Program-made: the position numbers and the translations under genes
Shown: positions 1-64,000 of the stretch, one piece after another
How positions within the stretch are numbered: the stretch's first letter is position 1
Layout of the letters: every line of letters starts with the position of its first letter
Assembly (NCBI GenBank): GCA_963700925.1
Contig: OY969553.1
Span: 1,612,459-1,676,458 of the forward strand
Length of the DNA: 64,000 nucleotides
Direction of reading: 5' to 3'
Origin: an uncultured Actinomycetota bacterium
GTDB lineage: Bacteria > Actinomycetota > Actinomycetes > Actinomycetales > CAWJMD01
The notes under the pieces: generated by a model
What the model saw: the letters and a program-made list of their open reading frames with translations, nothing else
What the model was told of the DNA's origin: nothing
The model's database searches: none

Positions 1-1950
1 GGTCACGAGCACCGCGGTGGTGGCGAACAACAGCATGCCGTCGCCGGCCTGGACCGTGTTCGGGATGTCCACGCGCTGGGTCGCCGAGGTCGTCGTGAAC
101 GAGGCCGACGCCCGGAAGGCGATGTCCTCGAGCTCGGTCGGTGGCGGCGCGGTGACAGTGACCGTCCGACTGAAGACGGTGGACATCTTCAGATCGTTGT
201 CGGTCACGACCAGGGAGATCGTCTTCTGACCGGCGGTCGCGTACGTGTGGGTTGCGGTGACACCGTCGCCGGTCACGCCGTCGCCGAAGTCCCAGGCGTA
301 CGACGCGATGGTCCCGTCCGCGTCGGTCGAGCCCGACCCGTCCACCGTGCATGTCAGCTCGGGGCAGTTGGCTGTGAAGAACGCGACCGGAGCGTTCGGG
401 TCCGGCGGGGCGACCACTCCGCGCTTGAGCACGACGGTCCACATGGTCGCCTTGGCGGACGCCACGTTGGCCGTGGCCGTGCGTGCCGGAGTGGCACCGA
501 CAACCTGTGGCCCGCCGAAGTCGGAGGCCACGGCGGAGGCGTGTGAGGGTCCGATGCCGAAGGCACTGGTCCGCGAGGTCTGGCCCGCGGGCAGCGTCCA
601 GGCGGTGGTCGTGGACCTGTCGGCCCAGTACGACACAACCCACTCACCCGCGATCGGCACCGTGCCGCCCGGGGTGGTGTGCGTGGTCCGGCTCGTGCTC
701 TCGGCCGCGGAGGCGAAGGACTCGATCGGGTTGGCGGCCGTACCGGAGTACGCGAGCACCGTCAGGACGCCCTTGGTCGATGCAGAGAACACGACTGTCT
801 GGCTGTTCCCCGCGTCGGCGGTCACGGCCGCCTTGCTGTACAGGTACGTGCGGGTGTCGGTGCTCGACTGGCGGCTGCCGACGAGCGTCCAACCGGCCGG
901 CGTCGTCGGGGTCACGAGGGACGCCGTGGAGGCGAAGAGCAGCAGGCCGTCGTCGGCTCGCACGGCAGCCGGGATGGTCACGCGCTGAGTCGCGTTGGTC
1001 AGCGCCGACGAGGCAGCAGCACGGAAGACGATGTCCTGGAGCTCGGTCGGTGGCGGCGCGGTCACGGTGACCACCTGGCTGACGCTCGTCGACGCCTTGC
1101 CACCGTTGTCGGTGACGACCAGCGAGATCGTCTTCTGGCCGGCGGTCGCGTAGGTGTGGGTCGCGGTGACGCCGTCGCCGGTCGTGCCGTCGCCCCAGTT
1201 CCAGGCGTAGGAGGACACGGTTCCGTCCGCGTCCGAGGACGCAGCCCCGTTCACGGTGCAGGTCAGCTCGGGGCAGTCAGTCGTGAAGGACGCGACCGGT
1301 GCGATGTTCGGATCCTCCCCGGCCTTGAGCACGACGGTCCACATCGTTGCCTTGGCGGACGCCGCGCTGGCTGTGGCGATGCGAGCCGGCGAGGGACCGG
1401 CAGCCTGCGGGGCGCCGGAGTCGGAGGCCACGGAGGTGATTCGACCGCTGCCGGTGCCCACCGCGAGGGCGCGCTGAGTCTGGCCTGCAGGCAGTGTCCA
1501 GCCGGTGGTCGCACTGGACTTGTCCGCCCAGAACGAGACGACCATCGAGCCGTCGCTCGGAACGGTGGCACCGGGAGTCGTGTGCGCAGTGCGGTTCGCG
1601 ATCTCGCCGGCGGAGGCGAAAGCCTCGACCGGGTCGGGAGCGGTGCCGGAGTACGCGAGGAGGTTCAGGGCGCCCTTGGTCGCGGCCGAGTAGGTGATGG
1701 CCTCGTTCGTGCCGGCGTCACCGGCCGCGGCGACCTTCTTGTAGAGGTTGGTGCGGGTGTCGCTGCTCGAGAGGCGGGTGCCGACGAGCGTCCACCCGTC
1801 CGGCGCGACGGTGACGGTCACGACGGTGCTGGTCGTGGCGAACAGCAGCATGCCGTCGCCCGCCTGCACGGTGGCCGGGACGACGACCCGCTGAGTGGCG
1901 ACGGTGGCGGTTGCCGACGTGGAGCCCCTGAAGGCGACCGTGTGGATCGC
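1..1950 (-). repeat. Intragenic tandem repeat, period 909 bp (about 303 aa: ~200-aa unassigned module + PKD domain); two units plus a partial third
   Basis: GATGTCCTCGAGCTCGGTCGGTGGCGGCGCGGTGACAGTGAC at 121 recurs as GATGTCCTGGAGCTCGGTCGGTGGCGGCGCGGTCACGGTGAC at 1030. Protein modules starting IHTVAFRGSTSATATVATQRV / ELQDIVFRAAASSALTNATQRV / ELEDIAFRASASFTTTSATQRV align along their length. Confidence 0.8.
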
Positions 1951-2043
1951 GGCAGACGCAGGCGCCGCCCCGAGACCGGCCGCACCCATCGTGGCCACCA
2001 GCGCACCCGTCAGTACACCGATAATGTGCTTGCTTCCGCGCAT
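1..2043 (-). CDS. Secreted tandem-repeat protein with PKD domains; 3' end runs off the window (partial, at least 681 aa)
   Basis: Absent from the ORF track because it has no in-window stop. The reverse frame opens at ATG 2043-2041 (GGGGGA SD-like sequence upstream) and I read it stop-free to base 1. N-terminus MRGSKHIIGVLTGALVATMGAAGLGAAPASA is signal-peptide-like. Two PKD-type segments are present (CPELTCTVNGAASSDADGTVSSYAWNWGDGTTGDGVTATHTYATAGQKTISLVVTDNGG and a close copy). No minus ORF in this frame is listed in 1-2100, consistent with one long open frame. Confidence 0.8.
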   Translation of the reverse strand, partial: MRGSKHIIGVLTGALVATMGAAGLGAAPASAAIHTVAFRGSTSATATVATQRVVVPATVQAGDGMLLFATTSTVVTVTVAPDGWTLVGTRLSSSDTRTNLYKKVAAAGDAGTNEAITYSAATKGALNLLAYSGTAPDPVEAFASAGEIANRTAHTTPGATVPSDGSMVVSFWADKSSATTGWTLPAGQTQRALAVGTGSGRITSVASDSGAPQAAGPSPARIATASAASAKATMWTVVLKAGEDPNIAPVASFTTDCPELTCTVNGAASSDADGTVSSYAWNWGDGTTGDGVTATHTYATAGQKTISLVVTDNGGKASTSVSQVVTVTAPPPTELQDIVFRAAASSALTNATQRVTIPAAVRADDGLLLFASTASLVTPTTPAGWTLVGSRQSSTDTRTYLYSKAAVTADAGNSQTVVFSASTKGVLTVLAYSGTAANPIESFASAAESTSRTTHTTPGGTVPIAGEWVVSYWADRSTTTAWTLPAGQTSRTSAFGIGPSHASAVASDFGGPQVVGATPARTATANVASAKATMWTVVLKRGVVAPPDPNAPVAFFTANCPELTCTVDGSGSTDADGTIASYAWDFGDGVTGDGVTATHTYATAGQKTISLVVTDNDLKMSTVFSRTVTVTAPPPTELEDIAFRASASFTTTSATQRVDIPNTVQAGDGMLLFATTAVLVT

Positions 2044-2445
2044 TCGAAGTCCCCCACCCTTGTCGTCGTTCGATTGCCTGCTCGCCCAAGCCGGGCCGCT
2101 GTCGACCGCCATTCGTGACGTCATGTGCGTGCTCCTCATCGCTGTTCTCGCCTGGCCGAGCGCCACGGCCTGGCGTCGTCTCGCGGGGTTAGACACGTAC
2201 CTGTACGTCGTCCGGACACTATGGGCAGCGAGCGCGATCTGTGACCGAGAGTGAATGGCTTCACACGTTTGGCCTAATATCATGCTCCCAGCTCGGGCCG
2301 ATCAGGCCGGCCAGCCACTGCGCGTTGCAACTCGGCCACTCCGCGGACCCTTGACGGCCGAATCCCCTCGTGGTCCAGTCGTGCTCACAGCATCCGGACA
2401 CCGTCGTCCACAGGGCCACGCCGTCCGGAAGAAGGGCGGCAGCCG

Positions 2446-4569
2446 ATGCTGCACCAGGCGATGCTCAGGCCCTCCTCACACTCCCGGCCGCGCAAGGGAC
2501 TGCTCGCCGTTTCCGCCGTGGCGCTGATGAGCTCTCTCGGCACTCCGGCCGTCCAAGCGGCAGCCCCACCACCGGGTTTCAGCGACGTCACTGCCTACAC
2601 CGTCACGAACCCGACGGCGCTGGCGTCGACTCCCGACGGTCGCCTGCTCATCACGCAGGACGCGGGCCAGCTGCGGGTGGTCCGCAACGGAACGCTGCTC
2701 ACCGCCCCCGCCGTCAACCTCCAGCCGCGCGCCTGCGCCGAAGGCGAGCGTGGGCTGATGGGGGTGGCCGTCGACCCGGCGTTCTCGACGAACTCGTTCA
2801 TCTATCTCTTCTGGACGTTCAACAAGCAGCAGTTCTGCGGCGAGGGCACGCCCCAGACGCCGGTGAACCGCGTGACGCGGTTCGTACTGGGGGCCGACGA
2901 CCGCGTCGTCGCCGGCACCGAACGCGTGATCGTCGACAACATCCCCTCGCCCAGCCGCAACCACCAGGCCGGAGACCTGCGTTTCGGCTCCGACGGCTTC
3001 CTGTACGTCACCACCGGGGATGGCGGCTGCACCATCGGCAGCCCGACGGCGTGCGGGGGACTGAACACCAACAGCCGGCGCCTCGACATCCTCAGCGGCA
3101 AGGTGCTGCGGGTCCGGCGCGACGGCACCATTCCGGCCAGCAACCCGTTCGCCGCCACGACAGGCGGCCGTCGCTGCGGGAATCCCGCGGGAGTGCCCGC
3201 GGGCACCGGCCGGTGCCGCGAGACCTTCGCCTCGGGCTTCCGCAACCCGTTCCGATTCGCCGTGCGTCCCGGCACCAGCAGCTTCCTGGTCAACGACGTG
3301 GGACAGGACACGTGGGAGGAGGTCGACGCGCTCGTGGCCGGTCGCGACTACGGCTGGAACGTCCGTGAGGGCAACTGCGTTCGCGACTCCACGACCAACT
3401 GCGGCGCCACCCCGTACGAGAACCCGATCTTCTCCTACAGCCACGCCGACGGCTGCTCGTCGATCACCGGCGGCGCCTTCGTGCCCGAGGGTCTCTGGCC
3501 GGCGCCCTGGAACGGGTCGTACATCTTCGCCGACTACGTGTGCGGCGGCATCTACCGGATGGCGCCCGCGACCGGCGGCGGCTACACCCGCGAGCCGTTC
3601 CTTCCTGACGTCGCGGGCGCTGTGCACCTGGCGTTCGCGCCGTTCACTGGCGGCACCGGAGGCACGGCCCTCTACTACCTCGACTACTTCGGCAACGCCA
3701 TCCACCGTGTGACCTACGGAGACACCAACACTCAGCCGACCGCGAGCTTCACCAACCGTCCTGCCGGGCTGCAGGTGAGCTTCGACGGCAGCGCGAGCCA
3801 GGACGCCGACCCGGGCGACTCCATCGCCGAGTACAGATGGATGTTCGGAGACGGCACGACGGCGACGACCACGACGCCGACCGTCAACCACACCTACGCA
3901 ACGGCCGGCACGCGTACCGCGACACTCCGGGTCGTGGACTCCTCGGGGCTCGTGTCCGCCGCCGTGACCCGTCCGGTCTATGCCGGAGAGTGGCCGCCGG
4001 AGATCACGGTTGCATGGCCGGCCACCACGGCGCGCTTCACCGTCGGCCAGTCCGTCACGCTGACCGCCACGGCCCGCGATACCGAGGACGGCACCCTGCC
4101 CGGCTCGGCCATCACGTGGACCGCGCAACGGCGTCACGGCACGCACTTCCATCCGTACGCGGGGCCACGCACCGGTTCGTCGTTCACCTTCACCTACCCC
4201 GCCCCGGAGAACCTCGCGGCCGCCGCGAACAGCCACATCTTCGTGACCGCGACCGCGCGCGACTCCCGTGGCCTGACCACGTCGTCGAGCCGGGATCTGC
4301 TCCCCCGCACGGTGGCGCTGTCCTTCGCCACCTCGCCGGCCGGCGGTTCGGTGCTCGTCGAAGGGACAGCGCGCACGACGCCGCTGACACTCACCTCGTG
4401 GGTGGGCGGCCCGGTGCAGGTCAACGTGCTCAACCAGACCATTGGCGGTGTGCCGCACGTCTTCTCGTCGTGGTCCGACGGCGGCACGCGCGCCCACCGC
4501 ATCACCTCGCCCGCGACGGCGACGACGTACACCGCGCGTTTCGTCCCCGGAACCGGTACGGCCCGTTGA
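2446..4569 (+). CDS. PQQ-dependent sugar dehydrogenase (soluble glucose/sorbosone dehydrogenase beta-propeller family) with C-terminal PKD and Ig-like regions, secreted
   Basis: 707-aa ORF. Signal-like N-terminus (LLAVSAVALMSSLGTPAVQAA). Family motifs GERGLMGVAVDPAF, HQAGDLRFGSDGFLYVTTGDGG, GFRNPFRF, DVGQDTWEEV..GRDYGWNVREG. PKD segment VSFDGSASQDADPGDSIAEYRWMFGDGTT..HTYATAGTRTATLRVVDSSG. Confidence 0.85.
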   Translation: MLHQAMLRPSSHSRPRKGLLAVSAVALMSSLGTPAVQAAAPPPGFSDVTAYTVTNPTALASTPDGRLLITQDAGQLRVVRNGTLLTAPAVNLQPRACAEGERGLMGVAVDPAFSTNSFIYLFWTFNKQQFCGEGTPQTPVNRVTRFVLGADDRVVAGTERVIVDNIPSPSRNHQAGDLRFGSDGFLYVTTGDGGCTIGSPTACGGLNTNSRRLDILSGKVLRVRRDGTIPASNPFAATTGGRRCGNPAGVPAGTGRCRETFASGFRNPFRFAVRPGTSSFLVNDVGQDTWEEVDALVAGRDYGWNVREGNCVRDSTTNCGATPYENPIFSYSHADGCSSITGGAFVPEGLWPAPWNGSYIFADYVCGGIYRMAPATGGGYTREPFLPDVAGAVHLAFAPFTGGTGGTALYYLDYFGNAIHRVTYGDTNTQPTASFTNRPAGLQVSFDGSASQDADPGDSIAEYRWMFGDGTTATTTTPTVNHTYATAGTRTATLRVVDSSGLVSAAVTRPVYAGEWPPEITVAWPATTARFTVGQSVTLTATARDTEDGTLPGSAITWTAQRRHGTHFHPYAGPRTGSSFTFTYPAPENLAAAANSHIFVTATARDSRGLTTSSSRDLLPRTVALSFATSPAGGSVLVEGTARTTPLTLTSWVGGPVQVNVLNQTIGGVPHVFSSWSDGGTRAHRITSPATATTYTARFVPGTGTAR

Positions 4570-5834
4570 CGGCAGGGACCAACTGGGCCGGCAACGTCGC
4601 CTTCTCTGCGGTCGGGCGACCGCGGCCGACGTCGGTCGCGGAGCTGCAGCGGGTCGTGGCTCGAGCGGCAAGGGTGCGAGCGCTCGGCACCGGCCACTCG
4701 TTCAACCGGATCGCTGACACCACAGGCGATCTCGTGTCGTTGGACGCGTTGCCACACACCATCGAGGTCGACTTGGATCGCCTCCAGGTCGAGGTGGGCG
4801 GCGGCGTGCGGTACGGCGAGCTCGGTCACGAGCTCGAGCGCCGAGGGTTGGCACTGCCCAACACAGGTTCTCTGCCGCACATCTCCGTGGCCGGTGCTTG
4901 CGCCACCGGCACTCACGGTTCGGGCGTCGGCAACCAGACCTTGGGGGCGCGCGTCCGGGCGTTGTCACTCGTGACAGCCTCCGGCGACGTGGTCACCCTC
5001 GAACGGGAGGCCGGCGACGAGTTCGACGGCGTCGTCCTTGCACTAGGACGGCTGGGCGTCGTGGTGTCTCTCGTCCTCGATCTGGTTCCGACGTTCCAGG
5101 TTGCCCAGACCGTGGTGGACGACGTCGACGACGCGGTGCTGGCAGACGGTCTCGGGGCGATCCTCTCGGCCGCATACTCCGTCAGCATCTTCACCGGCTG
5201 GGGCGCAGAAGGGCGGAACCAGGTCTGGGTCAAGGAGCGCGTCGACCGGCCAGATGCGTGGCAGGGCCAGACGCTCTGGGGAGGGCGGGCCGCGGAGGTC
5301 GAGCGACATCCGATCACCGGGATGCCCCCAGGAAACACGACGGCTCAGCTCGGTGCCCCTGGCCCGTGGAACGAGCGGCTCCCGCTGTTTCGCCTCGAGT
5401 TCATGCCGAGCAGCGGCGACGAGCTGCAGTCCGAGTACCTGCTACCGCTCGAGCACGCCGGGTCTGCCTGGCACGCCCTGTCCGACATGCGGGAGTTCCT
5501 GCGGCCGGTCGTCCAGATCTCCGAGATCCGCGCCGTTGCTCCCGACTCGATGTGGCTGAGCATGACCGGCGGTCTGCCCAGCGTCGCCTTCCACTTCACC
5601 TGGGTGCCGGACAAGATGGCCGTTGCCCCGAGAGTCGCGGAGGTTGAGGAGCGCCTGCAGCCGTTCGCGGCGCGACCACACTGGGGAAAGGTCTTCAGCA
5701 TGACCCCTGCGGCCTTGGCCCGCCTCTACCCACACCTTCCGGACTTTCGCCGTCTGGTCGTGGACGCGGACCCGACAGGAAAGTTCGGCAACGACCTGGT
5801 CGATGGCTGGATCGGCTTGGCGTCCGAGGCCTAG
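4566..5834 (+). CDS. FAD-dependent alditol (xylitol/sorbitol) oxidase, VAO family
   Basis: Real part of track ORF 3837..5834. TTG 4566 overlaps the upstream stop (TTGA, 4566-4569). The sequence TNWAGNVAFSA..LGTGHSFN..LPHISVAGACATGTHGSGV..PGPWNERLPLFRLEFMPSSGDELQSEYLLP..ARPHWGKVF tracks the Streptomyces alditol oxidase sequence as I remember it. Confidence 0.85.
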   Translation: MTAGTNWAGNVAFSAVGRPRPTSVAELQRVVARAARVRALGTGHSFNRIADTTGDLVSLDALPHTIEVDLDRLQVEVGGGVRYGELGHELERRGLALPNTGSLPHISVAGACATGTHGSGVGNQTLGARVRALSLVTASGDVVTLEREAGDEFDGVVLALGRLGVVVSLVLDLVPTFQVAQTVVDDVDDAVLADGLGAILSAAYSVSIFTGWGAEGRNQVWVKERVDRPDAWQGQTLWGGRAAEVERHPITGMPPGNTTAQLGAPGPWNERLPLFRLEFMPSSGDELQSEYLLPLEHAGSAWHALSDMREFLRPVVQISEIRAVAPDSMWLSMTGGLPSVAFHFTWVPDKMAVAPRVAEVEERLQPFAARPHWGKVFSMTPAALARLYPHLPDFRRLVVDADPTGKFGNDLVDGWIGLASEA

Positions 5835-6406
5835 CGCAGCTGGCGGCGCATCACCACACGGGTGGGAGACCGGCGGACCACTTCTTTGAAACCGGCTCTC
5901 TCGTAAAGGCTTCGCGAGCCGAAGAACATGAAGTCGTCGTGACTTCGCTCCGGCTTGTCGACCGGGTAGGCCTCGAGTATCCGGACGCGCTGTTCCCTCG
6001 CGTAGCGAACCGCCGCTCGGAGAAGTCGGTGCTGGACGCCCTGACCGCGGTATGGCTTGGCCACGAACGTGCACACGATCGACCACACCTCCTTGTCGTC
6101 CACCGGCTTCATGATCCGAGACCGTCGGAGCTTCTCGTAGTCACCGCGGGGACCGAGGCTGATCCACCCGGCTGGTGACCCGTCCACGTAGCCGACCAGG
6201 CCGGGGACGACGCCGGTGTCGACGAGCTCGCACAGCTGCCGCTTGTTGTCCTCTCCCGCAGCGGCACTGACGGACACCATCCCGCTCCTGCGGTAGTACA
6301 TGCACCAGCAGCCACGCACGATGGAACCACCGGGGAGGTCGAACACTGCCTCCAGGTCGGCCAAGGTCCCGGGCGTCAGCGGTTTGGCGTCGAAGGCGAC
6401 GGCCAT
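5831..6406 (-). CDS. GNAT family N-acetyltransferase
   Basis: 191-aa ORF starting at ATG 6406. Acetyl-CoA binding-type segment VAKPYRGQGVQHRLLRAAVRYAREQ and C-terminal LYERAGFKEV. Starts 9 nt after the stop of the upstream gene, so it may be the last gene of the 14546->6416 operon. Its stop overlaps the convergent oxidase stop (CTAG at 5831-5834). Confidence 0.8.
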   Translation of the reverse strand: MAVAFDAKPLTPGTLADLEAVFDLPGGSIVRGCWCMYYRRSGMVSVSAAAGEDNKRQLCELVDTGVVPGLVGYVDGSPAGWISLGPRGDYEKLRRSRIMKPVDDKEVWSIVCTFVAKPYRGQGVQHRLLRAAVRYAREQRVRILEAYPVDKPERSHDDFMFFGSRSLYERAGFKEVVRRSPTRVVMRRQLR

Positions 6407-6415
6407 GCAGCCACG

Positions 6416-7048
6416 CTAGCTTCCGCCGCGCGTCAGACCCAGGGTCGCCAACAGGTCCTCATGCAACTCGAACCAGACCGTGTGGCACGAGTCCATCTTC
6501 GGCTCGTCCACCCACTTCCGTTCTCCCCTGTCGACCCGGGCGAGCGCGGCACTGAAGCGGTCGGCGTACCCCGCGAAGCGAGAAAGCTTCGCGGACAGGC
6601 GTTCCTCGATGGGCCTCAGCCTTCGCGACAGGCCGGCCAGGCCGTTGAGCACGCCCTCGTCCCAAGGCCAGTCGCTGTGATCGTTAGACGCCATGGGATC
6701 CCGGGCCGTCGGGCGGATCTGCCAACGAGTGATCGCATCGAGCAGTCTGGCGTTCAAGGGGACGAAGGCAGCGTGCGCCTCGACAACGACGGCACGGCCG
6801 TCCGCCTCCCGCAGCTCCCCTGCGAGCAGCCGCTCGTCGCGCTCACGTCCCGCCGGCGTGAGGGACCAGCTGCGCAGGTCCGCGAACTCCACCTTCTGCA
6901 CCAGACCCGCGGCCTCGTAGTCCAGCAGGTGCTCCTGAACAGCCGCACGGTCCAACGAGTATCGCCGCGTGACGACGTCCTCGTCCGCCATGCCCTTGAT
7001 GCGGACCGCATGCAGGACGAGCAGCTCAACCGACGACGGAAAGGACAT
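6416..7048 (-). CDS. Hypothetical protein with N-terminal winged-helix-like segment (operon gene E)
   Basis: In-frame ATG at 7048 (MSFPSSVELLVLHAVRIKGMADEDVV..LLDYEAAGLVQKVEF..WSLTPAGRERDE), 4 nt after the TPR gene stop (7053). The longer track ORF (to 7198) would overlap the TPR gene. The wHTH call is motif-level only. Confidence 0.65.
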   Translation of the reverse strand: MSFPSSVELLVLHAVRIKGMADEDVVTRRYSLDRAAVQEHLLDYEAAGLVQKVEFADLRSWSLTPAGRERDERLLAGELREADGRAVVVEAHAAFVPLNARLLDAITRWQIRPTARDPMASNDHSDWPWDEGVLNGLAGLSRRLRPIEERLSAKLSRFAGYADRFSAALARVDRGERKWVDEPKMDSCHTVWFELHEDLLATLGLTRGGS

Positions 7049-7052
7049 CGGC

Positions 7053-10000
7053 CTACGACTTCGCGCCGGCTCCCTGTCGGACGTCGACCTCCGTGGCCCA
7101 GGGCGGCTCGTCGGGAAAGGCCAGCTGCTCGTGGTTCCACTCCGACTCGACGAGCCGGAGCTCCTCCTGCAGCCGTCCGTGGAGCCAGCTCGCGGCACCT
7201 TGCGTGACGTCCGGGAGGCTCGGTCTTGACACCAGGAAGTCGTCGAGGGCGATGAGCAGCGTTCCTCTCCTCATCGGTGGCACCTCGCGAACGAGGTCCT
7301 CGATCGCCCTGACGGCGTAGGAGCGTGCCTGTGACGTCTGCTTCGCGCCCAGGGCTGCCAGGGCCAGGTCGAAGAGCGTGCCGGAGGTCTGTTCCGCATA
7401 GAGGAGCACGTGGTGGAGGGCGCTGGCCGCCTCGGAGTACCGGCCCAGCCGGAAAAGGCACCAACCTTCGAGGGCGGACGAGGTCCAGTCCGTGGAGACC
7501 TGCCTCCGCAGCGTCCCCAGGACCGACTCGTACTCGGCCAGCGCTTCCTCGCGCCTGTCCAGCAGGACAAGCGAGTTCGCCCGACCCTTGCGGGCCCACA
7601 GGTCGCCGTCGTCCAGTCGCAGAGCCTCGTCGTACGCCTCCAGGGCGGCCGTGGCCCTGTCCGGCCGATCCGAGTGCTCCAGTGCCCAGCCCAAGGACTG
7701 GTACGCGTTCGGCTGCTGCCACTCGCACTTCGTGGACCTGCCGGCGGCAAAGATGGCCTCTTCCCATCCACCGACGCGCGTAGCCACCGCACTGACGACG
7801 ATCCATCCCGCGGGGTTGTCCTCGTTTCGCTTCACGGCTCGGAGCGAGATGTCCCATGCCCCACCGATGTCCCCAGAGTTCAGCAGGGCATAGGCGAGGT
7901 CGACGAACGACTCGACGCCACCTCCCGAGGGGAGGGCCTCGGCCAGGTCTACGGCGCGACGGAAGCAGTCCAGGGCCTCCTCGACCCGATTGACGAGAGT
8001 CAGCACCGAGCCCATCGCACTCAGACCTCGCAGGTCATCCGGCCTGATCCACAGGGCCTGGTCCAGTGCTGCCAAGGCCTCGTCGGTCCTGCCGGCACCA
8101 CGCAACGCCCCTGCGTAGCTGATCAAGAGGTCGGCGTCCTGCTCGTCCTCGTTCAGGGCGGCCCGATACACCTCGACCGCTTCCTCGGCGCGGCCCGACG
8201 CGAGCAGCAGATCGGTGAGATGTGAGGCAGCGAATGAGTTTCTGGGTTCGATCGCCAGGGCCTGCCGCAGGGCCTTTTCGCCCTCCTCGGCGTCACCCTG
8301 GGAGCTCAGGACGGCGCCTCGCGAACCCAGCGCCCAGGCAGAGTTCGGCTCCTGCTCCAGGGACTTGTCCAGCCAGTTCAACGCCTCCTCATAGTGACCT
8401 TGGACGCGATGGATCTCACCGAGAAGGCGCCAGGCTCTGACTCCCCATTCCGGGCTGGACGCCAAGCGCTCCGCTTCGGACCCGGCAAGCTGGAACTGCT
8501 TGAGGTTCATCAAGGCACTGGCGTGGAGGTACCTCGCCATCTCGTCGTTCTCGTCGCGCCGCAGCGACTCCTCGCTGAAGGTCCGCGACTCCTCAGCGCG
8601 GTCGGTGTCGATCAGGTACTCCGCGAGCTCGTTCCGCACGTCACGCAGCTCCGGGTCCAGCTGAAGGGCCTTGCGGAGCATTCGCTCAGCCTTTTCAGGA
8701 TGCCCTTCCTGCTTGCGAATCTCGGCGCGCATCAACCAAGGACGAGCACTCGTGGCATCGAGCTTGGCCAGCGCCTTCAAGGCGATGTCGGCTCGCTTGT
8801 AGTCGTCTGCTCCGAGGTAGGCGTTCACCAACAGGTCGTGCATCCAGACCGACTGCGGAGAGATCTTGGTGGCCGCCTCGATGTTGCTGATCGCCTCCTC
8901 GGTTCGCTCGCCGATCGCCAGCAGTGCTTGACCACGGCTGGCGAGGGCGTAGGAGTCCGAAGCATCGAGGTCGAGCGCGGAGTCGAAGTGGGTGACGGCC
9001 TCCTTGAGCCGCCCCTGCAGTCGCAGTGACTCGCCGAGAAGCTCGTGCAGAAGCGGTGCTGATCGGTCCACTTCCAAGGCCGCTTCCAGCAGCTCCTGCG
9101 CGCGCGTCCAGGATGCCGGGTCCTTTTCGATCAGCAGCAGACCAGCCAGGTCTGCGCGGGTCGCTACCGATGCCGGCTCGAGCTCAAGGGCCTTCTCGTA
9201 CGCGTGCTTCGCTCTCGCGGTGTCGTCTGTCGCGACCTCCGCTCGGGCCAGGTTGACCCATACCCACGCCGCTCCAGCGTCCATCTCGACGGCTCGTCGC
9301 AAGTGGTGGCGCGCCTCCTCCGCGTTCCCCGAGTCGAGCAGCAGCTTTCCCAGGAGCGCATGGGCAACGGAATACTCCGGGTGTTCCGCGATCAGTGTCA
9401 GCAGGTCGTCGCGCGCGCGGTCGCCACTCCCGAGCACAGCCAGCGCATTGGCCCGACGTGCGCGCCTCCAGGGGGATGGATCGAGTGCGGCAGCCGCTTC
9501 GAACTGGTGCAGGGCCGCCTCGTGGCTCCCGGACTCAGCGAGGGCCTCCCCCAGGAGGCCGCGAAGCACAGGTGAGTTGGGATCTACCTCTGCCGCTTCC
9601 GTCAGTGCCAGGGCGGCTTCCGGGGCTCGACCGATCCTCAGGAGCCCGAGCCCCCGGTAGGCAGCGGCGGCGGGGAGCCCCACCACGGCCATTCGCTCGG
9701 AGAGACCCAGCAGCTCCTCGAACCGCTCAGCGGATTGAAGGACGTACGCATGCCGCTCGAGCAGGTCGGTGTCCTCGGGCGAGAGGTCCAGTGCGGCCGA
9801 GGACGCCTCGATGGCCTCGTCGTGACGTCCAAGAGACGTCAGGATCTCTGCGGCGAGCATTGACGTCGCCGACTGCGGCTCGATCTCATTCAGCTCTCGG
9901 AGGGTGTCCAGGGCGGCCATCGCGTGGCCGGCCCTCGCCTGCGCCACTGCGAGCCAGTAGTGCGTCTGCGGAGATGGGTCCAGGTCATGGACGCGACGGA

Positions 10001-10718
10001 TGGCGTCCAAGGCGGCGTCGTGCCGGTCGGCATCTGCGAGAGCGAGCCACGCGCCTCGCCAGTGCTCTGCCCGCGTCTCGTCGCTCTCCCCCAGATCATC
10101 CGCGAGGCGCGCCATCAGGATCCACGCCCGCCAGTCGTGGACGGCACGGGGAACGGCCTGCTGCAGGTACTCGTAGGCTTCGTGCTGACGTCCCTGCTCG
10201 GCGATTGCGGTGGCAAGGTGGCGACGCAGGTCGGGCGTGTCCTCGCCTTGTTCGAACGCGAGGTGCAGGACGGTCTCCGCCTCGGCCTGCCGACCGACGC
10301 CCAGCAGCGCGACGCCCCGTGCATAGGTCACGACGCCACGCCGAACGGCCGAACCGCCGTCATCGAACGCCTGCAGAGCCTTCACAAAGGCCTCCCGGGC
10401 GCGCTCCGCCTCGCCGCGCTCGGCCAGCGCCCGTCCATCCAGCACGTAGGCCGAACCCTGCAGGGCAAGCCCTTCTGCCGGCAGACGTCGCCCCGGGGAG
10501 GTGGACGAGGGGCTCAGCTCACGCAGCACCTCGAGAGACGTCGCTTCAGCGAGCTCCAGGTCTCCAGCTTGGAGGGCGGCCCTTCCCTCGCTGAGGCGGG
10601 ACCACAGCTCGGGGTCGAATGCACTTTCCTGGTCGCGCTGCCGTGCGGCGTACGGCGGACTGGTCGGCCAGGCTGGAGCGGGTACGACAGCATCCCCCTG
10701 GGCTCCCCGCCCCGTCAT
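7053..10718 (-). CDS. Very large all-TPR repeat protein, 1221 aa (operon gene D)
   Basis: Track ORF 7053..10841. I prefer ATG 10718, which forms ATGA with the upstream stop (10715-10718) and has AGGAGG 6 nt upstream. The sequence is TPR-like helical hairpins (A..A...Y..AL.L.P) from end to end. I recognised no enzymatic, NTPase or TM region. Confidence 0.85.
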   Translation of the reverse strand: MTGRGAQGDAVVPAPAWPTSPPYAARQRDQESAFDPELWSRLSEGRAALQAGDLELAEATSLEVLRELSPSSTSPGRRLPAEGLALQGSAYVLDGRALAERGEAERAREAFVKALQAFDDGGSAVRRGVVTYARGVALLGVGRQAEAETVLHLAFEQGEDTPDLRRHLATAIAEQGRQHEAYEYLQQAVPRAVHDWRAWILMARLADDLGESDETRAEHWRGAWLALADADRHDAALDAIRRVHDLDPSPQTHYWLAVAQARAGHAMAALDTLRELNEIEPQSATSMLAAEILTSLGRHDEAIEASSAALDLSPEDTDLLERHAYVLQSAERFEELLGLSERMAVVGLPAAAAYRGLGLLRIGRAPEAALALTEAAEVDPNSPVLRGLLGEALAESGSHEAALHQFEAAAALDPSPWRRARRANALAVLGSGDRARDDLLTLIAEHPEYSVAHALLGKLLLDSGNAEEARHHLRRAVEMDAGAAWVWVNLARAEVATDDTARAKHAYEKALELEPASVATRADLAGLLLIEKDPASWTRAQELLEAALEVDRSAPLLHELLGESLRLQGRLKEAVTHFDSALDLDASDSYALASRGQALLAIGERTEEAISNIEAATKISPQSVWMHDLLVNAYLGADDYKRADIALKALAKLDATSARPWLMRAEIRKQEGHPEKAERMLRKALQLDPELRDVRNELAEYLIDTDRAEESRTFSEESLRRDENDEMARYLHASALMNLKQFQLAGSEAERLASSPEWGVRAWRLLGEIHRVQGHYEEALNWLDKSLEQEPNSAWALGSRGAVLSSQGDAEEGEKALRQALAIEPRNSFAASHLTDLLLASGRAEEAVEVYRAALNEDEQDADLLISYAGALRGAGRTDEALAALDQALWIRPDDLRGLSAMGSVLTLVNRVEEALDCFRRAVDLAEALPSGGGVESFVDLAYALLNSGDIGGAWDISLRAVKRNEDNPAGWIVVSAVATRVGGWEEAIFAAGRSTKCEWQQPNAYQSLGWALEHSDRPDRATAALEAYDEALRLDDGDLWARKGRANSLVLLDRREEALAEYESVLGTLRRQVSTDWTSSALEGWCLFRLGRYSEAASALHHVLLYAEQTSGTLFDLALAALGAKQTSQARSYAVRAIEDLVREVPPMRRGTLLIALDDFLVSRPSLPDVTQGAASWLHGRLQEELRLVESEWNHEQLAFPDEPPWATEVDVRQGAGAKS

Positions 10719-12193
10719 GATCCGCCTCCTGCATCCCTGGTCCGCCGATCCCTGGCGGGGGGAATGCGACCTTCCCAGATCTCCGTCACGCCGGCTGCCA
10801 GCACGTCTGGCTCGCGTTCCTTGTCCAGGCGAGCGGCCCATGCCGCATTGAGGATCTCGAGAAGGTCGTCAGGGCTGTCCAGCAGTGGGCTCTTCTGACC
10901 ACCGAGAAGGGAAACCTTGCGCTTCACGACCTGCGACCACTGAGAGTCCGTGAACGCTGCGATCGCCAAATTCGATCTGAGGACGACGAGAACGTCTCTC
11001 TGGAAGTCATCGAGCCAGTCTTCCTCAGGCTTCGGAGCGAGTTCTCGTTCTGCCTCTTCCTGACGCGCCGGGCCTGCGAGCGTGGTGACGGCGTCGCGCC
11101 AGATCCCGTCCAGCTTTCGGATGGTGGTGGCGAATCCGGTGTCCGGGTCCCCAGCGTTGGAGCGGAGGACCCCCAGGATCAGCCGAGCGCGGTCGACGTC
11201 GCGCGCCTGATCAGGTTGCGACGCCTCGTCGTGGTGGGGCTGCAAGCGCAGGAGGAGGGCTGCACAGCCGTACGCCGGGCCCATCGTGAACGCAGCAAAG
11301 GCGTCACCGACCAGTTCGGAGAAGGTGGTTGTTGCGCCCAATCCGTCCTGGCCACCCCACTTGCCCAGAAGCCCTTGCACCCCTTCCTCGTTCTTGTCCG
11401 CGCACAGCGCAAGACCCACCTCGTGCGCGACGAGGGGGATGCCCCATACGGACCACTCCGGGAAGCCGAGCTTGACCACGCTGTCCATGGCGCTGCTGAG
11501 GGCAGCCTGCGCCGCCGGGATCGGGAAGAAGTGAGTGACGATGGCGGTGAAGCTTCGGAGCAGAACCTCGGTCATCTCGCACACGCGGTCGTCCAGACCG
11601 GTGTCGCGAACCGTCAGACCACCGAGAAAGTCGACGTACTCACGAAACAGCGGTTGCGCCTCTTCCACGAGCATCGTCTCAAAGCGCTGCCAGAGAACTC
11701 GCTGGTCCCCGGCCGACCCGTTGCCCACATCCTGCTCCAGGACAGAAATGGTCCGGTAGAGCTTGTCGCATCGGCTACTGAGGCTGTTCTCGAGCTGGGC
11801 CGACCGGCCGCTCAGATCCACCATGTTCTTCTGGATCCCCAGGAGCTTGTCGCGAGCTTCGCGCAACTGCTCCTTGATTCCCTCGAACTCCTGAGGAGCT
11901 ACCTCCAAACGCTCGAGCAGGACGGACCCTGGCACGGCCCCCTGGGCGTTCTTGATCTCCTGCGCGATGTCGTCATAGTCACCGAGCAGGTCCCGGAGGC
12001 TGAACACCAGATTGCTGAGGGTGCTCAGAGGGGTGAGAACACCCTGCGAACCGGTCATACCAATGAGGCGCGCGACTTCGAGGATCTGGACGTCTCTGCC
12101 GTTGACCAACGTGACGGCCGTCTGCACCTTTCCCACGTCACTTCGCAGGGTTCTGAGCCTCAGCTTGAGCAGCTCTTGCGCCGGTGTGCTCAT
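10715..12193 (-). CDS. Paralogue of the HExxH protein with degenerate metal-binding motif (HEVGL) and coiled-coil-like N-terminal extension (operon gene C)
   Basis: ATG 12193 forms ATGA with the upstream stop (12190-12193), with GAGGAGG 7 nt upstream. It aligns to gene B: LGFPEWSVWGIPLVAHEVGLALC vs LKFPGTTAWHLPVLAHEYGHHAV; SELVGDAFAAFTMGPAYGCAALLLRLQP vs NEYVADMFATFALGTAYPLTCIALRIDP; ILNAAWAAR vs VLDAAWRWR. Confidence 0.8.
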   Translation of the reverse strand: MSTPAQELLKLRLRTLRSDVGKVQTAVTLVNGRDVQILEVARLIGMTGSQGVLTPLSTLSNLVFSLRDLLGDYDDIAQEIKNAQGAVPGSVLLERLEVAPQEFEGIKEQLREARDKLLGIQKNMVDLSGRSAQLENSLSSRCDKLYRTISVLEQDVGNGSAGDQRVLWQRFETMLVEEAQPLFREYVDFLGGLTVRDTGLDDRVCEMTEVLLRSFTAIVTHFFPIPAAQAALSSAMDSVVKLGFPEWSVWGIPLVAHEVGLALCADKNEEGVQGLLGKWGGQDGLGATTTFSELVGDAFAAFTMGPAYGCAALLLRLQPHHDEASQPDQARDVDRARLILGVLRSNAGDPDTGFATTIRKLDGIWRDAVTTLAGPARQEEAERELAPKPEEDWLDDFQRDVLVVLRSNLAIAAFTDSQWSQVVKRKVSLLGGQKSPLLDSPDDLLEILNAAWAARLDKEREPDVLAAGVTEIWEGRIPPARDRRTRDAGGGS

Positions 12194-13431
12194 CTCCGTG
12201 CCTCCTCGGACCCTGCGGGAGAGAGCACTGGCAGACCCTTCCCTGCGGTTCGGCACCAGCTGAGCACCGTCGTGTTGACGCGTCGTAGCTCAGACGCGTC
12301 CGCCGCCCAGTTGGCGCGACGCCAGCGCCACGCCGCGTCGAGCACCGTTGGCACCCCTGCCTCCTCGAGCTCGCGCGGCGCCCCGTCCCCCGCAACCAGG
12401 CGATCCTTCAGCGCGACCGCAAGGTCGGCATCGTCGTAGAGCAGCCCATCGGTGTGGCGCAGGAGCTCGACGACGACGCTCTCGGCGAGCTGCCGCAGGA
12501 TCGCGGCTTGATCGTCCGCATGGTGGCCGGCGAAGCGCGCCCAGAGGGGCCGGACGACCTCAGCCGCCATGGCGGCGTGCTGATCTTGGCCGGTGCGCGC
12601 GCTGATGGCCTCGAGCGTCGCGGCCATCGCCTCCACACGGCGAAACCACACCGGATGGCTGTCACTCTGGCGCGCCGCCTTGCCCGGGTCGATCCGCAGC
12701 GCGATGCACGTGAGCGGGTACGCGGTGCCGAGGGCGAAGGTCGCAAACATGTCCGCCACGTACTCGTTGACCTGTGACCGTGCCGCACGAAGCGCTGCCG
12801 CGCGGGCGTGTGACGTGGCCGCCGATTGGGCATTCGGCGCCTGGGCCAGGGCGACCTCCGACACGACGGCAGCCTCACGCTCGACGACGTCGTAGAGCGG
12901 TCGGACTTCTCGGGCCCCTTCGTTGATGCTGTACAGGTTGCTCACGGCGTGGTGCCCGTACTCGTGCGCAAGCACCGGGAGGTGCCAAGCAGTGGTGCCA
13001 GGAAACTTCAGGCGCAGCATCGACACGACCGGATCCATGGTCTCTGCGTCGGGGGAGAGTGCCAGCACCACTGGGCGGCGGATCAGTGAGTGGGCCTGCA
13101 GGTGTGATGCCAGCCGGTCGGCGGCGTCGAGAAGCGCGCCGTCGTACCCCTGTTCCCGGAAGAGCGTCGTCTGGACGAGGCTGAAGAGCTCCGTCCGCAC
13201 TCTCGCCGCTCGTTTGCGCGCATCGCCGAATGCGACCCAGTCCACCCCATCCTGCTGCAGGGACAGGTCTTTCCGGCAGTCGCGAATCAGAGCGCGGACC
13301 TCACCCGCGGAGCTGGCCGGCAGGATGTCGCGCAGGTGCGGAGTGTCAAGGAAGGCCTCCGCACGCTCCAGGTCGTCGAGCTCGACAGCCAGTCGAGCGG
13401 CGTAGAGCTGTTCAGCCTCAGGGATCGTCAC
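12190..13431 (-). CDS. HExxH...ExxAD metallopeptidase-like protein (M48/M56-like motif arrangement) (operon gene B)
   Basis: Track ORF 12190..13443 (TTG start). GTG 13431 would give a GTGA overlap with the upstream stop (13428-13431); the start is uncertain between the two. Intact HEYGH, followed about 65 aa later by NEYVADMFA, which resembles the third-ligand ExxAD signature of M48-type peptidases. Confidence 0.75.
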   Translation of the reverse strand: MTIPEAEQLYAARLAVELDDLERAEAFLDTPHLRDILPASSAGEVRALIRDCRKDLSLQQDGVDWVAFGDARKRAARVRTELFSLVQTTLFREQGYDGALLDAADRLASHLQAHSLIRRPVVLALSPDAETMDPVVSMLRLKFPGTTAWHLPVLAHEYGHHAVSNLYSINEGAREVRPLYDVVEREAAVVSEVALAQAPNAQSAATSHARAAALRAARSQVNEYVADMFATFALGTAYPLTCIALRIDPGKAARQSDSHPVWFRRVEAMAATLEAISARTGQDQHAAMAAEVVRPLWARFAGHHADDQAAILRQLAESVVVELLRHTDGLLYDDADLAVALKDRLVAGDGAPRELEEAGVPTVLDAAWRWRRANWAADASELRRVNTTVLSWCRTAGKGLPVLSPAGSEEARR

Positions 13432-14546
13432 GCGGGTACCCAAGCATCGCGCACCACGACGCGCACTCCCGGAACGAAACCAGGAATCGGTCGGGCGTCG
13501 GTGTAGTCCAGGCCCAGCAGGAGGACGGCGGCAGCCACGAGGAGGAAGGCACCGGCCGTCACCAGCGCGAGGTGAGGTACGCCAAACCCCAAGAACGACA
13601 CGAGAACTGACACTGATCCGATCGCGGTGACGATGCCCGACGCGATCTTCATCAGCGACGAGTACCGCTCGCCCAGTCCACGTAGGGCACCCACCGCGAG
13701 GTCCAGTCGTTCGAGTCTTGCCTGCGGGTGGGGCAGCTGCAGTGCGTACTTCCGCACGTCCTCGACGCCGATCAGCCAGCCGAGCACCGCCGGCGCGGGC
13801 TCGCCCGCCTGCAGGCGTGCGGCCAGTGTGCGCATCTCTTCCTTGGCCTCCCGCAAGAGGTTGATGGGGAAGAGTCGCGTCAGCACGGTCAGGGCTTTGT
13901 CGATGGTCGCGAGACCCAGCTTCGTGAGCCGTTGAGCGTTCTGGCCGAAGTCGAGCTTGCTTCCGAGCTGGTCGATCAGCTCGCTGAGCTTGCCCGGTGC
14001 GCGAGCGAGGACGGCGGTCATGGCCTCGGTCACCACGCCGGCAGACGCCTCCGCGAGCTCTTCGAGGGTCGCGTCGAGCTGCTGGGTCAGACGCTCGGCG
14101 GCCTGCGTGAGGTCGGCCGAGGGCTCGACTGGTTCGAAGCCCTGGCTGTGGGCTTCAGGCCTGGCCCGGTCGTCGAGACTGTCAGCGACCTTGTTCAGCG
14201 TGGTCACGGCCTCGCCCAGTGCCTGGTCGTCCCTGGCCACGCCGCCCTCACCGAGAGCCTGCCCGGCGGCGAGCAGGGCATTGCCGATGGACAGGTCAGC
14301 GAGGACCTCGGCGAGGACGTCGTCCTCAGTCACGCCCTCCTCGGCGGCCGGGCCTGTCTCATCCTCGGCGTCCTCGAACCGCTGGGGGCCAGGCATGTCA
14401 CTACCGAGGCGGCGGCGTGCGATGACTTCGAGTCGCTCCACGATCAGCGGGTCGGGAACAGGCGACGTGGCGAGTGCTCTCTGGAGCAAAGCAGATCCGT
14501 TTGCGACGGACCGAGTGGATTCGGCCAGGGCCATCATGTGCGTCAT
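13428..14546 (-). CDS. Acidic helical protein with two C-terminal transmembrane helices (operon gene A)
   Basis: 372-aa ORF from ATG 14546 (alternative ATGs at 14537/14534). The C-terminus has two hydrophobic stretches, IASGIVTAIGSVSVLVSFLGF and LALVTAGAFLLVAAAVLLLGL. The rest is Ala/Leu/Glu-rich and helix-like. I recognised no family. Confidence 0.7.
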   Translation of the reverse strand: MTHMMALAESTRSVANGSALLQRALATSPVPDPLIVERLEVIARRRLGSDMPGPQRFEDAEDETGPAAEEGVTEDDVLAEVLADLSIGNALLAAGQALGEGGVARDDQALGEAVTTLNKVADSLDDRARPEAHSQGFEPVEPSADLTQAAERLTQQLDATLEELAEASAGVVTEAMTAVLARAPGKLSELIDQLGSKLDFGQNAQRLTKLGLATIDKALTVLTRLFPINLLREAKEEMRTLAARLQAGEPAPAVLGWLIGVEDVRKYALQLPHPQARLERLDLAVGALRGLGERYSSLMKIASGIVTAIGSVSVLVSFLGFGVPHLALVTAGAFLLVAAAVLLLGLDYTDARPIPGFVPGVRVVVRDAWVPA

Positions 14547-14787
14547 CCTGCAAGCCTCTCGCCGTAAGACAGACCGATTGTTGCGGATGCTTCACAATCT
14601 GTCAGCCCGAAGCCTTACTTGCGAGGAGCACCGCGAGTCGCTGGTGATACGGCTCGGCTCGGGCATGCTCCGCCGGTCGCCGCCACGACGAGCATCGGTC
14701 CGGCGGTCAGGTATTTCGCGACGTCCCTCGTCCTCTTTCTGACAGCCTCCTCACCCGCCTGGAGGCACGAGCCGACAGGGAGGAACC

Positions 14788-15129
14788 GTGTCAAGCGTTC
14801 TGGTCAACTGCAGCTACTGCGAAGCCACTTCTGACGTTCCCGCGGCCGGCGTCCTCCTCGACATCCAGGCCGCCGCCCTGAGCTGGGTCTGTCTCGAGTG
14901 CGGTGAGCTCGACGAGCAAGACGTTCCGCCACACATGCTGCAGAAGCTCATCGACGTTGGCGCGTCGCTGATCACGTCCGACGTGGGAAGCCTTCCGCCG
15001 CACCCCGAGTCCCCGCCCCACGGCGAGCCGCTCACTCACGACGACCTTCTCGACCTCCACGAGCTGCTCGAGGAGCCGTCCTGGCTCATTCGGCTCGAGG
15101 GCACGTCACATCAATGCAATTCGGACTGA
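14788..15129 (+). CDS. Small zinc-ribbon-like protein (CxxC...CxxC), hypothetical
   Basis: GTG 14788 preceded by GGGAGGA. N-terminal CSYC..(23 aa)..CLEC pair, and an acidic C-terminus. Transcribed divergently from the 14546 operon across a 241-bp intergenic region. Confidence 0.6.
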   Translation: MSSVLVNCSYCEATSDVPAAGVLLDIQAAALSWVCLECGELDEQDVPPHMLQKLIDVGASLITSDVGSLPPHPESPPHGEPLTHDDLLDLHELLEEPSWLIRLEGTSHQCNSD

Positions 15130-15416
15130 GTGGACGTCGCTTTTCTCGACCCGTTGCCGGCGACGGCCACCGACGACCAGAGCGATGCCCAGCGCCAGCG
15201 TGAAGACTGCGAGCTCGAGATGGGTGCCGACAGGCGAGCCGGTGCGGGCCAGCTGTCGCGCCTACGCCAGGGCCAGCGCGATGGGCCTGGGGCGACAACG
15301 TCGAAGGAACCGCGCGTACGTCGCCACTCTGGGAAGTGATGGGTGATAAGTCCCCAGAACGGACGCAACGTGCCGAACTGACCCGCAGGGTGTCACGTGG
15401 CAGGGTGAAACTCGTG

Positions 15417-15905
15417 ATGTTGCCAGCGGAAGTCCCGGTCGGTGCCCGACGCCTCGTGCTCAGGAGAGCCGTCGCCGCGGACGTGCCGGTGATCGTCGAG
15501 CTCCTTGCCGACGACCAGCTCGGTGCGAAGCGCGACGGCGTCGCCGGACCCGATGGCCTCGAGCCGTACCTGCGGGCGTTCTCCGCCATCGACTCCGACC
15601 CTGCGCATCTGCTGGTGGTGGCAGACGAGGATGGGACCGTCGTCGGCACGATGCAGCTCAGCTTCCTCCCCGGCTTGGCGCGCCGCGGTGCCATGCGCGC
15701 GCAGATCGAGGCGGTCCGCGTGCACACCAACCACCGGAACGGAGGCCTGGGTGCACGGATGATCGGTTGGGCCATCGACGAGGCTCGACGCCGAGGCTGC
15801 CGCCTCGTCCAGCTGACGACCGACAGGTCCCGCGTCGACGCGCACCGCTTCTACGAGCGCCTGGGCTTCGTCGCCTCGCACGAGGGCATGAAGCTGACCC
15901 TCTGA
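15417..15905 (+). CDS. GNAT family N-acetyltransferase
   Basis: Part of track ORF 15336..15905; ATG 15417 (or GTG 15414) is the likely start. Motifs VVGTMQLSFLP..IEAVRVHTNHRNGGLGARMIGWAIDEARRRGCRLVQLTT..RFYERLGF. Confidence 0.8.
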   Translation: MLPAEVPVGARRLVLRRAVAADVPVIVELLADDQLGAKRDGVAGPDGLEPYLRAFSAIDSDPAHLLVVADEDGTVVGTMQLSFLPGLARRGAMRAQIEAVRVHTNHRNGGLGARMIGWAIDEARRRGCRLVQLTTDRSRVDAHRFYERLGFVASHEGMKLTL

Positions 15906-15999
15906 CGCGGGGATGGCCAGATGCACCCATCACGGTCGCGATGAGGTTGCGTGAATGTCCCGACGCGGCTGAACACTTGCGATTCCTAGGGTCAGGGAC

Positions 16000-16344
16000 A
16001 TGGACAGCTCGCTAGCGCTGATGGCAGGGACCGTTTCGACGGTCGTCTTCGCCTGCAGTGCGCTCCCGATGCTGCGCAAGGCCGCGGTCACCAAGGACCT
16101 TGCGTCGTACAGCCTCGGGAACATCCTGCTGGCCAACGTGGGAAACGTCGTCCACTCCCTGTACGTCTTCCACCTTCCCTTCGGCCCCATCTGGGTCCTG
16201 CACGGCTTCTACCTGGTCTCGTCGGCGCTGATGCTGTTCTGGTACGTGCGGTTCGCGCGCAGCATGCGCAAACCTGCCCATGCGGCGGCGCTGAAGATGG
16301 GCGTCCCGCCCGACGCGGAGGCCCGAACCTCGTTCCTAGCGTGA
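16000..16344 (+). CDS. Small 3-TM membrane protein, SemiSWEET/PQ-loop-like
   Basis: 114 aa with three hydrophobic helices. The segment ALPMLRKAAVTKDLASYSL resembles a PQ-loop motif. Its stop overlaps GTG 16341 of the next ORF. Confidence 0.55.
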   Translation: MDSSLALMAGTVSTVVFACSALPMLRKAAVTKDLASYSLGNILLANVGNVVHSLYVFHLPFGPIWVLHGFYLVSSALMLFWYVRFARSMRKPAHAAALKMGVPPDAEARTSFLA

Positions 16345-16373
16345 GCATCTCGACTCGACTCACGGAGGACACG

Positions 16374-17516
16374 ATGGACGAGATCAAGTTCGACAACGCA
16401 TCCAGCGGCACAACGCGCATCGAGACCGTCATCATCGGGGCCGGCCAGGCCGGCCTTGCGACCGGCTACCACCTTCAGCGTCGTGGCCGACCCTTCCTGA
16501 TCCTCGAGGGCAACGCCCGGGTTGGGGACGGGTGGCGCCAGCAGTGGGACACGCTTCGGCTCTACACCCCGGTGAAGTACGACGGTCTTCCTGGAATGCA
16601 GTTCCCAGGATCACCGTGGACGTTCCCGCTCAAGGACGAGGTCGCCGACTATCTCGAGGCATATGCCGGCCGGTTCGACCTTCCGGTGAGGACGGGCGCA
16701 CGCGTCGAGCGCGTGCTGGCCCGAGAGGGCGGGTACACCGTGCTCGCAGGCGGGCAGCGGATCGAGGCGGACAACGTCGTCGTGGCGACGGGCACGTTCG
16801 GGCGCACGCCGTCCCTACCGGACTTCGCGACCGACCTCGACCCGAGCATCCGGCAGATGCACTCGAGCGAGTACCGCCGGCCCGATCAGCTGCTGGGCGG
16901 TGCCGTGCTCGTCGTGGGGGCTTCGCACTCCGGCACCGATGTGGCCTACGAGGTCGCCACGTCCCACCCGACGATCCTGTGCGGGCCGGAGCGGGGCCAG
17001 ATCCCGATCCGCCTGGACAGCCCAGCGGTCCGTTTCGTGTTCCCGGTGATGGTCTTCATGGCTCGTCACGTGCTCACCCGCAGGACCCCGATCGGCCGTC
17101 GGCAGATGAACGAGGTCCGCTTCCACGGTGGCCCGATGCTCCGGGTGAAGCGTGAAGACCTGGCCGAGCGCGGGGTGGAACGACTGCAGAACCGAGTCGT
17201 CGGCGCGCGCGACGGACGGCCCGTCCTGGATGACGGGCGCGACCTCGATGTCGCGAATGTGGTCTGGTGTACGGGGTTCCGGCAGGAGTTCGACTGGCTC
17301 GACACACCCGTCATCGGCGAGGACGGCTGGCCGAAGGAGTACCGCGGCGTCGTCGACGACGCGCCGGGGCTCTTCTTCTGCGGACTGTCCTTCCAGTACG
17401 CCTTCAGCTCGATGGTGCTGCCTGGTGTCGGACGCGACGCGGCCTATCTGGCGGACAGGATCGCCGCCCGCGCCGGTGCGGCGTCGCGCGACCGTTCGAC
17501 GACCCACGCGGCCTGA
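16374..17516 (+). CDS. Flavin-containing monooxygenase-like NAD(P)/FAD oxidoreductase (CzcO-type)
   Basis: Track ORF 16341..17516. ATG 16374 has GGAGGA upstream. Motifs: dinucleotide fold IIGAGQAGL, VVVATG, second fold VVGASHSG, C-terminal VVWCTGF. Confidence 0.8.
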   Translation: MDEIKFDNASSGTTRIETVIIGAGQAGLATGYHLQRRGRPFLILEGNARVGDGWRQQWDTLRLYTPVKYDGLPGMQFPGSPWTFPLKDEVADYLEAYAGRFDLPVRTGARVERVLAREGGYTVLAGGQRIEADNVVVATGTFGRTPSLPDFATDLDPSIRQMHSSEYRRPDQLLGGAVLVVGASHSGTDVAYEVATSHPTILCGPERGQIPIRLDSPAVRFVFPVMVFMARHVLTRRTPIGRRQMNEVRFHGGPMLRVKREDLAERGVERLQNRVVGARDGRPVLDDGRDLDVANVVWCTGFRQEFDWLDTPVIGEDGWPKEYRGVVDDAPGLFFCGLSFQYAFSSMVLPGVGRDAAYLADRIAARAGAASRDRSTTHAA

Positions 17517-17554
17517 GTGGCCGGCGCGTATCCTCCCCACGGGAGTGATCCGCG

Positions 17555-19180
17555 ATGAGCGTTGTCGACCAGCTTGTCGAAGGTCGCGAGGCCTTCGAGC
17601 GGCGAGAGTGGGTGGCCGCGTACGACCGGCTGTCCGCTCTCGACCGCGAGCAGCTCAGTTCGGACGACATGCTGCGGCTCGCCATGGCCGCCCACCTGTC
17701 CGGCGACGACGACGCCTTCGTCCGCGCGCTGCAGCAGGCGTTCCAGGCCGCGCAGGACGCCGGCGAGCCGCTCGTGGCGGTGCGAATCGCGTTCTGGCTG
17801 GGCCTGGTCTTGATCACCGGGGGCGACTTCGCGGTGGGCGGAGGCTGGGTAGCCCGCGCCCAGCGACTGCTCGCGGACGAGCCGAACGACGTCGTGGAGC
17901 GCGGCTACCTGCTGGTCCACGAGATGTTCCAGCACATCGGCCAGGGCGACTTCCCCGGTGCGATGGAGATCGCTCCCCGCATCACCGAGTACGGACGGGT
18001 GTTCAAGGACGCGGACCTGCTCGCCCTTGGCCTGTGCAGCGAGGGCCGGCTGGTGCTCTACTCGGGCCGGGTGGCGGAAGCTCTCGCGCTGCTGGACGAG
18101 GCCATGGTCGAGGTCACGAACTCCGCGGTCACCCCGGTGACCGCGGGCACCGTGTACTGCTCGATGATCGAAGCCTGTCAGGAGATCTCCGACTTCGCCC
18201 GGGTCGCGCAGTGGACTGACGCGCTCACGCGATGGTGCGAGTCACAGCCCGACCTGGTTCCGTTCACGGGGCAGTGCGCGGTGCATCGAGGTCAGGTCAT
18301 GCGCGCGCACGGGGCCTTTCCCGCAGCGCTCGAAGAACTCGACCACGCGTACCGGCGCTACACCCAACGCGGCCAGCCACCTGCTGCCGGTCTGGCGCTC
18401 GCCGAACGCGGAGACATCCTTCGGATGATCGGGGACTACCGCGACGCCGATGCCGCGTACTCGCAGGCGAGCACCTACGGGCACGACCCCCAGCCCGGGC
18501 TCGCTCTGCTCTGGCTCGCACAGGGGCGTCAGGCGGCAGCCGTCGGAGCGGTTCGACGGCTCTTGCAGGAGACGGGCAACCCGGTCCACCGCTCACAAGT
18601 CCTTCCTGCCGCCGTTGACGTTCTGCTGGCTGATGGCGACGTCGACGCGGCGAGGTCAGCCATGCAGGAGATGGCCCACATCTCGGAGACCTTCGGCTGC
18701 ACCACCCTTCGGGCCCGCGCGGCTTACAGCGCAGGGTGCGTCCACCGTGCCGAAGGTGACCACGCCCTCGCACTCGCTGAACTACGGCGCTCTTGGCAGA
18801 TGTGGTCCGGGCTCGACTCACCGTACGAGGCCGGCCGGGCGCGACTCATGATCGGCCGCGTCCTGCGGGAACTGGGCGACGAGGACTCGGCGACTGCCGA
18901 GTTCACAGCTGCGCGGGCGACCTTCGCCCAGCTCGGCGCCCAGCCCTGCCTGCGCGAGGTGGAAGACCTGCTGCCGAGGAACCTGCCGGGCGGACTGACG
19001 GCACGCGAGGTAGAGGTGCTGCGGCTCGTCGCGGTCGGCAAGAGCAACCCAGCCATCGCGGCCGAGCTGGTGCTCAGCGAGAAGACCGTGGCGCGCCACC
19101 TGAGCAACATCTTCGGCAAGATCGACGTGTCGTCGCGAACCGCCGCCGCGGCATACGCCTTCGAGCACCGGCTGATCTGA
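17555..19180 (+). CDS. LuxR-family transcriptional regulator with large helical-repeat N-terminal domain
   Basis: 541 aa. C-terminal LuxR HTH LTAREVEVLRLVAVGKSNPAIAAELVLSEKTVARHLSNIFGKI. I saw no P-loop. Confidence 0.85.
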   Translation: MSVVDQLVEGREAFERREWVAAYDRLSALDREQLSSDDMLRLAMAAHLSGDDDAFVRALQQAFQAAQDAGEPLVAVRIAFWLGLVLITGGDFAVGGGWVARAQRLLADEPNDVVERGYLLVHEMFQHIGQGDFPGAMEIAPRITEYGRVFKDADLLALGLCSEGRLVLYSGRVAEALALLDEAMVEVTNSAVTPVTAGTVYCSMIEACQEISDFARVAQWTDALTRWCESQPDLVPFTGQCAVHRGQVMRAHGAFPAALEELDHAYRRYTQRGQPPAAGLALAERGDILRMIGDYRDADAAYSQASTYGHDPQPGLALLWLAQGRQAAAVGAVRRLLQETGNPVHRSQVLPAAVDVLLADGDVDAARSAMQEMAHISETFGCTTLRARAAYSAGCVHRAEGDHALALAELRRSWQMWSGLDSPYEAGRARLMIGRVLRELGDEDSATAEFTAARATFAQLGAQPCLREVEDLLPRNLPGGLTAREVEVLRLVAVGKSNPAIAAELVLSEKTVARHLSNIFGKIDVSSRTAAAAYAFEHRLI

Positions 19181-19312
19181 AGCCATGCGCGAAAGCACCC
19201 ACGGGCGGCGGTCGCGGGATGGGCGGCTCGCCCGATGAGACGGGGCCTCTGGTCTTCCTAGCGTTGGGATGTGGGGTCACGGCGACCTCGTCCCGACTCG
19301 CAGGAGGAGACC

Positions 19313-19993
19313 ATGAGCGCATCGAGCATCACCAGGCACGCGTCCCTGCCAACTGACCGGGCACCGCGCATGGTCCGCATCTCGGCGATCGCGGGCATCG
19401 CAGGCCCGGTCCTGTTCACGCTGACCTTCCTTGTGCAGGAAGCATTCCGGCGCGCGGAGTTCGACCCGATCGCCGAACCGGTGAGCGCGCTCGAGGCCGG
19501 CCCGAACGGCTGGGTCCAGCAGGTCAACTTCGTCGTGTGCGGGCTGCTGCTGCTGACGTTCGCCGTCGGGCTCCACCGTGGCCTCGCACCCACCCGGATG
19601 GGGGCTCTGGGCCCAGCCATCCTCGGCGTGGCGTCGACCGGCATGCTGCTCGCCGCTGCGTTCCCGCTGCGCGAGGACGCCGCCGGCGTGACGTACGACC
19701 CGGGCGGCCACTTCGTCAGCGGCGTGACGTTCTTCTTCGGGTCGTCCATCGCCCTGCTCGTGCTGTCGCGTCGCCTCGCGCACGACCCGCGGATGCGCGG
19801 AGTGTCCACCTACACAGCGGTGTGTGGCGTCCTCGCTCTGGTCGGCGTGGTCGTGTTCGTCCGCCTGGTGCTGCCCGACGGTGCACCCCTGCACGACCAC
19901 GCGGGGCTGGCCCAGCGAATGATCATCCTGCTCGTGACGTTCCCCTGCCTGGTCACGATGGCGGTTCGACTGCGGCGCGTCACTCAGTCATGA
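19313..19993 (+). CDS. DUF998-like integral membrane protein
   Basis: Track ORF 19271..19993. ATG 19313 preceded by GGAGGAG. Multiple TM segments, and EPVSALEAGPNGWVQQVNF resembles the DUF998 signature. Confidence 0.6.
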   Translation: MSASSITRHASLPTDRAPRMVRISAIAGIAGPVLFTLTFLVQEAFRRAEFDPIAEPVSALEAGPNGWVQQVNFVVCGLLLLTFAVGLHRGLAPTRMGALGPAILGVASTGMLLAAAFPLREDAAGVTYDPGGHFVSGVTFFFGSSIALLVLSRRLAHDPRMRGVSTYTAVCGVLALVGVVVFVRLVLPDGAPLHDHAGLAQRMIILLVTFPCLVTMAVRLRRVTQS

Positions 19994-20448
19994 CCGACGT
20001 GGGCACGTCGCGGCCTGGGTAGGTAGCGGGGGACGCGCCTCGCGTAGTCCGTTGCCTCGGTGCCGAACTCGGCCGCGAGCTGCTGCTCTTCACGCAGCAC
20101 GGCCCGGTGAACGAGACCGAACGCCGCAGGCCAGGTCGCGATCACCCACGGAGAACGAAGGCCGAGCCCGACACCGAGGTGGACCAGGCTCCAGCCGACG
20201 TACATCGGGTTGCGGGAGTGCGCGTACGAGCCAGTGGTCACGAGGGCATCCGGGTGCTCGATGTCGCCGGAACCTCGCGCCACGACCGCCCAGCCGTTCA
20301 GTGCCACTCCCGCTGCCAGCAAGGGCCAGCCGAGACGCGAGACCCTTGCTGGTAGATGGCTACTGGTGCGGGACTGCAGCACGAGTCCGGCCAGCATGGC
20401 GACCACGTGCTCTGCCGGAAAGGGAAGGCGGGCCCACAACGCCGACAT
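19984..20448 (-). CDS. Isoprenylcysteine carboxyl / phospholipid methyltransferase-family membrane protein
   Basis: 154 aa, with a hydrophobic N-terminus. The motif TGSYAHSRNPMYVG is characteristic of the ICMT/PEMT family. Lies 51 nt downstream of the PLP enzyme gene on the same strand. Confidence 0.75.
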   Translation of the reverse strand: MSALWARLPFPAEHVVAMLAGLVLQSRTSSHLPARVSRLGWPLLAAGVALNGWAVVARGSGDIEHPDALVTTGSYAHSRNPMYVGWSLVHLGVGLGLRSPWVIATWPAAFGLVHRAVLREEQQLAAEFGTEATDYARRVPRYLPRPRRAHVGHD

Positions 20449-20499
20449 GATCAGACGGTAGCGACCCCGCCCGTGCGGCGACGGGTCAGCCTGCGGAGG

Positions 20500-21879
20500 T
20501 CAGCGCTCCTCACACGGTGAGCCGACGACCCGGCCCGCCGGCAGGTCCAGCCATGCCGGCAGCTCGCGCCGATCGTCAACGGGCGCGAACCGGCCATCGA
20601 CGCGGTGGTACCGCAGCGCCGGTCCCTGCTCGACGATCGAACGGATCGCTGCGACCAGCCGGTCGACGTCTTCGCTCGATGACCCGACGCCGAGACTGGC
20701 GCGCACCGCCCCGTCCTCGAGCCCGATGCGGCGCAGCAGCGGGTGCGCGCAGAACTTGCCGTCGCGCACCCCGATGCCGTGCTCGGCGGAGAGGACGGCG
20801 GCTACGAGGCCGGCGTCGAGATCGGCGACGGTGAAGGGGACGACCCCGATCGTCGAACGGCTCTCGACCCAGATGCTGTGCACGCGAACGCCGTCCACCG
20901 TTTTCAAGCCCTCGACGAGACGCTCGCGCAGTGCCGACTCGTGCACCTCGAGAGCACCGTCGGGCAGTGCCTCGATGGCGTCGCACGCCGCCGCGAGCGC
21001 GACCGCGCCGAGCACGTTCGGTGTGCCGGCCTCGTGGCGTGCGGGAGCAGGGGCCCAGACCACGTCGTCGAGGTCGACAGACTGCACAGCCCCGCCGCCC
21101 GCCAGATAGGGCTCCGCCGCGTCGAGCCAGTCGCGGCGACCGACGAGCGCACCCGAGCCGAAGGGTGCGTAGAGCTTGTGGCCCGACAGGGCGAGGTAGT
21201 CGATGTCACTGCCGGACAACGAGATCCGACGGTGAGGTGCGAGCTGAGCGGCATCGACTGCGATGCGCGCCCCGTAGCGGTGCGCCAGCTCGGCGAGCTC
21301 GGCGACGGGCAGCTCCTCCCCCGTGACGTTGGAGGCGCCCGTGACCGCGACCAGTGCGGCGGGTGCCTCCGCGAGCGCGGCCTCGACGGCCGCCAGGGTG
21401 CGCTCGACGGTGCTCGACACCCCGACGACGCGGTGGGCGCCCGCCGTCCACGGAAGGAGGTTGGCGTGGTGCTCGATCTCCAGCACCACCACGTCGCCGG
21501 CCCCTTCAGGCACCGCGCGGGCGAGCAGGTTCAGGGCGTCAGTCGTGTTGCGGACGAGAACCAGCACGTCGTCGTCACGGGCTCCGACGAAGCGCGCCAC
21601 CCGCGCGCGGGCGCCCTCGTAGAGGCGCGAGCTGACCTGGGACGCCCATCCGGCGCCTCGGTGCACCGAGGAGTAGAACGGCAGCGCCTGCTCGACACGG
21701 TCGGCGACCACGCGCAGGGCCGGCGCGCTGGCTGCGTAGTCGAGGTTGGCGTACTTGGCGGTCCCCCCGGTCGCCAGCGGCACGCGGAGGTCTCCTCCCA
21801 CCACCTCAGCGAGGGGTGGAACCGGCGCGCCAGAGGAGGCAGTCGAAGGAGTGCGGTGGAGTTCGGTAGCCGTGCTCAT
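20500..21879 (-). CDS. Aminotransferase class V-fold PLP-dependent enzyme (cysteine desulfurase/lyase-like)
   Basis: Track ORF 20500..21921; ATG 21879 (MSTATELH) with GAGGAC upstream. PLP-lysine context LALSGHKLYAPFGSGALVG, plus HHANLLPW and HEAGTPNVLG. Confidence 0.85.
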   Translation of the reverse strand: MSTATELHRTPSTASSGAPVPPLAEVVGGDLRVPLATGGTAKYANLDYAASAPALRVVADRVEQALPFYSSVHRGAGWASQVSSRLYEGARARVARFVGARDDDVLVLVRNTTDALNLLARAVPEGAGDVVVLEIEHHANLLPWTAGAHRVVGVSSTVERTLAAVEAALAEAPAALVAVTGASNVTGEELPVAELAELAHRYGARIAVDAAQLAPHRRISLSGSDIDYLALSGHKLYAPFGSGALVGRRDWLDAAEPYLAGGGAVQSVDLDDVVWAPAPARHEAGTPNVLGAVALAAACDAIEALPDGALEVHESALRERLVEGLKTVDGVRVHSIWVESRSTIGVVPFTVADLDAGLVAAVLSAEHGIGVRDGKFCAHPLLRRIGLEDGAVRASLGVGSSSEDVDRLVAAIRSIVEQGPALRYHRVDGRFAPVDDRRELPAWLDLPAGRVVGSPCEER

Positions 21880-21909
21880 CGTGGAAGTCCTCGTGGTCCG
21901 GGACCCCCT

Positions 21910-22024
21910 CGGGGTCCGCACTTGCCACGCCCCTACGGCGCGACCAGGTCGTCACCCGGGGCACCCCACCGCGGAGGAGGGTTGCCGGCCAGCGAGCCGG
22001 GGCTTGACGCTGGCGCTCATGACC
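21910..22024 (-). promoter_or_regulatory. SAM-IV riboswitch (5' leader of the PLP-enzyme / methyltransferase operon)
   Basis: The reverse-strand RNA is GGUCAUGAGCGCCAGCGUCAAGCCCCGGCUCGCUGGCCGGCAACCCUCCUCCGCGGUGGGGUGCCCCGGGUGACGACCUGGUC..GGCAAGUGCGGACC. It matches, nearly base for base, the actinobacterial SAM-IV consensus as I remember it. It ends about 30 nt before ATG 21879 and is followed by the hairpin GGACCCC-GAG-GGGGUCC next to the SD. The 3' boundary is approximate. Confidence 0.8.
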
Positions 22025-22102
22025 TGGTTCCAGGGTACGGACGCGTGCGTCGAAGTCCACCGGCTGAACGACATGTCTCACCGACCGGGACGGCAGCCGG
22101 AA

Positions 22103-22723
22103 CTAATCGGTGCGAAGCAGCCACCGCGACAGCGCGGCCAGGTCGCTGATGCGCTGGTCGCCGTCCAGTCCCTTCAGTGCCGCAGTCCTCGCACCCGCGG
22201 CGCGTCCCGCCTGGAGTCCGACCTCGGCGTCCTCGACGACGAGGCAGTGCGCCGGCGGCACGTCCAGCAGCTCAGCGGCACGCAGGTAGCCCTCCGGATC
22301 CGGCTTGCCTGCGCGGACGTCTTCGAACGTGACGAGGACGGGAGGGTCGATCGAGACGGCACCGAGCCGCGCCTTCGCCAGACGCATGTCGGCGCTGGTC
22401 ACGACCGCCCACGGCAGCCGCAGCCGGGAGAGGGTCTCCAGCAGCTCGTGCGCGCCGCGGGTCGGCACGACATCGGACAGGTCGTCGTACTGCAGCGTCA
22501 GCTGCCTGGCGGCCGACGCATCGACGGCCTCGGCGTCCAGCATCGGCAGCAGCCGGCGAACGGTGCTGTGTGCCGGACTGCCGTGGGCGATCGCCAGGGC
22601 GGCTTCGGCATCGACCTGGTACTCGTCCGCCCACGACCGCCAGGCCCGCTCCACAGCCGCGTCGGAGTCGACCAGCGTGCCGTCCATGTCGAGCAGTACG
22701 GCGTCGATCTTCCACCCGTCCAC
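22103..22723 (-). CDS. HAD-superfamily hydrolase (phosphatase/beta-phosphoglucomutase-like)
   Basis: Track ORF 22103..22855; GTG 22723 is preceded by GGAGG. Motifs DAVLLDMDGTLVDSD (HAD motif I), VVTSA, GKPDPEGY and VVEDAEVG. Confidence 0.85.
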   Translation of the reverse strand: MDGWKIDAVLLDMDGTLVDSDAAVERAWRSWADEYQVDAEAALAIAHGSPAHSTVRRLLPMLDAEAVDASAARQLTLQYDDLSDVVPTRGAHELLETLSRLRLPWAVVTSADMRLAKARLGAVSIDPPVLVTFEDVRAGKPDPEGYLRAAELLDVPPAHCLVVEDAEVGLQAGRAAGARTAALKGLDGDQRISDLAALSRWLLRTD

Positions 22724-22774
22724 CGAACCTCCTATTATCCTCGTGGAACGAGGATAAGGCGGTGACCCCCTCCG

Positions 22775-23956
22775 ATGGCAAGGCCCCTGACCGAGCGGTC
22801 CGGAACCGCGCGTTGGCATACGGCTGCGCGGGTGCTGAATCAGGTGCGCCGGCATCCCCAGATCACTCGCGCGTCGATGGCGCAGTCGCTGCAGCTGACG
22901 AGTGGGCAGGCGACGGAGGTCACTGCCCGGCTGCGTTCGCTACGTCTGCTGACCGAGACGCCGGCTCCACCATATGGACGCGGACGTCCCACCACTGTCC
23001 TCCAGCCGCACCCGAAAGGGCCTCTCGTTCTGGCGGTCGACCTCAGGCAGGAGGACTGGAGGTCAGCATTGGTGACTATCGACGGGCGGATGCACGACCT
23101 TCGGGAACGCCGACACCGAAGTCGCGAGCCCCGAACGGTTCTCGGCGCCATTCGCCGGGGTGTCACTCGGGCCGCGAGCCGGTACCCGGGCCGGATTCGA
23201 GCCGTGTCCCTCGCGGCGGCCGGCACCGTCCACGACGGCCGTCTCGTGCAGGCCGCCACACTCGACTGGGGCCCAGTCGATCTCACCGTCGTGACCAAGG
23301 GCTCAGGCGTGCGACTGCTGCTCGGCAACGACGCGACGCTCGCAGGGGTGGCCGAGGCGCGAACTGGCGCGGCGTCCGCAGCAACCACCGCGCTGCACCT
23401 GCTGGTCGCTGTCGGGGTCGGCGGCACGGTGACCATCGACGGGCTGCCCCTCACCGGCGCGCACGGCGCCGGCGGCGAGTACGGGCACCTCCCGTTCGGA
23501 GACCCGAGCGTCAGGTGCCCCTGTGGCGCCTACGGCTGTTGGGATCTCGACGTGGACGGCCGCGCGCTGGCACGCCATCTCGACGCCCCGCGTCCCGACG
23601 ACCCGCGCACCTTCGCCCGCCAGGTGCTCGCCCGCTGCGCCGACGACCCGCGCGCCGCTCAGGCCGTGTCCACCGTCGCGTCCGCGCTGGGTCGGGGGGT
23701 CGCCGGCCTGGTCAACGCGCACGACCCCGACGTCGTGACCTTGGGCGGGCTCGCCGTCCCTCTGAGAAGTGAGGCCGCGACGTCCTTCGACACGGCATAC
23801 ACCCACGGGCTGATGGCTTTTCACCGCACCGAGCCGCCACCTGTCGTTGACGCGGCCCACGGCGACGACGGGCCTCTGCAGGGCGCCGCCATCCTCGGCT
23901 TGGACGACGTCACCACCGAGGTCGCCATCGCCGCGTGGGCCGCTGACCTGTCATAG
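22775..23956 (+). CDS. ROK-family transcriptional regulator
   Basis: 393 aa. N-terminal wHTH-like region, GNDATLAGVAE, and ROK zinc motif GHLP..CPCGAYGCWD. Confidence 0.85.
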   Translation: MARPLTERSGTARWHTAARVLNQVRRHPQITRASMAQSLQLTSGQATEVTARLRSLRLLTETPAPPYGRGRPTTVLQPHPKGPLVLAVDLRQEDWRSALVTIDGRMHDLRERRHRSREPRTVLGAIRRGVTRAASRYPGRIRAVSLAAAGTVHDGRLVQAATLDWGPVDLTVVTKGSGVRLLLGNDATLAGVAEARTGAASAATTALHLLVAVGVGGTVTIDGLPLTGAHGAGGEYGHLPFGDPSVRCPCGAYGCWDLDVDGRALARHLDAPRPDDPRTFARQVLARCADDPRAAQAVSTVASALGRGVAGLVNAHDPDVVTLGGLAVPLRSEAATSFDTAYTHGLMAFHRTEPPPVVDAAHGDDGPLQGAAILGLDDVTTEVAIAAWAADLS

Positions 23957-24016
23957 GCGACGCGTGACGCCCGAGGTCGGGTGGCGGCAGTCGTCACCCG
24001 GGCGCACCATCGGCCC

Positions 24017-25069
24017 ATGCCCCGACTGCGCCGCACCTCGCCCAGCCAGCCCGGCTGGTCACGCCGTCGCCAGGGCAAGGGCTTCGTCTACCTGAGCTCA
24101 GACGGTGACCGCCTGAACGACGCGGAGATCGCGCGCTGCCGAGCGCTGGTGATCCCGCCGGCGTGGGAGCAGGTCTGGATCTGCCCGTGGCCGAACGGCC
24201 ACCTGCAGGCCGTCGGCACCGACGACGCCGGACGGCGGCAGTACCTGTACCACCCCGAGTGGAGGGTGCAGCGCGACAAGGCCAAGCACGACCGGGTGCT
24301 CACGGTGGCGGCGCGACTGCCGCGGGCACGCAAGCAGGTGGCCGAGCACCTCGGCCTGGACGGGATGCCGCGCGAGAAGACGCTCGCCACGGCGTTCCGG
24401 CTGCTCGACCTGGGCTTCTTCCGCATCGGTGGCGAGTCGTACGCCGAGCAGTACGGCAGCTACGGGCTGGCGACGATCGGCAAGGAGCACGTCCGCCTCG
24501 AAGGCGATGACGTGGTCTTCGAGTACACCGCCAAGTCGGGCCAGGAGCGCTACGTGGCGCTCGCCGACGAGGACGTCCTGGCGGCCGTGAGCACGCTCAA
24601 GCGCCGGCGCGGAGGAGGCGACCGCCTGCTCGCTTACCGCAACGGCACCAGGTGGCGTGCCGTCGACAGCGACGACATCAACGAGTACGTGAAGGAGGTC
24701 GTCGGCGGAGAGGTGTCCGCGAAGGACTTCCGCACGTGGCACGGGACCGTCCTCGCCGCCGTCGCCCTCGCAGTGTCCACCGAGAGCGCTACGTCGAAAA
24801 CCGCTCGCCGCCGGGCGATCTCGAGGGCGATGACGGAGGTCTCGGAGTACCTCGGCAACACCCCGGCGGTGTGCCGGTCGAGCTACGTCGACCCGCGGGT
24901 GGTCGACCTGTTCGAGGACGGCACCACCGTCGCCCACGCCTTGCGCCGTCTCGGTGAGGACACCGCGGTCGGGCAGCCCGCGACGCACGGACCCATGGAG
25001 CGCGCGGTGCTCGCGATGCTGCGGCGACCCCCGAAGGCTGCCGAGCGCGCCGCACGCCGCAAGACCTGA
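24017..25069 (+). CDS. DNA topoisomerase IB (bacterial, poxvirus-like)
   Basis: Track ORF 23981..25069; ATG 24017 (MPRLRRTSP). Motifs IPPAWEQVWICP, GTDDAGRRQYLYHP, SAKDFRTWHGT, and the catalytic-Tyr context YLGNTPAVCRSSYVDP. Confidence 0.85.
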   Translation: MPRLRRTSPSQPGWSRRRQGKGFVYLSSDGDRLNDAEIARCRALVIPPAWEQVWICPWPNGHLQAVGTDDAGRRQYLYHPEWRVQRDKAKHDRVLTVAARLPRARKQVAEHLGLDGMPREKTLATAFRLLDLGFFRIGGESYAEQYGSYGLATIGKEHVRLEGDDVVFEYTAKSGQERYVALADEDVLAAVSTLKRRRGGGDRLLAYRNGTRWRAVDSDDINEYVKEVVGGEVSAKDFRTWHGTVLAAVALAVSTESATSKTARRRAISRAMTEVSEYLGNTPAVCRSSYVDPRVVDLFEDGTTVAHALRRLGEDTAVGQPATHGPMERAVLAMLRRPPKAAERAARRKT

Positions 25070-25082
25070 CCCCTCTACCGCA

Positions 25083-25138
25083 ATTCGCCGCCTTCTCGTG
25101 GTGCGGACGCACCCGCGAACCACGAGAAGACGGCGAAT
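25083..25138. terminator. Strong hairpin between convergent genes (probable bidirectional intrinsic terminator, no U-tract)
   Basis: ATTCGCCGCCTTCTCGTGGT (25083-25102) pairs with ACCACGAGAAGACGGCGAAT (25119-25138), 19 of 20 bp, with a 16-nt loop. Lies between the topoisomerase stop (25069) and the ABC permease stop (25159). Confidence 0.6.
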
Positions 25139-25158
25139 GGGGAGGACTGCCGAGCCGG

Positions 25159-25986
25159 CTACTTCGCCTCGCGGCGCATGCTCAGCACGATCCCCACAAC
25201 CAGCGGCACGAAGACCCAGACCGTCAGCGCCAGAGCGATCTTCGGCACGGAGGTGTAGATGTCCTGAGTGGCGATCTGGTCCATCGCCGACCACACGTCC
25301 AGCCACTCGGACTTGGTGCCGAACACCTCCGGTCCCGCCACCGCCCAACCGGTCGGTAGCACGTAGTAGGCCACCAGCCCCACCGCGGTGTTGCCGGCCA
25401 GTGCCCCGACCCCGAAGGCCATCATGAGGTTGAGGACGGTCATGATCGCGAGTCCGGTGACTGCGTCGACGCTCCCGACCCAGATGGCCGTCTCGCCGGT
25501 GATCGCAGCTCCGGCGATCACCCCCAGCGCGGTGAGTGCCGCCACCACCGCCGAGGCAGCGACGCCCAGCAGCACCGCGGCCAGGACCTTGGCCGTGATC
25601 ACGCGTCCGCGGCGAGGCACCAGCGTGAAGGTCGAGAGGGCCGTGCGCTGCGACCATTCCGACGTCATGGCCATCACACCGATCACGGGCAACAGCAGCA
25701 TCACCCCGATCGTCACGTTGCCCAGGTACCCGGTGAACGCGACGTCCGCCTGGTCGGCCTTGAACAGTCGGTAGCCCAGCGCCGCAACGGCAAGCCCGAG
25801 GATCGCGAGCATCACCCACAGGCCCGAGCGTGTGTCGAGGCTCTTGCGCAGCTCCATCCGCACCAGGCGCGACATGGACGGTCCGGGGGCCTCGAGGGCC
25901 GCGCTCGCGTCGCGCACCGGCGAGAGGGAGGTGTTCAGGTCAGGCAGCTTCTCGAGGCTGGCCGCCCCGGCGGCGATGACGGTCAT
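25159..25986 (-). CDS. ABC-2 type transporter permease
   Basis: 275 aa and about 6 TM segments. ATGA overlap with the upstream ATPase gene (25983-25986). Confidence 0.8.
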   Translation of the reverse strand: MTVIAAGAASLEKLPDLNTSLSPVRDASAALEAPGPSMSRLVRMELRKSLDTRSGLWVMLAILGLAVAALGYRLFKADQADVAFTGYLGNVTIGVMLLLPVIGVMAMTSEWSQRTALSTFTLVPRRGRVITAKVLAAVLLGVAASAVVAALTALGVIAGAAITGETAIWVGSVDAVTGLAIMTVLNLMMAFGVGALAGNTAVGLVAYYVLPTGWAVAGPEVFGTKSEWLDVWSAMDQIATQDIYTSVPKIALALTVWVFVPLVVGIVLSMRREAK

Positions 25987-26900
25987 GCTGCGCTCCTGGT
26001 GGTGACGTTGGCGTTGGCATTGGGCGAGGCGCCCGAGGTGAGGGAGAAGAAGAGCTCTTCGAGGCCGGCACCGTCGGTGTCGCGCAGCTCCGTGATGACC
26101 TGCCCGCCGGCGGCTGCGGCGCGGCCGACGGTCTCCCGGTCGGCGTCGACGGTGAACGCGCCGTCGCCGGTGTATCGGGCCTCGAGACCGGCGGCGGCGA
26201 GCGCCGACATCAGGCCAGCCGCGTCGAGAGCGCGGACGACGACCCCTGAGGTGCTCAGCAGCTCACTCAGGTCCCCGTCCGCGATGATCCTGCCGTTGCC
26301 GATCACGACCAGGCGGTCGACCGTCGCCTCCACCTCGGTGAGCAGGTGGCTCGACAGCAGCACCGTGCCTCCGCGCTCGGCGAAGTCGCGCACCAGGGCG
26401 CGCATCCAGCGGATCCCCTCGGGGTCGAGCCCGTTGGCGGGCTCGTCGAGGATGAGGACGTGCGGGTCGCCGATCAGGGCCTGCGCAATGCCCAGCCGCT
26501 GGCGCATGCCGAGCGAGTACTGGCCGACGCGGCGGCCGGCGGCGCCGGTCAGGTCGACCCGTTCGAGCATCTCGTCGATGCGCCCCTTGGGCGCTCGGGT
26601 GGCTGAGGCTGCGAGTGAGAGGGTCTCCCGTCCGGTTCGGCCAGGGTGCTGCGCGGCGGCGTCGAGCATCGACCCGACGAGGCGGCCGGGGTTGCGCAGG
26701 TCGCGGTAGGCACGACCGGCGATCGACGTCGCTCCGGACGTGGGTGAGGTGAGGCCGGTCAGCATCCGCAGGGTGGTCGACTTGCCGGCCCCGTTCGGGC
26801 CGAGGAAGCCGGTCACGGTGCCGGCGGCACAGCTGAAGCTGACGTCGTCGACGGCGGTGTGCGATCCATAGCGCTTGGTGAGGTGTTCCACAGTGATCAT
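25983..26900 (-). CDS. ABC transporter ATP-binding protein
   Basis: Track ORF 25983..26927; ATG 26900 (MITVEHLTKRYG). Walker A GPNGAGKST, signature SLGMRQRL, Walker B LILDEPANGLD. Confidence 0.9.
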   Translation of the reverse strand: MITVEHLTKRYGSHTAVDDVSFSCAAGTVTGFLGPNGAGKSTTLRMLTGLTSPTSGATSIAGRAYRDLRNPGRLVGSMLDAAAQHPGRTGRETLSLAASATRAPKGRIDEMLERVDLTGAAGRRVGQYSLGMRQRLGIAQALIGDPHVLILDEPANGLDPEGIRWMRALVRDFAERGGTVLLSSHLLTEVEATVDRLVVIGNGRIIADGDLSELLSTSGVVVRALDAAGLMSALAAAGLEARYTGDGAFTVDADRETVGRAAAAGGQVITELRDTDGAGLEELFFSLTSGASPNANANVTTRSAA

Positions 26901-27042
26901 GCCAAGAAGCATCGGTGCCACGGGCACCTCTTCTCATCGGCTGGGAGGCTCGTTCACCCTCGACCAAAGTCGCTTCTCGCGACGGTGACCCCCCACCCTG
27001 CGGCGGACGTCCGGAACCCGGAGCGCGGCCTACGCTGACGCA

Positions 27043-28263
27043 GTGAGGATCGTTGAGCGAGCACAGGCGGTGTGGCTGCGAAGCCGCGACCCGCTTGCGC
27101 ACGCCGTGTACATCGGCGCGGGTCTGGTCGGAACCGGCATCTCGGCGTCGGCGGCATGGGCGGTCAGCGTCGAGGCGGGGATCTTGGCATCGATCGTCGG
27201 CGTTGCCCTGTCGGTGCTCCTCGTCTGGCGCCGCACGTGGCCGGTCGCGATCGCGGTCGCCGCGATCGTCGGGGTGGCGATCGGGTTCGCGGACGGACCC
27301 GCCTGGCTGGCGATCTTCTCCCTCTCGATCCGGCGACGTGACCGGGTGCTGTGGATCGTGGTCGGCCTGACGTGGCTTACCTCGATCATCTCGGCGCAGG
27401 CCCTGGGCGTGCCCGTGAGCGCAGGGTTCTTCCTCGCGTCGTCGTCGTACGGCGCCGCCGTGGCGTTCGGCGCGTACATCGGGGCGCGGCGAGACCTGCT
27501 GCAGAACCTGCGGGAGCGGGCCGAGCGGGCCGAGGCGGAGCAGGCTCTTCGCAGCGACCAGGCCCGGCTCGCGGAGCGCGCGCGGATCGCGCAGGAGATG
27601 CACGACGTGCTGGCGCACAAGATCTCGCTCGTGACGCTGCAGGCCGGCGGCCTCGAGGTGCGCCCCGACTCCGGGGCCGCCGACGTGGAGCGCGTGGCCG
27701 GCATGATCAGGGTCACCGCGCGCCAGGCACTCGAGGACCTGCGCGGCGTGCTCGGGGTGCTGCGCGGCGCCGACACCGACGCCCAGACGGACGGCACCGA
27801 GCTGGTCCCCCAGCCAACGCTCGAAGACGTGGTGCCTCTGGTCGAGTCGTCGCGCTCAGCCGGCGTCGCAGTCACGCTCAACTGGGAGGTCCCCGAAGGT
27901 CTCGTCGTTCCAGACGTGTTGGGGCGCACCATGTTCCGTGTCGTGCAGGAGGCCCTGACGAACGTGCACAAGCACGCCCGAGGCGCGTCGACCCGCGTGC
28001 ACGTGCGCGCCGTGCCGGGGCACCGGCTCGACGTCGAGGTGGCCAACCGACGTCCGGTCGGCACCGACATCGAGCCCTTGCTGCCCGGCACGGGCGCCGG
28101 TCTGGCCGGTATCACCGAGCGCGTCAGGCTGGCCGGCGGTGCCGTGTGGGCAGGGCCGACGCAGGACGGCTTCCTGCTGCGCGCGACGATCCCCTGGCCT
28201 GCGGGTCCGGCGAGCACGCCGCCCGTCCCGTCCGAGATACCCCGCCTGGAGGCCCGCCCGTGA
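27043..28263 (+). CDS. Sensor histidine kinase (HisKA_3 / NarL-partner type)
   Basis: 406 aa from GTG 27043. N-terminal TM segments, H-box ERARIAQEMHDVLAHKISL, N-box EALTNVHKHA, G-box GTGAGLAGITERV. Confidence 0.9.
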   Translation: MRIVERAQAVWLRSRDPLAHAVYIGAGLVGTGISASAAWAVSVEAGILASIVGVALSVLLVWRRTWPVAIAVAAIVGVAIGFADGPAWLAIFSLSIRRRDRVLWIVVGLTWLTSIISAQALGVPVSAGFFLASSSYGAAVAFGAYIGARRDLLQNLRERAERAEAEQALRSDQARLAERARIAQEMHDVLAHKISLVTLQAGGLEVRPDSGAADVERVAGMIRVTARQALEDLRGVLGVLRGADTDAQTDGTELVPQPTLEDVVPLVESSRSAGVAVTLNWEVPEGLVVPDVLGRTMFRVVQEALTNVHKHARGASTRVHVRAVPGHRLDVEVANRRPVGTDIEPLLPGTGAGLAGITERVRLAGGAVWAGPTQDGFLLRATIPWPAGPASTPPVPSEIPRLEARP

Positions 28264-28919
28264 CCAAGGTCCTGCTCGTCGACGACGACGCGCTCGTGCG
28301 CGCCGGCCTGTCGATGATCCTGTCGTCCGCCGAGGACCTCGAAGTGGTCGGTGAGGCGCAGGACGGGGCGGCCGCGATCGAGCTGGTGCGCCTGCACCGT
28401 CCCGACGTCGTGCTGATGGACATCCGGATGCCGAAGATGGACGGGCTGACCGCCACGGCCGAGCTCGCGAAGCTGACGCCGGCCCCGAAGGTGGTCGTGC
28501 TGACGACCTTCGACCTCGACGACTACGTGTTCCGAGCACTCGAGGCCGGGGCGAGCGGGTTCCTGCTCAAGGACACGCCGCCCCGCGAGCTCGTGGCAGC
28601 AGTGCGGATCGTCGCCGCGGGCGAGGCGATGCTCTCCCCCACGGTGACTCGCACCCTGATCGGCCACTACGCCGCCGACGGAGCCGACTCCCGCCGCCGC
28701 GAGGCCCTCGGACGGCTGCGCGTGCTGACCGACCGCGAGCGCGAGGTGCTGGTGGCGGTCGGACGGGGACTGTCGAACGCCGAGATCGGACGGACGCTGT
28801 TCCTCTCGGAGGCGACCGTCAAGGCGCACGTGTCGAAGCTGCTGCTCAAGCTGGGTGCCACGAACCGGGTGCAGGTCGCGATCCTGGCCCACGACGCGGG
28901 GTTGCTCTCAGACCGATGA
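28260..28919 (+). CDS. Response regulator, NarL/LuxR family
   Basis: GTG 28260 forms GTGA with the kinase stop. Receiver motifs VLLVDDDALVRAGL, DVVLMDIRMPKMDG. HTH LTDREREVLVAVGRGLSNAEIGRTLFLSEATVKAHVSKLLLKLG. Confidence 0.9.
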   Translation: MTKVLLVDDDALVRAGLSMILSSAEDLEVVGEAQDGAAAIELVRLHRPDVVLMDIRMPKMDGLTATAELAKLTPAPKVVVLTTFDLDDYVFRALEAGASGFLLKDTPPRELVAAVRIVAAGEAMLSPTVTRTLIGHYAADGADSRRREALGRLRVLTDREREVLVAVGRGLSNAEIGRTLFLSEATVKAHVSKLLLKLGATNRVQVAILAHDAGLLSDR

Positions 28920-29299
28920 GGACAGTCCGTCTCAACGACAGTCGCTCGCACCTGGCCATGGCCCGCGAGTTTCTCGAAGCCGCGCAGGTGTGCCTCGATC
29001 TCGACCTCTTCAACGCTGCGACGTCGAACGCGATCACCAGCGCGATCAGCTCGAAGCACGCGATCTGCCTGTTTCTGGTGGGCCGAACGGCCACGAGCAA
29101 CCGCGACGAGGACGCCGTCGCAGAGCTCTCGAAGTCCGGCGAGGAGGGAAAGGACCTCGCACCCACGTTCAGCCGCCTGCTCAGGCTGAGGACGACGTTG
29201 CAAGACCCGAACGTCTCCCTGGCGAAGCCAGAGGCGTCTCGAGCCCTCGAGGCGGCAGTTCGGTTGTTCGAGGCAGCCCGGGGCGTCGTCAGCTCCTGA
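28916..29299 (+). CDS. Small all-helical protein, HEPN-like (tentative)
   Basis: 127 aa. ATGA overlap with the response regulator stop (28916-28919). The helical pattern MAREFLEAAQVCL..AATSNAITSAISSKHAICLFLVG..EASRALEAAVRLFEAA resembles HEPN domains. I found no Rx4-6H motif and no adjacent nucleotidyltransferase. Confidence 0.45.
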   Translation: MRTVRLNDSRSHLAMAREFLEAAQVCLDLDLFNAATSNAITSAISSKHAICLFLVGRTATSNRDEDAVAELSKSGEEGKDLAPTFSRLLRLRTTLQDPNVSLAKPEASRALEAAVRLFEAARGVVSS

Positions 29300-31043
29300 C
29301 GCCATCGGCCCGTGCTGCCGAGAGGCAGGCATCGGGCAGGTCGAACCACCGCAGGCTTTCGAACTCGTCCGAAACCCCTTGCGGCCGTAGGTCTTCCGCG
29401 CCGTCCCCCGCCACGTAGCGAGCGGTCGCCATCAGGCGTCGAGCTTCGACCAGGTACTCCGGCAGGCTCGTGAGCGGCGCCCGGTGGTGTTCACGCGGGT
29501 AGCGGAGATGGCCGCCGGTGTCGTACCCGAGGTCGGAGAGGCGCAGGGGCGGTTCGATGGGCCCGTCGCGGTGCCGCCAGAGGCCGCTCTGGACGTCGAA
29601 CCTGTAGTCGCGCAGCAGCCTCCAGCCGTGGTCGGCAACGAGGTGGACGACCTCGACGACGTACCGGAACACCGGCTCGGAGATGAAGTAGTTGAAGTTC
29701 ACGCGCACCCAGCCGGGCTTGATTCCTTCACAGCCGTCCTCGATCTCGCGCTCGAACCGCCGCGAGTGCTCGAGGTCGATGCCGAGGAGGCGGTGGCCGT
29801 ACGGCCCGGCGCAGGAGCAGCCTCCTCGCGACTGGATGCCGAACAGGTCGTTGAGCAGTGCGACGACGAAGTTGTGGTGCAGGTACCGACCTCCGGGCGC
29901 CCGGACGACGAACGAGACGATCGACAGCCGCTCCGCATCGAGCCTGCCGAGGATCTGGATGCGGGGGTTGTTCTGCCACGACGCGACCGCCCGCTGCAGG
30001 AAGTCGTCCTCGTGAGCCCGGATGGTGTCGACCCCGATGGCGTCCTTGAGCTGGAACACAAGACCGGCGCGGATCGAGCCGATGATCTCCGGCGTGCCAC
30101 CCTCCTCGCGGTGGACCGGGTCGTCGAGGTAGCGGTGCTCCGTCTGGTTCACATAGGTCACCGTGCCGCCGCCGACGACCGCAGGCACGCTGTTGCGCAA
30201 GAGATCTCGCTGCACGACCAGTACGCCGGGCGTTCCCGGGCCGCCGATGAACTTGTGCGGCGAGATGAACACGGCGTCCTTCTGCGCGAGGCGGTCTCCG
30301 TCCGGCATCATCTCGATCGTGACGTAGGGGGCGGCGGCGGCGAAGTCCCAGAACGAGAGCGCGCCGTAGCGATGGAGCAGCGTGGTGATCCTGGCTGTCT
30401 CGGCCATGATGCCCGTGACGTTCGACGCCGCCGAGAACGAGCCGATCAGCATGGGCCGGTGGGCGAACCGCTGCAGCTCGGCTTCGAGCGCCTCCGCGTC
30501 GATGCTGCCCTCACTGCTCTCGGGGATGACGACGACGTCGGCGATGGACTCCCTCCACGGCAGCTCGTTGCTGTGGTGCTCGAACGGCCCGATGAAGACT
30601 ACGGGACGCTCGTCCGCCGGAATCTGTTGGGAGAGACCGTATTTCAAGTCGAGCTCGCGTGGAAGTCGCAAGTTGAGGATGTTCACCAGCTTGTCGACCG
30701 CTCCGGTGCTGCCCGAACCGCAGAAGATCACGCAGGTGTCGTCGTCACCTCCGACGGCGTCGCGGATGATGCGGCGGGCGTCCTCCCGGAGCCGGGTCGT
30801 CTGAAGGCCGGTTCCCGAGCTTTCGGTGTGCGTGTTCGCGTAGCGGGGCAGTACCTCGCCGCGGATGAAGTCCTCGATGAAGCTCAGCGACCGGCCCGAC
30901 GCGGTGTAGTCGGCGTAGGTGACCCGGCGCGCCCCGTACGGGCCGACCATCACCTGGTCGTCACCGATCACCGAGTTGCGGATGGCTCGCAGCAGCGGGG
31001 TTGCTGGCGGTGCCGTCGACCGAGCCACGCCGGAGGAGGCCAT
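29289..31043 (-). CDS. Aminotransferase class V-fold PLP-dependent enzyme, long form (584 aa)
   Basis: Motifs YANTHTESSGTG, FEHHSNELPW, PLP-lysine context FISPHKFIGGPGTPGVLVV, and GGCSCAGPYGH. Confidence 0.8.
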   Translation of the reverse strand: MASSGVARSTAPPATPLLRAIRNSVIGDDQVMVGPYGARRVTYADYTASGRSLSFIEDFIRGEVLPRYANTHTESSGTGLQTTRLREDARRIIRDAVGGDDDTCVIFCGSGSTGAVDKLVNILNLRLPRELDLKYGLSQQIPADERPVVFIGPFEHHSNELPWRESIADVVVIPESSEGSIDAEALEAELQRFAHRPMLIGSFSAASNVTGIMAETARITTLLHRYGALSFWDFAAAAPYVTIEMMPDGDRLAQKDAVFISPHKFIGGPGTPGVLVVQRDLLRNSVPAVVGGGTVTYVNQTEHRYLDDPVHREEGGTPEIIGSIRAGLVFQLKDAIGVDTIRAHEDDFLQRAVASWQNNPRIQILGRLDAERLSIVSFVVRAPGGRYLHHNFVVALLNDLFGIQSRGGCSCAGPYGHRLLGIDLEHSRRFEREIEDGCEGIKPGWVRVNFNYFISEPVFRYVVEVVHLVADHGWRLLRDYRFDVQSGLWRHRDGPIEPPLRLSDLGYDTGGHLRYPREHHRAPLTSLPEYLVEARRLMATARYVAGDGAEDLRPQGVSDEFESLRWFDLPDACLSAARADGVRS

Positions 31044-31052
31044 CCAGCGAGG

Positions 31053-31397
31053 CTAACCCCAGCCGAGCTCGTGGAGGCGGTCGTCCTCGATGCCGAAGTG
31101 GTGCGCGATCTCGTGAACGACGGTGATGGCGACCTCCTCCACCACGTCGTCGACGGAGTCGCAGACGGCAAGCGTCGGGTTGCGGTAGATCGTGATGCGG
31201 TCGGGCAGCGAGCCGGCGGCCCACCACGAGTCGCGCTCGGTCAGGGGGGTCCCCTCGTAGAGGCCGAGCAGGTGCGGGTCCGACTCAGGGGCCTCGTCCT
31301 CGACCAGCACGACGACATTCGACATCTGCGCGGCCAGCTCCTCCGGGACCAGGTCGAGGGCGTCGCTGACCGCCTCTTCGAACGCCTCCCGGCTCAT
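31053..31397 (-). CDS. Small zinicin-like metallopeptidase family protein (HExxH)
   Basis: Track ORF 31053..31559; ATG 31397 (MSREAFEEAVSDALDLVPEEL). C-terminal VVHEIAHHFGIEDDRLHELGW. Lies 9 nt upstream of the PLP enzyme gene. Confidence 0.75.
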   Translation of the reverse strand: MSREAFEEAVSDALDLVPEELAAQMSNVVVLVEDEAPESDPHLLGLYEGTPLTERDSWWAAGSLPDRITIYRNPTLAVCDSVDDVVEEVAITVVHEIAHHFGIEDDRLHELGWG

Positions 31398-31476
31398 GTC
31401 CACCACGCGACCATCCTGCCGGGCCAGGGAGAGCGACGCGCAACCGCACTTCTGCGGGACGGAGCACACTGGGCCC

Positions 31477-34419
31477 GTGCGACCGACCGCAAGGCTCCGG
31501 CTTCTCGGGCCGTTCGACCTCCGTGTCGACGGCCGCACGACGACATCACTGGAGTCCACCCGCGCAGAGTCGCTCGTGGCGTACCTGCTGCTGCACCAGG
31601 GAGCACCGACGGCCCGTCAGCGCCTAGCCTTCATGCTCTGGCCGGAATCGACCGAGAGCCAGGCCCGAACGAACCTGCGGCACGTCCTCCACACGCTGCG
31701 AGCCCGCGCGCCCGAGATCGACCGCTGTCTCGTCATCACCCACCACACCATCGGCTGGCGGCCCGACGTCCCCTGCTGGCTCGACGTTGCCGACTTCGAG
31801 CGACTGATCGCGCACGACTCATACACCGAGAACCGCCGTGAGGCGCTTCAGGAGGCCGTCGGGCTGTATGCCGGTGACCTGCTCGAGGGATGCGAGGACG
31901 AGTGGCTCGTGGGCGACCGGGAGCGCCTGCGGCGCCTGCACCTCGAAGCCCTGGCCGAGCTCGCCGACGTCTGCGAAACCCAGGGTGCGACGGCAGAGTC
32001 GATCGCTCACGCTGAGCGGCTGACGCGCATCGACCCCTTGCGCGAGAAGGCCTATCGGCAGCTGATGCGCATGCACAACGCGCGTGGCGACCGGGCCCGG
32101 GCGCTGAAGGTCTACCACGACTGCAGCACCACCCTCGAGCGCGAGCTGGGTGTGGAGGTGTCCGGCGAGACCCGCACGGCGTACGAGGCCCTGCTCGACC
32201 AGGGGCAGGCCGACCAGGTCGCCCCGGAGCGCGCCCGGGGCCCACGGCTGGTGGGCCGGGCTCGCGAGCGCGCCCGGCTCGCCGAGTTGTGGAAGGCCAG
32301 CGACGACGGGACGGCGCAGCTAGCGCTCGTGACCGGTGAGTCGGGGGTCGGGAAGACCCGGCTGATCGAGGAGCTCCGTGACTGGTGCAGCCGGCGTGGC
32401 GTGGCTACCGCGGACGCGCGTTGCTACCCCGCCGAGGGCTCACTGGCCTACGGCCCGGTTGCAGCCTGGCTGCGCTCAGCAGCCCTGCGACCACGGCTGC
32501 GCTTGCTCGACGCGACCCAGCAGTCCGAGGTCGCACGGCTGCTGCCCGAGCTGCTCATCGACCTACCGGGGGTGCCGCGTCCGACACCCTTGCCGGAGAG
32601 TGATCAGCGACGGCTGCTGTTCGATGCCGTCGCATCCGTGGTGCTGCGCGGCGGCCCGGTCATGCTCGTGCTGGACGACCTGCAGCACGCTGACCGCCAG
32701 ACCGGCCGCTTGTTGCACTACCTGCTGCGGGTCCAACGCGACGCGCGGTTGCTCGTGGTGGCAACGGCGCGCCGCGAGGAGATCACCACCGGGCACCCCG
32801 CCCACGAGCTGATCACCGGCCTGCAGGCCCTCGGGTGCTTCGCGGAGATCGCTCTCGACCGACTGAGTCTGAGCGACACGGCGGCGCTCGCGAAGGGCTT
32901 GGCGAGTGCCGCTATGACGGAGGCAGACCTGGAGCGCCTCTACGCCGAGACCGAGGGCAATGCGCTGTTCGTCGTCGAGGCGCTCAGAGCGGGCTGGACG
33001 GCGGACCAGCCCCTCAGCCCGCGCGTGCAGGCCGTGATCGCCACCCGTCTCGACCAGCTGAGCAGCTCTGCCAGAGCCCTCGTGGAGGTGGCGGCGACGA
33101 TCGGTCGGGAGTTCACGACGGACGTGCTGACCGCGGCAGCCAGCGAAGCCGAGGACACCCTCGTACGTGGACTCGATGAGCTGTGGCGCCGCCGGATCGT
33201 TCGCGACCTCGGACCCGACACGTACGACTTCAGCCACGGCCGGATCCGCGAGGTCGCCTACCTCGGCCTGAACCCGGCACGGCGTCGCCTGCTGCACCGA
33301 CGCGTCGCCGAGGCGCTGGAACAGTCCGGCGACGGAGCCCCGGCGACGATCGCGGCGCACTACGAACGGGCCGGCATGGCCTCGCAGGCGATCCCCTGGT
33401 ACCACCGCGCGGCGGAGGCCGCCCAGCTGCTGCATGCTTACAGCGAGACGGTTCACCTGCTGCAGCGAGGTCTGGATCTCGTTGGCTCGCAGGCGGTCTC
33501 AGCGAGGCGCGATGCAACTGAGCTGCAACTGCAGACAGCACTGCTGCCGGCTCTCGTGCTGCTGGTGACCTACTCGTCTCCTGTCTTGTCTGCCGCGCAG
33601 ACGCGGGCCCTCGAGCTGGCAGGGAAGCTCGGCGAGGACCCCTCGCCGCCGCTGCTGCGCTCCTTGGCGCTGAGCGCCCTGACCAGAGGCGACTTCGTCG
33701 GCGCCGCGAGGTACGGCCACGATCTTCGAGCGGCTGGCGAGAGCGTGTCCGATGACAGCCTCGTCGTGGAGGCGGAGTACGTACTCGGAGTCTCGACGTT
33801 CTGGCAGGCGGACTTCGAGACCGCCCGCAGCCACTTCGAGCTCGCCCTCCACCTGTACCAACCCGAGAACCGTCGCGACCACATGGTTCGTTTCACCCAG
33901 GACCCGAAGGTGGTCTGCCTCGGTCGCCTGGCGAACACCCTGTGGTTCCTCGGGAAGCCGGCCGCCGCGGTAGCGGCTCGCGCTGCGGCCCTGGCGTGGG
34001 CCGAGGAGCTCGAACATCCCTTCAGCTCGGCGATCGCGTTCACGTTCGCTGCTCTGCTGGCCCTGGACATGGGTGACGACGATGGGGTCCGCGTGTATAC
34101 AGCGGCGCTGACGGCTGCGGCGCGGGAGGTGGTGAGTCAGCCCGTCGCCGAGGGGCTCGGCGGCTATGTCGCCGTCCTCGATGGAGATGTGAACAGGGGC
34201 ATCGCCGCCATCCAGGCATCAGTCGAGCGCACCCGCGACGGCGCAGCGGCACCGGGTCAGGCGGCATTCATGGTGCGCGTGCTGCTCGCAGCCTGTCTGG
34301 TGTGCGGCGACGAGCGTGGAGCGCTCGCTGCGGCCGACCGGCTGCTCGACATGGGCGGAGCGGCGTGCGTCTGGGAGAAGGAGGCCCGTCGGGTGCGCGC
34401 GGAGCTCGCCCAACGCTGA
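31477..34419 (+). CDS. SARP/AfsR-family regulator: OmpR-type wHTH + BTAD + P-loop ATPase + TPR-like C-terminus
   Basis: Track ORF 31396..34419. I prefer GTG 31477 (VRPTARLRLLGPF) because ATG 31396 would overlap the divergent ATG 31397. Motifs: BTAD LRRLHLEALAEL..REKAYRQLMRMHNARGDRARALKVYHDC, Walker A VTGESGVGKTRL, Walker B-like LVLDDLQHAD. Confidence 0.85.
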   Translation: MRPTARLRLLGPFDLRVDGRTTTSLESTRAESLVAYLLLHQGAPTARQRLAFMLWPESTESQARTNLRHVLHTLRARAPEIDRCLVITHHTIGWRPDVPCWLDVADFERLIAHDSYTENRREALQEAVGLYAGDLLEGCEDEWLVGDRERLRRLHLEALAELADVCETQGATAESIAHAERLTRIDPLREKAYRQLMRMHNARGDRARALKVYHDCSTTLERELGVEVSGETRTAYEALLDQGQADQVAPERARGPRLVGRARERARLAELWKASDDGTAQLALVTGESGVGKTRLIEELRDWCSRRGVATADARCYPAEGSLAYGPVAAWLRSAALRPRLRLLDATQQSEVARLLPELLIDLPGVPRPTPLPESDQRRLLFDAVASVVLRGGPVMLVLDDLQHADRQTGRLLHYLLRVQRDARLLVVATARREEITTGHPAHELITGLQALGCFAEIALDRLSLSDTAALAKGLASAAMTEADLERLYAETEGNALFVVEALRAGWTADQPLSPRVQAVIATRLDQLSSSARALVEVAATIGREFTTDVLTAAASEAEDTLVRGLDELWRRRIVRDLGPDTYDFSHGRIREVAYLGLNPARRRLLHRRVAEALEQSGDGAPATIAAHYERAGMASQAIPWYHRAAEAAQLLHAYSETVHLLQRGLDLVGSQAVSARRDATELQLQTALLPALVLLVTYSSPVLSAAQTRALELAGKLGEDPSPPLLRSLALSALTRGDFVGAARYGHDLRAAGESVSDDSLVVEAEYVLGVSTFWQADFETARSHFELALHLYQPENRRDHMVRFTQDPKVVCLGRLANTLWFLGKPAAAVAARAAALAWAEELEHPFSSAIAFTFAALLALDMGDDDGVRVYTAALTAAAREVVSQPVAEGLGGYVAVLDGDVNRGIAAIQASVERTRDGAAAPGQAAFMVRVLLAACLVCGDERGALAAADRLLDMGGAACVWEKEARRVRAELAQR

Positions 34420-34519
34420 GGCCCGTCGATCACGACACGGTGGAACACCGGCGGAACGGCTGCGGAACGCCCGGTTCGACAGCCTGGCCGCTCAACCCAC
34501 CTGGAGGAGGCGGTTCTGA

Positions 34520-35896
34520 GTGATCGAGACACTGCGTGCCGAGTTCCGAGGCGCACTGCTGCAGCCTGGCGAAGAGGGCTTCGACGAGTCACGCCGGATC
34601 TGGAACGGCGCCATCGACCGGCGTCCGGCCTTGATCGCACGCTGCGCCGGTGCCGACGACGTCACTGCTGCCGTCCGGTTCGCCCGTGACCGAGGCATGC
34701 TCGTGTCGGTCAAGGGCGGCGGGCACGCCGTCGCCGGTCACGCCGTCTGCGACGGCGGGCTGATGATCGACCTGTCCCTGATGAAGCGAGTCCAGGTGGA
34801 CCCGGCGGCGCGGACCGCCCGGGTCGCCGCCGGCGTGGTCTGGTCCGAGCTGGACCGGGCGACCCAGCCGTTCGGGCTCGCAGTCACCGGCGGTCAGATC
34901 AGCCACACCGGAGTCGCCGGGCTGACCCTCGGGGGTGGGCTCGGACACCTGATGCGCAAGATCGGGCTCACGGTCGACAGCCTGGCCGCCGTCGACCTGG
35001 TCACAGCCGACGGCGAGCGGATGCACGTCGACGCGATCAGCGAGCCAGAGCTGTTCTGGGGACTGCGCGGGGGCGGCGGCAACTTCGGGATCGTGACGTC
35101 CTTCGACTTCCGGCTGCACCCGGTCGGCCCGATGGTGCTGGGCGGGCCGATCTTCTGGCCCCTCGCCCAGGCTCCCGAGGTGCTCGGCTACCTGAGGGAG
35201 TTCGCCGCAAGCGCGCCCGACGAGCTCGGTATCACGGTGGTCGCGCGGCTGGCGCCGCCGATGCCCTTCCTTCCCCCGGAGCAGTACGGCCAGCCGGTCC
35301 TCGGCCTGCTGCTGGTGTGGGCCGGCGACATGGCCGAAGGCCAGCGGGTGATCGCCCCTTTGCGCAGCATCGGCACCCCGCTCTGCGACGTCGTCCGCCC
35401 CCTGCCGTACGTCGCGATTCAGAGCATGCTCGACGGCGGCGCGCAGCCGGGCATGCACTACTACTGGAAGTCACACCGGCTTCCCGTCCTGAACGACGAC
35501 GTGGTCGGCACGATGATGGACGCGATCGACACCGTGCCCACGCCCTTCTCCCAGATTTCCGGGTGGGCGATGGGCGGCGCGGTCAGCCGAGTCGATGCCG
35601 GAGCGACCGCCGTGGGCGAGCGCGAGGTCGGCTTCGAGCTCAACATCACAGCGTCGTGGACGCCGTCCGACCCGGAGGGCGAGCAGCACCGCACCTGGGT
35701 GCGCAAGCAGTGGGAAGCGCTCAGCCCCCACAGCGTCGGGGTGTACGCGAACTTCCTGTCCGACGAGGACGCGGACGGGGTCGCGGCTGCCTACGGCTCG
35801 CGGCTGCACCGCCTCACGGCGCTGAAGGACCGCTACGACCCGACCAACTTCTTCCGGCTGAACGCCAACGTCCTTCCGTCCGGAGACCAGCGATGA
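34520..35896 (+). CDS. FAD-binding oxidoreductase with berberine-bridge-enzyme-like C-terminus (VAO/PCMH family)
   Basis: GTG 34520 preceded by GGAGGAGG. Motifs VKGGGHAVAGHAV, GVAGLTLGGGLGHL, LFWGLRGGGGNFGIVTSFDFRLHP, and C-terminal LKDRYDPTNFFRLNANV. Confidence 0.85.
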   Translation: MIETLRAEFRGALLQPGEEGFDESRRIWNGAIDRRPALIARCAGADDVTAAVRFARDRGMLVSVKGGGHAVAGHAVCDGGLMIDLSLMKRVQVDPAARTARVAAGVVWSELDRATQPFGLAVTGGQISHTGVAGLTLGGGLGHLMRKIGLTVDSLAAVDLVTADGERMHVDAISEPELFWGLRGGGGNFGIVTSFDFRLHPVGPMVLGGPIFWPLAQAPEVLGYLREFAASAPDELGITVVARLAPPMPFLPPEQYGQPVLGLLLVWAGDMAEGQRVIAPLRSIGTPLCDVVRPLPYVAIQSMLDGGAQPGMHYYWKSHRLPVLNDDVVGTMMDAIDTVPTPFSQISGWAMGGAVSRVDAGATAVGEREVGFELNITASWTPSDPEGEQHRTWVRKQWEALSPHSVGVYANFLSDEDADGVAAAYGSRLHRLTALKDRYDPTNFFRLNANVLPSGDQR

Positions 35897-36762
35897 ACGC
35901 CGTTCTGGTCACCGGCGCGACGGGCACGATCGGTGTGCGGGTGGTGCGCGCACTACAGGTGAAAGGCGTTCCCGTGCGGGCGTTCGTGCGAGACCCGAGC
36001 CGGGCCGTGACAGTTCTCGGGTCGGTGGAGATGGCCGTCGGCGACTTCGCCGACGCAGCATCGGTCAGCGACGCTCTCGACGGGATGCAGCGAGTGTTTC
36101 TGTGCACTCCCAACCACCCTCGCCAGGTTGCGCATGAGACGGCCGTGATCGACGCCGCGGCGGCCGCCGGCGTCGAGAGGCTGGTCAAGGTGGGGGCGAA
36201 CGGCGCTGAGGTCGGTTCGCCGCTCCACTTCTGGGACGCGCACGGCCGCATCGAGCAACACCTTCGCGACTCAGGCCTGCCGTGGGTCGTTCTGCACCCC
36301 ACCAGCTATACCTCGAACCTCCTCGCCGCGGCAGGGTCGATCCGGGAGGCGGGGCTGCTGTTCGCCCCGGCGGGGGACGCGAAGGTGGCGCTGGTCGACC
36401 CGCATGACGTCGCTGCCGTCGCGGCAGCCGTTCTCACCGAGGACGGTCACGAAGGTCGGACGTACACGCTGACAGGTCCGGAGGCCGTGACGTACCACGA
36501 GGCGGCGGCGCAGCTGTCCGCCGCTCTTGACCGGCACGTGGGGTACGTCAACGTGACGGACGAGGCTGCTCGCGATGCCATGGTCGGATCAGGCATGCCG
36601 GAGTGGTTGGCGGACCAGCTCGTGATCCTCTGGGCCCAGCTACGGGGCGGGGCCGCGGCGTCGACGTCCGACGTGGTGCGCGTCCTGACCGGGCGAGAGC
36701 CCCGAACGGTGGCCGACTTCGCCTGGGAGCACTCCTCCTTCTTCGGGTCGTCCGCGCAGTGA
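35893..36762 (+). CDS. NmrA-like / atypical SDR NAD(P)H-binding protein
   Basis: ATG 35893 forms ATGA with the upstream stop. Rossmann motif VLVTGATGTIG. Confidence 0.8.
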   Translation: MNAVLVTGATGTIGVRVVRALQVKGVPVRAFVRDPSRAVTVLGSVEMAVGDFADAASVSDALDGMQRVFLCTPNHPRQVAHETAVIDAAAAAGVERLVKVGANGAEVGSPLHFWDAHGRIEQHLRDSGLPWVVLHPTSYTSNLLAAAGSIREAGLLFAPAGDAKVALVDPHDVAAVAAAVLTEDGHEGRTYTLTGPEAVTYHEAAAQLSAALDRHVGYVNVTDEAARDAMVGSGMPEWLADQLVILWAQLRGGAAASTSDVVRVLTGREPRTVADFAWEHSSFFGSSAQ

Positions 36763-36765
36763 GGG

Positions 36766-37627
36766 TCAGCCCGCCGCGTCGAGCCGTGACTTCTGCTCGT
36801 CGCTGAGCTGCACGTGGACGGCCTGTGCCGAGCTCTGGGCGGTCTCGGGCCGGCTCGAGCCGGGGATCGGGACAACCACGGGTGCCTGGGCGAGCTCCCA
36901 GGCCAGTGCTACCTGCTGCGGAGAGACCCCGAGTTCGTCGGCCACCTGGGCGAAGGGCGCGAAGACGGACCCGAGGTTGGCCGCCTGCGAGCTGCCACCC
37001 AGGGGGCTCCAGGGCAGGAACGCGATGCCGAGCTCGTTGCACAGCTCGAGCTCCGGCTGCGACGAGCGGAACTTCGGCGAGTACTCGTTCTGCACGGCTG
37101 CCAGCCGTCCGCCCAGTACCTCCTGGGCCTCGCGGATCTGCGCGGGGTTCGCGTTCGAGACCCCTGCAAGCCGGATGGCGCCAGCGTCCAAGCAGTTCGG
37201 CAATGGCTCCCACGGACTCGGCCCACGGCACATCGGGGTCGGGACGGTGGAACTGGTACAGCCCGATGGTCTCGACACCGAGCCTGAGCGCCGACGCCTT
37301 GGCGGCAGCCTTCAGGTACTCGGGGCGCCCGTCGAGGCCCCAGGCAGCACCCTGGCGGGTGTGGCCGCCCTTGGTAGCTACCAGGATGGCGTCGCTGTCG
37401 CCGCCCCACGCCTTGAGGGCCTCGGCGACGATCTCCTCGTTGTGGCCCGTCTCCTCGGCGTTCGGGTGATAGGCGTCGGCGGTGTCGATCAGCGTCACGC
37501 CCGCGTCGAGGGCCGCGTGGATCGTCTGGATCGACTGGTCGCGGTCGGGTGCGCCCTCCACCGACATCGGCATCGCGCCGAGTCCGATCGCCGATACCTG
37601 GACGTCGCCGATCCGTCGGGTCTGCAC
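36766..37627 (-). pseudogene. Aldo/keto reductase interrupted by a single-base frameshift near 37188-37189
   Basis: The N-terminal half (GTG 37627, AGGAGG upstream; VQTRRIGDVQVSAIGLGAMPMS..DTADAY..LYQFHRPD..SVGAIAELL) is in the frame of track ORF 36548..37696. The C-terminal half (DAGAIRLAGVSNANPAQIREA..AVQNEYS..LPWSPLGGS..VVPIPGSSRPE) is in the frame of ORF 36766..37278. The junction reads CTTGGACGC where CTTGACGC would restore AELLDAGAIR. Confidence 0.75.
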
Positions 37628-37814
37628 AGTGGTCCTCCTGGGTCCCCGGGCTCGTGGTCGAGCCGCACCTGCGCACACCCTGTCGGGGGATGGCACCCCC
37701 TGTCACCCCCGCCCATCCGCTTTGGTGAAGTCCCAGGCCTACCCCTATGCTGGCCTGCGTCCTCGACCGTTCGCGTCCGAAGGTTCGTGGACGGTGGAAC
37801 GGCAGCACGTCCCG

Positions 37815-37887
37815 GCCCCCATCGTCTAGCGGCCTAGGACTCCGCCCTTTCAAGGCGGCAGCGCCGGTTCGAATCCGGTTGGGGGTA
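37815..37887 (+). tRNA. tRNA-Glu (anticodon TTC)
   Basis: Cloverleaf read by eye: acceptor GCCCCCA/TGGGGGT, anticodon arm CCGCC-CTTTCAA-GGCGG, T arm GCCGG-TTCGAAT-CCGGT. Confidence 0.9.
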
Positions 37888-37914
37888 CGCATCACCTGGT
37901 CTTGCCACCAGCAA

Positions 37915-37988
37915 GGCCCCGTAGCGCAGTTGGTTAGCGCGCCGCCCTGTCACGGCGGAGGTCGCGGGTTCGAGTCCCGTCGGGGTCG
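37915..37988 (+). tRNA. tRNA-Asp (anticodon GTC)
   Basis: Acceptor GGCCCCG/CGGGGTC, anticodon arm CCGCC-CTGTCAC-GGCGG, T arm GCGGG-TTCGAGT-CCCGT. Confidence 0.9.
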
Positions 37989-38016
37989 CTCAGCGAGCAG
38001 CAGTCGGGCTCGATCG

Positions 38017-38089
38017 GGCCAGATAGCTCAGTTGGTAGAGCGTCCGACTGAAAATCGGAAGGTCGGCGGTTCGACCCCGCCTCTGGCCA
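38017..38089 (+). tRNA. tRNA-Phe (anticodon GAA), CCA encoded at 38090-38092
   Basis: Acceptor GGCCAGA/TCTGGCC, anticodon arm TCCGA-CTGAAAA-TCGGA, T arm GGCGG-TTCGACC-CCGCC. Confidence 0.9.
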
Positions 38090-38110
38090 CCACCAAGTCT
38101 TGGCTTGAGG
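38048..38110 (+). repeat. 63-bp direct repeat copy 1 (att-like): tRNA-Phe from the anticodon loop to the 3' end plus 21 nt
   Basis: CTGAAAATCGGAAGGTCGGCGGTTCGACCCCGCCTCTGGCCACCACCAAGTCTTGGCTTGAGG is identical to 43055-43117. Confidence 0.9.
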
Positions 38111-38269
38111 CCGTGAGCGATGCTCGGGTCCTAGCGCATCTCCGCAGGTCAGCGACCCATTGGGCCGTCGATCCGTGCGGCGGTCGAGGCGCGGTGCTGG
38201 TGTCGAGTCTCTCCGGCGGCCGTCCAATTCGGCGGATTGGGCACCGATTTGGTCACGTTCTAGGCGGAC

Positions 38270-38890
38270 CCCCTGGTCGCGCTATACCAAGGTTGCCGCG
38301 CAAACCGGTCTGCGCCGAGCCGAGCTCTGTGGGCTGCGCTGGTCTCACCTCGATGAGGAGGGGCCGGTCTCACCTTCGGCAAACCATGGTTGATCGCGAG
38401 CAAGCATCTGACGCCAGAGCAGCCCCAGTTGCCTGATGTGCGGTGACGAGCACGTCGCCGGTTCATCAAGCGACCCAAGTCTCGGCGGGGTCAGCGGTGG
38501 GTGCCGCTATCCAACCCGCACAGGATGCGCTCATCGCCCACAGGGCACACCAGGCCTGGAACGCGCCGAGTTCGCTCGGGACTACAACGACCACGAAGAC
38601 GACCACGACCTCGCCTTCGCCGAGTCCGGCGGAACGTCGCTGCGGCCAGGCGCTGTGACGAGCTCGTTCGAGACTCACGTGGTGGCGTGCGACCCGCCGG
38701 TCGTGTGCCTGCACGACACCCGGCACGGTGCCTGCTCCTTCATGCTCGCCGGCGGCGCGCCCATCGAGGTGGTGCAGAAGATCCTCGGCCACTCCTCACC
38801 GGCAGTGACCCGACAGGGCTACCCGCACACGATGAAGAAGGCCACCACCGGCCAGGTCAACGCGGTCACCGAACTGCCGAGCGCCACAAG
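38270..38890 (+). pseudogene. Tyrosine recombinase (phage integrase family) remnant: N-terminal domain missing, several frame disruptions
   Basis: AAQTGLRRAELCGLRWSHLDEEG (track ORF 38160..38393) is followed by a stop. Then there are out-of-frame pieces (RPKSRRGQRWVPLS / AQDALIAHRAHQ). Then in ORF 38436..39107 comes DLAFAESGGTSLRPGAVTSSFE..LHDTRHGACSFMLAGGAPIEVVQKILGHSSPAVTRQGYPH. Only about 160 nt separate it from the att repeat, which is too short for an N-terminal domain. Confidence 0.7.
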
Positions 38891-39234
38891 CATGCTGCAA
38901 GAACTGCGCCGTCTCGTGGGGCTGCCAGATCGTCAGCTCGACGTCGTACTCGCGGCCCGGGATCGAGTCCATCTGCCTGTGCCGCGGTTCACGGTACGAG
39001 GCCTTGGCGCACCGCCGCTGCGCCTCGTCCGGAGCCCAGCGCGGACTCGTAGGTGCGCCGACCGAGACGACGAGCGGGGGGCAGCCAGCTCGGTCCTGAT
39101 CCACTAGTCCAGCTCTGGGCCCGGGGAGCCGAAGTACCCCGGCGAGGTTGCGCCGCTGACCCATCGTCCACCGAGATGAGGATTTCGACGGTCAAGGTGC
39201 TTCACACGTCTGCCACTCCTCCTCAGGTCCGAGC

Positions 39235-42186
39235 ATGATGAGCCTCATGGGGCGCGCCGTTCACTTGTTCGGGCGTGACGAGCCCTTGGCCGCCCTCGAA
39301 GAGCTCACCCAGCGGACGGTGCGCGGCGACGCCGGCGTCCTGGTCCTGGCGGGTGCCGCCGGGTTCGGCAAGTCTGCGCTCGTCGCCGCCCTGCCCGCCT
39401 CCAGCATGCTGATCGCGCGGGTCTGGGCACCTCCGGCCCCGGCTCTCGCCCCGGCGGTGGTGATCGCGTCCGGGCTGATGTCGCGCGGCGCCGACCCCAC
39501 CGCGCTGGGCGCCCACGGAGCGGTTATCGAGGCTCTGGTCGCGGGGCGTGGCGGTCAAAGAGACGCCGCGAGCACGCATCCCTTCCTCGTCGCCGATGCC
39601 CTCCTGCTGCTGTGGGGCAGCCTGCCGGTCCCCCGCCGCCCCTTGCTCGTGCTGGAGGACGTCCACTGGGCGGACGACGACACCTGGAGCGTCATCCGCC
39701 GCCTCGTAGAGTCCGGGCCCTCCAGCGGCTGCAGCGTCCTGGTCACGTCGCGACCCGATGGCGAGTGCTGGGACTCCCTGATGCGGCTGGTTGATGCCCG
39801 AGCCGCCGAACTGTGTCTCCTCAAAGCGATCCCTGCGTCCGACGTCGCCGAGATGGTCGCCTCGTGCCTGGAGACCCGCGAGGAACTACCGAAGTCGCTG
39901 ATGGACTTGGTCAGTGCCGCCCAGGGCGTACCGCTCCTGGTTGAGGAGATCCTGGCCGACCTCCTCCGCGTCGGTGACTTGGAGTGGACGGAACAGGGGT
40001 GGGTGCACGGGCCGGCGGACGACAGGATTCCTCCCAGCCTGCTGTCGATCACCGAGAAGCGGCTCGGCGCAGTGGCACCGGTGACCCGCAGGTTCGTCGA
40101 GCGCTGCGCTCTCCTCGGCATCCGACCCGACAGCACCGGGGTGGCCGCCTCGATGGCCATGTCTGGCGAGGCAGTCGCGGCCACCGTGAGGGAGGCGCAC
40201 CGTGGCGGACTGCTCGACCTGGAGCCAGAAACCGGATCTCCACTGTTCCGGCACGAGCTCCTGCGCGAGTCAGTGGTCACCTCGATGGTCGACCTCCAGC
40301 GGCGCGAGCACGCGCTGGAGCTGCTCGCGGTCGTTGGCCCGGGGCATGACGAGCAGAGCGCTTGGGCGGATCGCGTGGTTCTGGACACCGTGGTCACGGC
40401 GGCCCGGCTCGCGGATGTGGGTCGGCGCCGCGATCTGGCCACGGTTCTGCATCTGGCCGCGGCTCGCCGTCACCTGGGCATTGGCGCGCCACTGGCGGCT
40501 GCGTCCTCCGCCCGCGCGGCCCTCGCCAGCACGGGCCACTCTGGGGACGCTCGGATCGAGGCCCAGGTGATGCTCACTGAGGCGCTCGCGCTGGCCGGCG
40601 ATGTGGACGAGGCGATCGCCGAGGCCGCCCGGGTGGACGCACTCCTACAGCACGCCCCGGCTGGGTCGAGCGGCGACGTGCTCAACTTGCGTGGCCGGGC
40701 AGTGGAAGCGGTGGCGCGCGCGACAGGACAGCGAGGTGACTGGGCAGCGGCGGAGCGGCTGGTGGGAGACATCGACGGTCTGCAGCAGGATTCGTCCGTC
40801 TGCGCCTTCTCCGCAGTCGCGGCGCTGGAGCGGGGCCGGTTCGACGAAGCAGGCGTGATCGCACGGCGAGTCCTCGACGGGACGCCCGCACCGGCAGCGG
40901 CATGCGAGGCGCTGGAGGTACTCGGTCGGCTGGCCCGTCGCCACGACCTCGCGGCGGCGGAGGCAACGTTCACACGGGCGGTGGCGCTTGCTGAGGCGGA
41001 GGGTCTGCTGCTGTGGCGTGCACGGGCCTTGCATGAGCTGGCCACGATCGCGCAGCTGCGCGAGTTCGCCGTGGCGCCCCTCTACGTGGCTCGCGAGGCC
41101 TCGGTCGCGGCCGGGGCCCCGGGACTGGTCATCGCCGTCGACTTCCATCTCTCGGCGGTGCACGGGGTCCGCTTCGAACCTGGCGAAGCACTGACCGCAG
41201 GCCGCCGGCTGCTCACCGATGCCCGTCGGCTGGGCGCACATGGCCAGGAGGCGTGGGCCTGGATCCTCATTGCCCAGGCACACGCCGTCGGTGGACGACG
41301 AACCCAGGCAGAAGTCGCAGGCCAGGAAGCTGTCAGCATCGCGCCGCACAACGCGGAGATCCGCGGCTTGGCCGCCGGAACGGCACGGGGGCTCGCGGCA
41401 CTTCTTCGGGAGGACACCGACGTCGGACTCCCGGCCTGGACCGAAGCAATCCGGGAGCTCCGCGGGCTCCCGGCTGTCACGCCACTGCCGCCGTGGTACC
41501 TCTGGCCGATCCTGGCGACCGTGGCCGATCTGGAGGGAGACGGGGGCGAGCGAGCGCGAGCCGAGACCGAGCACGGGGATCTTCGCGCCTCCCCGGGCCT
41601 GGACGCCCTGTGGCACCTGGCCTCAGCGGTGTCAGCGGGTCGGGACGGCGAAGGCGAGCTCGCACGACGACACGCAGGTATCGCCGACGCAGAACTGGCC
41701 GGGCTGAGCGCGCTCGACGGATGGCGGTTCCTCGCGCTGCGATGGGTGGCGGCCGACGCACTCGCAGCGGGCTGGGGCGAACCAGCGCGCTGGATGACCG
41801 AGGCCGCCGACTACTTCGGAAGCCGTGGGTTGACCGAGATCTCTTCGAGGTGCCGCGCTCTTGCCCGCCGAGCCGGCGCCCCCCAGCGGCGCCGCGGACG
41901 TGGTACGTCCACGGTCCCGCCCCGTCTGGACGCGGTGGGCGTGACCAGTCGCGAGATGGACGTCCTGGGGCTGGTCGCCGAAGGTCTGACCAACGCCGAG
42001 GTCGCCGACCGTCTCGTCCTGTCCCCGCGAACCGTCAAAGGGTACGTCGAGCAGCTGCTGGCCAAGACCGGCACGACGAACAGGACGCAGCTGGCAGCCC
42101 TGGCGCTAAACCCGCCGAGCGGCGGGTCACAGCGAGGGGACACGGGATCGAGGGTGGCATCACCGGAGACCACCCAGGGCTCCTGA
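39235..42186 (+). CDS. LAL-type regulator (large ATP-binding LuxR family): N-terminal P-loop ATPase + helical repeats + C-terminal LuxR HTH
   Basis: 983 aa. Walker [13 protein letters not shown], Walker B-like [14 protein letters not shown]-terminal [45 protein letters not shown]. Confidence 0.85.
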
Positions 42187-42203
42187 CACCAAGGAGAACG
42201 ACC

Positions 42204-42611
42204 ATGCCCGTCCAGTCGACCTCGTCGGTCCAGTCCAACCTCACCCTCACCCGCGCGCTCATCGACGACTTCTTGCACGGCGACCTCGACGCGGTCGCCG
42301 GCCACTTCTCGGCCGACGCCGTGTGGCACCTCCCCGGCCGCGGAACTCTCGCGGGCACCTACACCGGGCCCCAGGAGATCGTCGGCTTCCTGGCACGCGC
42401 GTTCGAGCTCTCCGGCGGAACGCTCTCCCTTGAGGTCCTGGACATCCTCGGCAGCGAAGCCGGAGCCGCCCACGTCCAACGCGTCACCGCCCACAGCAGC
42501 GGCCGCACGCTGGACTGCGTCGAGGTCCTCGTTCACGAGATCCACGAGGGCCTCATCACGCGCACATACCACCGGCCCGACGCCCACGCGATCGACGCAT
42601 TCTTTGGCTGA
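42204..42611 (+). CDS. SnoaL-like / NTF2-fold protein
   Basis: Real part of track ORF 41253..42611. ATG 42204 preceded by AAGGAG. The pattern LIDDFLHGDLDAVAGHFSADAVWHLPG..TYTGPQEIVGFL is typical of SnoaL-like polyketide-cyclase-fold proteins. Confidence 0.7.
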   Translation: MPVQSTSSVQSNLTLTRALIDDFLHGDLDAVAGHFSADAVWHLPGRGTLAGTYTGPQEIVGFLARAFELSGGTLSLEVLDILGSEAGAAHVQRVTAHSSGRTLDCVEVLVHEIHEGLITRTYHRPDAHAIDAFFG

Positions 42612-43054
42612 TGCCGGGCGATCGCTGGACCTGTCACGCGGCCCGTCACCTGCCGGTGTGGGCCGCCCGGCGGGTGACGCCGGGACGCGGGCGGTGGCTC
42701 TACGCGCCGATGATCTGGTTCCGGGTGGGAAACGGGCCGGCTCAACAGCAGCGATCTCGGCCAGATCCCACGGGTAGATGAGCTTTGCGTGACCAGACCC
42801 GAACCCGGGCGTCGACGACACGCCCCGACAGCCTCGCAGACCCGCACCCCAACGGCTTCGGCTGCGACCGGGGCCAACGACGATGGGACGACTTCCGGAC
42901 CATTTCGTCCCAAATGGCTGGGGCACCGATTGGTCACACGGTCCGCCGTCACGTCGGTCTCTTGGGAGTCTTCGTTCGTCGTCACCGTCCCTGACGTGCA
43001 CTTGGACACACCCACCCGACTCCAGGCGAGAAGTCGGGTCGCGTGCGCTGCGCC

Positions 43055-43117
43055 CTGAAAATCGGAAGGTCGGCGGTTCGACCCCGCCTCTGGCCACCAC
43101 CAAGTCTTGGCTTGAGG
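43055..43117 (+). repeat. 63-bp direct repeat copy 2 (att-like, partial tRNA-Phe 3' half)
   Basis: Identical to 38048-38110. The following ~150 bp (43118-43266) are also recognisably homologous, but diverged, to 38111-38258. Confidence 0.9.
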
Positions 43118-43278
43118 ACCTGAGCGCCGCTCGGGCATCAGTGCATTTGCGCAGGTCAGCGTCCTATTACGCCGCCCGGCTGTTGCCGGCGGCGGAGGTG
43201 CGGTGCTCGGGTCAAGTACCCTCCGACGCCGTCCAACTCGGCGAACTGGTCACAACTGGTCACGTCTGTGGCGCGTGA

Positions 43279-43571
43279 TCAGTTCAGTTGCGGCGTCAAC
43301 CTGGTCGGTGGTGCCTTCTTCATCACGTGCGCGTAGACCTGTCGGGTCACTGCCGGTGAGGAGTGACCGAGGATCATCTGGACCACTCCTTGGGCACGCC
43401 ACCGGCGAGCATGAGGGAGCAGGCACCGTGCCGGGTGTCGTGCAGACGCACGACCTGCAGGCTGCACGCCGCCACGTGAGTCTCGGACGCGCTCGTCACA
43501 GCGCCTGGCGGCAGCGATGTTCCGCCGGGCTCGGCGAACACAAGGTCGTTTGTTTGTCTGGACGGCAGCAC
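43279..43571 (-). pseudogene. Second tyrosine recombinase remnant (C-terminal ~95 codons only, one frameshift)
   Basis: Track ORF 43374..43571 gives DLVFAEPGGTSLPPGAVTSASE..LHDTRHGACSLMLAGGVPKE. The tail of ORF 43279..43830 gives VVQMILGHSSPAVTRQVYAHVMKKA. It is the inverted homologue of 38600-38885. Confidence 0.7.
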
Positions 43572-43666
43572 TACTAGCTAGGGATGACCGTTCGAGTATC
43601 CCAGGCCCCGACTGCGACATGTAGCCCCGCCCACCGAATAGCGCTGGACGCCCGGAGAGGGACCCA

Positions 43667-44446
43667 TCAGGCGGTGAACGCTGTGCGAAAGCGGTCGAGT
43701 GCTTGGTCGGGATCGCGGGACGCCCAGCCTTCGAGGCCGACGACGCCTTGGTAGTTGAGCCGGTTGAGGACGGCTGCGATGGCTGGAAAGTTGATTTCGC
43801 CGGTGCCCGGTTCCTGCCTCCCGGGAACATCGGCGACCTGGATCTCTCCGATCACGGGTAGTGCACGTTCCAGGAGCTGGATGAGGTTTCCTTCGCCGAT
43901 CTGGGCGTGGTAAAGGTCGAGGTTCATCCGTAGGTAGGGGTTGTCTACGGCTTCGACCAGGGCCATCGTGTCGGAAGCCCGGGCGAAAGGTGTTCCGGGG
44001 TGATCGACGGCGGTATTCAGGTTCTCCAGGGTGAACACTCGCCCGGCGCGCTCGCCGAGCTCGGCCAGTCGAGTCAGGGTGCGAACGGCGGTCAGCCACA
44101 TCGCCGGTGTCACCGTCGCGGCGGGGATCACCGGCAATCCGCGCTCGTTCAGGCCCGTGCCGTGGACGTTGAGCCGGGGGCAGGCGAGGCGCGCAGCGGT
44201 GTCGAGGGATAGTTCGGCGGTCCGCAGGAGTTCGTTGGCGCCGTCGGGATCGGCGAGGGTGCCGCCGATGTAACCGGTCATCGAGGAGAAGGTGGCACCG
44301 GTCTTGGCGAGGGCGTCGATGTCCTTGGTGGTCCAGTCCCAGATCTCCACCTCGAAGTCGAGGTCGCTGATGCGTCGGACGCGTTCCTCGAACGGCAGGT
44401 CCAGGAAAACCATCTCGGCGCAGACGGCCAGTCGGTAGCTGGTCAC
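43667..44446 (-). CDS. Hydroxypyruvate-isomerase-like sugar phosphate isomerase/epimerase (TIM barrel)
   Basis: Track ORF 43667..44842; GTG 44446 forms GTGA with the upstream stop (44443-44446). Motifs FLDLPFEERV.., LNVHGTG, TLENLN, NLDLYHAQIGEGN, IGEIQVADVPGRQEPGTGEINF. Confidence 0.8.
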   Translation of the reverse strand: MTSYRLAVCAEMVFLDLPFEERVRRISDLDFEVEIWDWTTKDIDALAKTGATFSSMTGYIGGTLADPDGANELLRTAELSLDTAARLACPRLNVHGTGLNERGLPVIPAATVTPAMWLTAVRTLTRLAELGERAGRVFTLENLNTAVDHPGTPFARASDTMALVEAVDNPYLRMNLDLYHAQIGEGNLIQLLERALPVIGEIQVADVPGRQEPGTGEINFPAIAAVLNRLNYQGVVGLEGWASRDPDQALDRFRTAFTA

Positions 44447-45462
44447 TTGGCTACCTCGTCGATGCGCACTGGACGGCCGGAACGGGCGGACTCGGCGGCG
44501 GCCAGGGCGATCGCCAGCGCCGCGCGGGCGTCCTCGCCCGTCACCGGGGCTGGGCTGTGCGTGCGGACGGCGTCGACGAACGCGGCCAGCTCGGCCGTGT
44601 AGGCGGGGGCGAAAAGTTCCTGGTCGCCGCGGACCGTCTCGCTCAGGCGCCCAGCGGCGCCGGAGAACGTCATGGTGGTGCGCCGGCCGTGGCCCATGGT
44701 CGCCATTCCGCCGGAGCCGAAGACTTCGCCGCGGACGTCGTAGCCGTAGGTGGCGTGGAAGCACGCCTCGGCGGTGCCGACCGCACCGTTGTCGAAGCGG
44801 ACGGTGACCACCGCGGTGTCGAGCAGGCCTTGGTCCCGCCAATCCGGTTCGACCAGGGCGTCCCCGACCGCGAACACGTCGACCACCTCGGCGCCGGGGT
44901 TGAGGAACCGCAGCGTGTCGAAGTCGTGGATCAGCGTCTCGAAGAAGATCGTGTTGGGTCTTACCTGCGCCGGGTCGAAGCCGCCGGGATCGCGGGTCAC
45001 AGAGCGCAGCAGCCGAGGGGTTCCGATCTGGCCGTGGTCGAGCAGGCCTCGTGCCGCCGCCCAGTCGGCGGCGAAACGCCGGTTGAATCCGACCTGCAGG
45101 ACGACGTCCGCCGCTCGGGCCGCGTCGATGGCGCGGTCCGCGTCGGCCAGGCTAAGTGCCATCGGCTTCTCGCAGAACACCCCCTTACCCGCAGCCGCGG
45201 CCGCTGCCACCAGGTCTGCGTGGAACCGGGCCGGGGCCGCGATCACCACCGCGTCGACCTGCGGATCCGCCCACACGTCGGCAGCATCGACGTACGCTCG
45301 TTCGGCCCCCAGCACGTCCGCCAGGTGTTGTGCGGCACCCGGCGCGGGATCGGCGACGGCGACCAATCGGGAACCCCGAAGTCGCCGGCTCACTGTCTCG
45401 CCGTGAAAAGAACCCATCCGCCCCGAGCCGATCAGTGCCAGCCCGACGTCGTCGCCGTTCAT
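44443..45462 (-). CDS. Gfo/Idh/MocA family oxidoreductase (inositol dehydrogenase-like)
   Basis: 339 aa. Rossmann LALIGSGRMG, plus FCEKPMA and QVGFNRRF. Confidence 0.85.
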   Translation of the reverse strand: MNGDDVGLALIGSGRMGSFHGETVSRRLRGSRLVAVADPAPGAAQHLADVLGAERAYVDAADVWADPQVDAVVIAAPARFHADLVAAAAAAGKGVFCEKPMALSLADADRAIDAARAADVVLQVGFNRRFAADWAAARGLLDHGQIGTPRLLRSVTRDPGGFDPAQVRPNTIFFETLIHDFDTLRFLNPGAEVVDVFAVGDALVEPDWRDQGLLDTAVVTVRFDNGAVGTAEACFHATYGYDVRGEVFGSGGMATMGHGRRTTMTFSGAAGRLSETVRGDQELFAPAYTAELAAFVDAVRTHSPAPVTGEDARAALAIALAAAESARSGRPVRIDEVAK

Positions 45463-45475
45463 CTGCTCTCCATGA

Positions 45476-45489
45476 CTAGAACGTTATAG
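45476..45489. promoter_or_regulatory. LacI-type operator candidate O1 (CTAGAACGTTATAG)
   Basis: 12 of 14 positions are self-palindromic around a central CG. It is the exact reverse complement of 45536-45549. It lies in the divergent promoter region between the 45462 operon and the LacI gene. Confidence 0.55.
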
Positions 45490-45535
45490 ACCTTGAGCGT
45501 GCGGCAGCACGTGTTGCCCTGTCAAGACTCAGCGC

Positions 45536-45549
45536 CTATAACGTTCTAG
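45536..45549. promoter_or_regulatory. LacI-type operator candidate O2 (CTATAACGTTCTAG)
   Basis: Perfect reverse complement of O1, centred 60 bp away. It abuts or overlaps the GTG 45549 alternative start of the LacI gene. Confidence 0.55.
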
Positions 45550-45572
45550 TGTTTGACTGGTATGCTCGGCCG

Positions 45573-46634
45573 ATGCGTAGCGGAGATCGGCGGCCGACTC
45601 TCGCGGACGTCGCCGCCCGAGCCGGGGTGTCGACCGCTCTGGTGTCGATCGTCATGCGTGATGCGCCGGGTGCAAGTGCCGCGACCCGGCAACGGGTCCT
45701 CGACGTCGCGACCCAGCTCGGATATCACCCCGACAGCCGTGCCCGCCTGTTGCGTAGCGGTCGCAGCCGTCTGCTAGGGGTGGTGTTCGGCGTCCAGCAC
45801 CCTTTTCACGCCGATCTCGTCACCGGTCTTTACTCTGCGGCAGCGAATCTCGGGTACGAGCTGACCCTCAGTGCCGTCACCCGGCAGCGCAGCGAACGCA
45901 CGGCGATCGCTGGACTCCTGCAAGACCGTTGTGAGGCCCTGATCCTGCTGGGCCCTCAGGTTCCCACGTCCGACCTGGCCGACCTGGCGACGCGGATGCC
46001 CGTGGTGGTCATGGCCCGCGGCGTCCGGAACCCGGCAGTCGACGTGATCCGCACCGCGGACAGCGTCGGCCTGCACCAGGCCGTGGACCACCTCGTCCAG
46101 CTCGGCCACCACAGAATCACTCACATCGACGGTGGACGGGCACCCGGAGCCGCAGAACGTCGCCGCGGATACCGCGACGCAATGCACCGGCACGGCCTCG
46201 ACTCCCACGCCCGCATTGTCGGCGGCGGGCTCACCGAGGAAGACGGCGCTACCGCCGCCCAAGCGCTCTTCGACCATTCACCGACTGCGGTCACCGTGTT
46301 CAACGACCTCTGCGCCACTGGGGTCCTCGACGTCCTACGCCGGGCCGGGCTGTCCGTACCCGATGAGATCAGCGTCGTTGGCTACGACGACAGCAGCCTC
46401 GCCCGCCTGGCGCACATCAACCTCACCACCGTCGCGCAGGACTCAGCGACCATGACCACCCTCGCGGTAGCCCGGGCTGTCGACCGGATCATGGCCGCAC
46501 ACGTCGCCCACCGCGAAGTCATCGTGCCGCCCCACCTCGTCATCCGCGGGACCACCGGACCATCAAACAGTGACAGCGCGCACAGCCAGTCCTCGCCGAC
46601 CAGGACCACGCGGCGTCGCTCCGCCCGAACGTAA
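45573..46634 (+). CDS. LacI-family transcriptional regulator
   Basis: Track ORF 45549..46634; ATG 45573 preferred because GTG 45549 lies inside operator O2. HTH PTLADVAARAGVSTALVSIVMRD..SAATRQRVLDVATQLGYHPD, followed by a periplasmic-binding-fold body. Confidence 0.85.
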   Translation: MRSGDRRPTLADVAARAGVSTALVSIVMRDAPGASAATRQRVLDVATQLGYHPDSRARLLRSGRSRLLGVVFGVQHPFHADLVTGLYSAAANLGYELTLSAVTRQRSERTAIAGLLQDRCEALILLGPQVPTSDLADLATRMPVVVMARGVRNPAVDVIRTADSVGLHQAVDHLVQLGHHRITHIDGGRAPGAAERRRGYRDAMHRHGLDSHARIVGGGLTEEDGATAAQALFDHSPTAVTVFNDLCATGVLDVLRRAGLSVPDEISVVGYDDSSLARLAHINLTTVAQDSATMTTLAVARAVDRIMAAHVAHREVIVPPHLVIRGTTGPSNSDSAHSQSSPTRTTRRRSART

Positions 46635-47024
46635 GAACGTGCACTACCGCGCCGGAGTCCCAGTCGAGGCGCTCCGCCAACCACGCCCATGTAAGGCCAC
46701 GCGCAATGCCCCCAGCCCTGGACGCGGGTTTCGAGTCTCCTCGGACTGAATCGTTACGGAGTGATCGGCTAACGGCGAAGCGCAGTACGCGGTCGAGAAC
46801 ATGCGGGAGCGCCCATACAAGGGGCACCGCAAGCACCGTTCTCACTGACACGCCTTGCCCTGCTGGGTGTCAAGCAGTTCGTGCTACAGGCCGGGCAAAC
46901 GACTCGATCATGGTGATATCCACCGAGGAGGCGACCCGGCCCATTGAGCCGAGCAGACCGGCTTCGCGCGGACGGCGCCCGGAGGCCCAGGGGTACCCGC
47001 AGTCGTCCTCGCGCGGAGGCAGTC

Positions 47025-47714
47025 ATGGCGACCGATTTCCCCCAGTCCCTGCCGGTGCTCTCACGGGGCAAGCACCGCGGCCCACGCCGCGGCGCCTGCT
47101 TCATGGAGTTCGCGGCGTTTCTCGTCGGCGAGCGATGGAGCGACCATCCCAGTGCACGCACCCCCTGCTCGCCACTCTGGCCCGGTGCGTCAGCGACCTG
47201 ACCTCGGACACCGCCCGTCCGCTGCTGGCACGCTGATCCCGTCCGTGATCGGCCTGACCAGTGAAGACCTGCGAGTGGACGCGCGCATCGCCCTGGTGAC
47301 GGCACGCGCGGCCCAGCCGGTGGTGGCCGAGGAACGGCAGCGAGTGCTCGCGGTCGGGGTCCAGACCACCGAGCGCGTGCTGGCCGATCTCGACGGCCGG
47401 CCTTCCGACGACATGGAGGCTGTGACCCGGGACGCGCTGCGCTCCGTGCCTCACGCGGCACAGTGGGCCAGGAGCTTCAGCAAGCTCGCAGGGTCGGGAG
47501 GCCGCGCGACTTCCGCCGCTTCGCAGCCCCGTGCATCGTCACGAGCGCCGCTCAGGGCATCGCCGTCGCGTGCGTCAGCGAGCGCGAGGCGCGCCTGCAT
47601 GCTCTGCTCAGCGACGCCATCGACGAGTGCCAGGCCCTCGTGCATCCGGTGGCGGAAGACACGCGTCACACCTGGGAGGACGCGTGCCAGCTGACGGGGG
47701 TGGCAGGCGCCTAG
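47025..47714 (+). pseudogene. Conserved-hypothetical gene broken by three -1 frame changes
   Basis: ATG 47025 with GGAGG upstream. The reading continues sensibly only by hopping frames. MATDFPQSLPVLSRGKHRGPRRGACFMEFAAFLVGERWSDHP is in the frame of ORF 46944. CTHPLLATLARCVSDLTSDTARPLLA is in the frame of ORF 46706. LIPSVIGLTSEDLRVDARIALVTARAAQP..AAQWARSF is in the frame of ORF 47152. ..FAAPCIVTSAAQGIAVACVSEREARLHALLSDAIDECQAL is in the frame of ORF 47463. The shifts fall near 47148-47150 (CCC run), about 47233, and 47463-47520. Confidence 0.6.
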
Positions 47715-47745
47715 AGGCACCACAATGGGGCCTGGCGCTCCTCGG

Positions 47746-48489
47746 TCAGTGCTCGGCCAGTGTCAGGGAGAAGGTGTAGCGGGACGCTCGGTAGACATGG
47801 CTGCCGTACTCCACGGCGCGCCCCGAGTCGTCGAACGCCGTGCGCGTCATCGTCAGCAGGGCGGCGTGGCGTGTCTCCCCCAGCAGCCGGGCCTCCGCGG
47901 CGGTAGCACTGCGAGCGCCGATGCTCTGGTCGGCCTGGTGGATGTGGACCCCTGCGGCCCGGAGCAGCTCGTACAGCCCCCGTTCCTCGAGGTCCTTCGC
48001 CTCCAGGCTCTCGATGCTGGGCGGTAGGTAGTTCGTCAGCAGGGCGATGGGCTCGTCGTCCGCGAACCGCAGCCGCCGCAGGTACACGACCGGGGAGCCC
48101 TCCGCGACGGACAGCGCGGTGGACACGTCACCCTCCGCCGCGACCGTCTCGACCTCCAGCACCTGCGTGCGAGGGTGCCGCCCGGTCGCGGCCAGGTCGT
48201 CGTGGAGGCTGGTCAGCTCGAGCGGGCGCCGGACCTGGGCACGCACGACCTGCGTTCCGACGCCCCTCTTGCGGACGAGCAGCCCGCGCTGGACGAGGTA
48301 GTCGATGGCCTGGCGCATGGTCGGACGCGAGACGCCGAGATCGCCCGCGAGACCGATCTCGTTGCCGAGCAGGGAGCCCGCCGGGATGTGGCCTTGCTCG
48401 ATGTGCTGCTGAAGCGCCTGTGCCACTTGGTAGTACAGCGGGATCGGGCTCGTCCGGTCGACGGTCACAAGGTCGGCCATACCCACCAT
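47746..48489 (-). CDS. GntR-family (HutC subfamily, UTRA domain) regulator, probable inositol-cluster repressor
   Basis: Track ORF 47746..48546; ATG 48489 with GGGAGGGG upstream. HTH LGNEIGLAGDLGVSRPTMRQAIDYLVQRGLLVRKRGVGTQV. Divergent from the iol operon. Confidence 0.85.
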   Translation of the reverse strand: MVGMADLVTVDRTSPIPLYYQVAQALQQHIEQGHIPAGSLLGNEIGLAGDLGVSRPTMRQAIDYLVQRGLLVRKRGVGTQVVRAQVRRPLELTSLHDDLAATGRHPRTQVLEVETVAAEGDVSTALSVAEGSPVVYLRRLRFADDEPIALLTNYLPPSIESLEAKDLEERGLYELLRAAGVHIHQADQSIGARSATAAEARLLGETRHAALLTMTRTAFDDSGRAVEYGSHVYRASRYTFSLTLAEH

Positions 48490-48655
48490 CTCGATCCCCT
48501 CCCGTCTGCTCCGAACGCAGTATGACAGTCCCACCCGACCATGCACGACAGCAAGACGTCAGAATGTCCTGACAAACTCTTGACATGCCTACGGTGGAGG
48601 AAAGAGACTCGAGCAGCAACACTCCGGACACGGCATCGACACTCAGGAGCAACGC

Positions 48656-49657
48656 ATGCGGGTGGCCTTCGCGGGAGCGGGACGGATCGGCACCGCCCAT
48701 GCGCAGGTGGTCCGCGACCACCCAGACGTGGACGCCGTCGTCCTGAGTGACGCCGACCCGGCCAGGGCCGAGGCCCTGGCCACCAAGCTGGGCGTCGAGG
48801 CAGCGCAGTCCGTCGACAAGGCACTCGCGGGGGCCGACGCGCTGGTTGTCGCCGCAAGCACCGCCGCCCACGCCGACCTCGTCCTGCGCGGCGTCCGCGC
48901 TGGTGTCCCGGTGTTCTGCGAGAAGCCGTTGGCGCCCGACGTCGCCGGCAGCCGCCGCGTCGTGGCCGAGGTCGAGAACGCCGGGGCCACAGTGCAGGTC
49001 GGCTTCCAACGCCGCTTCGACAGCGGCTACGGCGCGGCACGGGCAGCCCTGCGTGACGGGAGGCTCGGCGAGCTGCGGCGCGTGCACCTGCTCACCGCGG
49101 ACCAGGCGCCACCGCCCGCCGAGTACATCCCCTTGTCCGGAGGGATCTTCCGCGACTGCCACGTGCACGACTTCGACATGCTCCGGTGGGTCACGGGCCG
49201 CGAGGTGGTCGAGGTGACAGCCCTGGGCGTGAACCGCGGCGCGGCCTACTTCGCGGAGGGCGGCGACGTCGACGAGTCCGCCGGGCTGTTGACCCTCGAC
49301 GACGGCACGCTGGTCACCATGCAGGGATCCCGCTACAACGGTGCCGGCCACGACATCCGGATGGAGCTGGCGGGAACGCGCGGCACCGCCGTCGTCGGAC
49401 TGTCCGAGCGGACGCCCGTGGTGTCCGCCGAGCAGGACCAGACCTTCCCGGACGGCGAGCCCTGGCCCAACTACTGGGCGCGGTTCACACCCGCGTACGT
49501 CGCCGAGCTGCAGGCGTTCGTCGCGCTGGTGCAGGGGCGTCGCGACAACCCCTGCTCGGTGACCGAGGCGCTCGAGGCCTTCTACGTCGCGGAGGCAGCG
49601 ACCGTCTCGTGGCTCGAGCACCGGACCGTCACGCTCGACGAGGTGCGTGCGGCATGA
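48656..49657 (+). CDS. Gfo/Idh/MocA oxidoreductase (second inositol dehydrogenase-like paralogue)
   Basis: 333 aa. Motifs VAFAGAGRIG, FCEKPLA, QVGFQRRFD. Confidence 0.85.
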   Translation: MRVAFAGAGRIGTAHAQVVRDHPDVDAVVLSDADPARAEALATKLGVEAAQSVDKALAGADALVVAASTAAHADLVLRGVRAGVPVFCEKPLAPDVAGSRRVVAEVENAGATVQVGFQRRFDSGYGAARAALRDGRLGELRRVHLLTADQAPPPAEYIPLSGGIFRDCHVHDFDMLRWVTGREVVEVTALGVNRGAAYFAEGGDVDESAGLLTLDDGTLVTMQGSRYNGAGHDIRMELAGTRGTAVVGLSERTPVVSAEQDQTFPDGEPWPNYWARFTPAYVAELQAFVALVQGRRDNPCSVTEALEAFYVAEAATVSWLEHRTVTLDEVRAA

Positions 49658-50634
49658 GTACTACACGCCAGGCGTACGACCTGATCACCGTCGGCCGGAT
49701 CTGCGTCGACATCTACCCGCTGCAGACCGGTGTCGGCCTGGAGGACGTCGAGACCTTCGGCAAGTACCTCGGCGGCTCGGCGACGAACGTCGCCGTGGCC
49801 GCAGCCCGCTACGGGCGCAGGAGCGCGGTGGTCACGGCCACCGGCGACGACGCGTTCGGCCGGTACATCCACCGGGCTCTGCGCGGCTTCGGTGTGGACG
49901 ACCGCTGGGTCTCCTCCGTCCCCGAGCTCATGACGCAGGTGACGTTCTGCGAGATCTTTCCTCCGGACGACTTTCCCCTGTACTTCTACGGGCGCCAGCC
50001 GACCGCAGCAGACCTCCAGATCACCGCCGCCGACCTGGACCTGCAGGCCATCATGGAGGCGGGGGTCTTCTGGGTGACCCTGACCGGGATGTCGGCGGAG
50101 CCCAGCCGTGCCACGCACCTCGCCGCCCTGACGGCCCGCAACCGCCGCTCGCACACCGTCGTTGACCTGGACTACCGCCCCATGTTCTGGGCTTCCCGCC
50201 ACGAGGCCCGCGAACAGGCGGAGCGACTCCTCGCGAACGCCACCGTCGCCGTCGGCAACCTCGACGAGTGCGAGACGGCCGTGGGGGAGCGCGATCCTCA
50301 GCGGGCGGCAGCCGCCCTGCTCGACCGGGGCGTGGAGCTCGCGATCGTGAAGCAGGGACCCAAGGGGGTCCTCGCCAGGACGGCGCGCGAGACGGTCGAG
50401 GTGCCGCCACACGTCGTGGAGGTCGTCAACGGCCTCGGCGCCGGAGACGCCTTCGGCGGCGCCCTCTGTCACGGCCTGCTCGCCGGCTGGTCGCTGGAGC
50501 AGACCGTGGGCTTCGCCAACGTGGCAGGCGCGATCGTCGCCTCCCGTCTGGAGTGCTCCTCGGCGATGCCGACCGAGGACGAGGTGCGGGCCGAGCTGTC
50601 CGGTCAGACGAAGGAGAACAGCGTTGTCCGTTGA
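49654..50634 (+). CDS. iolC: 5-dehydro-2-deoxygluconokinase
   Basis: ATG 49654 forms ATGA with the upstream stop. PfkB kinase motifs: DLITVGRICVDIYP, GGSATNVAVAAARYG, DLDYRPMFW, GLGAGDAFGGAL. Confidence 0.85.
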   Translation: MSTTRQAYDLITVGRICVDIYPLQTGVGLEDVETFGKYLGGSATNVAVAAARYGRRSAVVTATGDDAFGRYIHRALRGFGVDDRWVSSVPELMTQVTFCEIFPPDDFPLYFYGRQPTAADLQITAADLDLQAIMEAGVFWVTLTGMSAEPSRATHLAALTARNRRSHTVVDLDYRPMFWASRHEAREQAERLLANATVAVGNLDECETAVGERDPQRAAAALLDRGVELAIVKQGPKGVLARTARETVEVPPHVVEVVNGLGAGDAFGGALCHGLLAGWSLEQTVGFANVAGAIVASRLECSSAMPTEDEVRAELSGQTKENSVVR

Positions 50635-51508
50635 CGTGCGCAGCCTCGTCCTGACCAGGGCCACCCGCCCGGAGGCGGTCGCCGAGCTGGCTGCCGCCCG
50701 CCGTCGTCCCGCGTCCCTCCTCGGCCCCACCGGCCGCCTGATGGTGATCGCCGCCGACCACCCGGCCAGAGGGGCCTTGCGGGCCGGGCCGAACCCCATG
50801 GCCATGGCCGACCGGGCTGACCTGCTGGAGCGGCTCTGCATCGCCCTGGAGCGGCCCGAGGTCAACGGTGTGCTCGGCACCGCAGACATCCTCGAGGACC
50901 TGCTCCTGCTGGGGGCGACCGAGGACAAGGTGGTGGTCGGGTCGATGAACCGTGGTGGCCTCGCTGGCACCACGTTCGAGATCGACGACCGGTTCACCGG
51001 GTACGACGCACCGAGCATCGACGAGTACCGCTTCGACGCGGGCAAGATGCTGCTCCGCATCGATCCGGAGGACCCGGCCACCGCGGCGACCCTGGAGGCC
51101 TGCTCCCGCGCCATCTCGGACCTCGCGTCCCGCGGGCTGATGGCCATGGTGGAGCCGTTCATCTCCCACCGGGTCGACGGCCGCGTGCGCAACGACCTCT
51201 CCGCCGAGGCAGTGACCCGTTCCGTCACCGTCGCCGCAGGGCTGGGCACGACCTCGGCGCACACGTGGCTCAAGCTGCCCGTCGTCAGCGACGGCGTCGA
51301 GGGCATGGAACAGGTGCTGGGGGCCTCGACGCTGCCCGCTCTGCTGCTCGGCGGGGAGGTTCCGGAGGACCCGGACGCTGCGTTCGCGGCCTGGGAGACG
51401 GTGCTCAAGCACCCGACCGTCCAGGGGCTCGTCGTCGGCCGGTCGCTGCTGTACCCCGCCGACGGCGACGTCGCCGGTGCCGTCGCGACGGCGGTGAGCC
51501 TGCTGTGA
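50624..51508 (+). CDS. Class I (DhnA/DeoC-type TIM-barrel) aldolase, probable 5-dehydro-2-deoxyphosphogluconate aldolase
   Basis: TTG 50624 with AAGGAG upstream; 294 aa. It occupies the position between iolC and iolB seen in actinobacterial iol clusters. The function is inferred from context. Confidence 0.6.
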   Translation: MSVDVRSLVLTRATRPEAVAELAAARRRPASLLGPTGRLMVIAADHPARGALRAGPNPMAMADRADLLERLCIALERPEVNGVLGTADILEDLLLLGATEDKVVVGSMNRGGLAGTTFEIDDRFTGYDAPSIDEYRFDAGKMLLRIDPEDPATAATLEACSRAISDLASRGLMAMVEPFISHRVDGRVRNDLSAEAVTRSVTVAAGLGTTSAHTWLKLPVVSDGVEGMEQVLGASTLPALLLGGEVPEDPDAAFAAWETVLKHPTVQGLVVGRSLLYPADGDVAGAVATAVSLL

Positions 51509-52410
51509 GCACCCAGCTCGCCTCGACACGGCTCCACCTGCCGGCCGGCAGCGCCACTCGTGCTCCCTACTCGCTCGAGGTGACCCCGGCCACCGCCGGG
51601 TGGGGCTACTCGTCACTGCGGGTGCTCGAGCTGGAGGCGCTTGCCTCGCACCGGTTCTCGACCGGCGACGAGGAGATGGTCATCCTGCCGCTGGCCGGGT
51701 CCTGCACGGTCGCGTGCGACGGGCAGCGGTTCGACCTGCACGGCCGCGACGACGTGTTCAGCGGCGTCAGCGACTTCGCCTACGTCCCGCGGGACGCGGA
51801 CGTGGAGATCACGTCGGAAGGGGGCGGCCGGTTCGCACTCCCGGGCGCCGTCTGCACCCGCCGGCTGCAGCCCCGGTACGGAGCGGCGGCCGACGTCCCG
51901 GTCGAGGTGCGGGGGAGCGGTGCGTGCAGCCGTCAGGTCGACAACTTCTGCTCGGCGGACTCCTTCGACGCCGACCGGCTGATTGCCGTCGAGGTCCTCA
52001 CCCCAGGAGGCAACTGGTCGTCCTACCCGCCGCACAAGCACGACGAGGCACGGCCGGGCGAGGAGTCCGAGCTCGAGGAGATCTACTACTTCGAGGTCGC
52101 CGCCGGACCGAACGGGCCGGGTCTGGGATACCACCGCGTCTACGGGACGGCAGAGCGTCCGATCGACGTGCTGGCCGAGGTGCGGGACCGCGATGTCGTG
52201 CTGGTGCCCCACGGGTGGCACGGCCCGTCAATCGCGGCACCGGGGTACGACCTCTACTACCTGAACGTGATGGCGGGCCCCGGAGACGAGCGGTCCTGGC
52301 TGATCTGCGACGACCCGAGGCACGCCTGGGTCCGCGACGCATGGGCCGAGCAGGTCGTCGACCCTCGCCTTCCCCTGACCTCCCCGACTCCGAAGAGGAG
52401 CGCCCGATGA
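51505..52410 (+). CDS. iolB: 5-deoxy-glucuronate isomerase
   Basis: GTG 51505 forms GTGA with the upstream stop. Cupin motifs WSSYPPHKHDE, EEIYYFEV, VPHGWHGP, LYYLNVMAGP. Confidence 0.85.
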   Translation: MSTQLASTRLHLPAGSATRAPYSLEVTPATAGWGYSSLRVLELEALASHRFSTGDEEMVILPLAGSCTVACDGQRFDLHGRDDVFSGVSDFAYVPRDADVEITSEGGGRFALPGAVCTRRLQPRYGAAADVPVEVRGSGACSRQVDNFCSADSFDADRLIAVEVLTPGGNWSSYPPHKHDEARPGEESELEEIYYFEVAAGPNGPGLGYHRVYGTAERPIDVLAEVRDRDVVLVPHGWHGPSIAAPGYDLYYLNVMAGPGDERSWLICDDPRHAWVRDAWAEQVVDPRLPLTSPTPKRSAR

Positions 52411-54302
52411 GCAGCGGCATCTCCGGCGGCACCGTGCGGCTGACCGTCGCGCAGGCGATCGTGCGCTTCCTCGCCCAGCAGTACACCGAGCGTGACGGCG
52501 TCGAGCAGAAGCTCTTCGCCGGCTGCTTCGGGATCTTCGGGCACGGCAACGTGGCCGGCATGGGCCAGGCCCTCCTCGAGGCCGAGCTCGACGCGCCCGG
52601 CGACCTGCCGTACCACCAGGCTCGCAACGAGCAGGGGATGGTGCACGCCAGCGTCGCCTTCGCCCGGATGCGCAACCGCCTGACCACGATGGCGTGCACG
52701 GCGTCCATCGGCCCCGGCGCCACCAACATGGTCACCGGGGCGGCTCTGGCCACCATCAACCGGCTGCCGGTCCTGCTGCTGCCCGGCGACGTCTTCGCCA
52801 CCAGGGCGGCGAGCCCGGTGCTGCAGGAGCTCGAGGACCCCAGCGGCTACGACATCTCGGTCAACGACGTCTTCCGTCCGGTGTCGCGCTTCTTCGACCG
52901 GGTCTGGCGCCCCGAGCAGCTGCCCGCCGCGCTGCTCGGTGCGATGCGTGTCCTGACGGATCCGGTGGAGACCGGAGCCGTGACGATCGCACTGCCTCAG
53001 GACGTGCAGGCCGAGGCGCACGACTGGCCGGTTGCCCTGTTCGACAAGCGGGTCTGGCACGTGGCGCGCCCGGTTCCGGAGGCCGCGGCGCTCGCACGTG
53101 CGGTCGAGGTGATCCGGTCGGCCCGACGGCCGCTGGTCGTCGCCGGAGGAGGGGTCGGCTACAGCGAGGCCACCGACGCGCTGAGCGCCTTCGTCGCGGC
53201 CACCGGCATCCCGGTCGCGGAGACGCAGGCCGGAAAGGGGTCGCTGCCCTTCGACCACGGCCTGTCGCTCGGTGCCATTGGGAGCACCGGCACGGCGGCG
53301 GCCAACGCCATCGCCCGCGAGGCGGACGTCGTGATCGGCGTCGGTACGCGCTACAGCGACTTCACGACCGCGTCGCGGACCGCGTTCGCCGACCCCGGCA
53401 CGCGGTTCGTCAACATCAATGTCGCAGCTCTGGACGCGGCCAAGCACGCGGGGGTCGGCCTCGTCGCTGACGCCCGGGAAGCGCTGACAGCACTGGCGTC
53501 TGCCCTCGAGGGCTGGTCGGTCGAGGCGGAGTACACCGAGCGTGCCCGGCAGCTGTCCGCCGCCTGGGACGAGACCGTGCAGCGCGCCTACACACTGGGC
53601 CACGGCCCGCTTCCCGCGCAGTCGGAGATCATCGGCGTGGTCAACGAGGTGTCCGAGCCTCGCGACGTGGTGGTGTGCGCCGCAGGGTCCATGCCCGGCG
53701 ATCTGCACAAGCTGTGGCGCACGCGCGACCCGAAGGGCTATCACGTCGAGTACGGCTACTCCTGCATGGGATACGAGATCGCCGGTGGCCTGGGCGTCCG
53801 GATGGCCTGCCCAGACCGGGACGTGTTCGTGATGGTCGGCGACGGCTCGTACCTGATGATGGCGCAGGAGCTCGTGACGGCCGTCCAGGAGAACGTCAAG
53901 CTGATCGTCGTCCTCGTACAGAACCACGGCTTCGCCTCCATCGGCGCGCTGTCCGAGGAGGTCGGCTCGCAGCGGTTCGGCACCTGGTACCGCTACCGCA
54001 ACCCGGACACGGGACGGCTCGACGGTGACGTCCTCCCCGTCGACCTGGCGGCCAACGCGGCCAGCCTCGGCGTGAACGTGCTGCGGGCCAACGGTGTCGA
54101 CGAGTTCAGAACCGCTCTGCTGCACGCCAAGAGGGCCGAAGGGCCGGTTCTGGTCCATGTGGACACCGACCCGTTGGTGCCGGCACCCGACAGTGAGTCG
54201 TGGTGGGACGTACCCGTCGCCGAGATCGCGTCCCTGGAGACCACGCGCCAGGCCCGCAAGACCTACGAAGCTCACAAGACCGACCAGCGACTCTTCCTCT
54301 GA
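52407..54302 (+). CDS. iolD: 3D-(3,5/4)-trihydroxycyclohexane-1,2-dione acylhydrolase (ThDP-dependent)
   Basis: ATG 52407 forms ATGA with the upstream stop. N-terminus RLTVAQAIVRFLAQQY..GIFGHGNVAGMGQAL. ThDP motif GDGSYLMMAQELVTA..N. Confidence 0.9.
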   Translation: MSSGISGGTVRLTVAQAIVRFLAQQYTERDGVEQKLFAGCFGIFGHGNVAGMGQALLEAELDAPGDLPYHQARNEQGMVHASVAFARMRNRLTTMACTASIGPGATNMVTGAALATINRLPVLLLPGDVFATRAASPVLQELEDPSGYDISVNDVFRPVSRFFDRVWRPEQLPAALLGAMRVLTDPVETGAVTIALPQDVQAEAHDWPVALFDKRVWHVARPVPEAAALARAVEVIRSARRPLVVAGGGVGYSEATDALSAFVAATGIPVAETQAGKGSLPFDHGLSLGAIGSTGTAAANAIAREADVVIGVGTRYSDFTTASRTAFADPGTRFVNINVAALDAAKHAGVGLVADAREALTALASALEGWSVEAEYTERARQLSAAWDETVQRAYTLGHGPLPAQSEIIGVVNEVSEPRDVVVCAAGSMPGDLHKLWRTRDPKGYHVEYGYSCMGYEIAGGLGVRMACPDRDVFVMVGDGSYLMMAQELVTAVQENVKLIVVLVQNHGFASIGALSEEVGSQRFGTWYRYRNPDTGRLDGDVLPVDLAANAASLGVNVLRANGVDEFRTALLHAKRAEGPVLVHVDTDPLVPAPDSESWWDVPVAEIASLETTRQARKTYEAHKTDQRLFL

Positions 54303-54315
54303 GAGAGGACACCTC

Positions 54316-55812
54316 ATGCGAACGATCGAGCACTGGATCGACGGCCGGCTCACTGCCGGCTCTTCATCCCGCCACGCACCCGTCTTCAACCCTGCGACGG
54401 GCGCCCAGCAGGCACAGGTGGTTCTGGCCTCCCGGGCCGACGTCGAGGCAGCGGTCTCCAGCGCCGGCAAGGCTTTCGAGGAGTGGGGCCAGACCTCGTT
54501 GAGCAAGCGGACCAAGGTGCTGTTCGCCTTCCGGCAGCTGGTCGAGGCGCGGGTCAAGGACCTTGCGGAGATCATCTCCGACGAGCACGGCAAGGTCGTC
54601 TCCGACGCGCTCGGGGAGGTGCAGCGGGGCCTGGAGGTGGTGGAGTTCGCCTGCGGCATACCGCAGCTGCTCAAGGGCGAGTACTCCGACCAGGTCTCGA
54701 CCGGCGTCGACGTCTTCTCGTTCCGCCAGCCACTCGGCGTCGTCGCAGGCATCACCCCGTTCAACTTCCCGATCATGGTGCCGATGTGGATGCACCCGGT
54801 CGCGATCGCCTGCGGGAACACGTTCGTCCTCAAACCCAGTGAGCGGGACCCCTCGGTGTCGATGCTGGTCGCCGAGCTCTGGGCCGAGGCCGGGCTGCCG
54901 GCCGGCGCGTTCAACGTCGTACACGGTGACAAGGAGTCGGTGGACGCGCTCTTGGACCACCGTGACGTCGCTGCCGTGTCCTTCGTCGGCTCCACGCCGA
55001 TCGCCCGGTACATCCACGAGCGCGGTACCACCGCCGGCAAGCGTGTGCAGGCACTGGGCGGCGCCAAGAACCACGCGATCGTCTTGCCCGACGCGGACCT
55101 CGACTTCGCATCCGACCACCTGGTCGCCGCGGCGTTCGGCTCCGCGGGGGAGCGCTGCATGGCCATCTCGGCGGCTGTCGCCGTCGGCTCCGCCGGTGAC
55201 CCCCTCGTCGACGTCGTCACGAGCAAGGCGCAGGTCGTGAAGGTCGGCCCCGGCCGCGACCCCAGCAGCGAGATGGGCCCCGTCGTGACCGCCCAGGCCC
55301 GCGACCGCATCGTCGGCCTGATCGGTTCGGGCGAGGAGCAGGGTGCCCGGCTCACCGTCGACGGCAGGGGTCTCGAGGTGCCCGGTCAGGCCGGTGGCTT
55401 CTGGGTCGGCCCCACCGTGGTCGACCAGGTGAGGCCGGACATGGACGTGTACCGCGAGGAGATCTTCGGGCCGGTCCTGGCTGTGCTGCGGACGGACACG
55501 GTGGACGAGGCGATCGCCCTCGTCAACGCCAACCCCTACGGCAACGGCACCGCCATCTTCACGTCGAGCGGCGAGGCGGCGCGACGGTTCCAGCGCGGCG
55601 TGCACGTGGGGATGATCGGCATCAACGTGCCGATCCCGGTCCCGATGGCCTACTACTCGTTCGGCGGCTGGAAGGACTCGCTCTTCGGCCAGTCGCACAT
55701 CCACGGCCCCGAGGGGGTCGCGTTCTACACGCGGGCCAAGGTCGTCACGTCGCGTTGGCCGCACGTCGACCACGCCGCCGGCGCGAGCTACCACTTCCCG
55801 ACCGCCACCTGA
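54316..55812 (+). CDS. iolA: CoA-acylating methylmalonate/malonate-semialdehyde dehydrogenase
   Basis: ATG 54316 (MRTIEHWIDG). Aldehyde dehydrogenase motifs ITPFNFP, FVLKPSERDP, GERCMA, EEIFGPVL. Confidence 0.9.
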   Translation: MRTIEHWIDGRLTAGSSSRHAPVFNPATGAQQAQVVLASRADVEAAVSSAGKAFEEWGQTSLSKRTKVLFAFRQLVEARVKDLAEIISDEHGKVVSDALGEVQRGLEVVEFACGIPQLLKGEYSDQVSTGVDVFSFRQPLGVVAGITPFNFPIMVPMWMHPVAIACGNTFVLKPSERDPSVSMLVAELWAEAGLPAGAFNVVHGDKESVDALLDHRDVAAVSFVGSTPIARYIHERGTTAGKRVQALGGAKNHAIVLPDADLDFASDHLVAAAFGSAGERCMAISAAVAVGSAGDPLVDVVTSKAQVVKVGPGRDPSSEMGPVVTAQARDRIVGLIGSGEEQGARLTVDGRGLEVPGQAGGFWVGPTVVDQVRPDMDVYREEIFGPVLAVLRTDTVDEAIALVNANPYGNGTAIFTSSGEAARRFQRGVHVGMIGINVPIPVPMAYYSFGGWKDSLFGQSHIHGPEGVAFYTRAKVVTSRWPHVDHAAGASYHFPTAT

Positions 55813-55863
55813 CCCAGCACAGCCCGTCCGGCACACCCCCAACCGCGCACGAGAGAGACACCG

Positions 55864-56796
55864 ATGACGACAGCCACCGCAGGAGAAGGCGAACCGAACC
55901 GCCTGCGCCTCGGAACCGCCCCCGACTCATGGGGGGTGTGGTTCCCCGACGACCCGCAGCAGGTGCACTGGAGCCAGTTCCTCGACGAAACCGTGACGGC
56001 CGGCTACCAGTGGATCGAGCTGGGCCCGTACGGCTACCTGCCGACGGATCCCGAGCAGCTGCGCGACGAGCTCGGCAGCCGGGGACTGTCCCTGTCCGGC
56101 GGTGCGGTCTTCGCCGGTCTCCACCGCGGCGGGGACGCGTACGAGCAGGCGGTACGCGACTGCCGCCAGGAGGCCGAGCTCCTGACCGCCCTGGGCGCCG
56201 AGTACCTCGTGCTGCTGCCGGAGCTGTACAGCGACGGCAGCCGGCTGACGCAGCCGACCGAGCTCGACGACGACCAGTGGCGCACCATGACCACGGCGAT
56301 GTCGCGGCTCGCCAAGACGCTCGCCCAGGACAGCGGCGTGAAGCTCGTGTTCCACCCGCACGCGGACGCGCACGTCGAGACGCAGGCCCAGGTCGAGCGC
56401 TTCCTCGACGACACGGACCCCGAGTTCGTCAACCTCTGCCTCGACACCGGGCACATCAGCTACCGGCGCGGGGACAACCTGGAGATCATCCGCAAGTACG
56501 CCGAGCGGATCACCTACGTCCACCTCAAGCAGGTCGACCCGGCGGTCGTCGACCGCGTGGAGGCGGAGAACCTCACGCTAGGCGACGCCGTCCCACTCGG
56601 CGTCATGACGGAGCCGCCGCTCGGCGTGCCCGAGATGCCCCCGCTGATCGATGCGCTGGCCGCCCTCGACGCGGACATCTTCGCCATCGTCGAGCAGGAC
56701 ATGTACCCGTGCCCACCCGACATGCCTCTGCCCATCGCCACCCGCACCCGCCAGTACCTCGGCGGCTGCGGCCTGGGCCCGGGCCCGCGCCGCTAG
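55864..56796 (+). CDS. iolE: Sugar phosphate isomerase/epimerase TIM barrel, probable myo-inosose-2 dehydratase
   Basis: 310 aa. Motifs LGTAPDSWGVWFPDD, LVFHPHADAHVET, LCLDTGHISY, YVHLKQVD, IVEQD; the architecture parallels IolE. The assignment versus the other TIM-barrel gene at 60849 is not certain. Confidence 0.6.
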   Translation: MTTATAGEGEPNRLRLGTAPDSWGVWFPDDPQQVHWSQFLDETVTAGYQWIELGPYGYLPTDPEQLRDELGSRGLSLSGGAVFAGLHRGGDAYEQAVRDCRQEAELLTALGAEYLVLLPELYSDGSRLTQPTELDDDQWRTMTTAMSRLAKTLAQDSGVKLVFHPHADAHVETQAQVERFLDDTDPEFVNLCLDTGHISYRRGDNLEIIRKYAERITYVHLKQVDPAVVDRVEAENLTLGDAVPLGVMTEPPLGVPEMPPLIDALAALDADIFAIVEQDMYPCPPDMPLPIATRTRQYLGGCGLGPGPRR

Positions 56797-56864
56797 ACAG
56801 CACGTTCAACCGTCACCCACAGTCCGCCCGGCACCAGCCGGAGGAGAGAACGAGGAGCACCAGC

Positions 56865-57869
56865 ATGAACCGACAGCCACGAGCGCTCGCCACGTGCGCC
56901 ATCCTGACGGCCGCCGCCCTGAGCCTTGCGGCGTGCACGAGCTCGGGTGGGGGCAGGCCCGACGAACCCGAAGGCGACGGTGGTGGCGGGGGCGGCCAGG
57001 TGGCCGACACGCCGCGCCTGGAGATCGCTGTGATCACCCACGCCGCCCCGGGTGACACGTTCTGGGACATCGTCCGCAGCGGCGCGGAGGACGCCGCAGC
57101 CAAGGACAACGTCGAGCTCAACTTCCTCGGCGACCCGGAGGCCGCGAGGCAGGCGACGCTCATCCAGAACGCCGTCGACAGCGGCGTCGACGGCATCGCC
57201 GTGACGATGTCCAAGCCGGAGGCGCTCGCAGACGCGATCCACGCGGCCCAGGAGGCTGGCATCCCCGTCGTGGGCTTCAACTCGGGCATCAACGACTGGC
57301 AGGAGATCGGCGTCGACGCCTACTTCGGCTCGGACGAGGACGTCGCGGGCCGGGCGGCCGGTGAGCGGCTGACGGAGGAGGGCGCGAAGAAGGCGCTTTG
57401 CGTCATCCAGGAGCAGGGCCACGTTGCCCTCGAAGCGCGCTGCGCGGGCGTGAAGGCCACGTTCCCGAACACCGAGAACATCACCGTCACCGGCACGGAC
57501 ATGCCGTCGGTGCAGTCCACCCTCACGGCCAAGCTTCAGCAGGACCCCAGCATCGACCGGATCATCACCCTGGGAGCGCCGTTCGCGCTCGCCGCGGTGC
57601 AGGTCGTCGCCGATGCCGGCAGCGAGGCCAAGGTGGCCACGTTCGACATGAACGCCGAGCTGGCGAAGGCCATCCAGGACGGCACGGTGCTGTGGTCGAT
57701 CGACCAGCAGCCATACCTACAGGGCTACCTCGCGGTGGACTCCCTGTGGCTGAACGCCACCAACGCCAACACGATCGGCGGTGGCCAGCCCGTTCTGACC
57801 GGGCCGGCGTTCGTCGACGAGACCAACATCGACAGGGTCGCCGAGTACGCGGCCGGCGGCACACGGTAG
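56865..57869 (+). CDS. Sugar (inositol/ribose-type) ABC transporter substrate-binding lipoprotein
   Basis: Real part of track ORF 55755..57869. ATG 56865 with GAGGAG upstream, lipobox LSLAAC, and a periplasmic-binding-protein fold. Confidence 0.85.
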   Translation: MNRQPRALATCAILTAAALSLAACTSSGGGRPDEPEGDGGGGGGQVADTPRLEIAVITHAAPGDTFWDIVRSGAEDAAAKDNVELNFLGDPEAARQATLIQNAVDSGVDGIAVTMSKPEALADAIHAAQEAGIPVVGFNSGINDWQEIGVDAYFGSDEDVAGRAAGERLTEEGAKKALCVIQEQGHVALEARCAGVKATFPNTENITVTGTDMPSVQSTLTAKLQQDPSIDRIITLGAPFALAAVQVVADAGSEAKVATFDMNAELAKAIQDGTVLWSIDQQPYLQGYLAVDSLWLNATNANTIGGGQPVLTGPAFVDETNIDRVAEYAAGGTR

Positions 57870-57880
57870 AGGGCGCCGTC

Positions 57881-58930
57881 ATGACTCAGACCGTGAAAGC
57901 CGCCCCAGCAGGTGCAGCGCCGCCACCCGAGGCGCGGAAATCCTGGTTGCACGTGGTGCTCACGCGTCCCGAGATCGGGGCGTTGGTGGCCGCCATCGCG
58001 ATCTTCGCCTTCTTCTTCGCGGTGGCGGGTCCGTTCCGCCAGCTCAACTCGTTCTCCACGGTGCTCTACAGCAGCTCGACGATCGGCATCATGGCCGTCG
58101 GCGTGGCGCTGCTGATGATCGGCGGGGAGTTCGACCTCTCTGCCGGCGTCGCCGTCATCACGTCGTCGCTGACGGCGTCGATGGTCAGCTACGAGCTGCG
58201 CCTCAACCTCTGGACGGGCACCTTCGTCGCGCTGGCGCTCGCCTTGGCGATCGGCTTCACCAACGGCTATCTCGTCGTCAAGACGAAGATTCCCAGCTTC
58301 CTCGTCACCCTCAGTACGTTCTTCATCCTGCAGGGCCTCAACCTCGGGATCACGAAGATCGTCTCCGGGACGGTCGCCACCCAGAGCATCAGCGACATGG
58401 ACGGGTACGACCAGCTACGAGCGGTCTTCGCCTCCAGCTTCAGCGTCGGCGGCGTCAGCCTGAGAGTCACTGTGCTGTGGTGGATCCTGTTCGTGGCCAT
58501 CGCCACCTGGATCCTGCTGAAGACCAGGATCGGCAACTGGATCTTCGCCGTCGGCGGCAACCAGGACAGCGCCCGAGCGGTGGGCGTCCCCGTCGCCAAG
58601 GTGAAGATCGGCCTGTTCATGGGCGTCTCGTTCCTGGCCTGGTTCTACGGCATGCACCGGCTGTACGCGTTCAACACCGTCCAGTCGGGTGAGGGCATCG
58701 GCAACGAGTTCCTCTACATCATCGCGGCCGTCGTCGGTGGCTGCCTGCTGACCGGGGGCTACGGCTCCGCGATCGGAGCGGCCATCGGTGCCTTCATCTT
58801 CGGGATGACGGTGCAGGGCATCGTCTACGCCGGCTGGGACGCCGACTGGTTCCGGCTGTTCCTCGGCGTGATGCTCCTGCTGGCAACGCTTCTGAACCTG
58901 TACGTCAAGCGACTGACCACCCGGAAGTGA
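57881..58930 (+). CDS. Sugar ABC transporter permease
   Basis: Real part of track ORF 57398..58930; ATG 57881. About 9-10 TM segments, and motif IGGEFDLSAG. Confidence 0.85.
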   Translation: MTQTVKAAPAGAAPPPEARKSWLHVVLTRPEIGALVAAIAIFAFFFAVAGPFRQLNSFSTVLYSSSTIGIMAVGVALLMIGGEFDLSAGVAVITSSLTASMVSYELRLNLWTGTFVALALALAIGFTNGYLVVKTKIPSFLVTLSTFFILQGLNLGITKIVSGTVATQSISDMDGYDQLRAVFASSFSVGGVSLRVTVLWWILFVAIATWILLKTRIGNWIFAVGGNQDSARAVGVPVAKVKIGLFMGVSFLAWFYGMHRLYAFNTVQSGEGIGNEFLYIIAAVVGGCLLTGGYGSAIGAAIGAFIFGMTVQGIVYAGWDADWFRLFLGVMLLLATLLNLYVKRLTTRK

Positions 58931-59769
58931 GTGACATGACCGACTCCAACGTCTCCGCCGAAACGCCCGCAGCGGGCCCTGCCCCCGGTGCCGTTCCCGG
59001 CGCGCCCCTGATCGAGATGGAGGGCGTCGGCAAGTCCTACGGCAACATCCGGGCCATCGAGGGGATCAACCTCAGAGTCGACGCCGGTGAGATCACCTGC
59101 GTCCTGGGCGACAACGGTGCCGGCAAGTCGACTCTGATCAAGATCATGGCCGGGCTGCACCAGCACTCAGAGGGTGTCGTGCGGGTGGACGGCGAAGAGG
59201 TGAGCTTCTCGTCGCCGCGGGAGGCACTGGACCGCGGAATCGCCACGGTCTACCAGGATCTCGCCGTCGTCTCGCTGATGGAGGTGTGGCGCAACTTCTT
59301 CCTCGGGTCGGAGAAGCGCCGAAAGCTCTGGCCCGTCAACCCTCTCGACAGCGACAGCATGCGCCGCACGGCGAAGGAGGAACTGGCGAAGATGGGCATC
59401 GAGCTGGCGGACGTGAACCAGCCGATCGGCACCCTGTCCGGGGGACAGCGCCAGTGCGTCGCCATCGCCCGTGCCGTGTACTTCGGCGCGCGCGTGCTCA
59501 TCCTCGACGAGCCGACTGCGGCGCTGGGCGTGAAGCAGTCCGGCATCGTCCTCAAGTACACGGCGAGGGCGCGCGACGCCGGCCTCGGTGTCGTCTTCAT
59601 CACCCACAACCCGCACCACGCCTACCTCGTCGGCGACCACTTCATCGTCCTCAAGCGCGGGCGGATGAACCTCGACGCCCACCGCTCCGAGATCACCCTC
59701 GACGACCTCACGCGCGAGATGGCCGGCGGCGACGAGCTCGAGACCCTCACGCACGAGCTGAAGCGCTGA
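58927..59769 (+). CDS. Sugar ABC transporter ATP-binding protein (single NBD)
   Basis: GTG 58927 forms GTGA with the permease stop (ATG 58936 is an alternative). Walker A GDNGAGKST, signature LSGGQRQ, Walker B LILDEPTAAL. Confidence 0.9.
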   Translation: MSDMTDSNVSAETPAAGPAPGAVPGAPLIEMEGVGKSYGNIRAIEGINLRVDAGEITCVLGDNGAGKSTLIKIMAGLHQHSEGVVRVDGEEVSFSSPREALDRGIATVYQDLAVVSLMEVWRNFFLGSEKRRKLWPVNPLDSDSMRRTAKEELAKMGIELADVNQPIGTLSGGQRQCVAIARAVYFGARVLILDEPTAALGVKQSGIVLKYTARARDAGLGVVFITHNPHHAYLVGDHFIVLKRGRMNLDAHRSEITLDDLTREMAGGDELETLTHELKR

Positions 59770-59815
59770 GTTCCGGCTCGCAGCAACCCAACTGACAAGC
59801 ACACGAGGAGGACCG

Positions 59816-60817
59816 GTGCTCAACATCGGTGTCATCGGCGCGGGCAACATCGGCCATGACCACATCAGGCGCGTCACGCACTCGGTGGCCGGCGCCCGCA
59901 TCGCGGCAGTCTTCGACGTCGCGCAAGAGCGCGCCAAGCAGGTTGCGAACGACGTGGGCGCCGTGGCAGTCGACGACGCGCACTCGCTCATCGCCGACGA
60001 CCGCATCGAGGCTGTCATCATCGCCAGCCCCGGTCACCTGCATCCCGACCAGGCTCTTGCGTGCCTGGCGGCGGGGAAGCCGGTTCTCTGCGAGAAGCCC
60101 CTGGCCACAACGGTCGAGGACAGCCTCCGTGTCCTCGACGCCGAGGTGGCTCTGGGGCGGCGGCTGGTCCAGGTCGGGTTCATGCGTCGCTACGACCCTG
60201 GCTACCGGCAGGTCAAGGAGGTGCTGCGCTCCGGCGGAGTCGGCGAGCCCCTGATGGTCCACTCCGTCCACCGCAATCCCACGGTGCCGGCCTCGTTCAC
60301 CGGCGACATGTCGTTGACCGACTCCGTGGTGCACGAGATGGACGTCACCCGGTGGCTGTTCGACTCGGAGGTCACGGCGGTGACGGTCGTGGCCCCACGT
60401 CGAACGCCCCTGGCGGCGCCCCACCTGCAGGACCCGCAGCTCGTGCTGCTGGAGACGGAGTCCGGCATCCTCGTCGACGTCGAGAGCTTCGTCAGCTGCC
60501 AGTACGGCTACGACGTGCGGTGCGAGGTCGTCGGTTCGACCGGAACGGTGTCACTGGACACCCCGTCCTTCGGCGCGGTGACCAGTGGCGGGGTCCGCGG
60601 GCACGTGGTGCCGGCTGACTGGCGCATCCGGTTCGGGGAGGCCTACCGGGTCGAGCTCCAGGAGTGGGTCGAGAGCGTCGTCTCGGGTACCCCATCGGGC
60701 CCGAGCACGTGGGACGGCTACGCGGCGACCGCCATCGCCGTGGCAGCCGTCCAGGCCCAGACCTCGGGCAGCCGCACCGAGGTCAAGCTCGTCGACAAGC
60801 CATCCCTCTACGGCTGA
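59816..60817 (+). CDS. iolG: myo-inositol 2-dehydrogenase
   Basis: GTG 59816 with GAGGAGGA upstream. It aligns along its full length with Bacillus IolG as I remember it: IGVIGAGNIGHDHIRRV, LCEKPLATT, RLVQVGFMRRYDPGY, GEPLMVHSVHRNPTV, HLQDPQLVLLETESG, CQYGYDVRCEVVG, TWDGYAA. Confidence 0.9.
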   Translation: MLNIGVIGAGNIGHDHIRRVTHSVAGARIAAVFDVAQERAKQVANDVGAVAVDDAHSLIADDRIEAVIIASPGHLHPDQALACLAAGKPVLCEKPLATTVEDSLRVLDAEVALGRRLVQVGFMRRYDPGYRQVKEVLRSGGVGEPLMVHSVHRNPTVPASFTGDMSLTDSVVHEMDVTRWLFDSEVTAVTVVAPRRTPLAAPHLQDPQLVLLETESGILVDVESFVSCQYGYDVRCEVVGSTGTVSLDTPSFGAVTSGGVRGHVVPADWRIRFGEAYRVELQEWVESVVSGTPSGPSTWDGYAATAIAVAAVQAQTSGSRTEVKLVDKPSLYG

Positions 60818-60848
60818 CCGCCGTCCCGACCCGACCGAGGAGCTCGCG

Positions 60849-61703
60849 ATGAAGCTCGCGCTCGACCCGTACATGTTCCGCCGTGTCCCGCTGCTGGAGC
60901 TGCCATCTCTGGTGGCCGATCTCGGCTACCAGCACATCGAGATGTCACCACGCGACGACTTCATGCCGTTCTTCCTGCACCCCCGCGCCGACCGGGCGAC
61001 GGTGGCGGCGTTCAAGAAGGCACTGGACGGCGCCGGCGTCGGTATCTCGTCGGTGCTCCCGCTGTACCGGTGGTCGGGCCCCGAGGACGAGCGCCAAGCG
61101 GCCGTCAGGTACTGGAAGCGTGCCATCGAGATCACGGTCGAGCTCGGCTGCGACGTGATGAACTCGGAGTTCAACGGCCGTCCGGAAAGCGCCGGCCGGA
61201 GCGAGTCGCAGTTCTGGCGCTCGATGGAGGAGCTGCTGCCGGTGTTCGAGCGGGAAGGCGTCCGGCTCGTCCTCGAGCCGCACCCGGACGACTTCATCGA
61301 GGACGGCAAGGCCGCCGTCGACATGGTGCGCGGCATCAACTCACCGCTCGTGTCGTTCCTGTACTGCGCTCCGCACACGTTCCACCAGGGCGGCGACATC
61401 ACCGGAGTGATGGAGTACGCCGGCGACCTGCTCACCCACCTGCACGTGGCGGACTCGTTCGACCACCGCGGCTCGTCGGGCCTTCGCTACATCGTCAATC
61501 CGCCCGGATCGACCGTGCGCGTCCACCAGCACCTCGACATCGGCCAGGGAGAGGTGGACTTCGACGAGTTCTTCGGAACCCTCGGGAGGCTCGGGTTCGA
61601 CGGCATCATGACCGTCTGCGTCTTCGCCTGGGAGGAGCGAGCCCGCGAGTCCAGCCTCTTCATGCGCGAGCAGATCGAGCACTACACGAAGACCTGGGCC
61701 TGA
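60849..61703 (+). CDS. Sugar phosphate isomerase/epimerase TIM-barrel protein (IolH/IolI-like)
   Basis: Real part of track ORF 60585..61703; ATG 60849. Motifs LVLEPHPDDF, LHVADSF, IGQGEVDF. Confidence 0.75.
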   Translation: MKLALDPYMFRRVPLLELPSLVADLGYQHIEMSPRDDFMPFFLHPRADRATVAAFKKALDGAGVGISSVLPLYRWSGPEDERQAAVRYWKRAIEITVELGCDVMNSEFNGRPESAGRSESQFWRSMEELLPVFEREGVRLVLEPHPDDFIEDGKAAVDMVRGINSPLVSFLYCAPHTFHQGGDITGVMEYAGDLLTHLHVADSFDHRGSSGLRYIVNPPGSTVRVHQHLDIGQGEVDFDEFFGTLGRLGFDGIMTVCVFAWEERARESSLFMREQIEHYTKTWA

Positions 61704-61724
61704 CGGCTCGTACGCCACGGCTCG

Positions 61725-62204
61725 TCACGGCGACCTGCTCACGTGTTCGGCGAGATCGACCACGGCGTCGAGCAGCTCGTCCCCGTCCAGCAGCGCTCGA
61801 TCGTTGTGGTCGGCACCGGAGACCTCCACGACCTGGTGCAGGGACGGTGCCGCTGCTGCCACCGCCCGGCTCTGGTCCGGCGGCACGACCGAGTCCCGGC
61901 TGCCGTACACCACCGTGACCGGCACCGAAACGGTCGCGAGCTGCTCCGCCAGCGGGTACCGGTCCCGGAGCAGGGTCCGGACCGGGAGGAACGGGTAGTG
62001 GGTCCGTCCGACCGAGGCCAGGTCCGTGAACGGTGAGCGCAGCACCAGACCCGCAGGTGGACGGTCCGTCGACAGCTCGGTGAGCACCGCGGCGCCCAGG
62101 CTCTCGCCGAGGTACAGGATCCGTTCCGGCGGGTAGCCGGCCGTCTCGACCAGGTACTGCTGCGCCGCGCGGGTCGACGCGCCGCGCTCCGGCAAGCCGG
62201 CCAC
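61725..62204 (-). pseudogene. Alpha/beta hydrolase, 5'-truncated (about 100 N-terminal codons missing)
   Basis: It retains the nucleophile elbow LYLGESLGAAV and the C-terminal GADHND. Homology stops at about 62200-62210, where the opposite-strand IS630 transposase fragment begins. An in-frame stop lies at 62241-62243 upstream. Confidence 0.65.
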
Positions 62205-63058
62205 GATCCCCGCAGACCGTTCGCGACGAGATCCTGTCGATCACGTTGACCGAGCCGCCGGTTGAGCTCGGCATCACGCACTGGTCCTCACGGCTTCTCG
62301 CGGACCGGTTGCGGCGAGCCGGAAAGCCGGTGTCCCACGCCACGGTGGCGCGGGTGTGGAAGCACTTCGGGATCCAGCCGCACCGCTTCGGGACGTTCAA
62401 GTTCTCCACCGACCCGCAGCTGGAGGCCAAGGTCCGCGACATCGTCGGGCTCTACCTGAACCCGCCCGAGAAGGCCGTTGTGCTGTGCGTGGACGAGAAG
62501 TCCCAGACCCAGGCGCTGGACCGCACCGCCCCCATCCTGCCGCTGCGCCCCGGCCTACCCCAGAGCAGGACTCACGACTACCGCCGGCACGACACCACCA
62601 CCCTGTTCGCCGCCCTGGAGGTGGCCACCGGCAAGGTCACCGACGCCTGCTTCGACCGGCACCGCCACCAAGAGTTCCTGCGGTTCCTCAAACAGGTCGC
62701 CAAGGCCTACCCCCGCCAACCGCTGCACGTCGTGGCGGACAACTACGCCGCCCACAAGCACCCCGCCGTCAAGGCCTGGCTGGTCAAGAACCCGCGCATC
62801 ACCATGCACTTCACCCCGACCTCCGGCTCCTGGATGAACCTGGTCGAGGTCTTCTTCGGCATCCTCACCCGACAACCGATCCGCCGCGGCACCTTCACCA
62901 GCGTCACCGACCTCGAAACCGCGATCGGCACCTGCATCGACGCCTGGAACGAACGCTGCGAACCCTTCCGCTGGGTCAAAGACGCCGACACCATCCTCGC
63001 CAAGGCCGTCCACCCCAATGACCGCAACACCAACACCACGTCAGTTACACGCCACTAG
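62198..63058 (+). mobile_element. IS630-family transposase remnant, 5'-truncated (N-terminal HTH region missing)
   Basis: Track ORF 62246..63058; homology extends upstream to about 62198 (RPRSPQTVRDEILSITLTEPPVELGITHWSSRLLA). DDE triad context: VLCVDEKSQTQALDR, HVVADNYAAHKH, and 35 residues later WMNLVEVFFG. Confidence 0.8.
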
Positions 63059-64000
63059 GTGCCGTTAGGGGAGAGATCTACGACCTTCTCGAGCCTCACT
63101 AGCTTGAAGTTCTGCTCACCCGAATTACCCGGTGCCGCGTTGTTGTTGTCCTGGCACACGAACAGGCCCTGGGGGAACGCCGGACCGAGGTCGCCGGCGT
63201 AGGCGGCGATTCCATCCGTGCGCGAGCAACCGTCGGTCACTTCGCCCGTCACGACCTGAAACGCGCCGACGAACTTGTTGCCGCTGGCGCGGCTGTAGAC
63301 GAGGTAGTAGTTCTGCTGGGGCTTCTCGACGTTCTGCGCGGAGACCACGACGTATCCGCTGACGCCCCCGAGATCCACCAGGGTCACGCCCTCGGCATCG
63401 GACGCGATGCGCCCCTGAGGCTGCACCTCGTCGACGAGGGTACGGGTCTCTCCACTCGCGGGCTCGGCTCCGTACCGCCAGAGGCCGACGTCTTCCTCGG
63501 AGATATACAGCGCCCCGGTGGAGTCGTCCGCTGCGCAGCCCTCACTTTCCGAGCCGACGAGGAACTCCCGCGTCCGGGTCGCCTCGAGCACCCCGTCGCG
63601 GTCGCCGTCGGAGAGCTCGAACTGCCGCACCCGACCGGAGCGGGTCACCATGAAGGCGGAGACCTTGCCAGTGACCTCGCTCTCGTACAGGCATACCCCT
63701 TCTCCCCCACCGGTGGCGATACGCGCTTCGTCCTGCGGCCGCAGCATCCGCGTAGAAGGGTTCACGTCGAACAACTGCAGACCTGAGTTGGCAGCAGCCA
63801 CCACATCGCGCTCGACGCCGCCGATCGTGACCCCCTGACGCACGTCGGAATTGCCCCAGAAGCTTGCCCCGCTGGTTAGTCGCTGCTGCCGACTGCCGTC
63901 GAAGTTGTACGTCTCCAGCGCGCCGCGCTTGTCGTTGCCGATCACCAGCGAGAGTGCGGGGTCGGTGGGGTGAACCCAGATCGAGGGGTCGTCTGCAGAG
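63055..64000 (-). CDS. 3-phytase (beta-propeller phytase), 5' end beyond the window (partial)
   Basis: Track ORF 63055..63945 is open further upstream (..DDPSIWVHPTDPALSLVIGNDK). It matches Bacillus PhyC-type phytase as I remember it: GCAADDSTGALYISEEDVGLWRYGAEP, DAEGVTLV, TDGCSRTDGIAAY, GLFVCQDN, QNFKLV. Confidence 0.85.
   Translation of the reverse strand, partial: SADDPSIWVHPTDPALSLVIGNDKRGALETYNFDGSRQQRLTSGASFWGNSDVRQGVTIGGVERDVVAAANSGLQLFDVNPSTRMLRPQDEARIATGGGEGVCLYESEVTGKVSAFMVTRSGRVRQFELSDGDRDGVLEATRTREFLVGSESEGCAADDSTGALYISEEDVGLWRYGAEPASGETRTLVDEVQPQGRIASDAEGVTLVDLGGVSGYVVVSAQNVEKPQQNYYLVYSRASGNKFVGAFQVVTGEVTDGCSRTDGIAAYAGDLGPAFPQGLFVCQDNNNAAPGNSGEQNFKLVRLEKVVDLSPNGT

Follow-up and report, generated by a model that had tools for sequence, protein, structure and literature searches.

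The operon and its composition

The window (the whole stretch of DNA analysed, 64,000 nt from an uncultured Actinomycetota bacterium) contains a run of minus-strand genes, g1 to g5, followed by a GNAT acetyltransferase gene (Table 1). On reading the sequence, the ORFs, junctions and Shine–Dalgarno sequences were found to be as the initial annotation had described them. g1 and g2 overlap in GTGA (13428-13431), g2 and g3 in ATGA (12190-12193, with GAGGAGG ahead of it), and g3 and g4 in ATGA (10715-10718, with AGGAGG ahead of it). The TAG of g4 is separated from the ATG of g5 by 4 nt (7049-7052), and the spacing from g5 to the GNAT gene is 9 nt. A TTG at 13443 is an alternative start for g2, and the GTG was preferred because the N-termini of homologues (MTLP...) favour it. 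The promoter-like site before g1 was the sole one found in 5500-15300, and no internal promoter or terminator was seen within the operon in the same sequence scan. g1 to g4 form one tightly coupled operon. It had been described as unassigned, and it remains so: neither g1 nor g2 nor g3 had a significant hit in Pfam, NCBIfam, PADLOC (HMMs of PADLOC-DB 2.0.0, a search that had been suggested) or PHROGs.

Table 1. Genes, motifs and other features of the locus (window coordinates).
Feature	Position	Strand	Description
Promoter-like site CTGACA-17-AACAAT	14577..14605	minus	~30 nt upstream of g1; consensus match only
g1	13428-14546	minus	372 aa; opens the cassette
g1 motif 1 QRFED	14370..14384	minus	consensus (Q/R)GF(E/D); low-confidence linker; F57 nearly invariant
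g1 motif 2 QGFEP	14130..14144	minus	second copy of linker motif; F137 nearly invariant
g1 hydrophobic hairpin	13494..13658	minus	residues 297-351; pair of TM helices with GVPH between them
g2	12190-13431	minus	413 aa; GTG start; divergent M48-like zinc metallopeptidase, predicted active
g2 HEYGH	12952..12966	minus	H156, E157, H160 in 100/100 family members
g2 EYVAD	12751..12765	minus	E223 99/100, A226 93/100, D227 100/100
g2 HPVWFRR (HPx4R "active-site plug")	12637..12657	minus	H259, P260, R265 invariant, 100/100
g3	10715-12193	minus	492 aa; full-length g2 paralogue; predicted pseudopeptidase
g3 HEVGL	11411..11425	minus	His kept in 50/51, Glu in 51/51
g4	7053-10718	minus	1221 aa; TPR repeats
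g5	6416-7048	minus	210 aa; MarR-like wHTH regulator; outside the conserved cassette
GNAT acetyltransferase gene	5831-6406	minus	outside the conserved cassette

The third codon position had the highest GC content in every cassette gene. The GC3 of the cassette was 0.78-0.81 compared with 0.874 ± 0.038 for the other long ORFs of the window (about 2 SD lower), and its GC content was 67.3% versus 69.4%. The hand counts of G+C from which a foreign origin had been suggested (37/60, 37/60 and 44/60) were exact.

Conservation and distribution of the four-gene cassette

The order g2-g3-g4 was kept at 33/33 related loci of a first set, and a g1 homologue was present at 22 of the 33, the window's own contig included. 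Called-gene junctions at the related loci ranged from about −14 to +18 nt. Among further loci, the full g1-g4 set was found in Kribbella, in Lentzea, on two contigs with the same flanks as a Bryobacterales locus and on one distant metagenome contig, and one Acidimicrobiaceae contig carried the triad g2-g3-g4 only. The order g1-g2-g3-g4 recurs across phyla in the genomes of dozens of soil bacteria; the cassette is present in Actinomycetota and Acidobacteriota, as well as on a single contig from an archaeal bin. A scan limited by its search pattern detected the cassette in 28 of 185,579 species genomes, a single Streptomyces among them. The g2 profile matched 1003 cluster representatives at E ≤ 1e-3 and 563 at E ≤ 1e-10 among 1.84 billion (clusters at 50% identity). 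Searches of 72,556 plasmids and 50,697 phages turned up no homologue.

g5 and the GNAT gene accompany the cassette on the window's own contig alone. At other loci with called-gene tables, what follows g4 is mostly an unrelated gene, in many cases on the opposite strand. g5 belongs to a widespread family of MarR-like regulators, homologues of which adjoin genes for PEP-utilising enzymes without the cassette; a PADLOC search with g5 returned a Csa3 match at E 0.047. The conserved unit therefore consists of g1 to g4 and does not extend to a fifth gene: g5 is a lineage-specific passenger that, like the GNAT gene, neighbours the cassette in this genome only. The five-gene order for which a conservation check had been proposed was conserved and patchy in its g1-g4 part, but g5 and the GNAT gene dropped out of it.

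These data bear on a five-gene sensor-protease-effector module, in which g5 would be the output or substrate in the style of ImmA/ImmR or IrrE/DdrO. HTH repressors cleaved by zinc proteases are known in both of those cases, and g5, a MarR-like regulator, is co-oriented with the cassette and follows g4 with no terminator-like site between them. However, the synteny described above largely refutes such a module, since the regulator is missing at every other locus and its homologues occur independently of the cassette. In addition, no Peptidase_M78 (ImmA/IrrE) Pfam match was listed for g2 or for the 100 members of its alignment, and the family was rejected as an assignment; we consider the five-gene module very improbable.

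Across three Kribbella species, dN/dS was 0.10-0.23 for all four genes, all of which are under purifying selection. We also considered that unrelated hypothetical ORFs might adjoin one another by chance, or that ORFs had been mis-called, as high-GC DNA yields many long spurious ORFs and 64 long ORFs were counted in this stretch. This explanation is refuted by the shared gene order, the GC3 pattern, the dN/dS values and the AF2 model of g2 (pLDDT 93.9, pTM 0.92), and the probability left to it is negligible.

The flanking genes change at nearly every locus, even inside Kribbella, and one triad copy has a phage integrase/recombinase on one side and an IS110 transposase on the other. Between loci L012 and L016, dS was 0.86-1.17 for the cassette, about twice that of the flanks (0.45-0.55). 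At nine loci examined, the flanks were mostly ordinary chromosomal genes, housekeeping or metabolic (at L036, the cassette lies amid rsmI, tatD, rpf, ksgA and ispE-type genes), and no recognisable defence gene was found within ±10 kb. The suggestion of a foreign origin gained modest support from the lower GC3 and GC, and is weak; the nine flanks are mostly not defence islands.

g2 resembles M48 metallopeptidases

g2 keeps HExxH, the Glu of ExxAD and HPx4R, that is, the catalytic and regulatory residues of M48 proteases. The counterpart of its EYVAD in the E. coli M48 proteases is ExxAD, of which E201, A204 and D205 are invariant in four E. coli paralogues; E201 is the third zinc ligand (PMC7950410). 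H-E-x-x-H-x(30,140)-H-P-x(4)-R, a pattern published for M48 (PMC7950410), was matched by 100/100 g2 members, 0/51 g3 members and 0/5000 shuffles, and it also fitted the BepA and HtpX controls. When the core of g2 was compared by hhalign with the four E. coli M48 paralogues, the three motifs aligned in register over 123-131 columns (prob 57%, E 1.1e-4). Full-length hhalign against BepA, HtpX or the four-paralogue alignment covered the HExxH helix only (prob 3.5-27%). Against Pfam M48 (PF01435), g2 scored 13.1 bits (E 0.085), under the gathering score of 20.3, and weak matches were obtained for just 10/100 members, at profile positions 68-183.

In the AF2 model of g2, three strands lie immediately N-terminal to the HExxH helix (152-165), and E223 and D227 are on a later helix (residues 207-234). 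Foldseek of this confident model, a check suggested earlier, found nothing in PDB or BFVD. A sequence scan detected no TM segment, signal peptide or hydrophobic N-terminus in g2, which therefore should be cytoplasmic and soluble. Compared with the M48 metallopeptidases HtpX, BepA, LoiP, YcaL and Ste24, g2 has the three motifs in the same order with compatible spacing, and the strands that the model places before the HExxH helix may be a further likeness. It differs in its sub-threshold Pfam score, in that a core of ~150 residues alone aligns, with modest probability, in having helical extensions without counterpart (~115 residues at the N-terminus, ~130 at the C-terminus), in its soluble, cytoplasmic nature and in always being paired with an inactive paralogue. 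Taken together, g2 looks like a divergent M48-type zinc protease that is predicted to be active.

HExxH by itself does not define a peptidase. g2 might be another HExxH metal enzyme, such as a peptide hydroxylase or amidase, that modifies a peptide or envelope component with the TPR protein as its substrate-binding partner, and the lack of a Pfam peptidase model over threshold and of a structural match would fit such an enzyme. Nevertheless, the complete M48-specific motif trio, including the invariant HPx4R plug, argues against it, as does the absence of an NCBIfam match to an HExxH peptide-maturation family and of any precursor-peptide, radical-SAM or transporter gene conserved next to the cassette. 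We regard a non-protease function as improbable.

The predicted g3 pseudoprotease and the g4 TPR protein

g3 was related to g2 by BLASTP (E 4e-7) and by hhalign (prob 100%, E 3.9e-46, 330 columns), and it has an extra N-terminal region of ~130 aa. Throughout the family, the Glu ligand, the plug His and the second His of HExxH have disappeared; at the last of these positions, Leu or Val was found in 49/51 members, Met in one and His in 1/51. g3 was the best-conserved cassette gene in most comparisons and is predicted to be a pseudopeptidase. Rpn11-Rpn8 and the alpha/beta subunits of the mitochondrial processing peptidase are pairs of active and pseudo-protease paralogues. The cassette resembles them in that an active enzyme would be inherited together with a conserved paralogue devoid of some metal ligands, g3 being at least as conserved as g2, but the fold families are unrelated and binding between g2 and g3 is hypothetical.

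The TPR region of g4 extends from residue ~170 to ~1140 (Pfam TPR_19 E 8.7e-53, TPR_2 E 8.3e-52 and many more), and no conserved non-TPR domain was detected. PADLOC gave generic TPR matches only, and the NCBIfam BepA model fitted the TPR part only, far under its cut-off. g4 is the fastest-diverging and least conserved cassette gene, with homologues of 805-1237 aa. The parts that the initial annotation had listed were largely borne out: the HExxH protein looks active, the homology of the pseudo-HExxH paralogue was recovered, and the TPR scaffold and the wHTH-type g5 were confirmed by profile matches and family. Its statement that the system could not be placed proved too strong for g2, which has the complete M48 motif set.

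g1 is a predicted membrane-hairpin protein

The prediction for g1 is an all-helical protein whose N-terminal part is cytoplasmic and whose C-terminal part forms a hairpin of two helices in the membrane. Among the cassette genes g1 alone has a hydrophobic stretch, g2 to g5 having none, and a conserved tail, DYT..P...G.R, directly follows the hairpin. The two conserved linker motifs lie in flexible segments and are repeated copies within the protein (hhalign prob 51%, E 1.5e-4), and motif 2 is a candidate docking or cleavage site. The AF2 model of g1 had a pLDDT of 64, and its Foldseek search against PDB, likewise suggested earlier, returned no match. g1 was conserved in the main clade and missing in an outer "triad" clade, where unrelated genes sit ahead of g2; therefore, g1 cannot be a universal substrate.

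Comparison with known systems

Like BepA, the cassette combines an M48-type protease with TPR. BepA recognises partners and substrates through its TPR domain, and the enzyme is kept autoinhibited by a His-Pro plug as long as the plug stays in place (PMC7950410). BepA is periplasmic and its TPR is a C-terminal domain of 12 helices, whereas g2 is cytoplasmic by prediction, the cassette has its TPR repeats on a protein of their own (800-1240 aa), and the cassette adds a pseudoprotease and a membrane-hairpin partner. Membership in the BepA-type M48-TPR proteases was rejected on the unfused TPR and the missing signal peptide of g2. To our knowledge, Actinomycetota, which make up most cassette hosts, have neither BAM nor LptD.

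TPR-CHAT/Craspase is reportedly a protease-gated effector system activated by cleavage. In bacterial gasdermin operons, a membrane effector is encoded beside a protease, and cleavage releases the effector (bioRxiv 10.1101/2021.06.07.447441). The cassette shares this logic, in which the gene of a membrane-active or effector protein adjoins that of a protease linked to a TPR, LRR, WD40 or NACHT recognition module. It differs in that g1, all-helical with a TM hairpin and without a Pfam or PDB fold match, is no gasdermin, for which reason the gasdermin-protease system was rejected. Moreover, g2 is a metallopeptidase by its motifs, not caspase-like or CHAT, and a different protein, g4, bears the repeats.

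Lit acts in phage exclusion. It is an HExxH peptidase (peptidase U49, e14 prophage) that fits the M48 plug pattern (PMC7950410). Membership of g2 in U49 was rejected: hhalign of the g2 profile gave a probability of 1%, over the HP...R stretch only, and no Pfam U49 match was listed for g2 or its family alignment. Lit also differs from the cassette in being a single gene in a prophage. Assignment to a catalogued anti-phage system failed on the PADLOC search of g1-g3.

A possible protease switch at the membrane

We propose that the self-contained g1-g4 operon is a regulated protease switch, tethered to the membrane at its cytoplasmic face and gated by TPR, a model to which we give about an even chance. 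g2 and g3 would pair as active protease and pseudo-protease, as active and inactive paralogues commonly do among proteases, and the pair would sit on the g4 TPR array. The array may bind a trigger or substrate and thereby displace the g2 plug; the freed g2 could cut g1 at or near the linker motifs, or another membrane-proximal target, and cleavage of g1 would alter the state of its hairpin. Complex formation, g1 cleavage and the trigger are what we infer here. As for the setting, the cassette is most likely an accessory module for stress or conflict that is exchanged horizontally, over core housekeeping, and this is the least certain step. The varied flanks, the integrase/transposase copy, the phylum spread, the low GC3 and the excess of cassette dS over flank dS suggest the accessory character.

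Housekeeping quality control is possible but rather unlikely. Here the cassette would be a cytoplasmic counterpart of BepA/HtpX with TPR as substrate platform and g1 as an anchor instead of a target, surveying or degrading misassembled membrane or secretory proteins or serving envelope or developmental remodelling. The M48 motif set of g2, the ordinary chromosomal flanks such as those at L036 and the purifying selection on every gene agree with this role, and there are precedents in HtpX, annotated as a membrane-bound M48 protease, and in BepA, an M48 protease that needs its TPR domain for recognition (PMC7950410). On the other hand, the cassette is rare and patchy, its flanks vary inside one genus and one copy is in an integrase/transposase island; a core role would not need a fast-diverging TPR array of such length, and synonymous divergence above that of the flanks misfits a core function.

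A narrower version of the proposed switch is a new kind of abortive-infection or conflict system, in which the giant, fast-evolving g4 would sense an invader protein, the plug of g2, itself restrained by its twin g3, would be released, g2 would cut the (Q/R)GF(E/D) linkers and g1 would disrupt the membrane; we consider this unlikely. The cassette would then parallel gasdermin activation, but with a metalloprotease as the gate and no gasdermin. The housekeeping flanks, the plasmid and phage searches and the PADLOC result for g1-g3 stand against a defence role.

The g1, g2 and g3 families lack a Pfam, NCBIfam, PADLOC or PHROGs model, yet g2 has about 1000 representatives. Prokaryotic immunity would gain a metalloprotease-gated membrane effector if the conflict reading is true, and a new envelope-homeostasis complex of soil Actinomycetota and Acidobacteriota would emerge if quality control is. 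These hypothetical proteins now gain testable chemistry, with g2 as a putative M48-type enzyme bearing the plug motif that autoinhibits BepA and g3 as its predicted obligate, conserved pseudoprotease partner. For BepA, HtpX, Oma1 and Ste24, M48 regulation through displacement of the plug is a live question, and a soluble, cytoplasmic g2 with dedicated partners could be a tractable model of plug opening.

Gene Organization in the Window

The ORF list and direct reading of the junctions showed five co-oriented minus-strand genes (g1 to g5) with closely spaced or overlapping junctions, as described in the initial annotation. The HEYGH motif of g2 and the HEVGL motif of g3 were located at the positions assigned there, and its hand-counted GC values were reproduced exactly on recounting. 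For g2, the GTG start was favored over a TTG at 13443 by the N-termini of homologues (MTLP...). A single promoter-like site precedes g1 by approximately 30 nt; within the operon, neither a promoter nor a terminator was matched. A small ORF divergent from g1 carries two CxxC pairs (CSYCE...CLECG); it is Zn-ribbon-like, its C-terminal half is acidic, and it had no family match.

Coordinates and junctions of the cassette genes and their neighbors in the window
Feature	Position	Strand	Length (aa)	Junction
g1, helical membrane-hairpin protein	13428-14546	minus	372	
g2, HExxH protein	12190-13431	minus	413	GTG start shares GTGA with the g1 TGA stop
g3, predicted inactive paralogue of g2	10715-12193	minus	492	ATGA junction, GAGGAGG upstream
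g4, TPR protein	7053-10718	minus	1221	ATGA junction, AGGAGG upstream
g5, wHTH protein	6416-7048	minus	210	4-nt gap after g4
GNAT gene		minus		starts 9 nt past g5
Zn-ribbon-like ORF	14788-15129	plus	113	

Extent and Conservation of the Cassette

A search of a 5.8-billion-protein collection with g2 returned only two other clusters, and on their contigs the order g1-g2-g3-g4 was kept in wholly different surroundings without g5 and the GNAT gene. The corresponding search with g3 returned 60 clusters, and a scan with the g3 alignment of one genome per species gave at least 28 loci, which is a lower bound because the scan used two short peptide patterns. These loci were distributed among named taxa (four Kribbella, Cellulomonas biazotea, Actinoplanes, Streptomyces, Umezawaea, and Nonomuraea), MAGs of Blastococcus, Propionibacteriales, Solirubrobacterales, and Acidimicrobiales, three Acidobacteriota MAGs, and one 7.6-kb contig binned as Methanotrichaceae. 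In a profile search with g2 of 1.84 billion cluster representatives, 1003 matched at E ≤ 1e-3 and 563 at E ≤ 1e-10; the best 150 matches listed were mostly 340-420 aa long.

For the synteny test, the window's proteins served as queries for phmmer and for iterated HMM searches, and the ORFs of 33 places were searched in full. The genes g2, g3, and g4 were found in order at 33/33 places, and a g1 homologue was located upstream of g2 at 22 of them, the window's own contig counted in. Junctions were approximately -14 to +18 nt throughout the called-gene tables of further contigs, and even a remote g2 from a metagenome (profile E 7.7e-22) was adjoined by g1, g3, and a TPR gene. In the outer clade (Blastococcus, Solirubrobacterales, and Acidimicrobiales), the gene upstream of g2 was unrelated to g1 and encoded an aldehyde dehydrogenase, a methyltransferase, or a DUF3048 or DUF1345-like protein; therefore, the invariant core is the g2-g3-g4 triad, and g1 is an addition of the main clade. 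Among three Kribbella species, dN/dS was 0.10-0.23 for g1 to g4, the "dead" paralogue g3 included, and the cassette genes are real genes under selection.

Among the 33 places, g5 and the GNAT gene were present on the window's own contig alone. The g5 family is widespread, is annotated as MarR or transcriptional regulator, and occurs on actinomycete and proteobacterial replicons from which the cassette is absent. Therefore, the unit consists of four genes plus local passengers, and the five-gene unit of the initial annotation has to be reduced accordingly, with g5 and the GNAT gene missing from all other loci tested. A fifth conserved gene was rejected, as the upstream 113-aa ORF was also confined, among all loci, to the window's own contig. 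Homologues of g5 (20 matches, 29-52% identity) repeatedly adjoin PEP-utilising or pyruvate phosphate dikinase-like genes, which suggests that this family takes part in a regulator-enzyme pairing of its own that has no relation to the cassette.

Further loci of the triad type were of note. In Solirubrobacterales (L027, 7796-8716; L030, 8979-9773), a membrane protein of 264-306 aa is encoded immediately upstream of g2, with a TM segment at its C-terminus and a similarity to DUF1345 that stays below threshold; it may be another membrane partner in place of g1 or a mere conserved neighbor. The triad on the contig binned to a Methanotrichaceae archaeon (L024; CAYXSJ010000126.1, 7589 bp, 40% GC) reflects either cross-domain transfer or a binning error.

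g2 Is Predicted to Be a Divergent M48-like Metallopeptidase

No significant Pfam, NCBIfam, PADLOC, or PHROGs model was obtained for g2, nor for g1, g3, or g5. The sole recurrent weak match of g2 was Peptidase_M48, found in 10/100 members over profile positions 68-183 of 186. In the alignment of 100 g2 sequences, nine positions were invariant, among them H156, E157, H160, D227, H259, P260, and R265, and E223 was kept in 99% of the members. Bryant et al. (PMC7950410) define the M48 family by three features: the zinc ligands of HExxH, a Glu carried by a helix further downstream, and the HPx4R "active-site plug", whose His is a fourth zinc ligand and autoinhibits BepA. The M48 pattern H-E-x-x-H-x(30,140)-H-P-x(4)-R (PMC7950410) matched 100/100 g2 sequences as well as Escherichia coli BepA and HtpX, and it matched 0/51 g3 sequences and 0/5000 shuffles. 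In addition, E201, A204, and D205, which are invariant in four E. coli M48 paralogues, form the same ExxAD as E223, A226, and D227 of g2.

In a core-only hhalign comparison of g2 with the E. coli M48 paralogues, HExxH, ExxAD, and HPx4R were in register over 123-131 columns (probability 57%, E 1.1e-4); in full-length profile comparisons with M48, the HExxH helix alone was aligned. The AlphaFold2 model of g2, built with 100 homologues, had a pLDDT of 93.9 and a pTM of 0.92, and a Foldseek search with it gave no match in the PDB or BFVD. The g2 profile returned only coiled-coil noise from PDB sequences. Given a motif set in register and weak family scores, g2 is therefore called a predicted, divergent M48-like metallopeptidase and not a certified member of PF01435.

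Two other assignments were considered. An ImmA/IrrE-like identity, suspected from an E...AD.FA motif, was dropped, as there was no M78 match and the M48 plug motif was an exact fit. Lit (U49) fits the same plug pattern (PMC7950410), and a Lit-like identity was rejected by hhalign, which gave no specific similarity.

Partner Proteins of g2

The homology of g3 to g2 extends over nearly the whole length (hhalign probability 100%, E 3.9e-46, 330 columns), and g3 has approximately 130 more residues at the N-terminus. Within the g3 family, the first His of the motif was kept in 50/51 sequences and the Glu in 51/51, 50/51 had Leu, Val, or Met instead of the second His, the Glu-ligand position was variable (E in 23 and Q in 18 of the 51), and Arg-Asp stood in place of the His-Pro plug. 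By these residues, g3 is predicted to be unable to bind zinc in the M48 manner. It was nevertheless under selection like its neighbors and was the best-conserved cassette protein in most comparisons.

In g4, TPR extend from approximately residue 170 to 1140, and no conserved non-TPR block or domain was seen. Its homologues range from 805 to 1237 aa and show the fastest divergence in the cassette.

The model of g1 is all-helical and of medium confidence (pLDDT 64; 12 database homologues), and no fold or family match was found. Among the five genes, g1 alone encodes a hydrophobic hairpin (residues 297-351), so that its C-terminal end consists of a two-helix membrane hairpin followed by a conserved tail, which is predicted to be cytoplasmic. 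F57 and F137 are nearly invariant and lie within (Q/R)GF(E/D) motifs in low-pLDDT linkers; each motif is preceded by a similar helix, and the two units make up an internal repeat that is weak (hhalign E 1.5e-4). Kinship of g1 to g2 or g3 was rejected (hhalign probability ≤ 2%).

Proposed Mechanism and Relation to Known Systems

The four cassette genes are inherited together and translationally coupled, and g1 is the one membrane protein among their products. Neither a signal peptide nor a TM segment was found in g2, g3, or g4, so the chemistry would be cytoplasmic. We propose that the active g2 and the pseudoprotease g3 would pair on the g4 TPR array, and that binding of a trigger or substrate by the array would displace the g2 plug. 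The released g2 might then cut the flexible linkers of g1 or another membrane-proximal target, and cleavage of g1 could alter the action of its hairpin in the membrane. We give an even chance to this general model of a TPR-gated, membrane-tethered M48-like protease switch; should it apply, the designation of g1 as the protease substrate would be tentative and rather doubtful.

The family chemically nearest to g2 is M48 (BepA, HtpX, and Ste24). In architecture, the nearest is BepA, in which the protease is fused to TPR, whereas the TPR protein of the cassette is separate, very large, and cytoplasmic, and a pseudoprotease and a hairpin membrane protein are added. A similar logic is seen in protease-gated effectors, for example in the bacterial gasdermin operons, where the protease bears a TPR, LRR, WD40, or NACHT module (bioRxiv 10.1101/2021.06.07.447441); however, the cassette protease is of another class, and g1 is no gasdermin. 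Full-text literature searching gave no description of the cassette, and in an Aravind-group conflict-system paper that was searched for the relevant terms, inactive zincin domains occur only in a different, STAND-fused context (PMC8195603). Hence, the initial annotation was right, for the libraries and literature searched, in putting the system forward as undescribed and in matching it to no named system; its observations were confirmed, and its interpretation is partly supported, needing change in the gene number and in the HExxH protein, which the motif set and core-only hhalign assign as M48-like. What is new is an M48-type protease, putatively regulated, whose obligate partners are novel.

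Genomic Setting and Biological Role

The flanks of the cassette differed at almost every locus, and those of Kribbella sp. NPDC051620 also differed from those of three other Kribbella. The cassette GC was 67.3% compared with 69.4% for the window, and its GC3 was 0.78-0.81 compared with 0.874 ± 0.038 for 30 other long window ORFs; g3 was the lowest in the cassette (GC 63.7%, GC3 0.777). At the Acidimicrobiaceae MAG locus L041/L028 (contig_1334), the triad lies at 8001-13688 of L041 without g1, and its g2 has an N-terminal extension of approximately 107 aa. Phage-integrase and Zn_ribbon_recom genes are located upstream, IS110-family transposase genes downstream, and many small unannotated ORFs nearby; this triad is probably inside a mobile island.

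In the related MAG loci L012 and L016, the cassette occupies approximately 7700-15400 in both, between the same flanks. Its dS was 0.86-1.17 compared with 0.45-0.55 for the flanks, the latter from two flank genes only (L012 3060-4694 and 5701-7680). With these two genes as reference, the values would point to a cassette allele as if older than its surroundings, and to exchange at a fixed site. The differing flanks, the integrase/IS110 setting, the cross-phylum spread, the low GC3, and the dS excess over two flank genes argue for an accessory or conflict role. On the other side, no recognizable defense genes were found within ± 10 kb at the nine places examined, no match was obtained by tblastn on plasmids (queries g2 and g3) or on phages (query g3), and PADLOC gave no match for g1, g2, or g3; therefore, a BepA- or HtpX-style quality-control function stays a serious rival, one that we nonetheless consider fairly unlikely.

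In the MFD01275 MAG (L036, 1-16330), the cassette has an rsmI-like methylase gene on one side and a PMT-family mannosyltransferase gene on the other, in a block that is otherwise core housekeeping-like (tatD, rpf-like, ksgA, an ispE-type kinase, and an ABC-F gene).

Follow-up and report, generated by a model that had tools for sequence, protein, structure and literature searches.

The locus analysed here lies on the minus strand of the window, i.e., of the whole stretch of 64,000 nucleotides, and includes a SAM-IV riboswitch, the gene of a class-V PLP-dependent enzyme (PLP enzyme) and a small membrane methyltransferase gene. The sequencing runs that contain this genome represent soil and permafrost metagenome DNA, with small shares; no RNA run was listed among them. 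The following features were distinguished.

22032–22059, minus strand: promoter-like element (TGGACT at 22059–22054, 16-nt spacer, TACCCT at 22037–22032), a putative feature read from the sequence.
21913–22024, minus strand: SAM-IV riboswitch aptamer (P1, P2a/b, P3, P5, PK-1, PK-2), assigned by RF00634 and pseudoknot complementarity.
21915–21919, minus strand: GCGGA, the 3' strand of PK-2, which pairs with UCCGC of the P3 loop; its GGA is common to hairpin A.
21901–21917, minus strand: hairpin A (anti-anti-SD : anti-SD), GGACCCC, loop GAG, GGGGUCC, 7 bp, predicted −13.5 kcal/mol.
21880–21911, minus strand: alternative hairpin B, from the ViennaRNA MFE and partition function, predicted −17.0 kcal/mol.
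20500–21879, minus strand: 459-aa class-V PLP enzyme paralogous to SufS (Pfam, NCBIfam, PDB/fold matches, residue conservation, AF2).
20449–20499, minus strand: intergenic gap of 51 nt, in which no intrinsic terminator or sigma-70-like promoter was detected.
19984–20448, minus strand: small PEMT/ICMT-superfamily membrane methyltransferase of 154 aa (Pfam PEMT), a lineage-specific neighbour, possibly co-transcribed.

The initial annotation had recognized a SAM-IV leader here, and the covariance model bears this out: Rfam RF00634 matches with 106.4 bits (gathering score 38, E 1.4e-18) over its full length (model positions 1–116), and a whole-genome covariance search returns the identical match at 21913–22024 (minus strand). 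The pseudoknot pairings hold as well. Both PK-1, formed by the P2b loop with J3/1 (CCCGG:CCGGG), and PK-2, formed by the P3 loop with the 3' tail (UCCGC:GCGGA; topology taken from the SAM-IV cryo-EM structure, PMC6890682), are complementary in 5/5 pairs, and 4–5 pairs of PK-2 are kept in 79/79 orthologous leaders. With its end 33 nt ahead of the ATG (21879), the aptamer is located in the same-strand 5' leader of the PLP gene. This element is a genuine SAM-IV riboswitch, and SAM sensing is predicted for it.

The promoter-like element ends 7 nt before the first G of the aptamer. T(T/G)GAC(A)-like boxes are found at the equivalent place in orthologous leaders, and TANNNT occurs 7–10 nt upstream of the aptamer in 28/76 leaders compared with 0/76 in a control window. 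A strict sigma-70 scan of positions 19700–22300 gave no promoter, and a terminator scan of the same interval gave none on the minus strand. The SD sequence GAGGA (21892–21888) is located just downstream of hairpin A; the GC hairpin said earlier to abut the SD is the 7-bp helix GGACCCC/GGGGUCC (21917–21901). In hairpin B, GGGGGUCC(CG) (21908–21899) pairs with (CG)A-GGACUUCC (21893–21883), the helix being extended by the outer pairs C21911–G21880 and G21910–C21881, and the SD GAGGA is buried. According to ViennaRNA, hairpins A and B are mutually exclusive.

In 70–72 of 75 orthologous leaders, a counterpart of hairpin A that takes up the PK-2-strand GGA is predicted, and the 3' arm of the leader hairpin ends in GUCCC in 47 leaders. 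When the PK-2 strand is blocked, the predicted accessibility of the SD is lower in 36 leaders, higher in 3 and unchanged in 35 (n = 75). This relay from the PK-2 3' strand through a hairpin to an anti-SD arm is conserved among the leaders and represents a new detail. At equilibrium, the isolated tail of the window's leader already prefers hairpin B, whether or not the PK-2 strand is blocked; therefore, the switch must rely on the order of folding or on the aptamer as a whole.

Control of translation could be realized as follows. With SAM bound, PK-2 would hold GCGGA of the 3' tail, and the overlapping hairpin A would be deprived of its GGA pairs. The freed 3' arm of hairpin A, which ends in pyrimidines, could then pair with the SD region to form hairpin B, and translation initiation would be blocked. 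At low SAM, hairpin A would be the first to form, leaving the SD open. The element would function as a standard OFF riboswitch with its own promoter, gating one conserved gene, that of the SufS-like desulfurase paralogue.

Alternatively, the riboswitch could act mainly at the transcript level, via premature or Rho-dependent termination or via mRNA decay following a translation block. In S. clavuligerus, a premature transcription unit of the orthologous gene ends at the SAM-IV leader, and the drop in read counts at this leader is among the strongest reported (PMC8269248). In the window, however, neither hairpin A nor hairpin B is followed by a U tract, and the terminator scan of the minus strand is empty, while the potential of the hairpin 3' arm to pair with the SD is widespread among the leaders. 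Control mainly of this kind is rather unlikely at the locus, and the two modes are compatible with each other. The S. clavuligerus data as such point to a transcript-level effect and not to a translational one alone.

The first gene of the locus had been described as encoding a cysteine-desulfurase-like class-V PLP enzyme, and the product agrees with this: a protein of 459 aa with SAM-IV in the leader of its gene, which matches Aminotran_5 (PF00266) with E 1e-82. The PLP lysine is Lys235 (in SGHK), and the cysteine of the catalytic loop is Cys377 (in RDGKFCAHP). Together with C456, both residues are invariant in 31 diverse sequences; in a set of 81 sequences of the family, 95% have C456. Past the SufS-like fold, the protein continues for ~42–45 aa (residues ~417–459), fewer than the roughly 70 aa first estimated, with Pro455-Cys456 near the end of this C-terminal extension; in the AF2 model, the extension forms a beta-hairpin that is ordered, whereas its Cys tail is disordered. 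The top Foldseek matches are all SufS-type desulfurases. The score against NCBIfam TIGR01979 is 286 bits, below the cut-off of 475 and below every SufS/CsdA cut-off, and a true SufS is encoded elsewhere in the genome (C1:4322584–4323852, TIGR01979 537 bits); the PLP enzyme is therefore a paralogue and not SufS itself.

The SAM-IV class was reportedly introduced by Weinberg et al. 2008, and reviews present it as a regulator of metX/metY. In C. glutamicum, the SAM-IV gene is cg1478. The PLP family comprises widespread actinobacterial SufS paralogues, and its pairing with the riboswitch is common. Comparison of the orthologous leaders, proposed earlier as a check, revealed SAM-IV directly upstream in 78/80 loci by an nhmmer profile and in 19/20 diverse loci by Rfam; the loci compared are mutually related, and such counts overstate their independence. 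In a class-wide sample of 150 genomes, 20/24 other genomes with a homologue of the PLP enzyme (one unpublished genome, G006, being left out) have a same-strand SAM-IV 50–300 nt upstream of it. The first gene after the 80 SAM-IV elements of this sample belongs to the PLP family in 21 cases, to Cys_Met_Meta_PP (MetY-like) in 17 and to the MetX-like group in 9. In the large-genome genus g34, a PLP-enzyme homologue with 50–54% identity lies downstream of the sole SAM-IV detected. The SAM-IV/PLP-enzyme pairing is already known from papers on Streptomyces: S. lividans SLIV_26975 is tabulated with SAM-IV and a mapped TSS (PMC8079986), and S. clavuligerus CRV15_21540 with SAM-IV and the premature transcript (PMC8269248). 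The cargo, initially considered unusual, is thus the most frequent one.

As for the function, our best guess is that the PLP enzyme mobilises cysteine sulfur for methionine synthesis at low SAM, which is less certain than the switch mechanism. The PLP lysine and a cysteine that could form a persulfide are retained, and the flexible C-terminal tail with its near-invariant cysteine could accept the persulfide in cis. No dedicated sulfur acceptor (SufE/SufU/CsdE) was found as a conserved neighbour across the 80 orthologous loci, and the tail may substitute for an acceptor of the SufE/SufU type. At low SAM, cysteine sulfur mobilised in this way would serve the synthesis of homocysteine and methionine. 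A related regulatory connection was described in Vibrionales, where csd (cysteine desulfurase) belongs to the conserved part of the MetJ regulon, which responds to SAM (PMC4239095). A more specific version is put forward only tentatively: the PLP enzyme could be a self-sufficient desulfurase, in which C456 takes over the C377 persulfide and the sulfur is passed to homocysteine synthesis, while the non-homologous methyltransferases encoded after the gene in three lineages could mark a thiol-methylation step. If true, actinobacteria would have a riboswitch-controlled sulfur shunt from cysteine to methionine, which would account for the PLP family being the commonest SAM-IV cargo.

Other class-V chemistry could be performed by this protein instead, namely that of a cysteine sulfinate desulfinase, a cystine/cystathionine C-S lyase or a selenocysteine lyase. 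The scores below all NCBIfam SufS/CsdA cut-offs and the alteration of the SufS motif RxGHHCA to RDGKFCA are consistent with it. Moreover, a cysteine dioxygenase gene follows the PLP orthologue at loci L009 and L015 (Pfam), and an ORF at L017 groups with those by BLAST; cysteine dioxygenase and a desulfinase would make up a route from cysteine to sulfite. Yet C377 and C456 are invariant, and plain lyase or desulfinase chemistry would need neither of them; the SufS-type character of all top structural matches also argues against this alternative, and SAM-OFF control suits methionine supply better than cysteine disposal. Such chemistry is possible but improbable. A literature search found no paper connecting SAM-IV with selenocysteine lyase.

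The second gene had been assigned to the ICMT family. Its position, the 51-nt gap and the membrane methyltransferase character hold, with Pfam PEMT (PF04191) passed at 36.4 bits (cut-off 25; profile positions 32–103 of 105), whereas Pfam ICMT (PF04140) is just missed (21.4 bits, cut-off 24). The ORF has a coding-type GC pattern and hydrophobic segments; with it, the genome contains four PEMT paralogues. A match to NCBIfam MddA (NF045656, methanethiol S-methyltransferase) reaches 18 bits compared with a cut-off of 270; a protein of the MddA type is ruled out by this score. The predicted fold of the 51-nt gap is no better than that of shuffled sequences (z-score −0.06), and since no terminator is seen there, the methyltransferase gene may share the mRNA of the PLP gene.

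Both genes had been united in the initial annotation into a SAM-tuned two-gene operon for an uncharacterised pathway of sulfur and methyl transfer. In such a pathway, the PLP enzyme might, for instance, release a thiol that is methylated next. The common strand, the short gap with no predicted terminator or promoter, and the weak MddA match agree with it, and at L003 and at eight Micrococcaceae loci the PLP gene is followed, on its own strand, by a class-I SAM methyltransferase gene. With the window included, a methyltransferase stands after the PLP gene in 3 of ~23 independent downstream contexts, while Methyltransf_11 genes make up ~0.6% of the genome (27 genes), an enrichment estimated post hoc, after the data had been seen. 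Nevertheless, a homologue of the window's methyltransferase occurs within 3 kb of the PLP orthologue at 0/80 loci; a same-genus genome yielded none and has a DUF1801 gene after the PLP orthologue, and the best match among 60 genomes of the order (~40% identity) is located elsewhere. Across 83 orthologous loci, that of the same-genus genome among them, no such homologue adjoins the PLP gene. The recurring methyltransferases are homologous neither to this one nor to each other between lineages, and the gaps that separate them from the PLP gene measure at least 10–211 nt. A SAM-consuming enzyme turned on under SAM scarcity would also make poor regulatory sense, and SD sequestration, acting on the first cistron, would leave a second one 51 nt downstream without direct control. 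The two-gene pathway is very unlikely. Clustering of the neighbours across the 80 orthologous loci gave no conserved partner gene, only lineage-specific synteny, and the methyltransferase is probably an incidental neighbour outside the conserved unit, which may be read through. The downstream class-I methyltransferases of the two other lineages, although unrelated, remain a point in favour of the first reading.

Taken as a whole, the locus is most probably explained by a SAM-IV OFF switch gating the SufS-like paralogue as the one conserved gene, by the mechanism and with the enzyme function proposed above. The finding is routine in that a textbook riboswitch class precedes its most frequent cargo, and the enzyme is the part worth pursuing. 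No other gene group is controlled by as many SAM-IV elements of the sample as this uncharacterised SufS paralogue, whose C-terminal tail has a conserved cysteine. Its reaction, once worked out, would fill a gap in the sulfur and methionine metabolism of actinobacteria, and labels used in databases, for instance "cysteine desulfurase (thiamine metabolism)", would be corrected.

Compared with the SAM-IV class (RF00634), the element is alike in all helices, both pseudoknots, the actinobacterial host and the leader position close to the SD; the aptamer itself has no differences, and only the predicted details of the platform (the relay of hairpins A and B) are added. SLIV_26975 and CRV15_21540, likened here by their published description, have the same riboswitch class before a class-V PLP or 'cysteine desulfurase' gene that forms a single-gene unit, whereas in the window a methyltransferase gene follows, with no such gene in the orthologous loci examined. 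Like members of the PEMT/ICMT superfamily, the 154-aa protein carries hydrophobic segments and the C-terminal SAM-binding motifs NPMY.G and EE..L...FG..Y, but it is short and far below the equivalog cut-off for isoprenylcysteine methyltransferase. With SufS/CsdA (M. tuberculosis SufS 8ODQ/9DDD, E. coli SufS), the PLP enzyme has in common the fold (TM 0.72–0.77, 30–37% identity), the PLP lysine and the active-site loop cysteine. In contrast to them, it is encoded outside any suf operon with no adjacent acceptor of the SufE/SufU type, the HH of the SufS loop motif is replaced by K-F, and an extra C-terminal extension of ~45 aa ends in the conserved Cys.

The leader of P0001, a class-V PLP enzyme paralogous to SufS, carries a genuine SAM-IV riboswitch that is canonical throughout. 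The Rfam model (RF00634, gathering score 38 bits) matches window positions 21913-22024 (reverse strand) with 106.4 bits (E 1.4e-18); the alignment spans model positions 1-116, non-canonical pairing being limited to two positions in P5, and the match was recovered again by a search of the whole 4.65-Mb genome. The two pseudoknots known from cryo-EM (PMC6890682) have complete complementarity here, CCCGG:CCGGG in PK-1 and UCCGC:GCGGA in PK-2. The initial annotation, which had called the riboswitch from the sequence, is borne out by this score and by the pairing of both pseudoknots, and its gene layout (a class-V PLP gene followed 51 nt later by a membrane methyltransferase gene) is likewise confirmed:

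HAD phosphatase gene, ending 78 nt upstream of the aptamer
Promoter-like element TGGACT-16-TACCCT, ending 7 nt 5' of the aptamer; comparable boxes recur in orthologues
21917-21901, reverse strand: hairpin A, GGACCCC / GAG / GGGGUCC, 7 bp, predicted -13.5 kcal/mol
Reverse strand: hairpin B, GGGGGUCC(CG) pairing with (CG)A-GGACUUCC, predicted -17.0 kcal/mol, burying GAGGA at 21892-21888
21879 (ATG) to 20500, reverse strand: P0001 gene, 459 aa, GAGGA upstream with an 8-nt spacer
20448 (ATG) to 19984, reverse strand: P0002 gene, 51 nt after P0001, hydrophobic protein of 154 aa
19271-19993, forward strand: DUF998 gene, convergent with P0002, 3' ends overlapping by 10 nt (19984-19993)

The cargo had been considered unusual; comparison of orthologous leaders reverses this, the P0001 family being a usual cargo. 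Among GTDB species representatives, a back-translated scan recovered more than 514 relatives; the best 80 share 55-85% identity and belong to Kineosporia, Nocardia, Rhodococcus, Gordonia, Arthrobacter, Nocardioides, Pseudonocardia, Actinopolymorpha, Microlunatus, Patulibacter and many MAGs. Rfam places SAM-IV directly 5' of the orthologue, in the same orientation, at 19 of 20 diverse loci, and nhmmer, with a profile made from these Rfam matches, places it 5' of the gene at 78 of 80 (all except L042 and L057). One contig labelled Sporosarcina, a low-GC firmicute (L071, JADHDY010000006.1), bears an Arthrobacter-like SAM-IV/PLP locus; this assembly is probably contaminated or mislabelled.

A sample of 150 genomes drawn evenly from the class (unpublished G006 is excluded from every count) holds 80 SAM-IV elements in 54 genomes. 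A P0001-like gene (E <= 1e-80) is present in 24 sample genomes besides the window's own, in 20 of them with SAM-IV 50-300 nt upstream. The SufS paralogue is the single commonest first gene, since 21 of the 80 elements (the window's included) precede it, against 17 MetY-like and 9 MetX-like cases. The latter were found by scanning the first ORF downstream of the remaining 58 elements: Cys_Met_Meta_PP (MetY-like) in 17, alpha/beta hydrolase (MetX-like) in 8, which the own genome's copy raises to 9, family-3 solute-binding protein in 4, and various others in the rest. In a genus with large genomes (g34, 7.5-9.2 Mb), the sole SAM-IV found precedes the P0001 family in 5/5 genomes sampled. The window's genome has a second SAM-IV outside the window (G000:C1:440138-440254, locus L001, 110.6 bits) immediately 5' of a MetX homoserine O-acetyltransferase gene, and thus holds both the classic and the SufS-paralogue cargo. 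Elsewhere, two elements on opposite strands stand back to back about 100 nt apart (G059:C8:1956-2291), one facing a PLP-enzyme orthologue.

Regulation could be realized via a relay of hairpins. The 3' strand of PK-2 (GCGGA, 21919-21915) has GGA in common with hairpin A, the 3' arm of which is predicted to pair alternatively with the SD region as hairpin B; PK-2 stabilised by SAM should therefore free the anti-SD arm and shut the ribosome-binding site. When SAM is absent, hairpin A would fold first during transcription. This design is predicted to be conserved among the orthologous leaders, which are mutually related: GGA pairs into a downstream hairpin in 70-72 of 75, and in 47 the terminal bases of the 3' arm are GUCCC. 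The arm binds the real SD region with -7.1 kcal/mol versus -5.3 for shuffled versions, and with the PK-2 strand blocked the SD is predicted to be less accessible in 36 leaders, more accessible in 3 and equally accessible in 35. Such a SAM-OFF relay is probably the switch mechanism, within the limit that hairpin B is already favoured at equilibrium in the isolated tail. Data from S. clavuligerus (PMC8269248) suggest an additional effect at the transcript level.

P0001 contains an Aminotran_5 domain (residues 45-408, E 1e-82) and scores well below the NCBIfam cut-offs for SufS and CsdA (e.g., 286 vs 475 bits); a bona fide SufS is encoded elsewhere in the genome. Its AF2 model (pLDDT 86) has the SufS fold, and its top structural matches, without exception SufS-type desulfurases ~405-414 residues long, lack the C-terminal extension of P0001. 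The latter comprises ~45 aa beyond the fold rather than the ~70 initially proposed, with an ordered beta-hairpin (424-433) and a disordered tail carrying C456. Invariant in 31 diverse orthologues are K235 (PLP lysine, SGHKLYAPFG), the loop cysteine C377 (RDGxFCAHP), R438 and a cysteine in the penultimate region (P455-C456); C456 occurs in 95% of 81 sequences. No conserved acceptor gene was found near the orthologues across the loci examined. P0001 is best read as a putative cysteine desulfurase, paralogous to SufS, whose own tail would accept the persulfide and which, switched on at low SAM, would direct cysteine sulfur to homocysteine and methionine. A different sulfur chemistry is a possible alternative: in two loci the PLP gene is closely followed on its strand by a gene for a type-I cysteine dioxygenase (CDO_I) (L009:4479-5024, L015:4607-5224; Pfam), a third ORF (L017:4555-4923) being grouped with them by BLAST only, and these neighbours hint at cysteine sulfinate chemistry. 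A second class-V PLP gene of the window (~29790-30854, reverse strand; TIGR01979, 121.8 bits) lacks a riboswitch and seems to have no connection with the SAM-IV unit.

That P0001 and P0002 form a functional pair, the two-gene pathway initially proposed, has a low probability. P0002 is a membrane methyltransferase as annotated; its Pfam score exceeds the cut-off for PEMT (36.4 bits, cut-off 25) and falls short of that for ICMT (21.4 bits, cut-off 24). No homologue of P0002, HAD or DUF998 was detected by tblastn within 3 kb of the 80 orthologous loci, nor was a P0002 homologue found in the same-genus genome; the best P0002 matches in 60 genomes of the order (34-42% identity) are located elsewhere, and P0002 is the most truncated match among four PEMT paralogues of its genome. 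Conservation lends the pair no support, and the adjacency appears confined to the window's genome. Read-through transcription is possible, since the 51-nt gap shows no detectable terminator or promoter. Class-I SAM methyltransferases are the downstream ORF in 9 of 42 loci having one on the same strand; with the window, three lineages of ~23 independent contexts have some methyltransferase there, against a low background (27 Methyltransf_11 genes in the window's genome), but this enrichment was estimated post hoc on data already seen and is suggestive only. These Methyltransf_11/25 proteins, encoded in L003 (4493-5251; a MAG close to the window's organism) and in Micrococcaceae loci L023, L032, L046, L053, L054, L075, L076 and L077, share only ~31% identity between the two groups and have no homology to P0002.

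The same-genus genome also has the SAM-IV/PLP unit (81% identity), with a DUF1801 gene next downstream and a type IB topoisomerase gene at its flank, so the neighbourhood is rearranged. HAD and adjacent genes look like local insertions, because the topoisomerase gene lies ~2 kb from the riboswitch here (23981-25069, forward strand) and directly adjoins it there (L093:3142-4197). Three clustered tRNA genes occupy window positions 37815-38089 (forward strand; Rfam, 57.9-75.8 bits).

The SAM-IV/class-V PLP pairing is already known and tabulated in the literature: SAM-IV precedes SLIV_26975, a 'cysteine desulfurase' with mapped TSS, in S. lividans (PMC8079986), and in S. clavuligerus it precedes the class-V PLP gene CRV15_21540, for which a premature transcript is reported (PMC8269248). 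Reviews tend to present SAM-IV as regulating metXY (PMC4239095), which probably explains the initial surprise at the cargo. The cargo is thus a usual, tabulated and biochemically uncharacterised enzyme family; the pairing itself is routine, and the reaction of this widespread SAM-gated SufS paralogue is the point worth pursuing. Similarly, the MetJ regulon of Vibrionales, which responds to SAM, includes a cysteine desulfurase gene (csd) among its conserved members (PMC4239095).
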